Shown here: positions 1 through 64,000 of the stretch, in pieces
How the letters are laid out: every line of letters starts with the position of its first letter
Numbering within the stretch: position 1 is the first letter of the stretch
Origin: an uncultured Chloroflexia bacterium
GTDB lineage: Bacteria > Chloroflexota > Chloroflexia > QHBQ01 > JADMIH01
Assembly: GCA_963797095.1 (NCBI GenBank)
Contig: CAWCNY010000003.1
Span: 384,001-448,000, forward strand
Direction of reading: 5' to 3'
Length of the DNA stretch: 64,000 bases
Notes under the pieces: generated by a model
What the model was told of the DNA's origin: nothing
Seen by the model: only the letters and a program-made list of their open reading frames with translations
Database searches by the model: none
Made by a program: the position numbers and the translations under genes

Positions 1-2505
1 CACGTGCTTGTGGACGAGTACCAGGACACAAGCCACTCTCAGTACGTGATGATCAAGATGCTGTCGGGCATCCACAAAAACCTGTGCGTTGTTGGCGATG
101 ATGATCAATGCCTGCCGCCTGGCACGCGAATACTCACGCCCAGAGGGGAAGCCCCAATCGAGCAGATAGCAATTGCGCATGAGGTAGTAGTAGGAGCAGG
201 CAAGGGCAGTGCCTCCACCGGGCACGTATCGGAGGTCAAAGAGCGCCCTTATCGTGGCAAGCTGCTTGAGATAAAGCTAAAGAGCAGGCGAACCTTACGC
301 GCTACCCCCAACCACATGTGCTTCGCCCGTTTCAATCAAAGCCAGATGGCTAAAAATCAGGGGCTAATTCACCTGATGGCATTTGATGGCAACAGTCTGT
401 CGACGCAGACTCCAGGGTTCGAGCATCGTGTTGTGATTGATCCCATAAGCCACGCAAAAGGAGGACAAAGAGCCCTGGATGCATTAGTCTCCGGCACTGG
501 CAATGCATATCCCGAGCCTTCTAGAGAGTCTTATGTCAATCTTGCTGAGGCCATCCAAGTTACGGAGAAACTTACCCAAACAACGGGTCTGGAAGTAGCA
601 CGCTGGGCAACACTTACAGAAGGCGATAAGTTTGCCTTCCATCCGGCCTCACACCTCCACCCAACCATGATAGTACCTGTCTGGCAGGATGGGCGCATTG
701 TTGAAGATGAGATCGCGTCGGTCGAATCCGTTGATTACAGCGGGCCTGTGTATGACCTGAATGTGCCGCAGTTTCACAACTACATCGCTAATGGCATTGT
801 AGTCCACAACTCTATTTACGGCTGGCGGGCGGCTGACATCCGCAACATCCTCGACTTCGAGCGCGACTACCCCGACGCCAAAGTTGTAGTCCTCGGCCAG
901 AACTACCGCTCCACCCAGACCATCCTGAAGGTCGCCGACAAGGTGATCCAGGGCAATACCGAGCGCAAGCCCAAAGATCTCTGGACCGAGAACGACGCGG
1001 GCCTCCCCATCACCCTGTTCGAGGCGTACAACGAGACCGAAGAAGCCCAGTACGTGGCCCGCGAGGTCATGCGCCTGAACGCCCAGGATTACGCCTACAA
1101 AGATATAGCAGTCATGTACCGCACCAACGCTCAATCCCGCGAAATCGAGCAGGCGTGCATGCTCTACCGCGTCCCGTACCAGTTGGTGGGCGGCGTGCGC
1201 TTCTATTCCCGCAAAGAGGTCAAGGACGTGCTGTCGGTGCTGCGCGTGGTCCACAACCCTGCCAGCAACGTAGACTTCTTGCGCATGGTGAACAACACGC
1301 CGCTCGGCAAGGGAATTGGCTCGAAGACCCTCGCCGACCTGGAAGCCTACGCCACCAAGCTGGGCGTTTCTCTCTACGAAGCCATGCACCAGGCCCTAAA
1401 AGAGAGCAAGCGCGGCAAAGATGAGCCTATAGAGCCGGGTGCCCCTGTCTTCACGACCTCCACCGCCCGCTTCGTGCCCCTCCTCGCCAGCGTCGCAGAA
1501 CTGATAGCGTCCAGGGTCGATCTACCTGTGGTGGGCTTGCTCGACCTGCTTCTAGCCAAAACCGGCTACCAGGAATTCCTACAGGACGGCACCGAGGAAG
1601 GCGAAGAACGCTGGCAGAACGTAATGGAGTTGCGCACCGTCGCCGAAAACTACGCCGAGCTATCTGTATCCGAGCAGTTGGCGCGCTTCCTCGAAGATGT
1701 GGCCCTGATGTCAGACGTGGACACCCTCAAAGAAGAGAAGGATGCAGTCACGCTCATCACCCTCCACGCCTCCAAAGGGCTTGAGTTCCCCGTGGTCTTC
1801 ATCGTCGGCATGGACGAGGGCATCCTGCCCCACAGCCGCGCCCTCGAAGCCGAGGAGGCGGGCAAGCTCGACAGCATGGAGGAGGAGCGCAGGCTAGCCT
1901 ACGTTGGCATCACCCGCGCCAAGCAGCGCCTCTACATGGTATACGCCTTCCGCCGCACCCTCTACGGCATGACCCAGGTCAACGGCCCCTCGCGCTTCAT
2001 TGCCGATGTGCCCTCCGAACTAGTGACCGGACGCGATCCGGGCACAGCCTTCAACCCTTCGCGCACCACCCTCAAGCCCAACAGCGTGCCCGAAAAAGGC
2101 TTTACCGCCGAGGACATCCTTGGTGGCAACGTCAGCATCTACGGCAGCGGCAAGTCCTTCGCAAAAAGCGGGCAGGCTCGCCGCCCCGGCACTGACAGAA
2201 TCCAGCCCGGCCTGCGCCCCTCCTCCTACCGCACCGAGAAGCGCCGGGAAGAGCGTCGCGATGAGCGCAGCACCCGCCTCAACATCACATCTGCCTCCGA
2301 CCTGCGCGACCGAAAGCAAGGCAACGCCACAAGCGCACCGTCCAACGGCTTCAAGGTGGGCGACCGGGTACAACACCCCACCTTCGGCGAAGGCCAGATT
2401 TTGCAGGTCAAAGAGAGCGGCCCAGATCAAGAGTTGACTGTGATGTTCAAGAGCCACGGCACCAAGCGTTTGCTCGCCAGTATGGCGCGCCTGGAGAAGA
2501 TTTAA
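1..2505 (+). CDS. pcrA: ATP-dependent DNA helicase PcrA/UvrD, 5'-truncated by the window, containing an intein
   Basis: Motifs VDEYQD (Walker B), GDDDQ|SIYGWR, QNYRS, YRTNAQSR, TLHASKGLEF, EERRLAYVGITRA and a C-terminal Tudor-like tail (VQHPTFGEG). Confidence 0.95.
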   Translation, partial: HVLVDEYQDTSHSQYVMIKMLSGIHKNLCVVGDDDQCLPPGTRILTPRGEAPIEQIAIAHEVVVGAGKGSASTGHVSEVKERPYRGKLLEIKLKSRRTLRATPNHMCFARFNQSQMAKNQGLIHLMAFDGNSLSTQTPGFEHRVVIDPISHAKGGQRALDALVSGTGNAYPEPSRESYVNLAEAIQVTEKLTQTTGLEVARWATLTEGDKFAFHPASHLHPTMIVPVWQDGRIVEDEIASVESVDYSGPVYDLNVPQFHNYIANGIVVHNSIYGWRAADIRNILDFERDYPDAKVVVLGQNYRSTQTILKVADKVIQGNTERKPKDLWTENDAGLPITLFEAYNETEEAQYVAREVMRLNAQDYAYKDIAVMYRTNAQSREIEQACMLYRVPYQLVGGVRFYSRKEVKDVLSVLRVVHNPASNVDFLRMVNNTPLGKGIGSKTLADLEAYATKLGVSLYEAMHQALKESKRGKDEPIEPGAPVFTTSTARFVPLLASVAELIASRVDLPVVGLLDLLLAKTGYQEFLQDGTEEGEERWQNVMELRTVAENYAELSVSEQLARFLEDVALMSDVDTLKEEKDAVTLITLHASKGLEFPVVFIVGMDEGILPHSRALEAEEAGKLDSMEEERRLAYVGITRAKQRLYMVYAFRRTLYGMTQVNGPSRFIADVPSELVTGRDPGTAFNPSRTTLKPNSVPEKGFTAEDILGGNVSIYGSGKSFAKSGQARRPGTDRIQPGLRPSSYRTEKRREERRDERSTRLNITSASDLRDRKQGNATSAPSNGFKVGDRVQHPTFGEGQILQVKESGPDQELTVMFKSHGTKRLLASMARLEKI
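109..810 (+). other. Intein (234 aa) in PcrA motif III
   Basis: Begins CLPPGTRI, has block B TPNH, ends VYDLNV...VVHN followed by Ser; removing it restores GDDDQSIYGWR. Confidence 0.93.
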
Positions 2506-2589
2506 GCAACTTATCCTTCTCCCGGATCGTCATAAGGATGCGGGGCACATCCGTTGTGGCTGGTCGCCCTGCGGGAAAGGAGAGTTACA

Positions 2590-3594
2590 ATGCACAAACA
2601 TCTTCCCAAAAGATTCGCTTCACTGGTGGCGCTGCTGGTTTTCGCCTCGATGATCGGTGCGCCCGCCCGTGCATCATACGCGCAAAGCAACTGCCGGACC
2701 TTCAACGAAACAGGCAAGACTGTTTGCGACAAGTTCCTCGACTACTGGAACCGGCATGGCGGCCTGCGCCAGCAGGGCTATCCGATCTCCAACGAATTCC
2801 AGGAAGTATCCGATACTGACGGCAAAATCTACACTGTCCAGTATTTCGAGCGCGCCGTATTCGAGCTACACCCTGAGAACCCACCGCCCTACGACGTGCT
2901 CCTCTCCCTGCTGGGCACAATCACCATGCAGCAGAAATATCCCGGTGGCCCGCCCGCCCCGCCCACTGCCGTCAACCCACAGGTAGGGCAGTATTTCCCC
3001 GAAACGGACCAGTGGGTCAGCGGCGAGTTCCTCGACTACTGGAAGGCCAATGGCGGCCTCGCCCAGCAAGGCTACCCTATCTCGCAGCGCTTCCCCGAAA
3101 AGAGCGACCTCGACGGCAAGACCTACACCGTCCAGTATTTTGAACGCGCAGTATTCGAGCTACACCCCGAAAACGATCCGGGCAATCAGGTCTTGCTCAC
3201 GCAGTTGGGCACCGAGCAATACAAGAAGAAGTACCCCAACGGGGAGCCGCCACCGGGAGCCCCTACCCCTCTGCAAACGGGGCGGTGGGGCAATGAGGGC
3301 GTGACCATGGATGTGTCGGCAGACAGCGCCTTCCTTGAGTTCGACTGCGCCCACGCCAACATACCGGTCGCGCTGGTGGCGCATGGAGGCCAGGTGGATG
3401 TGGAGGGCACTTTCGTGCAGGAGCACGGCGGACCAGTTGTGGACGACAACGACAACCCGCAGCCCGCACGCTTCACAGGCACCCTCAAAGGCGATACCCT
3501 GACCTTGACGATCACCTACACCGCAGACAACTCAACCGTAGGCACATTCACGCTGATCTACGGCAATGAGGGCAGGCTGCGCAAGTGCCTGTAA
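2590..3594 (+). CDS. Secreted protein with two Chloroflexota YFERAVFE repeats and a C-terminal beta domain
   Basis: Signal peptide; two GG..QQGYPIS..QYFERAVFELHPEN repeats; RBS AAGGAG before ATG 2590. Confidence 0.85.
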   Translation: MHKHLPKRFASLVALLVFASMIGAPARASYAQSNCRTFNETGKTVCDKFLDYWNRHGGLRQQGYPISNEFQEVSDTDGKIYTVQYFERAVFELHPENPPPYDVLLSLLGTITMQQKYPGGPPAPPTAVNPQVGQYFPETDQWVSGEFLDYWKANGGLAQQGYPISQRFPEKSDLDGKTYTVQYFERAVFELHPENDPGNQVLLTQLGTEQYKKKYPNGEPPPGAPTPLQTGRWGNEGVTMDVSADSAFLEFDCAHANIPVALVAHGGQVDVEGTFVQEHGGPVVDDNDNPQPARFTGTLKGDTLTLTITYTADNSTVGTFTLIYGNEGRLRKCL

Positions 3595-3596
3595 AT

Positions 3597-3662
3597 AACG
3601 AGTGGCGAGTGGCGAGTGGCGAGTGATTATGCAGTACGCAGTACGCAATACTCACTCGTCAC
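3597..3662. repeat. Heptamer repeat cassette (GGCGAGT)n-(TACGCAR)n-ACTCGTC between convergent genes
   Basis: Read directly from the sequence. Confidence 0.85.
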
Positions 3663-5596
3663 AACCCCTCAATCTCCACAGGCTCTACTGGCTCCGCCAA
3701 CTCGAAGCCCAGTATCCTGGAGTAGAAGTACAACTCGGCATCAATTGAACGCATGATGTTGGCGGCCTGGCGGAAGCCGTGCCCCTCTCCCTCAAACTCT
3801 ATGTAGGCCACCGGCACCCCCTTCTTCCTGAGGGCCTCCACCATCATTTGCGATTGGGCGGGCGGCACCACCAGGTCGTCCAGCCCCTGGAAGAAGATAA
3901 TCGGACAGTGCAGACGCTCGGTGTGGTACAGGGCCGACCTCTCAATATAAAGGTCGCGCATTTGGGGATAAGGGCCGACCATGCTGTTGTTGTAGCGCGA
4001 CTCGAACTTGTGCGTATCCTTCTCCAGCGCCTCCAGGTCGCCTATCCCATAGTAGCTTGCCCCCACCTGGAACGCGTCGCGGAAAGTGAGCGCGCATAGC
4101 GTCGTGAACCCGCCCGCGCTCCCTCCTCTGATCGCCAGCCTGTTGCCATCCGCCAGCCCGTGCCTCACCAGATACAGAGCGCCGTTCACACAATCGTCCA
4201 CATCCACCACGCCCCATTGGCCGTTCAACCGCTGCCTGTATTCGCGCCCGTAACCTGTGCTCCCCCCGTAATTCACGTCCAGCACCGCGATCCCTCGCGT
4301 GGTCCAGTACTGGATTTTGAAGCTCAGGCTTGGCGAAGTTGACGAGGTAGGCCCGCCGTGGCTCATCACCAGCAGCGGTGGCTTCTCCCCCTCCGGCGCT
4401 GTGAAGTCGGGGTTGGTCGGCGGGTAGTAGAATCCATAAGCTGTTCGCCCGCCCTCGGTCGGGAACTCCACTGGCTGCGCCACCGATATATAGCCGGGGT
4501 CGATATCGACCGTCCCGGCCCGCTTCAAGACCTCGGTCTGCCCGCTCTCCACATCCAGCCGCACCAGCGCGGTTTCGTCGCTGCTCGATCCCGCTATTAA
4601 CACTGCATAGCCTGGCATCGCCCACACCTGCGTGAAATCCACAAACGGCAGTTCCAGGTCTGTAAGTTGAGAGGTGCGCGCATCGAGCAGTCCAAGCCTC
4701 CACCCATCCTTCTGCCCGTAGGCGCACACGATCCGGTTGGCCGACTCGAACGCATACAGCGAGTTGCCGAACTGCCACATCGGCGCGCCGAACTCGGCCT
4801 CCGTCGGGTGAACCGCCTCCGCGCTCCCATCTCGCCACCGGTAGATATTCCACCAGCCCGTTTCCTCTCCAACAAAGTAGAGCGTGCCGTCTGGCGACCA
4901 CACCGGCTGGCAAACCAACTCGGTCGGCCCACCCGCGATCTTCAGGCGATTGGTCACGCGCCCATCTTCATCGAAATCTCCAACCCACAACTCGCACCCA
5001 TCCCACGGCATGTTAGGGTGGTTCCACTGAAGCCAGGCCAATCGCGAGCCATCAGGGCTGGTGCGCGGCGCTGAGTAAAAGTCGCAACCCTCCACAAGCA
5101 CAGCCCCACCTTCGGAATCTTGGTCAGAGTTTACGGCCACTATAGTATTCACAGCCTCGCGGCCCACAACGGTGTGGTCCTCGCGCACGCATACCAGCCT
5201 GTTCCTCGCCTTGTCCATCCTGGCGTCGGCATACCGCAATTGGGCTTCGGGGGTGATCGGCCTCGGCTCCCCGACCCCGCGCTCCAGCCTGTAGACCCGT
5301 TGGTCGGTAAAGTTGGAGAAGAAGAGCGTCCCATCCGAAACGGTGAAGGAGATACCCCCGTACTCATGTACTCGACTACGGGCGTTCCACGGCGCGGGCA
5401 GTAGCTCCTCAGACTCGCCGCCCGGCACCGATCGCATCACCGTCTGACGCCCCCGCTCCTGCGGCCTCCCCTCGCTCCAGTAGATATCCTTGCCGTCGAT
5501 CCACACATGCGCAAGCCCTACCCGGTCGGCCACCAGCATTTGCGACGAAACAGGCGATTTCCAGGATCCATAGGGCGCGACTTTCACGTTTGCCAT
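3659..5596 (-). CDS. S9 family prolyl oligopeptidase / acylaminoacyl peptidase
   Basis: Propeller N-terminus; HGGP, GGSAGG nucleophile, DLVV Asp and EGHGF His. Confidence 0.93.
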   Translation of the reverse strand: MANVKVAPYGSWKSPVSSQMLVADRVGLAHVWIDGKDIYWSEGRPQERGRQTVMRSVPGGESEELLPAPWNARSRVHEYGGISFTVSDGTLFFSNFTDQRVYRLERGVGEPRPITPEAQLRYADARMDKARNRLVCVREDHTVVGREAVNTIVAVNSDQDSEGGAVLVEGCDFYSAPRTSPDGSRLAWLQWNHPNMPWDGCELWVGDFDEDGRVTNRLKIAGGPTELVCQPVWSPDGTLYFVGEETGWWNIYRWRDGSAEAVHPTEAEFGAPMWQFGNSLYAFESANRIVCAYGQKDGWRLGLLDARTSQLTDLELPFVDFTQVWAMPGYAVLIAGSSSDETALVRLDVESGQTEVLKRAGTVDIDPGYISVAQPVEFPTEGGRTAYGFYYPPTNPDFTAPEGEKPPLLVMSHGGPTSSTSPSLSFKIQYWTTRGIAVLDVNYGGSTGYGREYRQRLNGQWGVVDVDDCVNGALYLVRHGLADGNRLAIRGGSAGGFTTLCALTFRDAFQVGASYYGIGDLEALEKDTHKFESRYNNSMVGPYPQMRDLYIERSALYHTERLHCPIIFFQGLDDLVVPPAQSQMMVEALRKKGVPVAYIEFEGEGHGFRQAANIMRSIDAELYFYSRILGFELAEPVEPVEIEGL

Positions 5597-5675
5597 CCTT
5601 TCCTAACCTCCAAACACAACCTTGTCGTAACTGAGATCCAATGGCCCGCCTCCTCCGACCACCGACTACTGTTCG

Positions 5676-7574
5676 TCACTGCCCTCCATACCGCCAGTCG
5701 TAATAGTGCCTCCCAACGTTCCCGAACTGCACCTGGAATCCTTCAGGAGCCTGCGGGTCGTATGTCACGGTGCGGCGCTCGAACACCTGCATCAGCACGT
5801 TGTGTGACTCGCCCCCAACCTGCACCGTAGCCCAGTAAGCCTCCGAGATCGGGTAGCCTGCGATATAGATCCAATCCCAGGTCTGCGACTTGAACCAGTT
5901 CAGGAACACATCTGGCACATTATGTCCCGTTTCGGGCAAATACGCGCCTACCGTCACGGTCGCGCCCAGGTCGGCGTTCTGCCCCACGGTGCCATCCCTG
6001 GCGAGGGTTGCATCCACGGGTTGCCCTGTCCTGTCCTCCGCTTTCGCCGCGTCGGTCCCCGCGCCCAACGAGTTGAACGTGGCGTAGGTAGGCGCATTGG
6101 CATCGTCAATATCGCCCGCCACCGGCACTTCGGCGGGCGTTCTCGCCTCGGACGCCGTCTGGCCCGTCGAGATCCGCCCCGTCACCATATCGCGCGCCAG
6201 CGCGCCGGGCACTACCACGAAGCGCGAAGGCTGGGGCGGGTTGGCAACTGGCAGGTCCATCCTCCCCTTGTCGAAGTACACCACCTGCTGCTGGCCGTCC
6301 TGCCCCTCGGCATAAGGCTCGGTCCCCGAGTAGATCGCGGTCGGCCCCCACAGATATGGCCGCTGAGCCGTACCGTTCGCCACAGGCAGGTCGGCCACGC
6401 GCCACTGGTACCAGAAGCCCGCGTCGGGCAATTGCAGGCGCGGCTTCGGCTGCCAGTTGGCGTTGAACCCGTCCACGATCTTCTCGCCACCCGACCCGTC
6501 CGTACGCACCAACCACGACTCGTGTGTATAGAGGAGGCTGCCGTCCTTCTGCCTGGTGGTGCGCGACACGCGCACAAGCATCGTCTTGGAATCCGCCGAG
6601 AAGAATGGAGGACCATAGTCGGTCACTTCGCCCTTGTAGGCTATGCTGTGGGGGTGCGACAGGATGATCTTGGCGTTCTCCCCATTGAAATCGGCCAGGA
6701 ACAGGCGCTGCCCATCGCTGCCCGCGCTATTGATCGCGTAGGCCACCTTGTTGATCCCCGTGGACCACGACACGCCCGCCCGCGCGATTGCCGTCTGCTT
6801 GACCGACTTTGCCACGCTCACGAACTGCCCGTTGGTCAGGTCGAGCACGCCGTACTCGATGCCGTCCGTGACCGCCAGGTAGCGCCCGCCCGGTGCCCAC
6901 CCGCCCGCGATCACGAACCAGTTGCGCGGCTCCCCAGGCAGGGCTTCCACGCCTACCGGCGAGCCGACCCCTCCCGCCACCTGCAGGATGCGCCCAGGCC
7001 ACCCGGCGGCTATGCGCGTGCCATCGGGCGACCACGCCACCGCCGCTGCCCCCGGCGGCAGTGAGGGGATATCCTCGCCACCCGGCACCAGCCACGAATC
7101 GCCGCCGCCTGACGGGATGATGTGCAGATTCCCCTTCGCTATCGGCGTGCCGTAGTTCGAGCTATCAACATAAGCGATGAAGTGCCCATCCGGCGACCAG
7201 AACGGCGGCGATGCCACACCCGTTGCCAGCATCTTGAGGTCCGAGCCGTCGGGGTTGACGGTGTAAAGTTCGGTGCGCTCGGTGGTCACGGCCAGCTTTT
7301 TGCCGTCGGGCGACCACGAAGCAAACCACACCCGCAACCCCTGCGTGACCTGCCGCTTGTCGGTGCCATCCAGGCGCATTACATAGAGATCACGCGCACG
7401 ATCAGGCAGGGAGTCGTCGGCATAAGAGAAGAAGTCGGGGGGAGATGTCGCGGCGGGAGGTTGCGTCTGCGCCGCTACAGTGGTGGCATGGAAGGCCGGT
7501 GCCGACAACAACACCAGGGAAACGAACACAAGCAAAAGCCGCGCAATGCGCTTCGGGAGGAGGTTAGCTGACAT
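5676..7574 (-). CDS. Secreted TolB-like (PD40) beta-propeller protein with C-terminal Chloroflexota surface domain
   Basis: Signal peptide; repeated WSPDG motifs; C-terminal YFDKGRM...GYPISEAYW...FERR...GNVGRHYYDWRY. Confidence 0.8.
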   Translation of the reverse strand: MSANLLPKRIARLLLVFVSLVLLSAPAFHATTVAAQTQPPAATSPPDFFSYADDSLPDRARDLYVMRLDGTDKRQVTQGLRVWFASWSPDGKKLAVTTERTELYTVNPDGSDLKMLATGVASPPFWSPDGHFIAYVDSSNYGTPIAKGNLHIIPSGGGDSWLVPGGEDIPSLPPGAAAVAWSPDGTRIAAGWPGRILQVAGGVGSPVGVEALPGEPRNWFVIAGGWAPGGRYLAVTDGIEYGVLDLTNGQFVSVAKSVKQTAIARAGVSWSTGINKVAYAINSAGSDGQRLFLADFNGENAKIILSHPHSIAYKGEVTDYGPPFFSADSKTMLVRVSRTTRQKDGSLLYTHESWLVRTDGSGGEKIVDGFNANWQPKPRLQLPDAGFWYQWRVADLPVANGTAQRPYLWGPTAIYSGTEPYAEGQDGQQQVVYFDKGRMDLPVANPPQPSRFVVVPGALARDMVTGRISTGQTASEARTPAEVPVAGDIDDANAPTYATFNSLGAGTDAAKAEDRTGQPVDATLARDGTVGQNADLGATVTVGAYLPETGHNVPDVFLNWFKSQTWDWIYIAGYPISEAYWATVQVGGESHNVLMQVFERRTVTYDPQAPEGFQVQFGNVGRHYYDWRYGGQ

Positions 7575-7645
7575 CAAGGTTCTCCTAACTCATGATCTGG
7601 GGGAAAGGTCCGGAAAAGGACAGGAGATTATAACACACATCCCCG

Positions 7646-7687
7646 TACAGACAGGAGCAGGGACGACCTCTAAGATCGTCCCTGCTC
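7646..7687. terminator. Stem-loop just downstream of the 7710-9678 gene
   Basis: GAGCAGGGACGA / TCGTCCCTGCTC inverted repeat; bounds approximate. Confidence 0.55.
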
Positions 7688-7709
7688 ACCCCTCGACGTG
7701 TGTGTTCCT

Positions 7710-9678
7710 CTATTGCCTGGCGTAGATGAAACTTTGCTCCGTACCGTTACTGTCGTTCCTGACCACAAGTTGCAACCTATTGCCCCGAGAGTTATCGAGG
7801 CTGATAGTGATCGAAGTCGCAGGCAATGAAGGGTGGGTAAAGGTCAGAGGCTCGCCGTCAAACGTGGTATTCAACGTGAGGATGGGAGTTGGGCACGGCA
7901 CCCCACTGCACGAGTCGAAGAGGTCCATATTCAGGGCATCGCCCTGTGCTGCTATCTGGAGCTTCAGGATGCCCCGAGGCTCCGGATCGGCGGCGACTTG
8001 CAACCAGGTGCCGGCGTAGTTGGCCGCTACGACCTTATGGAATCTGAGCTCCTGGTTGCCATCAAAGACGACCGCCAGCCTGTTCTCCGCCGCGTTGTTG
8101 AGCGCGATTCTGAACTGGTGGCCGTCAATTGTGATGTCGAACGGCTCGTTATTATATGCGGCGACGGCAGGCGGGCGGGGGGCACAGGCTCGCGCCGCAC
8201 GACTGGAACCATGTGACTCTGAGATTGGCAACATCCGGCTCGATCCAGAGCTTGCCCACGCTGCCGACCGTGTTATCATCGTTGAGCCATGTCCCGGCGT
8301 AGTCAGCGGGCCTGGCCAGGTGGAACGTGAGGTTCTGGCTGCCCCTGAACAACACGAACAGCTTGGGCGGCACATCGGCCACCAACGTCATGCTGAAACT
8401 GAACCCATTCAGCGTCACATTGAGGGGCACCCCGCTGAATGCGACGGTTCGCTGCTGGTTGCCGCACAGGCCGGTGCTACACGGGCTGAACCATTGCACG
8501 GTCAGGTTGTTATTGGCCGCCAGCTTGATCCATATCTTGCCGACGGTAGTTGTGCTTGCATCGTCGTTCACCCAGGTGCCTACAAAGCTGCGCGGGTCGG
8601 GCTGGATAATGTTGATAGTAGGCGTGGGAGAAGGTTGCGGCTGGCCTGTGGTGGGCGTGGCGGTTGGCTGCTGGGGCTGAGGCTGCGGCGGTGTGCCGGT
8701 CGGTGGCGCGGCGGTCGGCACAGGTGCTGTGGGCGGAGGAAGCGCACCTCCATACCGCCAGTCGTAATAGTGCTGCCCGATATTGCCCATCTGCACCCTG
8801 AACGCTGCGGGAAAGCTCGGCACATAAGTGACCACGCGCCGCTCGAACGCCTGGATCATCACATCCACGTTCGGCACATTGGCTATTTTCACCTTTGCCC
8901 AGTACGGTTCCGAGATCGGCAGCCCCGTCGCATAGAACCAGGGGTCCGATAGGCGGGCGTTGACGTTGCGGCCCGTAACAGGGTCGTACACTGGGCCTGT
9001 CTGGTTCAGGAAATCCCAGATTACCTTCGGGATGTTGTGCCCGGTGCTCGGCTCATAAAAGAGCATCTGGGTTCCTGGGTCTGCCGCCTTGCCGGGGTCT
9101 ACGCCCGTCTGTCCGTCCTTGTTGATAGTATCGGTGGCAAACTGACCGCCCCTGTTGTTGGCCCGATGGTCGCCAAGGGGAGTGTTGCTCACGCCCTGGA
9201 AGCTGACGTAGGTGGGGGCGTTGGGGTCGTCGGTGTCGGAAGCGAGAGGGATGTCGGCGGGAGGGCGATCTTCATAGCTGGAATTGCCGACCTGCATTTT
9301 GCCTGAGATAAGTTCGACCGTCAGCAGGCCGTTGGTCACGAAGAATGGGTTGCTCTGGTCCCCGTTGGGGTCGTTGATCTCCATGCGGCTCTTGTCGAAG
9401 TATTGGACAAGACGCTTGCCATCGACACCTTCAGCGTAGTCTTCGAGCAGCCCACCAGTGTTGGGAGCGGGCCCCCAGTAGTAGGAGCGCTGCACCTCCC
9501 CCGACGAGACCGGCAGGTCGGTGCGCTCCCAGGTGCGGAGGAACGCGGGGTGCGCGTAACCCGCCGCCTGGGCAGGCGCATCGAGCGTGCGCGCCACGAC
9601 CCCACCTGAGGTCGGCAGGGCCGCGCTCACTATTGCCAACAGCGCCAATAATGAAAGAGCTCGTCGCTGGCCTCGCAT
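7710..9678 (-). pseudogene. Secreted surface protein, paralog of 9850-11760, frameshifted by one extra base near 8177-8182
   Basis: ORFs 8152..9678 and 7710..8375 join into one domain series; 25 nt instead of 24 between the conserved Cys and Tyr of repeat 2, spanning a G6 run. Confidence 0.75.
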
Positions 9679-9849
9679 CGCTTTGCTCCATTCTCAGGCT
9701 CACAGGCAGATCTGCCTGTGAGGCGAGCAATAACCAACACTGTGGCACGATGTAGTGCTTGGCGCGTGCTGACTCTACTTCATCGTTTTGCAGCCGGCGG
9801 GGAGAATCCTACATAGGATTGTCCCCGGCAGCCACTATGCTCTAAATCC

Positions 9850-11760
9850 TCATTGTTTCTTGAGCCTGTTCGTACGGTCGCCGCCGGGGGCATTCGTCAC
9901 ATCCACTCGCAACAGGGTCCCTCCCGCGTTGTCGAATGTAATCACAAATGTCCGGGTGGGCAATACGGTAGTATTGATCGTCAAAGGCTCACCGTCATAC
10001 GTGCCGCTGACGGTGCCGTTATCGCAGGGCGAGCCGCCGCATACGCCGAACCAGTGCACGTTGACTGTATTGCCGGAGGACGTGACCTCAAACCGGGCTA
10101 TGTCGCTGCTGTTCGCATCGACGTTTACCCAGGTGCCGTTGTAGTCCGAGGCTTTCACTTTGTGGAACCTGAGCAGCGTAGTGCCCTGATAGATCACAAG
10201 CAGTTTGGTGCCCCCCGCGTTGTCAAACGTGATCCTGAAGGAGCGGGTATCAAGGGTGATGTTGAACGGCTCACCGCTGTAGGGGGCGGTCTTCTCCTCG
10301 TTGTAGCAGAGGCCGGGCGAGCAAGCACCGAACCACTTGACCTTCAAGTTACTGTTGCTACCGGTGATCCACAGCTTGGCCGCGCTCGCTGTAGCTGCAT
10401 CATCGTTCAGCCAGGCACCCGAATAGTCCTCGGCTTTGACCTTGTGGAACAACAGGGTATCGGTCCCCTGATAGACTACCTTCAGCTTTGGAGGCGAGTC
10501 GCTGGCTATCGACAGGCTGAAACTGCGTCCGTCGAGAGTGATGTTGAACGGCTCGCCGTTGTAGGGGGCGGTCTTCTCCTCGTTGTCGCAGAGGCCGGGC
10601 GAACAGGCACCGAACCACTTGACCTTCAGGCTGTTATTGCCCACCTGGCTGATCCACAGCTTGGCCGCGCTTCCCGTATTGGCATCGTCGTTCAGCCAGG
10701 TGCCAACGAAGGCATCGGCTGTGTGCGGCACCAGCGTAGCGGTGGGGGTAGCCGTGGGCTGCGAGGGAGGAGTGGTCGGTGGAGGCGTGGTAGTAGGCGG
10801 CACCGTCACGGTGGCCGGTGGTGTGGAACTCCCATATCGCCAGTCGTAGTAGTGCTGTCCGATGTTGCTCATCTGCACCTGGAAGCCTGACGGCGCGCTA
10901 GGCACATAAGTGACCACGCGCCGCTCGAACGCCTGGATCATCACATCCACGTTCTGCACGTTAGCTATTTTCACTTTGGCCCAATAGGGGTCCGAAATCG
11001 GGTAGCCCGTGGTGTAGAACCAGGGGTCTGAGAGGCGCCCGTTCTCGTTATGTCCGGTTGACGAGTTATAGATCGGCCCGCTCAGGTTCAGGAAGTCCCA
11101 CACGATCTGCGGGATATTATGCTGGGTGGCAGGCTCGAAGTAGGCGAACCTGGTGCCCGGCAGATTAGCCATCGCCGGGTCGTCACCCACCTGCCCGGCC
11201 TTGTTTATGGTAGCAGTGGCAAACTGGCCCACTTTGTTAGGCGCATGATGGTCACCAAGGGGAGTGTTGCTCACGCCCTGGAAGCTGACATAAGTGGGAG
11301 CATTGGGGTCATCGGTATCGGAGGCGAGAGGGATGTCGGCGGGGGCGCGGTCCTGGTAAGCGAAGTTGCCCACCTGCATTTTGCCTGAGATAAGCTCGAT
11401 GGTCAGCAGGCCATTGGTCACGAAGAATGGGTTGGACTGGTCCCCGTTGGGGTCGTTGATCTCCATGCGGCTCTTGTCGAAGTATTGGACAAGGCGCTTG
11501 CCGCCCGGTCCTTCGGCATAGTCCTCAAGCAAGCCGCCGGTGTTGGGGTTCGGACCCCAGTACCACGAACGCTGAACCTCGCCGAACGACACTGGCCTGT
11601 CGGTGCGCTCCCAGGTGCGCTGGAACGCGGGATGGGCAAAGGCCTCGGCCAGTGAAGGCCCATTTAGAGTGCTTGCGGTTGCACCACCCGATCCGACCAG
11701 AGCGGGCGCGGCCAGCACCGCCAGGGCCGCGTAGGATAGATATCGCTGTTTGTTCCTCAT
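9850..11760 (-). CDS. Secreted protein: Chloroflexota ERTD/FERR domain, Pro/Thr linker and three ~90-aa GTW..WFGxCxxxxC repeats
   Basis: Signal peptide MRNKQRY..; repeats visible at both protein and DNA level. Confidence 0.85.
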   Translation of the reverse strand: MRNKQRYLSYAALAVLAAPALVGSGGATASTLNGPSLAEAFAHPAFQRTWERTDRPVSFGEVQRSWYWGPNPNTGGLLEDYAEGPGGKRLVQYFDKSRMEINDPNGDQSNPFFVTNGLLTIELISGKMQVGNFAYQDRAPADIPLASDTDDPNAPTYVSFQGVSNTPLGDHHAPNKVGQFATATINKAGQVGDDPAMANLPGTRFAYFEPATQHNIPQIVWDFLNLSGPIYNSSTGHNENGRLSDPWFYTTGYPISDPYWAKVKIANVQNVDVMIQAFERRVVTYVPSAPSGFQVQMSNIGQHYYDWRYGSSTPPATVTVPPTTTPPPTTPPSQPTATPTATLVPHTADAFVGTWLNDDANTGSAAKLWISQVGNNSLKVKWFGACSPGLCDNEEKTAPYNGEPFNITLDGRSFSLSIASDSPPKLKVVYQGTDTLLFHKVKAEDYSGAWLNDDAATASAAKLWITGSNSNLKVKWFGACSPGLCYNEEKTAPYSGEPFNITLDTRSFRITFDNAGGTKLLVIYQGTTLLRFHKVKASDYNGTWVNVDANSSDIARFEVTSSGNTVNVHWFGVCGGSPCDNGTVSGTYDGEPLTINTTVLPTRTFVITFDNAGGTLLRVDVTNAPGGDRTNRLKKQ

Positions 11761-11926
11761 CCTCCAGCCTCCTCTTTGAGTATAAAAGCAGCCTTCAGGG
11801 CGGCATGATACGACGCTGCTGCACAATTATGGGTACGCGATTGCCCACAATTATACAACGTAATCACAAAGATCGCGGTCTCGTTGAAAACAGCAAGATC
11901 TTCGCGCCTGGTGGTACAATTACGGC

Positions 11927-13063
11927 ATGACGAGCTATGATCCTACGGCGGTTGCGACCGCCGTCAGCGCGGTTATCTCTGCCATCGATCTTCCTCATGG
12001 CCGCCTCGCGCTCCCTGTCTTCCTTCCCGATGCCACTGTGGGCGTGGTCCGCACCCTCGACGCGAGCGACCTGGAGGCGTGCGGCGTGCAGGCCCTCGTA
12101 ATGAACACCTTCCACCTGACCCAGCACCCAGGCTCGTCTACGGTGCAGGCGTTGGGCGGACTTCACAGGATGGCGGGCTGGCAGCGTCCTATCATCACCG
12201 ACTCGGGGGGCTTCCAGGCGTATTCCCTCATACGGCAGAACCCCAGGTTCGGCTCGATGAGCGAGCGCGGGATCATCTTCCGCCCCGAAGGCTCCGACCG
12301 CAAGTTCCAGCTTACGCCCGAAAAAGCGGTACAACTCCAGATCAGCTACGACAGCGATGTAGTGATAGCGCTCGATGATTGCACGCATGTGGACGCCACC
12401 TATGAGGTGCAGAAAGAAGCCGTAGAGCGCACCATCAAGTGGGCCAAACGGTGCAAGTGCGAGTTCGAGCGATTGCTCAGCGGCAAGCGTGGCGAAGCCA
12501 GGCCGCTACTCTTCGGAGTGATCCAGGGCGGGGGCTTCCACGAGCTTCGAAAGCGATGTGCCGAGGAATTGCTTGAGATCGGGTTCGACGGGTTCGGGTT
12601 CGGCGGCTGGCCCCTCGATTCGGAAGGGCATTTGCTGACCGATATCATCTCCTACACGCGACAGCTTGTGCCCGCGCACCTGCCGATGCACGCTCTGGGC
12701 GTGGGCCACCCGGCCAACGTCGTGGAGTGCGCGAAAGCGGGCTACAACATGTTCGACAGCGCCCTCCCCACCCGCGATGCCCGCCATGGCCGCCTCTACA
12801 TGTTCATCTCCGAATCCGACCCTTCGCGAACATCCCCCCATGCCTGGTTCGCCTTCCGCTACGTCACGGACGACAAGTACATCAAGTGCGAGCACCCTGT
12901 TTCAGCCCTGTGCGATTGCCTCACATGCACTCGCTACCCGATGGGCTATCTCCACCACCTCTACAAAATAGGCGATGCGCTATTCATGCGCCTGGCGACG
13001 ATCCACAACCTGCGCTTCATGACGATGCTGATGGAAAAGCTTGCCCCAAACGCAGGTAAGTAG
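11927..13063 (+). CDS. tgt: tRNA-guanine transglycosylase family protein (divergent)
   Basis: NTFHL, TDSGGFQ, GVIQGG, MFDS.LPTR and Zn site CDCLTC...HN. Confidence 0.85.
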   Translation: MTSYDPTAVATAVSAVISAIDLPHGRLALPVFLPDATVGVVRTLDASDLEACGVQALVMNTFHLTQHPGSSTVQALGGLHRMAGWQRPIITDSGGFQAYSLIRQNPRFGSMSERGIIFRPEGSDRKFQLTPEKAVQLQISYDSDVVIALDDCTHVDATYEVQKEAVERTIKWAKRCKCEFERLLSGKRGEARPLLFGVIQGGGFHELRKRCAEELLEIGFDGFGFGGWPLDSEGHLLTDIISYTRQLVPAHLPMHALGVGHPANVVECAKAGYNMFDSALPTRDARHGRLYMFISESDPSRTSPHAWFAFRYVTDDKYIKCEHPVSALCDCLTCTRYPMGYLHHLYKIGDALFMRLATIHNLRFMTMLMEKLAPNAGK

Positions 13064-13112
13064 GGACAACGTAAGCCTCACCTTGATAAGCTACAAATGC
13101 TAGACGAGGGCC

Positions 13113-13222
13113 TGTCATCCTGACTACACCATCAACGAAGCAAAGACTTGTAGGGGCGAGGCATGCCTCGCCCCTACAACGAATTCTTCCTTCAACGCTG
13201 TAGATTTGTACTCAAGATGACA
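13113..13222. repeat. Nested REP-like element: TGTCATCCTGACTACA inverted arms around a 32-bp perfect GTAG palindrome (13148-13179)
   Basis: TTGTAGGGGCGAGGCATGCCTCGCCCCTACAA; outer arms complementary at 14/16; core recurs at 61305. Confidence 0.8.
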
Positions 13223-13297
13223 CAGATGTTGACAACACAAAATGAGCTAAACTACATCCAGTCTTCCCAATAAGCTTGAGACCGTTCTTCTCGAAAT

Positions 13298-14137
13298 ATG
13301 GCAGAAGTTGAGGAGCAATTGCTGGATAAGGTGGTGCAGACGGTGCTGGCAAGCGCAAAGTACCGCCATATTAGCCCTGCCCTCGTTCGGGATCTCAGTC
13401 GCGCCGAGATAGGCAAAGGGCGCGGGCTGAAAGACACTATCAAGGCGGTCAAGAACAAGTTACACCAGGTGGCGGGGGCCTATCTCGACGGCGGGGGCGA
13501 CCTATCGGCGCATACATACGAGCGGTGGCTAACCGAGTTAAAGGACGCAAGCAGCTCGCCCAACGCGGACGACCTGAAGCGCGCGTGCCGCGAGATCATG
13601 GCGCACCATAGCTCCACCCGCGAGCGCCTGCCCATCCTGGATGAGTTCTACAGCGCCATCTTTGACGCATTACCCCCCGTGCGCTCGATGGTCGATGTGG
13701 CGTGCGGCCTCAACCCCCTTGCCATCCCCTGGATGCCACTCGCACCCCGTGCAGAGTACCACGCATACGACATCTACAGTGATATGATGGCGTTCCTGGG
13801 CGACTTCATGGCTTTTACAAGCGTGCGGGGAGACGCCGAAACACGCGACGTTGTCGCACAACCGCCCTCGGCACAGGTGGATCTGGCGCTGGTACTGAAA
13901 GCGATCCCCTGCCTTGAGCAGATCGACAAGTCGGGGGGCCGCCGCCTGATCGATGGCCTGAGCGCCCTGCACATGGTCGTGTCGTTCCCCGTCGCCAGCC
14001 TGGGCGGCAAGAACAGGGGCATGTCCGCAAACTACGAAGCACAATTCTGGGAACTGGCTGCTGACCGGAATTGGAGCGTCAGAAAGTTGGAGTTCAAGAC
14101 TGAACTGGCCTTTCTGATTACAACACAAACAACCTGA
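13298..14137 (+). CDS. 16S rRNA (guanine(1405)-N7)-methyltransferase, Rmt/ArmA/Sgm (FmrO) family
   Basis: HSSTRERLP, DVACGLNPL, YDI and VVSFP..SLGG..RGM..NY family motifs. Confidence 0.9.
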   Translation: MAEVEEQLLDKVVQTVLASAKYRHISPALVRDLSRAEIGKGRGLKDTIKAVKNKLHQVAGAYLDGGGDLSAHTYERWLTELKDASSSPNADDLKRACREIMAHHSSTRERLPILDEFYSAIFDALPPVRSMVDVACGLNPLAIPWMPLAPRAEYHAYDIYSDMMAFLGDFMAFTSVRGDAETRDVVAQPPSAQVDLALVLKAIPCLEQIDKSGGRRLIDGLSALHMVVSFPVASLGGKNRGMSANYEAQFWELAADRNWSVRKLEFKTELAFLITTQTT

Positions 14138-14148
14138 GGAGAAGCACC

Positions 14149-14490
14149 ATGTCAACAGATCCACGCGCGGAATACGACAGGATCGCCGATGAGCTTGCGA
14201 GCGAGGCATCGGCGATCAGCAGCAAGATGTTCGGCATGCCCGTTCTCAAAAAGAACGGCAAGGCCTTCGCGGGGTTCTACGGAAAGAACGACGCCATGAC
14301 CTTCAAGCTGACGGGCGCTGCACACGCAGAGGCGCTGGCCTTGGCTAGAGCGAGGCTCTCTGACCCATCAGTGATGGGGCGACCGATGAAAGAGTGGGTG
14401 GAAGTGCCGGCCGAACACGCCAGCAGGTGGCCTGAACTTGCCAGGCAAGCCCTGAGCTACCTCGACGCGAGCCTGAAGAAAGAGAGCTAG
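14149..14490 (+). CDS. TfoX-N/YjbR-like small protein
   Basis: KMFG..L..NGK.FAG and GRPMKEWV.VP motifs; RBS GAGGAG. Confidence 0.75.
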   Translation: MSTDPRAEYDRIADELASEASAISSKMFGMPVLKKNGKAFAGFYGKNDAMTFKLTGAAHAEALALARARLSDPSVMGRPMKEWVEVPAEHASRWPELARQALSYLDASLKKES

Positions 14491-14990
14491 CGCCTGCTTC
14501 GCGCCTTCTGCTCCAGCACACCCTTCACCCGCATATGGTCGGCCAGCGAGGCTTTGCGCCGCCTGCGGGCATACAGTCTCTGCCTCATCGTATTGAGAGC
14601 TGAGCTTTGCGCGTCCACCAGCATGTTCACCGTAAACTCTGTGCGCGTTGGCGACACCGCTTCATACACAAACCTGTTGATCAGGTGGTTGCCCACAAGG
14701 TAGCGGAAGGTGATCTCTTCCTTAGCAGCGTAATAGATCAGTTCCATCCGCACCACCCCCACAGACGATTCCGTGCCATCCTTTCGCACCGGGGAGAGCA
14801 CCATGACCGAGCCGGGTTTGTAAGGTTTGCCCTCCCATGCAAGCTTGAGCTGGGGCAGAGGTTCCCCTTCGAAGTCGCGCGCCCAGTAATCGGGGTTCCC
14901 GGTCAGATTGAATACCATCTCGATCGGGGCCTCGATATACATGGTGTAAGCGTAAAGGAGCCGTGCTCCCTGCAAGGCTTTTTCTAGCAT
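14487..14990 (-). CDS. Hypothetical protein, possibly SRPBCC fold
   Basis: IEAPIEMVF start pattern; the upstream ORF extension is only heptamer repeat. Confidence 0.6.
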   Translation of the reverse strand: MLEKALQGARLLYAYTMYIEAPIEMVFNLTGNPDYWARDFEGEPLPQLKLAWEGKPYKPGSVMVLSPVRKDGTESSVGVVRMELIYYAAKEEITFRYLVGNHLINRFVYEAVSPTRTEFTVNMLVDAQSSALNTMRQRLYARRRRKASLADHMRVKGVLEQKARSRR

Positions 14991-14994
14991 TAGG

Positions 14995-15110
14995 AGTTCC
15001 AAGTGCCAAATTCCAAGTTCCAAATTCCAAGTTCCAAGTTCCAAGTTCCAAGTTCCTGGTTGTTGCGATAATGGACAACAGACGATAGCCTCAACCAGGA
15101 ACTTGGAACT
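14995..15110. repeat. (TTCCAAR)x8 array with an 18-nt inverted arm forming a hairpin
   Basis: AGTTCCAAGTTCCTGGTT (15044-15061) pairs with AACCAGGAACTTGGAACT (15093-15110). Confidence 0.9.
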
Positions 15111-15111
15111 C

Positions 15112-16926
15112 TCACAAAGGTCCCGGGCCTACAAGCTCATCGAGCCTGTTGATCATACGCTCCAGGATGCTGAAGGCTCGTTCCACAGGCTCAGGGGTGG
15201 TCATGTCTATGCCAGCCAATTTGAGCGCGTCGATAGGGTAGAGGGCATCGCCCGTTTTCAGGAAGCTGAGGTAGCGGTCAACGGCGGGCTTGCCCTCTTT
15301 CAGCACCTGGTCGGCGAGGGCGTTGGCTGCCGATATGCCGGTTGTATACTGGAACACGTAGAAGTTGCCGAACAGGTGGGGGAACTCAGCCCAGGTGATG
15401 CCGACGCGCGCGTTGTCCACATCCACCGCATCGCCGTAGGCCTCCTTATAGAGGTCGGCCATCAGAGTGCTCATGCTCTCCGCCGTCAGACCCTCGCCAC
15501 GTTCCTCTCGTTCGTGGCATTCAATCTCGAACCGGGCCAGCGTTGGCATAATAAAGAGGTAGCGGTGGAAATTGCTCATCGCCTCGGCCAGAATCTCAAG
15601 CTCGAAATCTACATCCTTCGTCTTCGCCAGGAGGTCGGCACGCATCAGCGCCTGGTTGAAGTTGGACGCAGTCTCGGCCACAAACATCGAATAATTACTG
15701 TACACCGGGGGTTGCGTCTGCCACGCGAAATATGAGTGCATCGAGTGGCCCATCTCGTGTGCCAGGGTACTGACATTCTCCAAAGTGTCGTCGTAGCTGA
15801 GCAGCAGGAAAGGGTGAGTGCCGGGCGCTCCCGACGAGAACGCACCGCCCGCCTTCCCTTCGTTGGGCAGCACGTCCACCCAGCGCTCTTGATAAAGACC
15901 GCGCTTCATCGGCACAGCATACTCGTCGCCCAGCGGGGCCAGCCCTTCCACCACCATCTGCATCCCCTCTTGATACGGGATCTTCTTCTGCGAGCGGATC
16001 ATCGGCACATCGATATCATATCCGTGCAGTTTGTCCACCCCCAGCCCCCGCCGCTTGATATCCCAGTAACGGTGCCACAGGGGAAGCTTGCGCTTGAAGG
16101 TATCAATCGTTGTGTAGAACACCTCGACAGGTATGTTGGTGGCCCCCAGGGCAGCTTCCAACGAATTGGCGTACTTGCGAGCACGCGCGTAGAAGACATC
16201 GCGCTTGATGCCTATACTGAGCGCGGCGGCGAAGGTGTTCTTCATGCCGATGTACGCATCGGCCTGCGCCTCCCATGCAGCTTTGCGCACGTCGCGGTTC
16301 GTGTTCCTTATCAAGGTCTCGATGTTGCCCTGCCCCAATTCTACGTCGTGGTCGCTGTCGTCCTTGATCCTGCCGAATTTGAGGTCCGAGTCGGCCAGGG
16401 CGCCATGCACGCGATCTCCCATATTCGCCAGCTCAAGCACATTGGCAAGCACCTCCTCCACCTCGGCGGAGCGGATGTGCTCTCGCCTGCGGGCCAGCTT
16501 ATCGAAATAGTGGGCGTAGCCGCGCAGGCCCTCCGATTCCTGCTGCATCGCGTGCAAGCGCGACGGGTCAATAGTCAGGATCTCAGGCTCGAAGAAGGCC
16601 GACGCCGACAAATATCTCCCGATCAGGCCCACAGACTTACCGTAGCGGGCGATAGACGCCTGGTCGTTCATATCGCCGAAGTGGTACATCCCGGCGTACT
16701 GGTAGATGTGGAACACTTGCACGGCCAGGTCGTCGCGCCGTTTGAGCGCCTCCAGCAACGTATCTGCCGACTCGCCTAACCTTCCGGCGTATTTCTCCAG
16801 GTCGCCGAAACCGGCTGTAGCCTCGGCGACCGCCGCCTCCCAAGCCTCGTCCGACGAGAAGATGCTGCGGGCATCCCAGGTCATATCTTCGGGTACTTCG
16901 CTGCGTTTCCGCAATGCTGTGGTCAT
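15112..16926 (-). CDS. pepF: Oligoendopeptidase F (M3B)
   Basis: HEMGH zincin motif, AETAS, GK.GGAFS, FYVFQY. Confidence 0.95.
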   Translation of the reverse strand: MTTALRKRSEVPEDMTWDARSIFSSDEAWEAAVAEATAGFGDLEKYAGRLGESADTLLEALKRRDDLAVQVFHIYQYAGMYHFGDMNDQASIARYGKSVGLIGRYLSASAFFEPEILTIDPSRLHAMQQESEGLRGYAHYFDKLARRREHIRSAEVEEVLANVLELANMGDRVHGALADSDLKFGRIKDDSDHDVELGQGNIETLIRNTNRDVRKAAWEAQADAYIGMKNTFAAALSIGIKRDVFYARARKYANSLEAALGATNIPVEVFYTTIDTFKRKLPLWHRYWDIKRRGLGVDKLHGYDIDVPMIRSQKKIPYQEGMQMVVEGLAPLGDEYAVPMKRGLYQERWVDVLPNEGKAGGAFSSGAPGTHPFLLLSYDDTLENVSTLAHEMGHSMHSYFAWQTQPPVYSNYSMFVAETASNFNQALMRADLLAKTKDVDFELEILAEAMSNFHRYLFIMPTLARFEIECHEREERGEGLTAESMSTLMADLYKEAYGDAVDVDNARVGITWAEFPHLFGNFYVFQYTTGISAANALADQVLKEGKPAVDRYLSFLKTGDALYPIDALKLAGIDMTTPEPVERAFSILERMINRLDELVGPGPL

Positions 16927-16941
16927 ATATGCTCCTTTCTA

Positions 16942-16998
16942 CGACGAAGGACGAAGGGCTAATGGGTGCGACCTTCGTCGTTCGACTTCCATCTTCGT
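16942..16998. repeat. (GACGAAG)n...(CTTCGTC)n heptamer hairpin at the sucC-pepF junction
   Basis: Read directly from the sequence. Confidence 0.7.
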
Positions 16999-17006
16999 TC
17001 TCGAAG

Positions 17007-18155
17007 TTATCGTGCGTTCGCCAGTGCAACCGCTCTCTGGGCAGCTTCGTCCAGGGTAGTAGCGGAGGGGAGGTTGGCGGCTTCGAGGATCTTGCGTCCT
17101 TCTTCTGCGTTGGTACCTACCAGGCGCACCACCATCGGAACATCCGGCTTGAGAATGTCCAGCACGTTGATTATGCCTTTGGCGACCGCATCGCCCCTGG
17201 TAATGCCTCCAAATATGTTGAACATGACGGCTTTCACGTTGGGATCGGACAGGATGATGCGCAGGGCGGCCTCCACCTTGTCCTCGCGCGCCCCGCCGCC
17301 GATATCGAGGAAGTTGGCGGGCGTGCCGCCGTACTCCTTGATGGTGTCCATGGTCGCCATCGCCAATCCCGCGCCGTTCACCATGCAGCCGATGTTGCCA
17401 TCCAGTTTGACGAACGAAATACCGGCGGCGCGGGCCTGCCGCTCCGACTCTTCCTCCTCGGCGGGGTCGCGCAGTTCCTCGGCCCAGGGCTGGCGGAAAA
17501 GGGCGTTGTCGTCCAGCACCATTTTGGCATCGAGGGCCATCAAACCGTTGGAGGTCATAGCCAGCGGGTTGATCTCCACCAGCGAAGCATCGTGGTCGAT
17601 AAGGGTGCGCACCAGGCCCTTGGCAATTTTCATGAAATCGCGGACGTACGCCCCCAGGCCCATCCCGAAGGCAAGCTCGCGGGCCTGAAAATCGAGCAGG
17701 CCCATGCGCGGATCGACCGACACTTTGATGATAGCATCGGGGTTTTCTTTGGCTACCTGCTCGATCTCCACGCCGCCTTCCGCGCTGCCCATCACTATGA
17801 TCGATTTAGTCCCTCGGTCCACCGTCGCGCCCAGGTAATATTCCTTCTTAATATCGGCGGCGTCGGCCACCAGCACGCGCTGCACTACCTCGCCTTTGGG
17901 GTTCTGCTCGTTCTGCAGGAGCCTCCCCAGGATGTTTTCGGCGTTGTGTCGGGCGGCCTCCACATCCTTCGAGTATTTGACGCCCCCGGCCTTGCCCCGG
18001 CCGCCCATCATCACCTGTGCCTTGATCATCACAGGCTTCCCGATCCTGCGGGCGATCTCCTCCACCGCGTCGAGCGTATCGGCCACGTAGCCTTCGTTCA
18101 CGGGCACCCCGGCGCGCGCCAGCAGTTCTTTAGCCTGATATTCGTGGAGCTTCAC
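17007..18155 (-). CDS. sucC: Succinyl-CoA synthetase beta subunit
   Basis: [42 protein letters not shown]; GTG start with GGAGG RBS; sucD is not adjacent. Confidence 0.95.
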
Positions 18156-18380
18156 GGTAACCTCCAATCGTTCTTGTAGTAAGATGCAAGCGGTCGATTA
18201 TAACACGCACTCGCGCTCTCGAACAAGATATTACTAACGTCCCGAAACGGGGGTGCCAAAGGTACGCGATCGAATAACTCGGTCGGGCGATACGCCCACT
18301 TGCATCCGTGTGATATTATTGCTACGGACGCGCCGGGTTACGCATACCGGCGTGGCAATCATTCTAAGTACGGGGTCACA

Positions 18381-18596
18381 ATGACCGAAGAGATATGGCA
18401 ACTGGCAAGGGCCGTCGTGTGGGCGGCTACACCCGAAGAGATAGCAGCGGCGCAGGCCCGGCTGTGGAGCACCGTATCCCCGGATATGGACCTCTACCAC
18501 CTTGCCCTGTGGAAAGCAGGCCTTGAAAAGACTGATTTTCTGCGCTGGGAGCGCGTCAAGAAGCAGGCCGAGCGCGCCAGTTGGCGGTTTGCCTGA
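18381..18596 (+). CDS. Small hypothetical protein
   Basis: ORF fills the intergenic gap; no family recognised. Confidence 0.45.
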   Translation: MTEEIWQLARAVVWAATPEEIAAAQARLWSTVSPDMDLYHLALWKAGLEKTDFLRWERVKKQAERASWRFA

Positions 18597-18599
18597 CCG

Positions 18600-19724
18600 C
18601 TAGATCACTTTCTCAAGCAGACGCGTGATCAGCCAGATGATCACGGGCAGGAAGAGCGCGGTGGATAAACCACCCACCGTCTCGCGCTGCCAGGGCCAGG
18701 TGTGTATCTTATCGAGGATATCGCGCTCGCGGCCCACCGCCTCCATGCCATCCTTCATCTCTGCCATACGCGTAAAATCGGCTGCGTCGGTGCGGCGTCG
18801 GAATTCGATGCTGAGCGCCTCAAACGACTGGTTGGCTTCGTAGATCCTTTCAGATTTGGCGTGTTCCAGCTTGCGGTGTATACCCACCAACGGCCACCCA
18901 AACGCTATTACCGCAAAAACGATATTGAAGAGCATGATCCCAAGCGTAATCACGTTCTGCATCAGCCCTGGGGCGGTCAGGATGAAGGCGTAGGTCGCAG
19001 CTATCCACCCTATCCCGGTGCGGGCGGTCAGCCAGGAGAATGCATAGAGAGGGTCGAGGTTGAACAGGTCGATGCGCGTATAGGCACTGTAGATCTGGCT
19101 CACCAGCCTTAACTGCCTGACCGTGTGGTAGGTCAGCGTGCCCCATACAAACCAGAGCAGTATGAACACCCCTGACTCGATAGCGATAGCGGCGGGAGAC
19201 GTGAAAAGAAGCAGCTTCGCCATAAACTCAGGGAGCAGGTAGCCGAGCGCCAGCAGCACCAGCGCGGCAAACACTGCACCCGCCAAACCCGCCATAAAGG
19301 CGGGCAGAGCAGGGAGAGTGGTCAGCCTGTATTCCAGGTCGCGATAGGTCTTCTCGTCCAGGTCCATAGCTGGGCAATAGGTGCGGAGGGCGCGCTTCGC
19401 CACGTCGTCCAGGTAGTGTATCAGAGCCAGGGCGTAGAAGGTCACAAGCTCAGGCACCAGGTGAAACGGGTAGAAGTAGAAAGGCCCGACCTTATAGAGT
19501 CCAGCCTGGTTGCCCGCTTCATAAGCGGCCTGGTAGCTGCCATCGGCCCATTTGATCATAGTCGTAAGGGCAAAGAGGGCCAGCGCAGGTATCAGATAGA
19601 CGATGGGGTAATCCAGGCGCAGCCCACGCACCCAATCGTTGACACGGTCAACCCAGCTTGGCGCATAAGGCCGAGCCTGGGCATCCGTCATATCCGCAAG
19701 CGCGGTTTGAGCAGTAGTTGCCAT
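18600..19724 (-). CDS. Multi-pass membrane protein of unknown function
   Basis: About 7 hydrophobic segments; ends in TWPW..LFLP; GAGGTG RBS. Confidence 0.75.
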   Translation of the reverse strand: MATTAQTALADMTDAQARPYAPSWVDRVNDWVRGLRLDYPIVYLIPALALFALTTMIKWADGSYQAAYEAGNQAGLYKVGPFYFYPFHLVPELVTFYALALIHYLDDVAKRALRTYCPAMDLDEKTYRDLEYRLTTLPALPAFMAGLAGAVFAALVLLALGYLLPEFMAKLLLFTSPAAIAIESGVFILLWFVWGTLTYHTVRQLRLVSQIYSAYTRIDLFNLDPLYAFSWLTARTGIGWIAATYAFILTAPGLMQNVITLGIMLFNIVFAVIAFGWPLVGIHRKLEHAKSERIYEANQSFEALSIEFRRRTDAADFTRMAEMKDGMEAVGRERDILDKIHTWPWQRETVGGLSTALFLPVIIWLITRLLEKVI

Positions 19725-19775
19725 AGGCGTCACCTCAATACATATATGGGTCGAGGCTACCCCTCAATTTTACGG

Positions 19776-21179
19776 TTATCCGGCCCTGCCGTGGGCCACG
19801 AACTCCAACAGGTCGCTGCGGGTGATCAGGCCGACCGGCTTGCCCGCTTCTTCCACCAGCACCGCGCTGTTGTTGGCGAGCAGGGCTGGCACCACGCGCT
19901 CCACAGGCTCCGCCACGTCCATCAGCGGGAAGGGCGGGTCCATCACGCTCGATACTTTGCTGTCGATCACAGTCGGGTCGCGGAACACACGCTCAAGGAG
20001 GTTGCGCTCCTGGATCGAGCCAACCATAGATTGCACGTTATTGAAAGGCCCAGCGCCGTTGCCGTCGCCACTGCCCGGCCTCGTTACCGGCAATTGGGAG
20101 ATATTATACTGCTGCAACAGGTCTATCGCCTCGCGCACCGTCCTATCCGCCTGCACAGTCACCAGCTTGGGGATCTCGCGGCTCTGCCTGTTCACCAATT
20201 CGCGCACCCGCGCCTGGATAGGCAGCCTGTCGAGGAACCCGTTCTCGCGCAGCCAGGCATCATTGTACACCTTCGATAGATAGCCGCGCCCCGTGTCGGG
20301 CAGCAGCACCAGCACCGTCTTGCTCTCGTCGAGGCGCTTCGCCACCTGCATGGCCGCGAACATAGCAGTCCCCGCCGACCCCCCCACCAGGATCCCCTCT
20401 TCGCGTGTGATCCTGCGCGCTATCTCGAACGAGTCGCGGTCGCCCACCGTCACCCACTCGTCCACCATGCTCATGTCCATCGTGCCGGGCATGAAGTCCT
20501 CGCCGATCCCCTCCACCTTATAGGGCCGCGCCACGTCGCCCGTATAGAGAGAGCCTTCGGGGTCGGCACCCACCACCCACACGTTGGGGTTCTGCTCCTT
20601 GAGGTAGCGCGCCACCCCGGAGATCGTGCCACCGGTGCCCACGCCTGCCACGAACACATCGATCTTACCATCCAGTTGCCGCCAGATTTCGGGGCCTGTG
20701 GTGGCGTAATGCGCCTCCGGGTTGGCGGGGTTGAAATACTGGTTGGGCTGAAACGCACCAGGTATCTCGCGGGTGAGACGGTCGGCCACGCTGTAATAGC
20801 TCTCCTGACTCTCGCGGGGCACCGCCGTCGGCGTGGTGACCACCTCAGCCCCATAAGCCTTTAGCAAAGAGATCTTTTCCTGCGATACTTTATCGGGCAT
20901 CACGAACACGCACTTGTACCCCAGGATGGCGGCTGCGATGGCAAGCCCGGTCCCGGTGTTCCCCGATGTAGGTTCTACGATGGTGCCGCCACGCTGCAAC
21001 ACTCCATTGGCCTCCGCATCCCTGATCATCTTTATGCCGATGCGGTCTTTGACCGAGTTGCCTGGGTTGAACATCTCCAGCTTCGCAAGCAACGCCGGTC
21101 TGAACCCGCGATTCAGGCTTGGCAGCCGCACTATTGGAGTATTCCCGATCAACTCAAGAACGTTATCATAGACTTCCAT
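19776..21179 (-). CDS. cbs: Cystathionine beta-synthase with C-terminal CBS pair
   Basis: NPGNSVKDR (PLP Lys), PTSGNTG, GVGTGGT, LPDTGRGYLSK and a CBS domain. Confidence 0.93.
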   Translation of the reverse strand: MEVYDNVLELIGNTPIVRLPSLNRGFRPALLAKLEMFNPGNSVKDRIGIKMIRDAEANGVLQRGGTIVEPTSGNTGTGLAIAAAILGYKCVFVMPDKVSQEKISLLKAYGAEVVTTPTAVPRESQESYYSVADRLTREIPGAFQPNQYFNPANPEAHYATTGPEIWRQLDGKIDVFVAGVGTGGTISGVARYLKEQNPNVWVVGADPEGSLYTGDVARPYKVEGIGEDFMPGTMDMSMVDEWVTVGDRDSFEIARRITREEGILVGGSAGTAMFAAMQVAKRLDESKTVLVLLPDTGRGYLSKVYNDAWLRENGFLDRLPIQARVRELVNRQSREIPKLVTVQADRTVREAIDLLQQYNISQLPVTRPGSGDGNGAGPFNNVQSMVGSIQERNLLERVFRDPTVIDSKVSSVMDPPFPLMDVAEPVERVVPALLANNSAVLVEEAGKPVGLITRSDLLEFVAHGRAG

Positions 21180-21215
21180 AGTCTGTCCTCTCTGAACGGG
21201 CGACGCTGCCCGTAT

Positions 21216-21243
21216 GCGGAATGTAGAATGTGGAGTGCGGAAT
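21216..21243. repeat. (GYRGART)x4 heptamer array upstream of cbs
   Basis: gcggaat gtagaat gtggagt gcggaat. Confidence 0.7.
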
Positions 21244-21428
21244 GCCTGCATTGGGTGCTTCCGCGTTGCCATCATTTATCTATCTGATTATAGTTTCGGG
21301 TGGGGTGTAAGTCAAACCTTGAATAGAACCCTCCGGGCCTGGGCGCGTTATACTAAGAGTTCATCAGCCCACACTGCGGGCTGCCCTGCCGTTGAACCAC
21401 AACACCCGTGCTATTGTAGAGGGTACGT

Positions 21429-24095
21429 ATGAGTAAGAGGCATCTTTTCACAGTTGTCCTGGTCGCGGCGCTCTTGCTTACATTTGGAAGTGCAGCGCAA
21501 ACACCACCAAGCAATCAGGAGGCGCTTGCCGGTGCGCCCACCGGCTGCCTGGGCATCCTCCCCACGCCCCCGATAAACGCCCAATCGAGCGAAATTACAG
21601 CCCTCAGTCCCCTCTCAACCACCGACGTATGGGCCGTAGGCAACACTCACACTACGGAACCCTCCGACCACTCAGACGGCTTCTCCATGCACTACAACGG
21701 CACCGACTGGCAGATCATATCGACCGACGCGATCACGCAGTCATATACCCTGCAAGATATCGCCGCCACCTCACCAAACGACGCATGGGCTGTCGGCTCC
21801 TACGATAACGGCTCGACTGCCTCCAACCCCGGCATAGGCAGGCTCGTGCTGCACTGGAACGGCAAGACCTGGGGCGCGTCCCTGAAGGGTGCAACCGGCG
21901 AACTCAACGCGGTATCAGCCACCTCCTCAGGCGATGTATGGGCGGTGGGCGATGCTGGAGGTCCCGGCATTGTGCATCACTGGAACGGCCACGCATGGAC
22001 CGAAACGCCGATCAACAGTTACGCCCTGAGAGATGTGGTTGCCCTCGCCCCCGACGATGTGTGGATAGCAGGCTCGGCAAGCCCCGCAGGCGCATCAGTC
22101 TATCACTGGGACGGCGAGCGATGGTCTGCTACCAATAGCCCGATCCTCGACGCCTACGGTCTGCTTGCCCTCGACCACAACAATGTGTGGGTGATCGGAA
22201 GCCGGACGTACCAGCCCGAAACCTTCCATTGGGATGGTACCACCTGGACCGAAGCGCCATCGAGTTACAGCATTGACGCGCAACTGAACGCGGCTGCGGC
22301 CTACGCCCCCGACGACATCTGGGCGGCAGGTACCCTCGCTTCGAACGCTTTGCTCGCCCACTGGGACGGCACCACCTGGTCCGGTATCCCCAACCCCGTC
22401 CCTGGCTTCCAGTCCGGCCTGAACGACATAGTGAGGGTGGGCGATGAGCTTTGGGCGGGCGGCTCGCGCGTAGTGAGAAGCTCAGGCGACGCGGACGCCG
22501 CAATCGCACGCTACACGACGTCGCCGTGCCCCGCGCCCGGCCCCTCCGGCCCGCTAAATCCGCCCGTGCCTGTGCCAGGCTCCGAAAGCCTCCCCTTCGC
22601 CACCGGCAAGAGCATCAACGGTGTGTTCCTCAAGTACTGGCAGGATCACGGCGGCCTGCAACAACAGGGCTACCCCATCACCGATGCAATAGGCGAGATA
22701 AGCGACCTCGATGGCAAGGTCTACACCATGCAATATTTCGAGCGCGCGGTGTTCGAGTACCACCCTGAGCACAGAGGCACACCCTACGAAGTGCTGCTAT
22801 CCCAGCTTGGCACCTTCCAGTACGCCCAAAAGTACCCGGACGGCGCGCCCAACCAGCGTCCCAACCAGGACGCGGGCACGCTCTACTTCCCCGAAACGGG
22901 CAAGCGCCTCGGCGGCAGCTTGCTACAATACTGGCAGCAGCACGGCGGCCTAGCCCAGCAGGGCTATCCCATCTCCGACGAGTTCACAGAGGTATCGGAC
23001 ACAGATGGCAAGCCCTACACCGTCCAGTACTTCGAGCGCGCGGTGTTCGAGTGGCACCCCGAGAACCCGCCTCCCTACAACGTGCTCCTGAGCCTGCTGG
23101 GCAACTTCCGGTACAACGACAAGTACCTCAGCAAGCCAACATCACCGCCATCAAGCCAGCCTCGCGTGATCTCAGGCGATATAGGCGGTGGCCTGATGGG
23201 CGGGGGCCATTACCTGTTCTGGCACGACGCCCCCAACTCCGGCTCCAACGTCAACCTTTTCCGGGCATACAACGCCCAACAAAATATGCAATTCTCTGTC
23301 GGTGGAGGTGATAATCGCCCGATGAGCTTCCCGGCGGCTGCCGATAGTAAGAGGGCGATCTGGCGCGTCAACTCCGATCTGTTCGAACTGTTCGACTTCG
23401 GCACTGGCGCCACCTTCACAGTCAACGTACCCGCCGGATCGTCCTCTCCCACCCCGAACATCAACGAGCTTGCCCTCGATGACAACACGCTCTATTACAT
23501 CACATCCGATTCTTTGGGCTACCGGGTGATCTCACAGGATTTGATCCGGCAGGAAGACAAGGTCGTTACCACCTCGAAGAATCCGCTATCCAACCTGTGG
23601 GAGAGGGATGGCATCGCCATGTGGCTCGAAACGGTCGCCGCCACCCCCCGCGAGCAAGCCCTCCATGTGTGGAACGCCTCCGCCCGCAGCGAGTTCGTGC
23701 CCGCCCAGGGCATCGGCGCATTCACAGGTTTCGGGGCGTCGGGCGACTACCTTGTGTGGTCCTTCTACACCACCATCTCCGACCAGGCCACCTATCTGCT
23801 AGACACGCGCACAGGCGCACGCAAAGTGCTCAATTCAGGCGCGGCAAGCAAGCCCATTATCGCAAGCAACAAAGTGGCCTGGATCCAATGGCCCGATCCC
23901 GCCAAAGGCGAAACCGGCGGCTGGAACATCGAGATATACAACGTAGAAACAGGCAAAACCACCACCGCCGTAGCCAACCTACCGGCCATGCCCCAGGATC
24001 TCATGCTGCTCGACGGCGACAAGTTGGCATTCACAGCCGACACAGACATATCAGCAAACGGTTCAGAACTCTTCATAGTAGACCTGGCGCCATAG
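21429..24095 (+). CDS. Secreted protein: DVWAVG/HWNG..W propeller, two YFERAVFE repeats and a C-terminal propeller-like domain
   Basis: Signal peptide and repeated blade motifs. Confidence 0.85.
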   Translation: MSKRHLFTVVLVAALLLTFGSAAQTPPSNQEALAGAPTGCLGILPTPPINAQSSEITALSPLSTTDVWAVGNTHTTEPSDHSDGFSMHYNGTDWQIISTDAITQSYTLQDIAATSPNDAWAVGSYDNGSTASNPGIGRLVLHWNGKTWGASLKGATGELNAVSATSSGDVWAVGDAGGPGIVHHWNGHAWTETPINSYALRDVVALAPDDVWIAGSASPAGASVYHWDGERWSATNSPILDAYGLLALDHNNVWVIGSRTYQPETFHWDGTTWTEAPSSYSIDAQLNAAAAYAPDDIWAAGTLASNALLAHWDGTTWSGIPNPVPGFQSGLNDIVRVGDELWAGGSRVVRSSGDADAAIARYTTSPCPAPGPSGPLNPPVPVPGSESLPFATGKSINGVFLKYWQDHGGLQQQGYPITDAIGEISDLDGKVYTMQYFERAVFEYHPEHRGTPYEVLLSQLGTFQYAQKYPDGAPNQRPNQDAGTLYFPETGKRLGGSLLQYWQQHGGLAQQGYPISDEFTEVSDTDGKPYTVQYFERAVFEWHPENPPPYNVLLSLLGNFRYNDKYLSKPTSPPSSQPRVISGDIGGGLMGGGHYLFWHDAPNSGSNVNLFRAYNAQQNMQFSVGGGDNRPMSFPAAADSKRAIWRVNSDLFELFDFGTGATFTVNVPAGSSSPTPNINELALDDNTLYYITSDSLGYRVISQDLIRQEDKVVTTSKNPLSNLWERDGIAMWLETVAATPREQALHVWNASARSEFVPAQGIGAFTGFGASGDYLVWSFYTTISDQATYLLDTRTGARKVLNSGAASKPIIASNKVAWIQWPDPAKGETGGWNIEIYNVETGKTTTAVANLPAMPQDLMLLDGDKLAFTADTDISANGSELFIVDLAP

Positions 24096-24162
24096 CTAAG
24101 CGCCAGAGTCTTGCCACGTCGAATTGTGAAAATGCACGCGACGACGCCCCATCTATGAGGTT

Positions 24163-24190
24163 GTCATCCTGAGCGAAGCGAAGGATCTCG
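24163..24190. repeat. GTCATCCTGAGCGAAGCGAAGGATCTC REP-like palindrome
   Basis: Recognisable widespread short-repeat motif between convergent genes. Confidence 0.7.
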
Positions 24191-24232
24191 CTCTTCAACC
24201 TCGATACAGGTCTGCAAGTGGAGATCTCCACC

Positions 24233-25324
24233 TTATTCATGCAGCGAGCCGTCGGGCATGACTGTGCTGCTTGAGGAGCGTAAATTACCGAGTTGCCCCT
24301 CGATTATCCTTGCGCCTTTAAGGTGGTTCTAAAAAGGTCTACCCTTTCCAGGTCGACGGATGTTAAATCTGTATCCTCAAAGTCGCACCCTATAAGTGTG
24401 GCGCCTGCAAAAGCTAGCATCTTCGGACTCGCGCCCAGACGTAGTAGATTGTAGGTTCGCACCATGAAAGCTAACCTCTTCAAAACGTGCCTTGAATATA
24501 TCTGATCCGTACAAAATGGCGCCCTCCATAGATATATACCCTAAGTCCGCATGGCGTAAGTTGCAATGGCTCAAATCACATTTACTATAACTCCCTGAAG
24601 TTAGCACCAAGTTGCTAAGATCAGCAGCCTCCAAGGAAACAAGCGGACGCTCACCTTCCGATGCAATTAGCCCAGCCTCTGACAAGAAGCTAAGAACAAA
24701 GCCCTTTCGCGTGCCATCCAGGCGAGTCAGCAATGACAGTGTGCGCGCTCGAATTATGATCGCCGAGTTATCTGTTGATTGCCTAGCTGTTGGCGAGTTA
24801 CTTGTTGAATTTCTAGCAATGTCCGAAACCAAGTCGGACATTCTGTCCATATATGTTTGGAGAGCGCTTTCTTTGAGTCGATCATCTTCGAGTTCCCTTT
24901 CCAGCTTGGCACGAGCTTCATCTCTTGCTGCCTCTTGCTGCGCTCTTTCCTCTAGTCGGGATGCATCTTCTTGAGAGCGTATGTCTGCCATCCTACGATC
25001 ATTCTCTCGATCGGCTTTGCTAAAAAGTAGTCCTCCTCCCGCTAGCACAAGTGGGACTATCAGCAAATCCAACCAATCCCACAAAGACTCTGGCGTTCCA
25101 CTAGGCTGTCCGGAAATGTCGGGCTGATTGGGGAGTCCTGTCCACGTCCAATTCAGCCAATAGCCCAACATAATAAGCAAAGCAAATGCGATAACTCCGA
25201 CAATGCTCGCAATCACCCAGCGATTTCGCCCCACCAATTTGGTTGTCGTTCGTCGCCCATAATCAACTGCCCCGCTGTCATCTACGCAACCGAGAATAGC
25301 TCGGTCGCAGGTGATGTGCAGCAT
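24233..25324 (-). pseudogene. Pentapeptide-repeat membrane protein with two compensating frameshifts
   Basis: WDWLDLLIVP, IRARTL and pentapeptide repeats continuing in a shifted frame (GATLIGCDFEDTDL), then returning to end ..VMPDGSLHE* at 24233; lower GC than its neighbours. Confidence 0.75.
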
Positions 25325-25536
25325 TGTACACTTCCTCTCTCAGCGCACCTCTTGAAAAATGTGCTCTTTGTACGCGGGCGCTGTCTGTCGCTTCTTGTGC
25401 ACCTCGGTATCTGACGGTCAACACTCCTGAGACTTCCATCTCGACCGATCCAAACCAGGTGCTCGCAACTTCGTGCACGTCGAATACGCCGTCGTTATAG
25501 GGACGGCGATCACTGACATGTCGGGGTGCTCCACCA

Positions 25537-26946
25537 CTAACCTACCGGCGCAACCTCTCCTTGCCGCACCTCAAGCAAAGTAGCTTTTTCCAAGAAGGCC
25601 GGGTCGAACCCCGACAAATCCGTCGCCGTGATCAGCGCCTGGTACTGCTGGTTCCCTATAGTACTCAGCAAATAACCGCGCCTTCTTATGTCAAGCTCAG
25701 ACATAATATCGTCCAGCAGCAGGATCGGAGTATCCCCTGTCTCGGCGGTCATCAAATCCACCTCCGCCAACTTCAACGCCAGCACAGCCGTTCGCTGCTG
25801 CCCTCGCGACCCATACGCTCCCAGCGCCAGCGCCTGCCCCGAACTCACCTGCGGATCGCCAAGCTGGAATAGCAGATCGTCCCGGTGCGGTCCTAACAAA
25901 GACACACCGCGCCTCATTTCCTGCACTCTTGTCTCCTGTAGTTGGCTCCTGAACTCATTGGCTATCGCATCGACGTATTTTTCCAGGTGCGGAATGCGCC
26001 CGCGCAACAGGTGACTATCCGGCGTAGCCGTGAACTCGTCCTGACCAAGGTCTGCCACCGCGCTATCCGCCTCCATCTGCGCCAGCAAATCCGGCAGAAA
26101 CTCGGCCCGCGCCTTGGGCGCTACCCCCGTTTCGTACGCCACATGCAATCGAAGCTCGGCGGTCGGACGCCGCTCGCGCAACATGCGACGAGTGTCGGTC
26201 CTGCCGTTGGCGGCCTCCGTGCCCACCAACAGGTGATGCACCGCCTCCGCCCTGCTCGAAAGCCGCGCCGCGAACACATCGCGCCTCAGCACCACATACG
26301 CGCCGTGCTTCACCAACTCGTCGTCCCAGTAAGCAATCTCCTCGGCCACGTCCCGCGAGTGGGGGTTGCGTCCTTGCTCCTTCAACGACTTCAGCAGCGA
26401 GTTGCGCTGCGCCAGCACCTTCATATACTGCGACAGCAGCCGCACATACCTGTGGTCCATCTGCGACACCGTCACGTCCATGTAGCGCCTGCGAAGGGCG
26501 GGAGGCCCGGTCACAAGATCAACATCCTGTGGCGTGAAGAGCACCACGTTCACCTGCCCCACCAGGTCGATAGCCCGCCTCGGATTCCCGTTCACTTTGA
26601 TCCGCTTGCGGGCCTGCGCCGAACCCTGCAAGCCTCCCGGCCCCTCGGGCGCTTCGTCCCGCACCACCAGCACCTCCACCTGCAACGGCCCACGCTCGCG
26701 CTCCACGCTAGCCACCACCCGGCTGAAAGGCGGCGATCCCAGGTCGTTGGGCGCAGCGAAGTTGATCAACTCAAGGTCTGATGTGGTGCGCGGCGAGCGC
26801 GTGGTGGCGAGCAAATACAACGCCTCCAGCAGCGATGTCTTGCCGGAGGCGTTATCGCCTTGCAGGACGGTCACGCCCGGCGAAAGTTGCAGCGAAAGGT
26901 GCCGGTAGTTGCGGAACTCGTCCAGTGTCAGCGTTTGGCAGTACAT
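25537..26946 (-). CDS. recF: DNA replication/repair protein RecF (long form with insertions)
   Basis: FRNY, GDNASGKT, GPHRDDL, SRGQQR, LLDDIMSELD. Confidence 0.95.
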   Translation of the reverse strand: MYCQTLTLDEFRNYRHLSLQLSPGVTVLQGDNASGKTSLLEALYLLATTRSPRTTSDLELINFAAPNDLGSPPFSRVVASVERERGPLQVEVLVVRDEAPEGPGGLQGSAQARKRIKVNGNPRRAIDLVGQVNVVLFTPQDVDLVTGPPALRRRYMDVTVSQMDHRYVRLLSQYMKVLAQRNSLLKSLKEQGRNPHSRDVAEEIAYWDDELVKHGAYVVLRRDVFAARLSSRAEAVHHLLVGTEAANGRTDTRRMLRERRPTAELRLHVAYETGVAPKARAEFLPDLLAQMEADSAVADLGQDEFTATPDSHLLRGRIPHLEKYVDAIANEFRSQLQETRVQEMRRGVSLLGPHRDDLLFQLGDPQVSSGQALALGAYGSRGQQRTAVLALKLAEVDLMTAETGDTPILLLDDIMSELDIRRRGYLLSTIGNQQYQALITATDLSGFDPAFLEKATLLEVRQGEVAPVG

Positions 26947-27003
26947 TTGGACTCGAAGGTGAAGGCCGGAGGCCCCGGTCGGGGAGCCTCCAAATCTCTA
27001 CAC

Positions 27004-28410
27004 TTACCTTCTGTAGCGGATACCCCCCGCCGTCCTGTCCTTGTTCAACCGGCGGCTGAGGTGCAGACCTTCCAGCACGAACTCTACCGCCGCAGCCACG
27101 GCAGCCGGGTTGCCCTGCGCTTCCAGCTTGGTGATCGCGCTCTTTACCCCTTTGAGGTCGGCAGCCTGGTGCACATACTCCATCGCTGGCATCGAATCCG
27201 CGATCTCGATTGTGAGGCCATTGTGGAACCGCGTCACCACGTCGTCGAAGTCGCTCAGCGAGAAGCGGCGATTCCAGGCAGCCAGCACAGCCCCCTGCAC
27301 CAACTTCTCGATCACCTTATCCTCACGCACGTCGCCCACCGACTCAAGCTCGATCTTGCCCGCCGTGGACGCGATCAGCGAGTGCAGGTCCGAAACGCGG
27401 GGCACCACCCGGTGCTCGCCCAGCTTGATTGCGCGCTTGAGGGCGTTGCTGATCATGTTCTCGTAGTTGGAGATCGACACACGCACCGATACGCCTGAGC
27501 GCTGGGATATGTCGGGGTGGCGGCGCGCCAGGTGCGTGATCTCAGCCACTATCTCCTTCATATACTGCGGCACATCGATCTCGTAGCCTGAGGTGGCGAA
27601 GTGGTTGCGCTCCTGCTCCATAATATCCATCTCATGGTCAAGCGTCGTCGGATAGTGGGTCCTGATCTGCGAGCCTGCGCGGTCCTTCAGCGGCGTTATA
27701 ATCCGCCCTCTGTTCGTATAGTCCTCAGGGTTGGCCGATGCCACCAGGTAGATGTCGAGCGGCAGCCGCACTTTGTACCCGCGTATCTGCACGTCGCGCT
27801 CCTCAAGGATGTTGAGCAGGCCCACCTGTATCCTCTCCGCCAGGTCGGGCAGTTCGTTGATACAAAAGATGCCCCGGTTGGTACGGGGCATCAAGCCATA
27901 GTGGATGGTCATCTCGTCCGAAAGGTAGCGCCCTTCAGCCACCTTGATAGGGTCCACCTCGCCGATCAGGTCGGCGATGGTGATGTCGGGGGTAGCAAGC
28001 TTCTCACCGTAGCGTTGGTCGCGCCCGATCCACTCGATCTCAACTGCGTCGCCCAACTCCTCGACGAGGGCCTTGCCCATGGCGCTGATCGGCTCGTAGG
28101 GGTCATCGTTCACCGGGCTTGCCTTGATAACCGGGATCTCCTCATCAAGCAGGTTGACCAGGGCGCGTGCCATGCGGGTCTTGGCCTGCCCGCGCTCTCC
28201 CAGGAAGATTATATCCTGCCCTGACAGTATGGCGTTCTCGACCTGGGGAATAACGGTATCGCTGTAGCCAACTATCCCCGGAAAGATTATCTGGTTGTCT
28301 CTCAGTTTCTGTATAAGGTTCTTGCGCATCTCCTCCTTGACGGGGAGCACGCGATATTCACTCTGACGAAGTTCGCCCAGCGTGCTTGGCCGGGCCGGTT
28401 GGTTGGACAT
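27004..28410 (-). CDS. AAA+ ATPase of the Mg-chelatase-I-like/Rv0958 type
   Basis: GERGQAKTR, NELPDL, SANPEDYTNRGRIITPLKDR. Confidence 0.85.
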   Translation of the reverse strand: MSNQPARPSTLGELRQSEYRVLPVKEEMRKNLIQKLRDNQIIFPGIVGYSDTVIPQVENAILSGQDIIFLGERGQAKTRMARALVNLLDEEIPVIKASPVNDDPYEPISAMGKALVEELGDAVEIEWIGRDQRYGEKLATPDITIADLIGEVDPIKVAEGRYLSDEMTIHYGLMPRTNRGIFCINELPDLAERIQVGLLNILEERDVQIRGYKVRLPLDIYLVASANPEDYTNRGRIITPLKDRAGSQIRTHYPTTLDHEMDIMEQERNHFATSGYEIDVPQYMKEIVAEITHLARRHPDISQRSGVSVRVSISNYENMISNALKRAIKLGEHRVVPRVSDLHSLIASTAGKIELESVGDVREDKVIEKLVQGAVLAAWNRRFSLSDFDDVVTRFHNGLTIEIADSMPAMEYVHQAADLKGVKSAITKLEAQGNPAAVAAAVEFVLEGLHLSRRLNKDRTAGGIRYRR

Positions 28411-28749
28411 AAGAAAAGTTCCTTCTATATATTACTCTGGTCGCGAAATTGGGGCTGCAAAGTGCGAGACTGGACCGCGTCGAACAGGTCCAGGGGATTT
28501 GCGTGCGGCTACACCCTCACGCACATACTATAAGATTAACGGGGCACGCGGTCAAGCCGGACAAACGGCTACTCGGTCGCTACTACGACCCTCTTATACT
28601 CCTCCAGGACCCCCTGTAAATCTATCTCCAGGCCGATTTCATAGACCAAAAAACCGCATATACTCGTTGCATACAAACAGGACTCTCCACATTAGACGGC
28701 TGCCCAACTGAACGGGAGAAGATACAACAAACCGAGGAGTAGAGAGAAG

Positions 28750-28965
28750 ATGAACCCTCCATTCGCGATGATCCAACAATTAGCTCAATATAGAGAAGAC
28801 GAAATACGCAGATCGGTAAATCAGCAAGAGATTCACCCCGCAAGGCAATCCAGGCCGCAAGGTCGATTTGCTACATCACTCAGCACCGTTTTCCAGAAGC
28901 GCGCACCGGCCCACAACTACGATGTCGTGTGCGCCGCCGAACAGGTTATCCAGCGCGTAGCGTAA
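28750..28965 (+). CDS. Small hypothetical protein
   Basis: ORF with purine-rich leader; no family recognised. Confidence 0.35.
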   Translation: MNPPFAMIQQLAQYREDEIRRSVNQQEIHPARQSRPQGRFATSLSTVFQKRAPAHNYDVVCAAEQVIQRVA

Positions 28966-29023
28966 TCTTCAGGCGCACGGTAGAGATAAGCGGGTGGAGA
29001 TAGCGAACCAGGGGCCTTTGGCC

Positions 29024-29860
29024 TCACGCTCGAAATCTCGCCAGCGCTGCCCGTGTCGAACTGATCCCGATCGCGCCGCTATCCTGCAAATCATCCAGGT
29101 GCTTTTTGCGACGCGCCACGTCCGCCTCCCAATTCTGAGGCGAAACCCCCGCCCAGCGTGCAAGCTCGGCAACCACTTCAGGCCGGATAAAGCGGTGGTC
29201 GAACGTATCGCTTTGTCTGTCCCATGAGGAGAGAAGAAAGGGGCACACACCCGGCAGAATGCCGGACGAACGGCCATCCACAGCCGGCAGGAGCAGGTGT
29301 ACAGCGTTGAAGCGCCGCACCGACGAGCCATAAGTACCGCTAACATAGAGGTTGATCACCAGGGTCAGCTTCGAGATCCATTCGTCGGGCACGAACAACG
29401 GGTCAGAATTGAGGATGCCGATCACATCGTCCACCGTTTCGGCGTGCATGGTCGAGCCTATGGCATACCCATTGTTGAGCAACTCGAACGTCTTGTAAAT
29501 ACGCGACCCCCACAGATAAATAGCCAGGTGGTCGCTCATCTCGTTCGCCAGCACATAGGTATGCGCGGGGTCGGCGTCGGGGGCCTGCGCGAACTCGAAG
29601 CTCTCGTAGTGCCCCCTCAGATAGACTTTTTTGTTGTCGGGCGGTATCAGGTCGAGCAGCGCGGTGAGCGTGGTGGTCTTTCCCGCCATCGGAGGCTCGG
29701 CGGCCACGATCAATGATGCCCGCTTCGATAGCATGGTCCACAGTAAGGACATGAGCGTGGTATCGGCACTGCCGGCGCTGATTATCTGCATAATCGAAAG
29801 TGGCACCGGTGCTTGCCAGTGCCAACCCCACCAACCAAACGGCTCCTCATTTTCGTCCAT
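29024..29860 (-). CDS. Short VirB11/CpaF-like P-loop ATPase
   Basis: EPPMAGKTT Walker A, LANE Walker-B-like and STMHA His box. Confidence 0.75.
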   Translation of the reverse strand: MDENEEPFGWWGWHWQAPVPLSIMQIISAGSADTTLMSLLWTMLSKRASLIVAAEPPMAGKTTTLTALLDLIPPDNKKVYLRGHYESFEFAQAPDADPAHTYVLANEMSDHLAIYLWGSRIYKTFELLNNGYAIGSTMHAETVDDVIGILNSDPLFVPDEWISKLTLVINLYVSGTYGSSVRRFNAVHLLLPAVDGRSSGILPGVCPFLLSSWDRQSDTFDHRFIRPEVVAELARWAGVSPQNWEADVARRKKHLDDLQDSGAIGISSTRAALARFRA

Positions 29861-29972
29861 AATGCTATCCCCTTTCTGCCTGTATTATACGACGAAAGCC
29901 GATATGGTATAATTTAACGGCGCGCAAATCCCCTTCCCCACTTCGATGGGCTGAGAATGTGGAGGAGACTCG

Positions 29973-30596
29973 ATGATCTGGGAAAGCCGCAAGTGGCGGT
30001 TAATTACGAGAATCCTGGCATTGGTGACGGCCAGCATCCTGATGTTTGCGGTGGCGGGACCGGTTTCCTATGCTTTGCAAGACGATACGCCAAAGCACAT
30101 CACCTTAGCCCGCCAGCTTTACGACGAAAAGGGCAGCCCCGTCACCAATCGCTATATCTACGTGGAAGCTCCACCCGATCTGACGCACGTGGTGGCGACG
30201 GGCGAAGGCGATAGCACGCGCTATCTGATCCCCATCAGCGGCTTCAATCATGAGCTTTTTATTTACACAGACAAAGGCGGCTACCTCTTCCCGTTCGACT
30301 ATACCCCGGAATCGGGCTTCCTCACCGACGCCACCCCTGTCCGCTATTTCGGCAAAGTAACCACCCTTCAGAGCCAACCCAACTCGGACCAAGCAATCGA
30401 GGGCCTGGCCGCGCAAGGGATCAATATCGACAAAGATAACGCAATGGTGCTCGTCCAGGGCGAAGAACCAAGCGACTACCGGCCAATAGTGCCGGTAATG
30501 CCCGCCCTGGCCCTGTTCTGGGGCGCGACCCTGATAGGAGCCTGGCAAATCTGGCGGGGCCGTCGCCCCAGGCGCAGGCCGACTTATGCAGCATGA
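29973..30596 (+). CDS. Membrane-anchored hypothetical protein
   Basis: N- and C-terminal hydrophobic helices; GGAGG RBS. Confidence 0.65.
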   Translation: MIWESRKWRLITRILALVTASILMFAVAGPVSYALQDDTPKHITLARQLYDEKGSPVTNRYIYVEAPPDLTHVVATGEGDSTRYLIPISGFNHELFIYTDKGGYLFPFDYTPESGFLTDATPVRYFGKVTTLQSQPNSDQAIEGLAAQGINIDKDNAMVLVQGEEPSDYRPIVPVMPALALFWGATLIGAWQIWRGRRPRRRPTYAA

Positions 30597-30664
30597 CGAG
30601 TGACAAGTAACGAGTGACGAGTAACAAGTACCGCAATACGCAAGACGCAATAATCACTCGTCAC
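30595..30664. repeat. (RACRAGT)x5-(ACGCAAT)n-ACTCGTC heptamer cassette
   Basis: Same architecture as 3597-3662. Confidence 0.85.
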
Positions 30665-30675
30665 CAACCATCACC

Positions 30676-32043
30676 ATGTACTTCAAACAATTCATAGCCG
30701 ATGATCTCGGGTGCGCATCCTATCTTATAGGTGATACTGAAGTGGGCCGGTGCGTGGTAGTCGATCCCAGGTGGAATATCACCGAATACGTCGAACTGGC
30801 CGCCGCCAGGGGGATGCAAATCAGCTATGTGATCGAGACGCACAACCACGCCGACCACGTATCCGGCCACGGCAAGCTGGCCGCGCTCGGCGCTCAGGTG
30901 GCGCTATTCCACACGGCGGATGTCGAATATCCTCATCTTCCCCTCAAGGATGGCGATACTATTACGCTCGGCAGTGTGCGCCTGCAAGCGATCCATACGC
31001 CCGGCCACCGCCCCGAACATATAGCAATCGCGGTCAGCGACCTCTCACGCACCGAAGAGCCGTGGCTTGTGCTCACCGGCAATTCCCTGTTCGTGGGCGA
31101 TGTTGGCCGTCCCGACCTTGCTATCGAGCCCAAAGAGGGGGCATCCCAGCTTTACCATTCATTGCGCGAGCGCCTGCTGGCCCTGGGCGATGGCGTCGAA
31201 GTCTATCCCGCGCACGTATCAGGCTCCCTCTGCGGCAAGGCCATGAGCGATAAAGGCAACTCCACTATCGGCTTTGAGCGCCGCTGGAACTCTCCCCTGC
31301 GCCACCACAGCGAAGCCGCATTCGTCAGGGATGTCACAGCCGAGCTACCCCCGCAGCCCCCTCAGTTTGCCCGCATCGTAGCCAAGAATCGCGGGCCTTT
31401 TCTCACCGAGGACCTGAAGGCAGGGCCAATCACCGCGAATGAAATCCAGAAGATGCAGCAGCAAGGCACGCTGGTGCTTGACACGCGCTCGCCCGATGCT
31501 TTCGGCGGCGGTCATATTCCTGGCGCTCTCGACGTCCACCTGTACGGCGGCCAGTTCGCCACCCGCGCTTCGTGGGTGATCCCCACCGGTGTGCCCGTTA
31601 TACTTGTGCTCGAATCCGCAAGCGACCTGGACCCGGCACTGGAGTGGCTGGCGATGGCCGGGCAGGACAGCGTGCGAGGCTATTTACTGGGCGGTATGAT
31701 CGCCTGGGAGAGCGCCGGCTTCTCACTCGAAACCATCCCTCAAATGGATGTCGAACATCTAAAGGCACACGTAGATGCCCACCATGCCAACCTCGTCATA
31801 TTGGACGTGCGCGAGGATTCGGAGTGGCGAGAAGGCCACATTCCGGGCGCGATACACATTCCCTTTCACGCCCTCAAAGACCACCTATCCGAGCTTCCCA
31901 GAGGCCGCGCTCTCGCCACCATCTGCGGCGGCGGCACACGAAGCAGCATAGCCGCCAGCATCCTCAAATCCCGCAACTTCAATGCCGTCAACGTCCCAGG
32001 AGGTATGGATGCATGGCGGGCGGCAGGCGGCCAGATCGGGTAG
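30676..32043 (+). CDS. MBL-fold persulfide dioxygenase fused to tandem rhodanese domains (CstB-like)
   Basis: THNHADH, HTPGH, GDVGRPDL, STIGFE; rhodanese motifs GHIPGA and CGGGTRS. Confidence 0.9.
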   Translation: MYFKQFIADDLGCASYLIGDTEVGRCVVVDPRWNITEYVELAAARGMQISYVIETHNHADHVSGHGKLAALGAQVALFHTADVEYPHLPLKDGDTITLGSVRLQAIHTPGHRPEHIAIAVSDLSRTEEPWLVLTGNSLFVGDVGRPDLAIEPKEGASQLYHSLRERLLALGDGVEVYPAHVSGSLCGKAMSDKGNSTIGFERRWNSPLRHHSEAAFVRDVTAELPPQPPQFARIVAKNRGPFLTEDLKAGPITANEIQKMQQQGTLVLDTRSPDAFGGGHIPGALDVHLYGGQFATRASWVIPTGVPVILVLESASDLDPALEWLAMAGQDSVRGYLLGGMIAWESAGFSLETIPQMDVEHLKAHVDAHHANLVILDVREDSEWREGHIPGAIHIPFHALKDHLSELPRGRALATICGGGTRSSIAASILKSRNFNAVNVPGGMDAWRAAGGQIG

Positions 32044-32078
32044 CTGATGCCCTGAACACTATTGAATGCAACTATGAG

Positions 32079-33032
32079 CTAATCAGCACGCCTCAACCTG
32101 TTGACCAGCGTAGAGAAGAAATAGTCACGCTCCTGCACTCGAGCAAACTGGCACGGCTTCGGAGCCACCGTTATCCTGATGCGATCCGCGTCGTTCAAAG
32201 CCACAAACGACTGCCCATCCACCGTCAGGAACGACTCGTCATCTGTATCTATCTCAAGCTCAATCACGTTATCGTCGGGCAGCACCATGCTCTTGATCAC
32301 CGTCAGGTAAGGCGCAACAGGCGTAAGCACTATACTCCGCAATTCCGGGTGCAAAATCGGCCCGCCCGCCGCCATCGAGTACGCCGTCGAACCTGTGGGC
32401 GTCGCCACGATTACGCCGTCCGCCACTATTGTGGTCACTCGCGCGCCGTTCACAGTCAGGTGGCAGTTCACCACGCGAGATAGCGAAGCCCGGCTCGCCA
32501 CCACATCGTTCAGCGCCAGGTAGCTCCCCACCAGCCTCTCGCCACGCCACAACTCGGCCTTCAGCATCGCTCGCTTCTCCAGCCAGTAGTCGCCATCGAG
32601 AAAAAGGGGCAAACGCTCCTGCAATTGCCAGGGGTTGATCTCTGTCAGGAACCCCACCCGCCCCAGGTTCACGCCCAGGATCGGCACCCCCAACGGCGCT
32701 GCTGCCTGCGCAGCCCGCAGGATCGTGCCATCGCCGCCGAAGGTGAGCAGCAGGTCCAGTTCATCCTCAGGCTTCCACTTGACCGCCCTGTCGGGGCGCG
32801 CTGAGTGAGTGGCGTACACCTGTACACCCTTGCTCTCCAGCAGTTTGTCGATCCGGTCGGCCTGCTCGCTTGCCGCCTGGATGGTATCGTTCACCACGAA
32901 TCCCACCTTCTTGACCGGCTTTCCCTCGTGCGGTCCGGGCGCGGCAGGCGGCTCGGCCGCCACCCCGCTTGCCATCATCGCCTCTTTGAGAACATCCTGC
33001 GGCTGCTGTTGCGAGCCGTCGCTATTCGTCAT
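32079..33032 (-). CDS. nadK: NAD kinase
   Basis: GGDGT, NLGRVGFL, ALND, TPTGSTAYS. Confidence 0.95.
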   Translation of the reverse strand: MTNSDGSQQQPQDVLKEAMMASGVAAEPPAAPGPHEGKPVKKVGFVVNDTIQAASEQADRIDKLLESKGVQVYATHSARPDRAVKWKPEDELDLLLTFGGDGTILRAAQAAAPLGVPILGVNLGRVGFLTEINPWQLQERLPLFLDGDYWLEKRAMLKAELWRGERLVGSYLALNDVVASRASLSRVVNCHLTVNGARVTTIVADGVIVATPTGSTAYSMAAGGPILHPELRSIVLTPVAPYLTVIKSMVLPDDNVIELEIDTDDESFLTVDGQSFVALNDADRIRITVAPKPCQFARVQERDYFFSTLVNRLRRAD

Positions 33033-33867
33033 GCCCGAATACCTCTCTGTCGATCTCAGATCCCAGGTTATAGCCCTCCACCAACCCGCCCGGCACCTGC
33101 TCCCCCCTTTCCAGGTAGGCCAGGTACTCCACGTTGCCCGCCGGGCCGGTGATAGGCGAACGCGCCAGACCCCTAAAAGAGAGGCCCAGTTCGCCCCAAC
33201 TTTGAGCCAACCGTATTATAACATCACGGTGCACGTGTGGGTCGCGCACCACGCCCCCCTTGCCCACCTTCTCCTTTCCCGCCTCGAATTGCGGCTTGAT
33301 GAGAAACACGAAGAAGGCATCCGGCATGGTGAGCCTCAAGGCTGCGGGCGCGATCAACTCCAGGCCGATGAACGACACATCGGCGGTTGCAAAGTCTGCT
33401 AGTGATACATGGTCCGGCTCTGCATTATCCTTGCTTTCGTCTGTGGGCAGGCTTCCCAGGTCGCGTATGTTGGTCTGCTCCATCACTACCACCCTGGGGT
33501 CGTTTCTGATCTTCCAGGCAAGCTGGTTGGTGCCGACATCCACCGCGTACACGCGTGCGGCCCCAGCCTGCAACAGCACATCGGTGAAGCCCCCCGTCGA
33601 AGCCCCGATATCGAGCGCCACCTTGCCCGCGACACGCCCGCGCAGCCCGAATACATCCAGCCCGTGCGCCAATTTTAGCCCACCCCGGCTCACATAAGGC
33701 AGCCCGGTCCGTACCTCGATCTCTGCCTCTGTTGCGATCTGCGTGCCCGCCTTGTCAACCCGCCTCCCATCTACAAACACGCTTCCGGCCATGATCAACG
33801 AATGCGCCCTGGCGCGCGTTTCCGCCAGCCCGCGCTCTACAAGCGATACATCAAGACGCTGCTTCAT
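33022..33867 (-). CDS. tlyA: TlyA rRNA 2'-O-methyltransferase
   Basis: S4 domain, YVSRGGLKL, DIGASTGGFTD, KPQFE, GNVEY. Confidence 0.95.
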   Translation of the reverse strand: MKQRLDVSLVERGLAETRARAHSLIMAGSVFVDGRRVDKAGTQIATEAEIEVRTGLPYVSRGGLKLAHGLDVFGLRGRVAGKVALDIGASTGGFTDVLLQAGAARVYAVDVGTNQLAWKIRNDPRVVVMEQTNIRDLGSLPTDESKDNAEPDHVSLADFATADVSFIGLELIAPAALRLTMPDAFFVFLIKPQFEAGKEKVGKGGVVRDPHVHRDVIIRLAQSWGELGLSFRGLARSPITGPAGNVEYLAYLERGEQVPGGLVEGYNLGSEIDREVFGHDE

Positions 33868-33883
33868 AGGTCAAAATGGGCTT

Positions 33884-34414
33884 CTACGTCCCCATCAGCT
33901 TCTCAAACGCAGAAGAATGGATATGGCATATCGCCACCGCCAGCGCATCGGCGGCATCGTCGGGCCGTGGGATGTGGTCCATATTCAGCAGCAGCATGAC
34001 CATTGCCTGCACCTGCTCCTTGGTGGCCCTGCCGTACCCCACCACCGCTTGCTTCACCTGCAAAGGCGTGTACTCGCCCAGGTGAATCCCCGCGTGCGCC
34101 GCAGCCAGGATCGCCACGCCGCGTGCGTGCCCCACCGAAAGCGCCGTGCGCACATTCTTGTTGAAAAAAAGCTCTTCAAGGGCCATCGCATCGGGCTTGT
34201 ACTCCTGCAAGAGGTCCATTAGCCCTTTGTAAAGTTGCGGCAGCCGCTCGGAAAGAGGCGCGTTGGCGGGAGTATAAAGCGCCCCGTACTCGACCATGCG
34301 CAGTTGCTCCCCGCCGCTGACCCGTGAGCCGGAAGTCACAGAAACAGCAGCACCGCTCTCAACAAGGCCGTAGCCCATGATAGCGGTGCCGGGATCGATC
34401 CCTAAAGTGATCAT
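33884..34414 (-). CDS. ruvC: Holliday junction resolvase RuvC
   Basis: GIDPG, EELFFNKN, GYGRATKEQV, DDAADALA. Confidence 0.96.
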   Translation of the reverse strand: MITLGIDPGTAIMGYGLVESGAAVSVTSGSRVSGGEQLRMVEYGALYTPANAPLSERLPQLYKGLMDLLQEYKPDAMALEELFFNKNVRTALSVGHARGVAILAAAHAGIHLGEYTPLQVKQAVVGYGRATKEQVQAMVMLLLNMDHIPRPDDAADALAVAICHIHSSAFEKLMGT

Positions 34415-34416
34415 GA

Positions 34417-34477
34417 AGACAAAAGACGAAGGACGAAGGACGAACGAGATTGCTTTCGTCGTTAGTCCTTCGTCGTC
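34417..34477. repeat. (GACGAAG)n...(CTTCGTC)n heptamer hairpin between yebC and ruvC
   Basis: Read directly from the sequence. Confidence 0.8.
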
Positions 34478-35238
34478 TAGCTCATACTCGCCATAAGCTC
34501 TTCTGCGCCTGTAAGATCAAGGTTGGTGTACACTGTTTGCACGTCGTCAAGGTCCTCCAGACGCTCCATCAGGCGGAGGGTCTGCTCCATCCCTTTCTCA
34601 TCAAGCGACATGGTCGTTTTCGGGACCATTGTGCGCTCCGCATTGGTCACCTGCATACCGGCAGATGTAAGCCCATCCTGCACGTGCTTGAAATCCTCAA
34701 AAGCGGTCAAAATCTCAAGCTGGCCGTCGTCGAGGTTGGTAACGTCCTCTGCGCCCGCGTCGATGGCGGCCAATGTCAATTCGTCGGGGTCTTCGCCGTT
34801 CTGCGGCTCGACCAGGATCAAACCATGTGGCTCGAAAATCCACCCCACGGATCCGGCCTCACCCAGCGACCCGCCCGCCTTCGTAAAGATCGAGCGCACC
34901 TCCGACACAGTGCGATTGCGGTTATCTGTCAGCGCCTGCACCAGAAAGGCCACACCGTGCGGCCCATAACCCTCGTACATAATCTCTTCATATGAGCTGC
35001 TGTCCGCGCCGCTACCTGAGCCGCGCTGAATTGCACGCTGGATGTTCTCAAGCGGCATGTTCTCGGCGCGTGCCTTCTGCACCGCCAGCCTCAGACGGAA
35101 ATTGGCCTCCGCATCGCCCCCGCCCTCTTTGGCGGCCACCGTGATTTCACGCGTCAGCTTGGTGAAGAGTTGCCCGCGCTTCGCGTCAGCGGCCCCCTTC
35201 TTGCGCTTGATTGTTGCCCATTTACTATGTCCTGACAT
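34477..35238 (-). CDS. yebC: YebC/PmpR family protein
   Basis: MSGHSKWATIKRKK, YEGYGP, TDNRNRT. Confidence 0.96.
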   Translation of the reverse strand: MSGHSKWATIKRKKGAADAKRGQLFTKLTREITVAAKEGGGDAEANFRLRLAVQKARAENMPLENIQRAIQRGSGSGADSSSYEEIMYEGYGPHGVAFLVQALTDNRNRTVSEVRSIFTKAGGSLGEAGSVGWIFEPHGLILVEPQNGEDPDELTLAAIDAGAEDVTNLDDGQLEILTAFEDFKHVQDGLTSAGMQVTNAERTMVPKTTMSLDEKGMEQTLRLMERLEDLDDVQTVYTNLDLTGAEELMASMS

Positions 35239-35438
35239 GACTCACCTCTCTGTGATGACCTACAGCGTCCCTGCGCTGTTCGGCGTTGGAGCGGCTTCAA
35301 AACCCACCTCTCCAGCCGGCATTCCAGGCATCCACCACTGCAATAAATAAACGACCTTTACAAAATATAGGCTCTAGCGATTATACCAGAGGCTTTATGG
35401 GTTGGCAACGACACCTGGATGTCATAAACTTCGGTGCA

Positions 35439-37448
35439 ATGATCCGAATAAGAGCCGCGCTCCCCTGGCTGGTGCCTCCTACCCTGGCCCTTATCGCCTT
35501 CGCGCCCGTACTCAGCCTCTGGTTCGTCGCCGACGACTTCGGCCACCTCCTTATCAACAACCGCCTCCCATTTCCCCAGCCGTTGCTCGCATTTGGCAAA
35601 GACGAACTCTTTTACCGGCCCTTCAGCACCGTACTCACCTGGAACTTCAGCACCGCCATCTTTGGAAGAAACGCCCTCCCGCTCCACGCCATCAGCCTGC
35701 TCGCACACGCTCTCGCCGCGTTGCTGCTAGCGCGGCTGGCTTACACTGTATCTTCATCAAAGATTACTGGTATATTAGCTGGTGCCCTCTTCGCCGTCTA
35801 CCCCCTCTGCACCGAGCCTGTAGCCTGGCTCGCCTCCCAATGGGATGTGTTAGCCACAGTCTGCACCCTCGGAGCAGCCCTCGGTTTCGCTGTCGCCTGG
35901 TGCAACTCTCTCCAGGGAAAGCCCGCAATCGTCCCCTGTGCACTCGGTCTCCTCTCTGCCCTCCTCGCGGTCGGTATGAAAGAGAGCACTCTACCCCTGC
36001 CTGCTGTCCTCCCCTTCGTCGCTTTGTCGGTATCGGCAACCAGCCACGCTCGACCATCCACGAACTCATCAATTCAGACCATCGAGTTTGAGACCCAGAA
36101 GGAACAAAGCACAAAATCCCGCATCTGGAAAGCCATAGCATGGTCTCTCCCATACGCCCTTCCCACTCTCATCTTCATCGGTCTGCGATTAGCGAGCGGA
36201 GCCGGGATCGGAGGCTACGAGAACGCCCCCACCGACTTTCAGCGCTTCTTCTGGGATGCTCTCGTTACCACTTTCCTCGCTATGCTCATGCCGCTCAATC
36301 GTCTGCTCTTCAACGCGACCCTGGTGCAGGTGCTGGGCTTCCTTATGGCCCTACTCTTCATCGGGGGCCTCATCCTCTGGGGCAGGCGACGCTGGCCTTT
36401 GCTTCTTCTCTCCCTGGCCTGGTGGCTGATTTTCCTGATACCCGCCCTCAATCTGGTGGTGCTGGGCGATAACCCCGCCAACATCCAGAATCGCTTCTAC
36501 TACCTCAGCTTCATTGGCTTTTGCCTTGCCATGGCTTCGCTCATCTCGGTGCCGCTCGAATGGCCCCGGTTCCCTCTGCAACGAGCAGCTTGGGCTGCTA
36601 TCACGATTGCCATCCTTGCCATCATCCCCGCCACCTGGAAACAACTCGAACCCTGGCTTCAGGCCTCGCAGCAAACCCACCAGGTTGTGGATGAGCTAAC
36701 CGCCATGCTACCGCCCAGGAACGACGGCTGGATCGAGATCAACGCCCGCAATCTGCCTCGTGACTACCAGGGCGCTTACGTCTTCTGGAATGGGCTGGAC
36801 ACCGCCGTGCAGGTCTTCCACCGCCAGCACGTCCATCTCAAGACCACCTCGGCTCTAGATCACCAGGCCCTTGCCACTCCCCTGGCCGGCGAAACAGGCC
36901 GCTGGAATCTCGATTTCAGCTTCGACCAGAGCAGCCGCCTCTATCACATAAACAGTTTGTCGGGCGTTACCGGAATCACCGGTCCTCCTGTCGAGCCGGG
37001 CACCTTGCTGTGGGATTTTCGCACCTGCGAAAAAGGTATCCCGCCAGGCATGCAGATCAATAACGCCAGCACACGGTGCGCCCAGGATCGGATCGTCGTC
37101 CTACCTACCTCCTCCGATCCCGCCATCATCTTCCCCGGTCTGGACATGGATCTCACAGGCGTACGATGGCTCCGGCTTGCGGTCTCAGCACGATATGCCG
37201 CCTTCGATGCACCTCACATGGGGCAGTGGTACTGGGCAGGCGATAACCAATCATGGAGCGAGGAAGATAGCGCAGGCTATTATCTCGATTCCGGTCAGCA
37301 ACGGAGGGTCTACTGGACCTACGTACGCGCCGCCGATATCGGCGCTCGCCTCACCGATCTTCGCTTCGACCCCGTAAACGACTATGCAGACGCGCAGATT
37401 AGCTGGCTCGCCCTCACCCCGATCGACCAGGAAGCATCGGCACCCTAA
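35439..37448 (+). CDS. GT-C type (PMT/ArnT-like) membrane glycosyltransferase with C-terminal carbohydrate-binding-like domain
   Basis: WFVADDF loop, FYRP, HP..EPV.W-like motif, KE and RFYY; many TM segments; start uncertain. Confidence 0.7.
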   Translation: MIRIRAALPWLVPPTLALIAFAPVLSLWFVADDFGHLLINNRLPFPQPLLAFGKDELFYRPFSTVLTWNFSTAIFGRNALPLHAISLLAHALAALLLARLAYTVSSSKITGILAGALFAVYPLCTEPVAWLASQWDVLATVCTLGAALGFAVAWCNSLQGKPAIVPCALGLLSALLAVGMKESTLPLPAVLPFVALSVSATSHARPSTNSSIQTIEFETQKEQSTKSRIWKAIAWSLPYALPTLIFIGLRLASGAGIGGYENAPTDFQRFFWDALVTTFLAMLMPLNRLLFNATLVQVLGFLMALLFIGGLILWGRRRWPLLLLSLAWWLIFLIPALNLVVLGDNPANIQNRFYYLSFIGFCLAMASLISVPLEWPRFPLQRAAWAAITIAILAIIPATWKQLEPWLQASQQTHQVVDELTAMLPPRNDGWIEINARNLPRDYQGAYVFWNGLDTAVQVFHRQHVHLKTTSALDHQALATPLAGETGRWNLDFSFDQSSRLYHINSLSGVTGITGPPVEPGTLLWDFRTCEKGIPPGMQINNASTRCAQDRIVVLPTSSDPAIIFPGLDMDLTGVRWLRLAVSARYAAFDAPHMGQWYWAGDNQSWSEEDSAGYYLDSGQQRRVYWTYVRAADIGARLTDLRFDPVNDYADAQISWLALTPIDQEASAP

Positions 37449-39739
37449 CGAGCGTTATCGAATAGAACGGTGGTCTGATTCGTCACCACGTTCAGTTTAA
37501 TCATGCGGAAGGTCGGCTCGTCGTTGTAGCGGGCGGTCGGCACGTTTGGTGCCGTTATCGTTTCGCGGTAAATCAGACTCTTGCCATCGGGCGACCAATC
37601 CAAATCTGCCGCTCCGTTGTAACCCTCAGGGATCGGCATACTCTTGACATTGAACAGGCTCCCACTCGAGATATCGGCAGTCCACAGGCCCGCCAGCTTG
37701 TCGGCACGATTGGCAAAATCGTTGTAATAGCCGGTGAAAGCTATCTTACCCCACCCTGAGTATGCGATCTGGGTAACCTGCAATAGCTCCGGCTTATAGG
37801 TCATCAGCACAGATGGATCCACCAGGGGACCAATAGAGTTGCGCGGCCCTGAGTACAACGCCCCTCCCAGCACGGAAGTTGGGCTGTACGAATTGCCGCA
37901 TGTAAAGAGTATTCTGGCTACGTAACCATCAGCCTCAAGATGCCCCTCAAGCCATAGATACGACTTGATCGCCTGGCTCTCCGGTGTCAGCACAGGGTTG
38001 CCATCCTTCAAGACCGCTACGGGCGAGGCGTGCGATATGATCACATGGAGGTCGCTGCCATCGGGGCGCACCCCATAAATATCGCTTGACTCTTTCTCTC
38101 CCAGGGGTGCCAGGAAAGTGATAAGTTGCCGGTCGGGTGATACCGCCAGAGATCTTGCACCCCTCAGGTCATAGTCCAGTGTCACCAGCAAATCCGGGCT
38201 CAGTTTGGGAGCTTCATCCGTGCTCCCAACCAACGGCACGCTCAACCTGTAGAGACCGAGTGCGCCCCCTGTGGTTTCCGCCAGGAACATCAGCTCATGG
38301 TCGCCATACCAGGCCACGTCGTGGACTGCCGCCATGCCGCTCACCAGCAGCACCGGAGTCTGGGTCGTGCCATCGGCGTTAAAATCGACCATGTAGATAT
38401 ATTTCGCCCAGGGGTCCCTCGCCTGGTTCTGGATCGTAGCAGCGTAGGCCACCCTATCCATAGCCGGGGAGAGGGCGAAACTCTTTACGCCCCCATCCCA
38501 CGTCAGCCAGTTGTAACCTCCGTCGCTCCTGGTCATAAGAAGGTCTGAGCCGTGATCGGGATCGCTGCCCTTCAAGAAAAGCACGCCGCCGTAGGCCGAT
38601 CCGCCGCTGGCGTAATCGCCCACCAGGCTCATCCTGCCGCTCATTATGCCGAAAATGCTCTCCCCTTCAGCCGAACGGGCCACGAGGTCGCCCAGGCCGT
38701 CCAACGCGGTGAGCGGTACGCTCAGCCTCAGCCTGTAGACATAGTTCTCATCGAACAAATAGCCTTCGTGGTAGAAATTGTTATCATCCCCGTCGGTCCG
38801 CTCCAACCAGACAGCATTACCACCGGAGCCTGGAACGGGCGCACACTCACCATTGCACAAAATATCGTTAGCCGTGTCAGCGGTTAGCCCCTTGTCGTTG
38901 GAGTCAACCTCAAGCTCGATCCAATACGGGGCATACTTCGTGCCGCCTGAGTTCCAGGGGTAGAAATAGCGGGTGTTCTGCTGCGTCTGTGTCCACCAGT
39001 TGGGGGGATAGCCCACTTTGTAACCGTACATGGGGTCGCGAACCGTATGCCAATCGGTCTTGCCATTGGGGTCGCCTTCCTCGATGACGGGGGTGGGCTG
39101 TCTCAATTCAAGCATCGTATAAGGGCCAAGTGTGGCTGTGGCGCTCATGTAGGTGGTCGTAGAGGCCGCGGGCGACTGCACGCTCACCCCTACACCCCTC
39201 GTTTCAATAGGAGGCGGCGGCTGCGCGACCACATCCATAGGGGATTCCCGTGTGGGAATAGGAGGCAGAGCAACATTCAGGACCTGAGGATCGTTAGCGG
39301 GTTTCTGGAACCACTTGCCGCTCAGGATCAACGCCCCGAGCAAGAAGAATATGGCTATAACGGCAGCCATCACCGGGCTTGCCGCCCGCACCAATCGCCT
39401 CGAAAATGGCAGAGTTGGCGCAATCTCGCGTGCAGGCTCAGTCGCTCCCAATGCAAGCGGAGCGGCAGGCAGGCGCTCTTCCTTCCCTCGTAACTCTTCC
39501 TCTTTTATCTCTCGGATCGCGTGGAAAAGCCCCGTGCGAAGTTCCGGTTCCGGCTGGCGCATGGGGCTTTCGGCAAAGATAACCGCCATCTCCACGTATT
39601 GCAGCAAGCGACAGGAACACGCCTCGCATGTTGCTACATGCGCTTCCACAAGCTCGCGTTCCCCGGCTGTGACCTCGTCGTCAACGAACCTGGAGATGAG
39701 CAATTGTATCTCTTCGCAACTACTTTGTTGCATCGTCAA
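37445..39739 (-). CDS. Anti-sigma factor (zf-HC2) with TM helix and large extracellular propeller domain
   Basis: C..IQLLISRFVD...HVATCEAC; one TM helix; SPD blade motifs; directly downstream of an ECF sigma. Confidence 0.85.
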   Translation of the reverse strand: MTMQQSSCEEIQLLISRFVDDEVTAGERELVEAHVATCEACSCRLLQYVEMAVIFAESPMRQPEPELRTGLFHAIREIKEEELRGKEERLPAAPLALGATEPAREIAPTLPFSRRLVRAASPVMAAVIAIFFLLGALILSGKWFQKPANDPQVLNVALPPIPTRESPMDVVAQPPPPIETRGVGVSVQSPAASTTTYMSATATLGPYTMLELRQPTPVIEEGDPNGKTDWHTVRDPMYGYKVGYPPNWWTQTQQNTRYFYPWNSGGTKYAPYWIELEVDSNDKGLTADTANDILCNGECAPVPGSGGNAVWLERTDGDDNNFYHEGYLFDENYVYRLRLSVPLTALDGLGDLVARSAEGESIFGIMSGRMSLVGDYASGGSAYGGVLFLKGSDPDHGSDLLMTRSDGGYNWLTWDGGVKSFALSPAMDRVAYAATIQNQARDPWAKYIYMVDFNADGTTQTPVLLVSGMAAVHDVAWYGDHELMFLAETTGGALGLYRLSVPLVGSTDEAPKLSPDLLVTLDYDLRGARSLAVSPDRQLITFLAPLGEKESSDIYGVRPDGSDLHVIISHASPVAVLKDGNPVLTPESQAIKSYLWLEGHLEADGYVARILFTCGNSYSPTSVLGGALYSGPRNSIGPLVDPSVLMTYKPELLQVTQIAYSGWGKIAFTGYYNDFANRADKLAGLWTADISSGSLFNVKSMPIPEGYNGAADLDWSPDGKSLIYRETITAPNVPTARYNDEPTFRMIKLNVVTNQTTVLFDNAR

Positions 39740-39817
39740 TTCCTGGCTCCCAACTCGCTATTCCATGTGCCATCAAACAGGCGCCACGAACGAGAGATCA
39801 AGAACCGCTTGTTCCGC

Positions 39818-40465
39818 TTATTCTGCGGGATTTGCTTTCTTATAAGCCTCAATGAACTTCTCCCGTCCACGGAAAATACGCACCGCCACCAGGTTGACCG
39901 AGATACCGAGCGTGTCGGCTATCTCTTTATAGGAAAGGCCCTGGTACAGGTTCAGCACCAGGCATGTTCTCTGGTCGGCCGGCACCACCTGGAGCGCGCG
40001 TTGGATGGCATCCTGGTCGGCCTGCCTGGGAGCGTGATCCGACATAGGGGCTACAGCCTCCATCTCTATCTTGAAAGGTACCCAGGTGATGCGCTTGCGC
40101 CTCCGTAGCGAGTCGAGCGCTGTGTTGGTGGCGATACGATAGAGCCAGGGCGAAATCTGGAGGGTGTCTTCGGTGCGTGGTAAGGCGTTGTACGCTTTCA
40201 GGAACGTATCCTGGGCGAGGTCATTCGCAGCATCCCAATCGCCAACGAGCCTGTAAATGTAATTGACTATAGGAGCCTGGAAGCGCTCGAAGATCGACGT
40301 AAATGCGCTCTCCGAACCGGCCCGCGCTTCGTGTGTAAGCAGAACAAGCTCATCATCCGAGCCTGCGCCCTGCACCACCTTCGATGTGGGCCTGGCGTTC
40401 CACGAAATCGCCCCTACCTGGGTAGTCACGCGCCTTATTCTCCTCGGTATTTGCTCGTGTTCCAC
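39818..40465 (-). CDS. ECF RNA polymerase sigma factor
   Basis: DLAQDTFLKA, WLYRIATN, GLSYKEIA. Confidence 0.93.
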   Translation of the reverse strand: MEHEQIPRRIRRVTTQVGAISWNARPTSKVVQGAGSDDELVLLTHEARAGSESAFTSIFERFQAPIVNYIYRLVGDWDAANDLAQDTFLKAYNALPRTEDTLQISPWLYRIATNTALDSLRRRKRITWVPFKIEMEAVAPMSDHAPRQADQDAIQRALQVVPADQRTCLVLNLYQGLSYKEIADTLGISVNLVAVRIFRGREKFIEAYKKANPAE

Positions 40466-40725
40466 AGCCGCGCCCTGGCCTTCATCACATTCGTTTTACG
40501 GGGCGGCCCCTGCTGTCGAGCGTCACTGATATAGCGTTGGTGGCAAAGTACCACCGATTGTATGACGCTTGAGGGGGCCCGATTCTTACACCACCTTGCG
40601 TTTGGTGTAGTAACTCAAGGGTACTCCATCCGCCATCGTCGTGTCAACGTCTTAAGCCTGGCTTGCCAGGGCGATTGCATCTAAATTGGTCCACGCATGG
40701 CGGTAGGAGGGCATCCGACCTCGTC

Positions 40726-41085
40726 GTCGGGTAAGGAGACGGCGTTGCCGCCGCCTCCTCCCCTAAGAACTGCTCGTGCTACTTTCGCAGCAAGCAGCTC
40801 AAGCCTTTCGCTCGCCCCTTTCAGGACGCGGTTTCGCTACCTCTAACCCTTGACTATGCACTTGCCGGTGGCAGTTGGGATGCACCAACACTCGGTTTTC
40901 CACCCCGTCATCGCCGCCATACACTCGCCACACGATGTGGTGATTATCCCACCCAGTTAGCTTCGTGATTTTCTGTTGGCAAACCGGGCAAATCCCCTTC
41001 TTTGCTGCCATAGGTACAGCAGTTTCCGCCGTCCTTGCAGGCTGCTTGCCATTTCGAGGTCTAACCGTTTCTCGAAATAGCCTTC
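40726..41085 (-). mobile_element. Group II intron 3' remnant (IEP HNH tail plus domains V-VI), CL/IIB-like
   Basis: DV GAGCTGCTTGCTGCGAAAGTAGCACGAGCAGTTC; DVI ending CTTACCCGAC; frameshifted YFEKR..LW..KGICPVC..HH..N..VHPNCHRQVH. Confidence 0.9.
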
Positions 41086-41210
41086 CCTGTGATGGCTACT
41101 ATACAAGTCCGTGCGTGGGATCACCGCTTGCGCAACCTTCCAGAACCGACAATCTCTCCCACACCCCATTTCTCCTTGGCATAACTGAACCCTCAACGAT
41201 TAGAATTAAC

Positions 41211-50847: not shown

Positions 50848-51390
50848 CGGCGGCGCATGACCGTCTGAACCTGTGCTTTGTATGGTCGACCGGTCGATTT
50901 GTGTTCGCGCACCAGGTCACGCAGCTTCTGCTCGCCGACGATCGGATAGACGACATCACGCACGAGTTCATCCGGGTGCTCAAGGGACACCTCAGCTATC
51001 TGGTAGAGCAAACCGGTCTTGCCTGCGACACGCTTGAAGTCTTCCAGGAGGATCTTGTCGACACGCTGCTCGGCGGTGACACCAATCTTATGTACGAGAC
51101 CAATGAGCAGGTCAATCAGGCTGTCGGTTATCTCGTGGCTTCGCAGCGGGCAGAAAGCTGCAACCAGGGTTACCCGTATGGGGCGGGAATGGCGCCTCAC
51201 CTCTCGGACCGACTCGCTTGCTACTCGATCTCGATAGCGCTGCAACAGTCGGGGCGAGACTCCAGCGAAGAGGTCGGGCAGCAAGCTGGCCGTGATCTGT
51301 CTCAAACGCTGCAATTTGGCGATCTCTCGCAGCATACTGTCCAGCCCAATACGTCCAGGATCAGCCTTGAGGTCCAGGAATGTTACCTGT
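50848..51390 (-). pseudogene. Tn3-family transposase internal fragment
   Basis: LKADPG..GL....EIAKL, EITD.LIDLLI.LVHKI, VRDVVYPIVGE..L; no termini. Confidence 0.75.
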
Positions 51391-51562
51391 CCAGCAGTTC
51401 GTGCAGTTGATGCCGTTTGAGCCGTTCGTTGCTCATCGGACATAGCCAGACTTGGCCCGTTGCTAAGATTCCGACGGAATAGTACAACGCCCCAGATAAC
51501 TGCTCTGTTGTGACGCCCCATGGTGCCAGATAACTACCGGACAACGGGGATCCGGCCTCATC

Positions 51563-51735
51563 GTCGGGTAAGGAGACGGCGTTGCCGCCGCCTCCTGCCC
51601 TAAGAACTGCTCGTGCTACTTTCGCAGCAAGCAGCTCAAGCCTTTCGCTCGCCCCTTTCAGGACGCGGTTTCGCTACCTCTAACCCTTGACTATGCACTT
51701 GCCGGTGGCAGTTGGGATGCACCAACACTCGGTTT
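51563..51735 (-). mobile_element. Second group II intron 3' remnant (173-bp direct repeat of 40726-40898)
   Basis: Near-identical DV/DVI with one mismatch seen; cut exactly at the right TIR. Confidence 0.9.
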
Positions 51736-51899
51736 GCAATCGCCCTGCCTGGCTTGCCCGCTTTTGCAACATTCCATTATGAAATAGACACGAGGGATAC
51801 GGCCACTGCATTATTGACAGGTGGTGGTTAGGGGCTATAATTAGAAAGCTATCTAACTTCCTCGCACAATGGAATTGCGTACCAGATCGGAGTTTAGCT

Positions 51900-54221
51900 A
51901 TGAACAAAACAGCGCGTATCTTACTTTCGGCAATGTCGCTCATAATTGCCGGGTTAATAATATGGCTGGGCCAGCGCACTACAAGCGCCGCCACACCCGA
52001 TGCCATTACCCTCACCAACCCAGCACCCAACACTACAATCCCCGAATCGGATGACTACGCTACACAGGTCCTCAACGACCCCTGGGACATGAACAACCTG
52101 AACGACGTGGATCAGCCATACCATGTGACCAATTGGGGCGTGGATAACGGCATCTGGTCGGGCACCACCACAGGACCTGCCAACACAGCATCTGTCTTCT
52201 TCCAATACCAGAATTACACTACTTCCTACTCCTATCTTGGAGAAGATGACGGCGTCAACAATCCCATCGACTCCAACAGATACAGCAGGCTTCTGGTGCG
52301 CATGTACAGTTCGGCAGACGACCGCTCGGTGGTCTACTTCTTCAAGCATTACACTTATACACCCGCCGGCAACTCTAACATCATACCAGTCTCGGCAGGC
52401 TGGCACATCTACTCGGTCGATTTGCGCGCAACCGGGGGCGGAGGCAGCGGTACCTGGACCGGCAATGGCCCCTATGAGGGCTTCCGCTTCGATCCTCCCT
52501 CACCTGCCGCCGGCACTCAGGTGCAACTTGACTGGGCGCGCCTCACCCCCGACCAGGGCACTCCCGTTCGCATTACATGGACCGCCTCTGGAGGCGGCAA
52601 CGTCAATCTCTACCTGAGCTACAGCTCCACAGCCAACGACGACAATGAATACCTGATAGCCACCACATCATCAACAGCAGGCGCGTATACGTGGTATACC
52701 ACCGGAATGACCCCAGGCTCCTACTACATCCACGCCGAGTTGAACGGCTCATGGAGCTCAATCGGCCCGTTGATTGTAGGCCAGGCCCCTCTGGTGCGCA
52801 TAGATGCCCCGGGCCCGCTATCCGGCGAAGAGTACGCGTACGCTGTCAAAGCCGCAGGCTGGGATGGCAACTATCCCAACCAGTTTGAAGCTGTTTCCCA
52901 TATCAACAACCTTACCTTTGCGGCCGACGGCATCAGGGGAGTACCTGCCACCGGCGATCCCCAGATGTACTGGCTGAACCGTGATTTGTCCAACCCCATC
53001 GACGCCAGTAAGTATCACTACTTCAACATCAGGTTCTTGCTCAGTCCACCCGCGGTACGACCGTACTCGCCGTACAACGCAGGTACTCGCCTCCTGTGGA
53101 GCACAAGCAATAACAACGTCATCACCACCAAGATCATCCTCGCACCTTACAACAGATGGATCGACGCCGCCTATGATTTGCGCCAGATCCAACAAGCCAA
53201 CGGCAACCCAAGCAACTGGGGAGGCACCATAACTACTTTCAGATTCGATCCTCTTGAAGAAGACGACCTTTACGGCGAGCCTACCGCTTTGCCTGCGGGC
53301 TTCTGGATTCAGGAGGCCCACCTCACAGCCGACCCTGTGGCGGGCTATATAGGCGGCCCCTCAAGCGGGCTGGTGGGCACGCTGATCAGATGGACTCCCC
53401 TGCAAGGTACAGGTACGCTCAACATCTATGGCGAAGCTGCCAGCAACGGCGCTAGCGATCAGAAAGGCTCCAGTCCTGAGGCATTCCTCATCGCCAGCAA
53501 CGTCCCGATGGAGCAGGGCCAGTACCTGTGGGATGCCAGCAATATAGCTCCCGGCACCTACCGAATATATGCCGATGTCAGCAATGGCAGAAACGCCAGC
53601 CGCGCCAACGCCCTTGCACCCATCGTAGTCAACCGCCAGCAGCCCGCCAGCCTCTTCAACGATGTGCCAAGCAACCTGTGGGCCGTGGACTTTATCAGCC
53701 GTCTGGCCCGGCTCGGTATCATCGGTGGCAACCGGCAGCCCGATACGACAATCCTCTTCAAGCCTAACAGCACGGCTACCCGCGCCCAGTTGAGCAAGAT
53801 GGTGGTGCTGGCTGCCGGCTGGACCCTCCTTAACCCAACCACGCCTACCTTCAGAGACGTAGCGCGGGGCAGCACCTTCTACCAGTATGTTGAGACGGCA
53901 GCTAACCACGGCGTTATCAATGGTTACGATTGCGGCGGCGCCGGCGAGCCTTGCCCCGGTCGCTACTTCCGACCTGGCAATAACGTCACCCGCGCCCAAA
54001 CAACCAAGATGGTTGCGATCGCGTTTAATTTCCCCGATAACACCTCAGGTGGTCCTCACTTCAACGACGTAGCCCCAGGTTCAACCTTCTACAACACCGT
54101 CGAAACTCTGTATAACCTGGGCATCATCAACGGCTATGATGATGGTTCATTCCGCCCCAACAACAACGTCACCCGCGCCCAGTTGAGCAAGATGATCTCG
54201 CTGTCTCTGGATGTGCACTAA
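51900..54221 (+). CDS. Secreted S-layer homology (SLH) domain protein
   Basis: Signal peptide; three FxDV...G..G...F.P....TRAQ..KM repeats. Confidence 0.9.
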   Translation: MNKTARILLSAMSLIIAGLIIWLGQRTTSAATPDAITLTNPAPNTTIPESDDYATQVLNDPWDMNNLNDVDQPYHVTNWGVDNGIWSGTTTGPANTASVFFQYQNYTTSYSYLGEDDGVNNPIDSNRYSRLLVRMYSSADDRSVVYFFKHYTYTPAGNSNIIPVSAGWHIYSVDLRATGGGGSGTWTGNGPYEGFRFDPPSPAAGTQVQLDWARLTPDQGTPVRITWTASGGGNVNLYLSYSSTANDDNEYLIATTSSTAGAYTWYTTGMTPGSYYIHAELNGSWSSIGPLIVGQAPLVRIDAPGPLSGEEYAYAVKAAGWDGNYPNQFEAVSHINNLTFAADGIRGVPATGDPQMYWLNRDLSNPIDASKYHYFNIRFLLSPPAVRPYSPYNAGTRLLWSTSNNNVITTKIILAPYNRWIDAAYDLRQIQQANGNPSNWGGTITTFRFDPLEEDDLYGEPTALPAGFWIQEAHLTADPVAGYIGGPSSGLVGTLIRWTPLQGTGTLNIYGEAASNGASDQKGSSPEAFLIASNVPMEQGQYLWDASNIAPGTYRIYADVSNGRNASRANALAPIVVNRQQPASLFNDVPSNLWAVDFISRLARLGIIGGNRQPDTTILFKPNSTATRAQLSKMVVLAAGWTLLNPTTPTFRDVARGSTFYQYVETAANHGVINGYDCGGAGEPCPGRYFRPGNNVTRAQTTKMVAIAFNFPDNTSGGPHFNDVAPGSTFYNTVETLYNLGIINGYDDGSFRPNNNVTRAQLSKMISLSLDVH

Positions 54222-54233
54222 TCGAAACTCCGT

Positions 54234-54273
54234 AATAACAAGAGGCCAGCCACACAGCTGGCCTCTTGTTATT
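54234..54273. terminator. Rho-independent terminator
   Basis: AATAACAAGAGGCCAGC / GCTGGCCTCTTGTTATT stem. Confidence 0.8.
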
Positions 54274-54299
54274 CTACCTCCTGATCTCAATGCGTCTTG

Positions 54300-54334
54300 C
54301 GATGTATTGACAAACATCGATATAGTGCTATAAT
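54300..54334 (+). promoter_or_regulatory. ars promoter with overlapping operator; arsR probably leaderless
   Basis: TTGACA-N16-TATAAT with TG extension; CGATGT/ACATCG dyad over the -35; ATG lies 6 nt after the -10. Confidence 0.75.
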
Positions 54335-54340
54335 AGGCAC

Positions 54341-54712
54341 ATGGCAAGCGTAAAATCACAGCTAGACCCCCAAAGCATCATCCCTCTAGCTCAGGTGGAT
54401 AGTTGCTGCGTGGCTCCCGTCCGGATCGACACCGCCGAATTGGCCCCGCAGGTCAAGCTTCTCTCGGCCCTTGCCGACCCTACCCGCCTCGGTATCGTTG
54501 CTATGCTCTCCAAGTGTGATGAACCCTTGTGTGTATGCGAGATCGTAGACGGCTTCAACCTGGGCCAGCCTACCATCTCACACCATCTGAGATTACTTCG
54601 CGAGGCTGGGCTCATCGACTGCGAAAAGCGCGGCCTGTGGGTCCATTATTGGCTCAAGCGAGAGGCATTGCAGGAGATCGCAGGCTACCTGACCGGCCTC
54701 TCCTCCCCCTAA
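54341..54712 (+). CDS. arsR: ArsR repressor
   Basis: N-terminal CC, ALADPTRL, LCVCEI, SHHLRLLREAGLI. Confidence 0.93.
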   Translation: MASVKSQLDPQSIIPLAQVDSCCVAPVRIDTAELAPQVKLLSALADPTRLGIVAMLSKCDEPLCVCEIVDGFNLGQPTISHHLRLLREAGLIDCEKRGLWVHYWLKREALQEIAGYLTGLSSP

Positions 54713-54772
54713 CCCTACGCTCTCTTTTTTTGCCCAGTAAATCGAAAAACTTCAATATAGGAGGCGATCAAA

Positions 54773-55651
54773 ATGACTAATGTGCAATGGATGGACAAAC
54801 AAGCGATAAGAGAACAGGTCAGAGAGCGCTACAGCGAGGCCGCACGCCGGGTGACCGCCGGTGAAGGCGGGTGCTGTGGAGCAGACGATGGCTGTTGCTC
54901 CACAAGCGCCGGCATAAGTGCCAGTGCCATTACCTCCAATCTCTATACAAGCGAAGAAGCAGGACAGGTGCCCGTCGAGGCCTTCCTAGCCTCCCTCGGC
55001 TGCGGCAACCCCACCGCCCTCGCCCGCCTCAACCCCGGCGAAACCGTGCTAGACCTCGGCTCAGGCGGCGGTATCGACGTACTCCTGTCGGCCCGCCGTG
55101 TGGGCCCCACAGGTTTCGCCTACGGCCTCGATATGACCGACGAAATGCTGGCCCTCGCCGAAAAGAATCGCCAGGAAGCAGGAGTAACAAACGTCCAGTT
55201 CCTCAAAGGCTACATCGAAAGCATCCCTCTGCCCGACAACTCGGTAGACGTGATTATCTCCAACTGCGTGATCAACCTCGCCGCCGACAAGCGCCCTGTC
55301 CTGCGCGAGGCGTTCCGCGTTCTCAAGCCCGGTGGGCGATTCGCGGTGTCCGACGTTGTGGTGCAAGGCAGCGCCCCCGAGTCGATAGTCAAAAGCATGG
55401 AAATGTGGACAGGGTGCATCGCGGGCGCCCTCCACGAGGACGAATACAAACGCTTACTGGCCGAATCGGGTTTCACCGGCATCGGCATAGAGGTCACACG
55501 CCGCTACTCAACCGACGATATGGAGGGCTGGAGCAACAACGAAGATGCCTGTTGCGGCGGCCCAGCCATCTCTCTCAGCAGCGCCGACCTTGAGAAAGCC
55601 GGGGGCCTCTTCGTCAGCGCCTTCGTTCGAGCCGTCAAGCCGCTCAAATAG
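54773..55651 (+). CDS. arsM: Arsenite S-adenosylmethionine methyltransferase
   Basis: SLGCGNP, LDLGSGGGID, ISNCVINL, GCIAGAL. Confidence 0.95.
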   Translation: MTNVQWMDKQAIREQVRERYSEAARRVTAGEGGCCGADDGCCSTSAGISASAITSNLYTSEEAGQVPVEAFLASLGCGNPTALARLNPGETVLDLGSGGGIDVLLSARRVGPTGFAYGLDMTDEMLALAEKNRQEAGVTNVQFLKGYIESIPLPDNSVDVIISNCVINLAADKRPVLREAFRVLKPGGRFAVSDVVVQGSAPESIVKSMEMWTGCIAGALHEDEYKRLLAESGFTGIGIEVTRRYSTDDMEGWSNNEDACCGGPAISLSSADLEKAGGLFVSAFVRAVKPLK

Positions 55652-55685
55652 AGCACACAAACGCATTGCAAAGGAGGTGACAACC

Positions 55686-55754
55686 ATGACAACCACCGAC
55701 AAATGCCCATGCCCGTGCGACTGCGATGTATGCGGCCCATGCGATTGCTGCTAG
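55686..55754 (+). CDS. 22-aa cysteine-rich metallothionein-like peptide MTTTDKCPCPCDCDVCGPCDCC
   Basis: RBS AAAGGAGGTG; 8 Cys; lies inside the ars operon; followed by a 14-bp hairpin. Confidence 0.7.
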   Translation: MTTTDKCPCPCDCDVCGPCDCC

Positions 55755-55763
55755 GCCCACTTG

Positions 55764-55803
55764 AGCAGAGAGTCCACTCTGATGCACAGGTGGACTCTCT
55801 GCT
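55764..55803 (+). terminator. 14-bp intra-operonic hairpin (stabiliser or partial terminator)
   Basis: AGCAGAGAGTCCAC / GTGGACTCTCTGCT; no U tail. Confidence 0.65.
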
Positions 55804-55829
55804 AACATACCAGCATCAAAACAAAAGCA

Positions 55830-56384
55830 ATGTCTACATTTCTCACCACAATCGAACCCGCCAATCCAGGCGATCTCCCCGCCATCCTCAACCTGTTGGC
55901 GCAAAGCGGCCTCCCCACCGAAGGTCTCAGCAATCACCTTGATACAACGCTGGTGGCCCGCGAAGGCAACAAGTTGGTGGGTAGTGCAGCCCTCGAAGTT
56001 TACGGCGGCGCCGCCCTCCTGCGCTCGGTCGCCGTTGAGCAACGCCTAAGAGGGCACGGCCTGGGCCATCGCCTGGCACAAGCGGCCCTCACCTACGCCC
56101 GAACTCTTGACATCAAGCATATCTACCTCCTGACCGAAACAGCAGCCGACTTCTTCCCGCGCTTCGGCTTCCACCCGATCACCAGGGCAGACGTGCCCCT
56201 ATCTATCCGCCAATCAGTAGAATTCACAACCGCCTGCCCCGACACCGCCGTAGCAATGACCACCCAACTACAGCAACGGCCAATAAACAACAGAAAGAAC
56301 CAGGAACCCGGAACTCGGAACTCGGAACTACCCCCCACCCCATGCAAGCAAGACCCGCAACCCCCCATGACGCCCAGGCAATAG
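55830..56384 (+). CDS. arsN2: ArsN2-family GNAT acetyltransferase
   Basis: GLP..G, ALLRSVAV, YLLTETA..FF, S.EF..ACP..A; tail extended by a heptamer repeat. Confidence 0.85.
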   Translation: MSTFLTTIEPANPGDLPAILNLLAQSGLPTEGLSNHLDTTLVAREGNKLVGSAALEVYGGAALLRSVAVEQRLRGHGLGHRLAQAALTYARTLDIKHIYLLTETAADFFPRFGFHPITRADVPLSIRQSVEFTTACPDTAVAMTTQLQQRPINNRKNQEPGTRNSELPPTPCKQDPQPPMTPRQ

Positions 56385-56836
56385 CCCGCATCTACAACCA
56401 GGGCATCGAAGACCGCATAGCCACCTTCGAAACCCGCCTCCGTACGGCTGACGACATCCTCTCCTGGTTCGACGGCGTCCACCCTATCACCGTAGTCGAA
56501 GACAACGGCGAAGTGATTGCTTTTGCCTCCACTTCCACCTACCGCCCGCGAGATTGCTATGCAGGCATCGCCGAGTACTCCTTCTACGTGGCCCGCGAGC
56601 ACCGTGGACGGGGAGCTGGAGGCCTAGTCCTCCAAAGCCTGATCGAAGCGGCCGAGCAAGCCGGGTTCTGGAAGCTCGTGTCACGAATCTTCCCCGAGAA
56701 CAAAGCCAGCCTGCACCTCTCCCGCAGCCTCGGCTTCCGCGAGGTCGGCATCTACGAAAAACACGGCAAGCTCGATGGCACCTGGCGCGACGTAGTGATC
56801 GTAGAACTCCTACTTGACAACAACCTGACCTCATGA
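56342..56836 (+). CDS. arsN1: ArsN1 (arsinothricin/phosphinothricin-type) N-acetyltransferase
   Basis: IYNQGIEDRIATFET, YRPRDCYAGIAE, WKLVSRIFPEN, HGKLDG.WRDV. Confidence 0.88.
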   Translation: MQARPATPHDAQAIARIYNQGIEDRIATFETRLRTADDILSWFDGVHPITVVEDNGEVIAFASTSTYRPRDCYAGIAEYSFYVAREHRGRGAGGLVLQSLIEAAEQAGFWKLVSRIFPENKASLHLSRSLGFREVGIYEKHGKLDGTWRDVVIVELLLDNNLTS

Positions 56837-56870
56837 TATACTTCAAATTAGATTGATGCAATTTAGTTTG
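56814..56870 (+). promoter_or_regulatory. Internal promoter and dyad operator for arsR-arsC/aquaporin
   Basis: TTGACA-N17-TATACT; CAAATTAGATTG/CAATTTAGTTTG dyad. Confidence 0.7.
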
Positions 56871-56880
56871 GAGGAATATC

Positions 56881-57681
56881 ATGGCTACAACTATCGCTCT
56901 CCATGAGCCACCCACGCTGCTGAAGCTACTCGCCAACGACGTAAGATGGACCGTCCTATCGGCCCTGGCTCGCAGTGATTATCGCGTTCAGGAACTGGCA
57001 GGCATGGTAAGTCAGCCCCTGAATCTCGTCTCGTACCACCTGAAAAAACTGCGCGACGAGCGCTTGGTGCGCGAGCACCGCAGTGGGGCCGACGCCAGGG
57101 ATATCTACTACAGCCTCGATCACCCACGGTTGAACGAGATGTTCTTTGCGGCAGGTCGCGCACTGCACATCTCCGAAAGCGCCCCCGACCCCACCGAAAC
57201 CTCTACGGAACAATCCCAGAGCAAGGACCACAAGTCCCTCAGAGTGCTTTTCCTCTGCACCCACAACAGCGCACGCTCGCAACTGGCCGAGGGCATCCTG
57301 CGCAAAATAGGGGGCGACGAGGTTGAAGTATTCAGCGCTGGCACCGAGCCTTCCAGGGTTCACCCCGACGCGATCCGTGCGGCGGCCAGCATCGGCATCG
57401 ACATTAGCGGCCAAAGATCGAAGCATCTCGATGAATACCGGGACCAGCAATTCGATTATATGGTCACCGTATGCGACCGCGCCCGCGAGTTGTGCCCCAT
57501 CTTCCCCGGCGACCCCGTGAAAATGCACTGGAGCTTCCCCGATCCCGCCGCCATAGAGGACCCTGACAAGCGATACCAGGCCTTCCTCAGAACCGCCTCC
57601 GAGCTACGCATCCGCGCGCAGTACCTCCTGCAAATCATGGAGCACGACCGGCGCGAAAGCGCACACAACGCGCACAAGTGA
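56881..57681 (+). CDS. arsC: ArsR-like HTH fused to a thioredoxin-type (LMW-PTP) arsenate reductase
   Basis: N-terminal wHTH (VSYHLKKL); CTHNSARSQ, TVCD.ARE.CP, HWSFPDP. Confidence 0.88.
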   Translation: MATTIALHEPPTLLKLLANDVRWTVLSALARSDYRVQELAGMVSQPLNLVSYHLKKLRDERLVREHRSGADARDIYYSLDHPRLNEMFFAAGRALHISESAPDPTETSTEQSQSKDHKSLRVLFLCTHNSARSQLAEGILRKIGGDEVEVFSAGTEPSRVHPDAIRAAASIGIDISGQRSKHLDEYRDQQFDYMVTVCDRARELCPIFPGDPVKMHWSFPDPAAIEDPDKRYQAFLRTASELRIRAQYLLQIMEHDRRESAHNAHK

Positions 57682-58346
57682 ACGCCGACCTCTGGAGACG
57701 GGCCGGTGCCGAGTTTGCCGGTACATACGCATTAGTAACAGCAGGATGCGGCGCGATCACGGTCGATTCGCTCACGGGCGCGTTAGGCCACCTGGGCGTG
57801 GCGCTCGTGTTCGGCCTGATCATCACAGTCATGGTCGCCTCAACAGGCCATCTATCGGGCGCGCACTTCAACCCCTCCGTCACTCTCGCTTTCGCCCTCA
57901 TCCGCCACTTCCCCCTGCGCACTGTTCCCCTCTACATCGGCAGCCAGCTTGCCGGGGCCATAGCGGGCGCGCTCACCTTGCAGCTAATCTTCGGGCCGGT
58001 GGCCGCCCTCGGCGCGACCGTTCCAGCAGGCTCGGCCTGGCAAGCCCTGGCCCTCGAAACACTCCTTACCGCCGTCCTGATGTACGTGATCACAGCAGTC
58101 GCCACAGACACACGGGCCGTAGGCGAACTGGCAGCCATAGCCATCGGCGCGACGATTGCCCTCGACGCGCTGTGGGCAGGCCCCATAACCGGTGCCTCCA
58201 TGAACCCCGCCCGATCCCTCGGACCTGCCCTCATCTCAGGAGAGTGGCGCGACCACTGGGTCTATTGGCTAGGTCCAATAGCAGGCGCGATGCTCGGTGC
58301 CGGAGTGTACGGGTTACTCCGTGGCGCGAACAACAATAAGCAATAA
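57678..58346 (+). CDS. MIP family aquaporin/aquaglyceroporin (arsenite channel, AqpS-like)
   Basis: SGAHFNPS and GASMNPARS; located in the ars operon. Confidence 0.9.
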   Translation: MNADLWRRAGAEFAGTYALVTAGCGAITVDSLTGALGHLGVALVFGLIITVMVASTGHLSGAHFNPSVTLAFALIRHFPLRTVPLYIGSQLAGAIAGALTLQLIFGPVAALGATVPAGSAWQALALETLLTAVLMYVITAVATDTRAVGELAAIAIGATIALDALWAGPITGASMNPARSLGPALISGEWRDHWVYWLGPIAGAMLGAGVYGLLRGANNNKQ

Positions 58347-58369
58347 ACCATGATCAAGCGTGACGAAGT

Positions 58370-58506
58370 GTCATCCCGAATCTAAAATTCGGGTTCGCAG
58401 GCGCACAATCTGGTTCTAAAACGAATAAAATCTTGGGGAGGGGTTGGGGTGGGGTCTTTGGTCGTCTCCAATCTGTTTCACGCAAGGATCTAAAATTCGG
58501 GATGAC
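58370..58506. repeat. GTCATCCCGAAT...ATTCGGGATGAC inverted-repeat element enclosing a G-rich tract
   Basis: 12-bp inverted ends; internal GGGGAGGGGTTGGGGTGGGG. Confidence 0.65.
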
Positions 58507-58968
58507 TCATAGACACAACTACCCACCAACCAAACTAACCCACAACAAGGAGACCATTCAAAATCGGAGGCTAGAAGTCTCCTCTCCCACGGGTCCACGA
58601 GTTAGGCCGCTTGCCTCTGTACTTCGATTTCCTCCCTCCCATCCTGCTTCATCTCTGCGTACCATCCGCAGAATGTCTGTCTCAGATCATCATTTTGTAC
58701 CTGCATTCGTACCTGCATCAGCTGGTGCGCTCCTGGTTTGGTCCTGTTCTGGCTACTTGCCCCATCCGCACCTGAAAATGCCTGTCAACGAGCCGAGGAT
58801 GCGATTTCCGCGCACTGCAGGTTATCTGAGTGAATAGTGAATACGACTGCTTGCGCTTGACCGGTGTATAGACAAAGTCTATACTTTATGGTAACCGACC
58901 CCACTGCCTGTACCGTAACTGGCAGGTCAGACAGGTCAGACAGGTCACAGGTGAGAACCTGAGAAACG

Positions 58969-59238
58969 ATGGAGTACCTACGTTTCGAGTGGGGCGAGCA
59001 GAATCTGGAACACATCGCCCGGCACGACGTCGATCCCGATGAAGCAGAGGCCACTATCGATAACTACCCCCTGATCCTACGGACCGCCGACGACAAGTAC
59101 CTGGCCTATGGCCAGACTGACGAGGACCGCTTCCTCCTCGTTGTGTTTATCCGCAAGCCTGGGCAACGTGTTCGGGTGATTACGGCCCGAGAGTTGACAG
59201 AAGGTGAGAAGAAACAATACCGAAGGAGACGCAAATAA
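58969..59238 (+). CDS. BrnT family toxin
   Basis: FEW...N..HI..H.V...E, GQT...R.L.VVF, RVITAR. Confidence 0.88.
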   Translation: MEYLRFEWGEQNLEHIARHDVDPDEAEATIDNYPLILRTADDKYLAYGQTDEDRFLLVVFIRKPGQRVRVITARELTEGEKKQYRRRRK

Positions 59239-59239
59239 G

Positions 59240-59539
59240 ATGCCAAATAGAGTGCCGAAATTGCAATTACCCAGCTTTGCTAATGAGCAGGAAGCCGCCG
59301 AATGGTTTGATGCTCATGATACTGCTCCGTATATGGACCAACTGGAAGAGGTGCAGGAGCAGATCGCTGTGACCCGCTCCAACCCGACCAAAAAACCGGT
59401 AGGGCTGCGGCTTCGCAGTGACTATCTACAGGCGATCAAGCAAGTCGCCCAGAGAAAAGGTATCCCTTATCAAACGCTTATCCAGATGTGGTTGGTGGAG
59501 AAATTGAGGCAAGAAGCTCCGGAGCTGCTCCGGCGATAG
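59240..59539 (+). CDS. BrnA/CopG-like antitoxin
   Basis: P.F..E.E.AEWFD.HD; A..KGIPYQTLI..W. Confidence 0.88.
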   Translation: MPNRVPKLQLPSFANEQEAAEWFDAHDTAPYMDQLEEVQEQIAVTRSNPTKKPVGLRLRSDYLQAIKQVAQRKGIPYQTLIQMWLVEKLRQEAPELLRR

Positions 59540-59722
59540 TGTGGCGCTCATCTCGGTCCATATAGTGGTCCTCACAGCCCTCATCACCCTCACTATGGTT
59601 GCGATTTTCGATTCCACATGCTACAGGGTCGGGCATCTAATCACGGCGCAGCAGATTTGGAGCAGATGTGGAATAGATTTGGAGCTGGAACTTGACATTC
59701 AACATTCGCCAAAAGGTGTTTG

Positions 59723-59805
59723 GTGACAACTCCCCACGGCTAAAGCCGGCGGCTTCTAGGCCGAAACCGGAGATTGTTGCCCCAATCTCAAAATATTCCG
59801 AGCCC
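59723..59805 (-). mobile_element. IS200/IS605 right-end remnant (tnpB 3' end plus omega/reRNA region)
   Basis: Minus strand encodes ARNILRLGQQ, then GAAGCCGCCGGCTTTAGCCGTGGGGAGTTGTCAC. Confidence 0.75.
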
Positions 59806-59828
59806 TAGCAAGTGTAGTTCCGGTGTCT

Positions 59829-60761
59829 CTATTGTGATTTGCTTAACTTGACGCGGATGGGGTTAGGGCCAACAAGCAGAATCTTGTTGCGCCAGGGATC
59901 CTCAACCACTACGCCCCCTGGTTCACTCCGATCCGGCACACCCGCAGCATCCAATCGGCCAAGCACCTCATTCCGCGCCTGCTCGTCAGGCAAATGAACC
60001 GTGAAATACTGCAACCCCACGTTCTTTTCCGGGGCCGGGCCTCGGCCCCTGCTGTGCCAGATGTTCATCCCGATGTGGTGATGATACCCCCCTGCGCTGA
60101 CGAACAGCGCTCCCATCCGCTCCATATCCACAATAATATCGAAGCCAAGCACCCCGTGGTAGAACTCACGAGCCGTAGCGATATCGCCCACCTGTAGGTG
60201 TATATGCCCCATGTGCGTGCCCTCCGGCATGCCCATCCAAGGCTTACCCTCGCGCTCCGCCTCGCGCAGCACTCCTTCTACATCGACCGGGTCGCTCGCC
60301 ATCTGCAATTGCCCGTTGATCCTGGGCCACTCGTCGCGAGGACGGTCCCTGTAGATCTCGATGCCATGACCGTCCGGATCCTCAAGATACAGCGCCTCGC
60401 TCACCAGGTGGTCCCCCTGGCCCGGAAAAGGCATCCCCAAACCCAACCAGTGTCCCAGCCACCGCCCCAGGTCGGCGCGTGTCGGCATCAAGATCGCGAA
60501 GTGATACAGCCCCGTATAGCTGGCCCCACTCCTCGGCCACGGATACGCCCCCTTGCGCTCGGCCAGATGTATCAGCGGCATCTCGCCCGCGCCCAGCGTT
60601 GCTTCCTGGTCGTCTCGCTCCAAAACCCTGAATCCCAATCCCTGCGTGTAATACCTGAGCGACCGCTCAAGGTCGGACACCGTGAGGGACACCAACCCAA
60701 CATGCGTATCGGGGTGGATCGAGGCCGATCTTGCCTCTACCGACTTCTCTATGCTCGTCAT
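59829..60761 (-). CDS. VOC-family CatE-like catechol 2,3-dioxygenase
   Basis: GLYHFAIL.P, DHLVSEALY.EDPDGHGIEIY.DRP, GHIHL, GGYHHHIG.N.W. Confidence 0.9.
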   Translation of the reverse strand: MTSIEKSVEARSASIHPDTHVGLVSLTVSDLERSLRYYTQGLGFRVLERDDQEATLGAGEMPLIHLAERKGAYPWPRSGASYTGLYHFAILMPTRADLGRWLGHWLGLGMPFPGQGDHLVSEALYLEDPDGHGIEIYRDRPRDEWPRINGQLQMASDPVDVEGVLREAEREGKPWMGMPEGTHMGHIHLQVGDIATAREFYHGVLGFDIIVDMERMGALFVSAGGYHHHIGMNIWHSRGRGPAPEKNVGLQYFTVHLPDEQARNEVLGRLDAAGVPDRSEPGGVVVEDPWRNKILLVGPNPIRVKLSKSQ

Positions 60762-60779
60762 TTTCTTCTCCTGTAACCT

Positions 60780-61211
60780 CTAATTTGCGGGCGCAAGCAC
60801 GTCGCTCAGCACATCGCCGATCGTCGAGCGTGCTAACTCCTCCTCCAATACCTGTCTGGCAGCCCGGTAGCGTCCCATCAGCGACTGCTGTATACCTCTC
60901 CCCACCGGACATCGAGGGTTCGGCTCCCGCGAGTGCATCGAGAAGAGCGGTTCGCTTTCATCCTCAACGGCACGATAAACGTCCCGCAAGGTGATCGCCT
61001 CCCCTTCCCGCGCCAGCCGCCAACCCCCACCGTTGCCGCCCTGCGAAGTAACCAGCCCGGCTCCGCGCAAGGTGCCCAGGATACGCCGGATGACCACGGG
61101 ATTCGTACTTACGCTCTCCGCGATATATTCAGACGTGAGCGGTTCGTCCCGCTGCTGAGCAAGCAAGGTCAAAGTGTGAACTGCCACAGTAAAACGGCTG
61201 TTATGACTCAT
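60780..61211 (-). CDS. Rrf2 family regulator (YwnA-like)
   Basis: NSRFTVAVH, S..IA.SV.TNPVVIRR, PNP.CPVG..I. Confidence 0.9.
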   Translation of the reverse strand: MSHNSRFTVAVHTLTLLAQQRDEPLTSEYIAESVSTNPVVIRRILGTLRGAGLVTSQGGNGGGWRLAREGEAITLRDVYRAVEDESEPLFSMHSREPNPRCPVGRGIQQSLMGRYRAARQVLEEELARSTIGDVLSDVLAPAN

Positions 61212-61230
61212 TTGTAGATATACCGTCCTT

Positions 61231-61267
61231 CCGTAACCATTATCGTTACAGTAACATCGCTTGTCAA
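61231..61267 (-). promoter_or_regulatory. Rrf2 operon promoter and operator
   Basis: TTGACA-N17-GATAAT overlapped by a GTAAC-N7-GTTAC dyad. Confidence 0.7.
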
Positions 61268-61286
61268 GCGTAGGCATGTCCCGGGC

Positions 61287-61379
61287 CAGGCCGCAGCCAA
61301 GACGTGTAGGGGCGAGGCATGCCTCGCCCCTACAACCAATTCTTCCTTCCTACAACATACCGACTTTGCAATCGCCCTG
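61287..61379. repeat. GTAG REP palindrome (61305-61334) within a MITE-like unit ending TTTGCAATCGCCCTG
   Basis: Core and ~20-nt flank match 13141-13192; right end is identical to the island TIR. Confidence 0.75.
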
Positions 61380-61445
61380 ATGCCTCAGGAAACCGCCCAG
61401 ACCGCCTTGCAAGCAGCACGGCCCTGTGATATAATTACAGTGCAA

Positions 61446-61469
61446 AACCCCACCCATGGGGGTAGGGTT
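61446..61469. promoter_or_regulatory. CsoR operator
   Basis: AACCCCACCCATGGGGGTAGGGTT C/G-tract dyad upstream of csoR. Confidence 0.65.
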
Positions 61470-61483
61470 AAGGAGAAATAACT

Positions 61484-61753
61484 ATGAGAACAGAAAGCGC
61501 CAAGCAAGAGGCCCTGAAGCGCCTCGCCTATATCGAAGGCCACCTACGGGGCATCCGCAAAATGGTCGAAGACGACCAGTACTGCGTTGACGTACTAAAG
61601 CAGACCTACGCGGTCCAGAAAGCCCTCGAAAAGTTCGAGAGCACCCTCCTACGTGGGCACCTCAATTCATGCGTCCCCGAAGGCATCCGAGAAGGCCGCG
61701 CCGAACAAGTAATAGATGAGCTAGCCGAGCTATACGAGCTAGCAAGGAAATGA
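61484..61753 (+). CDS. csoR: CsoR copper-sensing repressor
   Basis: RL..IEGH.RGI.KMVE.D.YC.DVL.Q; HL.SC. Confidence 0.92.
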   Translation: MRTESAKQEALKRLAYIEGHLRGIRKMVEDDQYCVDVLKQTYAVQKALEKFESTLLRGHLNSCVPEGIREGRAEQVIDELAELYELARK

Positions 61754-61839
61754 AACGTGACGAGTAACGAGTGACAAGTATGCGCCCTATTGCGCACTAA
61801 CCTACTGCCTGCCCAACTACTCGTCACTCGTCACTCGTC
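61752..61839. repeat. (GACGAGT)n...(ACTCGTC)n heptamer hairpin between csoR and copA
   Basis: Read directly from the sequence. Confidence 0.85.
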
Positions 61840-61853
61840 AAAGAGTCGTCTCC

Positions 61854-64000
61854 ATGTCAATCCAACAAACACAAACCACAGAAGATACCGAAGCCACCCT
61901 CCCCATAGAAGGCATGACCTGCGCTTCCTGCGTGCGTCGCGTCGAAAAAGCCCTTGCCAAACTGCCTGGAGTGGAACTTGCCAACGTCAACCTCGCCACC
62001 GAGCAGGCCACCGTCCGCTACAATCCCTCCCTCATAGGTCGCGACGAATTCCGCCGCGCCGTAGAAAAGGCGGGGTACGGCCTGGAAGACGAACCCCGAA
62101 CCACGCACGACGAAAGCTCCACACAATCCGAGGCTGCGCAGCTATCCAGAAAGAAGGGTCTTCTTTCGTCCTTCGTCTTTCGTCCTTCGTCCTCAACCGC
62201 GTCCCTCCGCCTCAAGTTCATAGTCAGCCTGATTGCCGGCCTCCTGATCATGGCCGGGATGTTTATCCCACTATCATGGCTCCCCATCTCAATAGAGGTT
62301 CGCTACTACATCATGTTCCTCCTCGCCACCCCCGTCCAACTGTGGGCAGGCTGGCAGTTCTACAAGGGCGCATGGCAGGCCACCCGCCACCTCGCCACCA
62401 ACATGAACACGCTAATCGCGGTCGGCACCTCCGTCGCCTACCTCTACAGTGTCTTCATAACCTTCTTCCCCGACACTGTGAGCCGCGCGGGTCTCCTGCC
62501 CGAAGCCTACTACGATACCTCCACCCTCATCATCGCCCTCATCCTAATGGGCCGCTATTTCGAGGCGCGTGCCAAAGGCCGCACAGGCGATGCCATCAAG
62601 AAGCTGATGGGTCTCGCACCCCGCACCGCCCGCCTCGTGCGTGGCGACCAGGAAATCGACGTGCCAATCGAGCAGGTACAACCCGGCGACCTCCTTCGCG
62701 TGCGCCCAGGTGACAAAGTACCCGTGGACGGTGTGATCGCCGAAGGTCACTCATCTCTCGACGAATCGATGCTCACAGGCGAGAGCCTCCCCGTGGACAA
62801 GACCCCAGGCGACAAAGTGATCGGCGCTACCATCAACAAGAGCGGCTCCTTCCTCTTCCGAGCCACCAAAGTAGGCAAAGACACCGCCCTCGCGCAGATA
62901 GTTCGCATGGTCGAGGAGGCACAAGGCTCCAAAGCCCCCATCCAGCGTCTTGCCGACGAGATCTCGTCCTACTTCGTGCCCGCCGTGCTGGTCCTCTCCG
63001 CCATTACCTTCGTCCTCTGGTTCTGGCTGGGCCCCGAACCGAAGTTCACCCTCTCCCTCATCTCGATGATCTCCGTCCTCATCATCGCTTGCCCCTGCGC
63101 GCTCGGCCTCGCCACCCCCACCGCCATCATGGTCGGCACGGGCAAAGGCGCTGAATACGGCATCCTGATAAGAGGCGGCGAAGCCCTCGAAAGCGCCCAC
63201 AAGATCAACGCCATAGTCCTCGACAAAACAGGCACCCTGACGCGAGGCAAACCCACAGTCACCGACATAATTACCGCCCAAAACAACGGCACGAACGACG
63301 ATACGCAATACGCAGTACGCAATACGCAATACGCAGTACGCAATACGCAGTACGCAATAACCCCATATCCCCCCAATCCCCTACTCCGCATTCCGAACTC
63401 CGAACTCCTCTCCCTTGTCGCATCAGCCGAAAAAGGCTCCGAGCACCCATTGGGCGAGGCAATCGTAAGCTATGCCACCGGCCAAAACCTGGTCCTCACC
63501 TCCGCGCACGATTTCCAGGCCCTTTCCGGCCTCGGCATCTCGGCCCAGGTAGACGGGCGCTCTATTCTGGTCGGCAACGAACGTCTCCTGATCGATAACA
63601 GCGTCACCCTCAACGGCCTTGGCGACCGGGGCCGCACCCTCGCTCTCGAAGGCAAGACACCCATGTACGTTGCCATCGACGGCCAGCCTGCTGGCATCGT
63701 CGCCGTGGCCGACACCATCAAGCCGGAGTCGCGTCAGGCCGTCCGCGAGCTTGAGGCCCTCGGTCTCGAAGTATGGATGCTCACAGGCGACAACGAGGCC
63801 ACCGCTCACGCCATCGCCTCACAGCTTGGCATCCGCAACGTCATCGCAAACGTCCTCCCCGACCAGAAAGCCGCCAGGGTGGCCGAGCTACAGGCCGCTG
63901 GCAAGAAGGTAGCGATGGTAGGCGACGGCATCAACGACGCCCCCGCCCTCGCCCGCGCCGACCTCGGTATCGCCATCGGCACCGGGGCCGACATAGCAAT
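61854..64000 (+). CDS. copA: Cu(I)-translocating P1B-ATPase, 3'-truncated by the window
   Basis: [37 protein letters not shown] and [10 protein letters not shown] in one frame. Confidence 0.95.
63302..63357 (+). repeat. (TACGCAR)x8 array inside copA, reading frame preserved
   Basis: Translates [19 protein letters not shown] between DKTGT and SEHPL. Confidence 0.92.

Follow-up and report, generated by a model that had tools for sequence, protein, structure and literature searches.

An ars operon in a 64,000-nt stretch of DNA from an uncultured Chloroflexia bacterium (hereafter the window) carries, directly 3′ of the arsenite methyltransferase gene arsM, a 22-codon ORF with eight Cys codons. 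It is very likely a genuine gene of minimal size that has been overlooked; it has one distant parallel and a plausible putative function. Judging from sequence and gene context, we consider it somewhat probable (roughly 55%) that the encoded peptide is an ArsR-induced, ribosome-made, metallothionein-like thiol buffer for trivalent arsenic.

The ORF, recognized by ORF reading and composition, occupies positions 55686–55754 of the forward strand, and its ATG at 55686 lies 34 nt past the arsM stop (55651), where a preliminary description of the window had placed a 22-residue, 8-Cys peptide. The predicted product has a mass of 2.3 kDa and a pI of about 4, is 36% Cys (8 of 22 residues), and contains neither His nor aromatic residues. 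Its cysteines form CxC, CxxC, and CC motifs, including a CPCP stretch and a terminal CC. Sixty 64-kb windows simulated with a Markov model contained no ORF of 15–45 residues with at least 33% Cys, whether or not a Shine-Dalgarno site was required, and 33 small ORFs reached at least 25% Cys in the same simulations. In the real window, this lower level is attained by 2 of 1801 small ORFs: the peptide ORF, counted here with the GTG start in its frame, and another ORF devoid of a Shine-Dalgarno site. TRF reports no tandem repeat in the Cys tract, and the Cys-Pro and Cys-Asp codon pairs that recur in it vary at synonymous third positions only, which, with such small numbers, is a small sign of coding selection.

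A Shine-Dalgarno site, located by a word search and by its anti-Shine-Dalgarno pairing energy, spans 55670–55679 on the forward strand and is separated from the ATG by a 6-nt spacer. This ribosome-binding 10-mer is unique on the two strands of the window. When pairing energies are computed against a generic anti-Shine-Dalgarno motif, the peptide start ranks first among the 1707 ATGs of the window (−16.1 kcal/mol, compared with −10.6 kcal/mol for arsM), so that the strong ribosome-binding site previously noted by eye is borne out.

The genes are arranged in the order arsR-arsM-peptide-arsN2-arsN1, then arsR/arsC-aquaporin, with neither arsA nor arsD among them. The repressor gene arsR (54341–54712, forward strand; NF033788, above cut-off) is preceded by a σ70 promoter with a 12/12 consensus match and a TG extension (54307–54334, forward strand; promoter scan), overlapped by an inverted repeat (54300–54319, forward strand; repeat scan) that resembles an ArsR operator and may act as one. 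The arsR transcript is probably leaderless, since the ATG lies only 6 nt past the −10 box; arsR has no Shine-Dalgarno site. A second ArsR-box-like element, putatively functional, precedes arsM at 54741–54756 (forward strand); it was detected by a motif scan with a pattern that we take to represent the ArsR box. The four ArsR cysteines, Cys22, Cys23, Cys64, and Cys66, are arranged much like the As(III) site of Corynebacterium glutamicum ArsR (CgArsR), made up of Cys15, Cys16, and Cys55 (PMC13236881). The arsM gene (54773–55651, forward strand) encodes a 292-residue protein scoring 345 bits against NF008823 (cut-off 263). Downstream of the peptide come two acetyltransferase genes on the same strand, arsN2 (55830–56384; NF040501) and the family A arsN1 (56342–56836; NF040503), both above cut-off, overlapping by 43 nt and without a Shine-Dalgarno site at their listed ATGs. 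ArsN2 continues for about 39 residues beyond the end of its family profile, across a 7-bp repeat (56270–56384). A second promoter (56814–56842; promoter scan) precedes the gene for a 266-residue ArsR-ArsC fusion (56881–57681, forward strand), identified by profile search with ArsC models scoring below cut-off. The last gene (57678–58346, forward strand) encodes a MIP-family aquaporin, its profile above cut-off, which from its context is likely an arsenite channel.

The ars region is flanked by a transposase fragment and by two apparent toxin-antitoxin pairs (50172–51521 and 58969–59539), which we take from their translations to be of PIN-domain type and BrnT-like. About 6 kb from the ars unit, at 61484–64000, a CsoR/RicR-like repressor gene is followed by a heavy-metal P-type ATPase-like gene. 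The window also contains two copies (13148–13179 and 61305–61334) of a perfect 30–32-nt intergenic palindrome, presumably REP-like, and many 7-bp tandem repeats, several of them forming inverted pairs between or inside genes (3599–3651, 14995–15056, 30594–30652, 34425–34474, 56297–56329, 61819–61840, 62162–62193, and 63301–63408). A cluster of 9- and 12-bp tandem repeats (44247–46436) lies upstream of a minus-strand gene (42164–44272) that we assume to be recombinase-like.

The peptide ORF is followed by a hairpin (55764–55803, forward strand; repeat search and folding), which starts 9 nt past the peptide stop and 112 nt past the arsM stop. Its arms, 55764–55777 and 55790–55803, pair over 14 bp with 100% complementarity, as already remarked in the preliminary description, around a 12-nt loop; the structure has a folding energy of −29.5 kcal/mol and is present in a single copy in the window. 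It has no U-tract, is not reported by intrinsic-terminator calling, and has no match in Rfam. A comparable 17-bp U-less hairpin is found 12 nt past the upstream S-layer-homology gene. The hairpin is likely a 3′ stabilizer or a U-less terminator, and the transcript-stabilizing role first attributed to it thus stays plausible as one of two options. Its position just past the peptide stop, together with the S-layer gene parallel, suggests that a transcript, or a stable segment left by processing, ends immediately after the peptide gene. By eye, a possible extended −10 element can be seen at the 3′ foot of the hairpin (55800–55830), absent from the promoter-scan calls, and it could yield a separate short-leader arsN2 transcript.

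Besides the catalytic-type Cys77, Cys165, and Cys215, the window ArsM contains N-terminal CC pairs (34/35 and 41/42) and a CC pair in a loop (260/261), and it has no C-terminal Cys tail. A tail with at least three Cys is present in 46 of the 80 GTDB ArsMs among the matches listed, and the pattern CC-x-P-x-CC fits 39 of 45 short tails from these loci. The 120 best ArsM relatives, of which the taxon-named ones are Chloroflexota or Chloroflexia except for one partial Actinomycetota protein, include a single Cys tail (10 rows unanchored), in a protein that falls outside the Chloroflexota group in the tree. Within the ArsM group of these 120, the internal loop carries two Cys in 95 of 108 anchored rows and four in 5 (12 rows unanchored). 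The spare CC clusters sit differently according to the ArsM group, in a C-terminal tail or, in the Chloroflexia group, in an internal loop; the loop clusters take the form CC or CxC..CC. Vicinal-Cys clusters thus appear repeatedly around ArsM, in several places, and it is most reasonable to view the peptide as their free-standing analogue. It shares their low-complexity Cys/Pro/Asp/Gly make-up and differs in that it is encoded separately, behind a ribosome-binding site of its own; its likeness to the ArsM tails does not go beyond composition. Titles and abstract openings, mostly outside subscription journals, reveal no paper on ArsM Cys tails. Two other arsM loci have a particular organization: in a Bryobacter MAG (L051), the arsM gene (871–2058) is fused C-terminally to a domain whose motif we take to be ArsD-like, and at locus L009 arsM stands directly 3′ of a gene (7165–7731) for a SigZ-like sigma factor with two CC pairs at its end, with no arsR detected nearby. 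A 436-residue protein with 19 Cys (P0118), considered as a fusion, is instead a frameshifted ArsM.

A GTDB scan with the window ArsM as the query gave at least 80 arsM loci with 55–66% identity, mostly from Acidobacteriota, Gemmatimonadota, and Pseudomonadota. A search for small ORFs, suggested with the preliminary description for the DNA downstream of arsM in Chloroflexota, was run beside arsM at the listed loci and revealed one convincing equivalent among the 80, in a Dormibacterota MAG (L040); no such ORF was found at the other 79, including the Ktedonobacteria loci L004 and L009, which belong to the ArsM group of the window. The L040 peptide has 26 residues and six Cys; its ORF possesses a ribosome-binding site and stops 3 nt short of arsM. 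It is the first gene of its unit, followed by arsM and acr3, with a divergent arsR and ArsR-box-like repeats upstream. All six Cys align with six of the eight in the window peptide, and 113 of 5000 composition-preserving shuffles align as well (p of about 0.02). The likeness is modest and may reflect convergence, and the positions differ, the L040 peptide being encoded before arsM and the window peptide after it. Consecutive Cys are absent from the L040 peptide, and its last 12 residues include no Cys. An ORF of the L040 type, by criteria set after L040 was seen, occurs in none of 4800 simulated 600-nt blocks. Three of the 80 listed loci are from Chloroflexota or Dormibacterota, and all three group with the window ArsM (SH-aLRT 87) in a quick tree of 40 rows, comprising 25 of the 80 GTDB loci, 12 of the 120 proteins, and 3 plasmid sequences. 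No credible peptide was detected at 19 plasmid ars or arsM loci, drawn from 60 arsM, 1034 ArsR/ArsC, and 214 arsN2 records; other Cys-rich candidates there have weak Shine-Dalgarno sites and were judged to be noise or internal starts in ArsM tails.

Searches of broader collections were blank. The peptide matches no family in Pfam (E up to 10) or NCBIfam, at a length of 22 residues that makes such searches poorly sensitive, and a protein search with the longer in-frame stretch that contains the peptide as the query gave no candidate among proteins of 30–36 or 37–121 residues. The sole match in the representative library, a repetitive 511-residue protein, was treated as compositional and not used. 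Three unnamed Atlas clusters of 33–48 residues scored 0.76–0.83, within the range of chance, with no named match, and one PDB zinc finger (E 8.1) is also a chance match. In plasmids and phages, tblastn and blastn detected neither the window nor the L040 peptide, a result weakened by the low-complexity filter, and three short DNA matches there are attributable to chance. These blank homologue searches carry little weight, because the sets begin at about 30 residues or filter low complexity. It is tempting, if on the improbable side, to extend the two loci to a hidden family of 20–30-residue ArsR-induced Cys peptides in Chloroflexota-related ars operons, which would act both as a native arsenic metallothionein and as a dedicated partner of ArsM, giving it As(III) or accepting MAs(III) from it, and would have been missed throughout as falling under the length limit of gene callers.

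In the proposed mechanism, arsenite would free the promoter from ArsR, the arsR-arsM-peptide message would be produced, with the hairpin either protecting or ending it, and translation from the very strong ribosome-binding site would ensure many copies of the apo-peptide. Three Cys are needed for As(III) and two for MAs(III) (PMC3877260), and metallothioneins bind As3+ through three terminal thiolates, with log K values of 8.3–10.2 for human MT3 (PMC10231319). Given such trigonal coordination, the eight thiolates of the peptide would accommodate about two As(III) at three Cys apiece, or as many as four MAs(III) at two. The MT3 values exceed the arsenic affinity of ArsR, 10^6.5–10^7.5, obtained by a different method (PMC10231319 and PMC13236881). 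The peptide would buffer free trivalent arsenic, including the MAs(III) released by ArsM, while disposal would rely on ArsM, ArsN, and the aquaporin; it would then represent a stand-alone version of the variably placed spare vicinal-Cys clusters of ArsM. ArsM turns As(III) into the more toxic MAs(III) (PMC6138428), so a co-induced sink would be useful. In fully loaded Zn7-MT3, Zn is not displaced by As3+ (PMC10231319), so Zn or Cu might occupy the peptide in vivo. Chelation of As(III) and MAs(III), the role put forward initially, is still the best reading and gains from the second arsM locus with a similar peptide; its conservation is thin (1 of the 80 listed loci, 1 of 3 in the group).

Four other readings were weighed against the thiol buffer. 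An unlikely one, by analogy with known arsenic carriers and thiol reductants, is that the peptide acts as a partner of ArsM and delivers As(III), accepts MAs(III), or re-reduces the ArsM disulfide in place of small-molecule thiols or thioredoxin. The peptide adjoins arsM both in the window and at L040, neither ArsM has the C-terminal Cys tail of 46 of the 80 listed GTDB relatives, the ArsM cycle proceeds via disulfides (PMC6138428), and ArsD provides a precedent for As(III) hand-over (PMC12607644). Yet among the 34 of 80 listed ArsMs with fewer than three tail Cys, the peptide accompanies that of L040 only, the window ArsM already has spare CC pairs, and a ribosome-binding site of −16.1 compared with −10.6 kcal/mol for arsM is more in line with a stoichiometric sink than with a catalytic helper. 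We found nothing specific to the ArsM chaperone role that the preliminary description offered beside chelation.

More doubtful is a general soft-metal or redox buffer for Zn, Cu, or Cd, made under arsenic stress and catching metal released by damaged thiol proteins rather than the arsenic. Motifs such as CxC and CC are generic, the metals bound by known bacterial metallothioneins are Zn, Cd, Cu, or Pb (PMC12193353), the Zn of loaded MT3 withstands arsenic (PMC10231319), and the CsoR-like repressor and P-type ATPase genes lie about 6 kb downstream. Both peptides belong, however, to ArsR-arsM units and not to a copper unit, and the window scan detected no such ORF near the CsoR gene.

That the ORF is nonfunctional or transient, either a low-complexity intergenic stretch or a recently split-off CC-x-P-x-CC tail of ArsM, appears very unlikely. 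Short intergenic repeats are abundant in the genome, the end of the peptide resembles ArsM tails such as those of L008, L023, and L057, and conservation is sparse; against this, the ORF has the strongest ribosome-binding site in 64 kb and no tandem repeat. The gene-fission variant arose because the window ArsM has no tail while the peptide end looks like one. It was rejected: the best three of 45 tails are matched by 150, 227, and 383 of 2000 shuffles, not beyond composition, and the single tail among the 120 best relatives (10 rows unanchored) is outside the Chloroflexota group.

The least probable reading, by analogy with Cys-codon attenuators, is a cis-acting leader in which stalling on the Cys codons, upon thiol depletion or arsenic binding to the nascent chain, would control the hairpin and arsN2-arsN1; two consecutive Cys such as those ending the peptide can suffice (bioRxiv 10.1101/834739), the hairpin starts 9 nt downstream, and the L040 ORF is a first gene ending 3 nt before arsM, but we lowered this reading because the hairpin stays paired (probability 0.99 with a modeled ribosome at codons 7, 13, 16, and 21, and 0.71 at the stop), no alternative duplex is stronger than shuffles (equalled by 65, 170, 181, and 19 of 200), and at arsN2 there is no Shine-Dalgarno site that could be hidden. 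In addition, the window ORF is leadered and third in its unit, and in the L040 peptide no two Cys are adjacent and the 12 final residues are all non-Cys.

If the thiol-buffer reading is correct, the 22 residues would make up a minimal natural chelator of As(III), amenable to synthesis and testing within days. Such a peptide could account for the tolerance of arsM carriers to the MAs(III) that they make themselves, and it would imply that genes of fewer than 30 codons are missing from inventories of ars operons. The known ars systems export, reduce, methylate, oxidize, or acetylate arsenicals, and sequestration by a gene-encoded peptide is absent from the ars genes presented in the reviews consulted, PMC6138428 and PMC12607644 among them. 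Titles and abstract openings, mostly outside subscription journals, mention no native metallothionein in an ars operon.

The peptide has the compositional features of metallothioneins: a low mass, about 30% Cys in CxC, CxxC, and CC motifs, and no aromatics. With the bacterial metallothioneins SmtA/BmtA/PmtA and MymT it has in common that it is small, gene-encoded, and Cys-rich with the same three motifs, and, like smtA, it is placed under a repressor of the ArsR/SmtB family (PMC12193353). It differs in its setting, an arsenic operon beside arsM, in its length (22 residues compared with 56–70), and in the absence of His, present in almost all studied bacterial metallothioneins (PMC12193353), and of aromatics. 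It was not assigned to the SmtA/BmtA/PmtA group, whose members have 56–70 residues with His and central aromatics (PMC12193353), as no profile matches it, nor to the copper-repressor-controlled MymT (PMC11672702 and PMC13519478), since it has no family match and belongs to the ars unit, with some 6 kb between it and the CsoR-like gene. Mammalian MT1–MT3 likewise have about 30% Cys and no aromatics, and their trigonal As-thiolate binding is a chemical precedent (PMC10231319). The likeness between TCPCP of MT3 (PMC10231319) and CPCP of the peptide is taken as convergent: the peptide is one third the size of the mammalian proteins, a single mini-domain, with no evidence of homology.

Mycobacterial polycysteine attenuators, unannotated short ORFs, are also Cys-rich and located inside operons (bioRxiv 10.1101/834739). 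Two or more consecutive Cys codons, as expected of this class, are present in the window peptide (terminal CC) and absent from that of L040. The window ORF was not assigned to this class: it is leadered and internal instead of a leaderless first ORF, its Cys alternate, no switchable structure or ORF-dependent duplex hiding a downstream ribosome-binding site was detected, and the downstream genes are outside cysteine metabolism. ArsD, an As(III) binder acting through vicinal Cys and encoded in ars operons (PMC12607644), is comparable to the peptide in its location and in the binding predicted by analogy. It differs in being a folded protein of about 120 residues with a Cys12/13/18 site that serves ArsA (PMC12607644); at 22 residues, with no family match and no arsA or arsD in the operon, the peptide is not an ArsD. 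Phytochelatins, short As(III) chelators with alternating Cys (PMC9917255), are likewise comparable to the chelator envisaged here, with the difference that they are enzymatically made γ-Glu-Cys polymers, whereas the peptide would be a ribosomal product.
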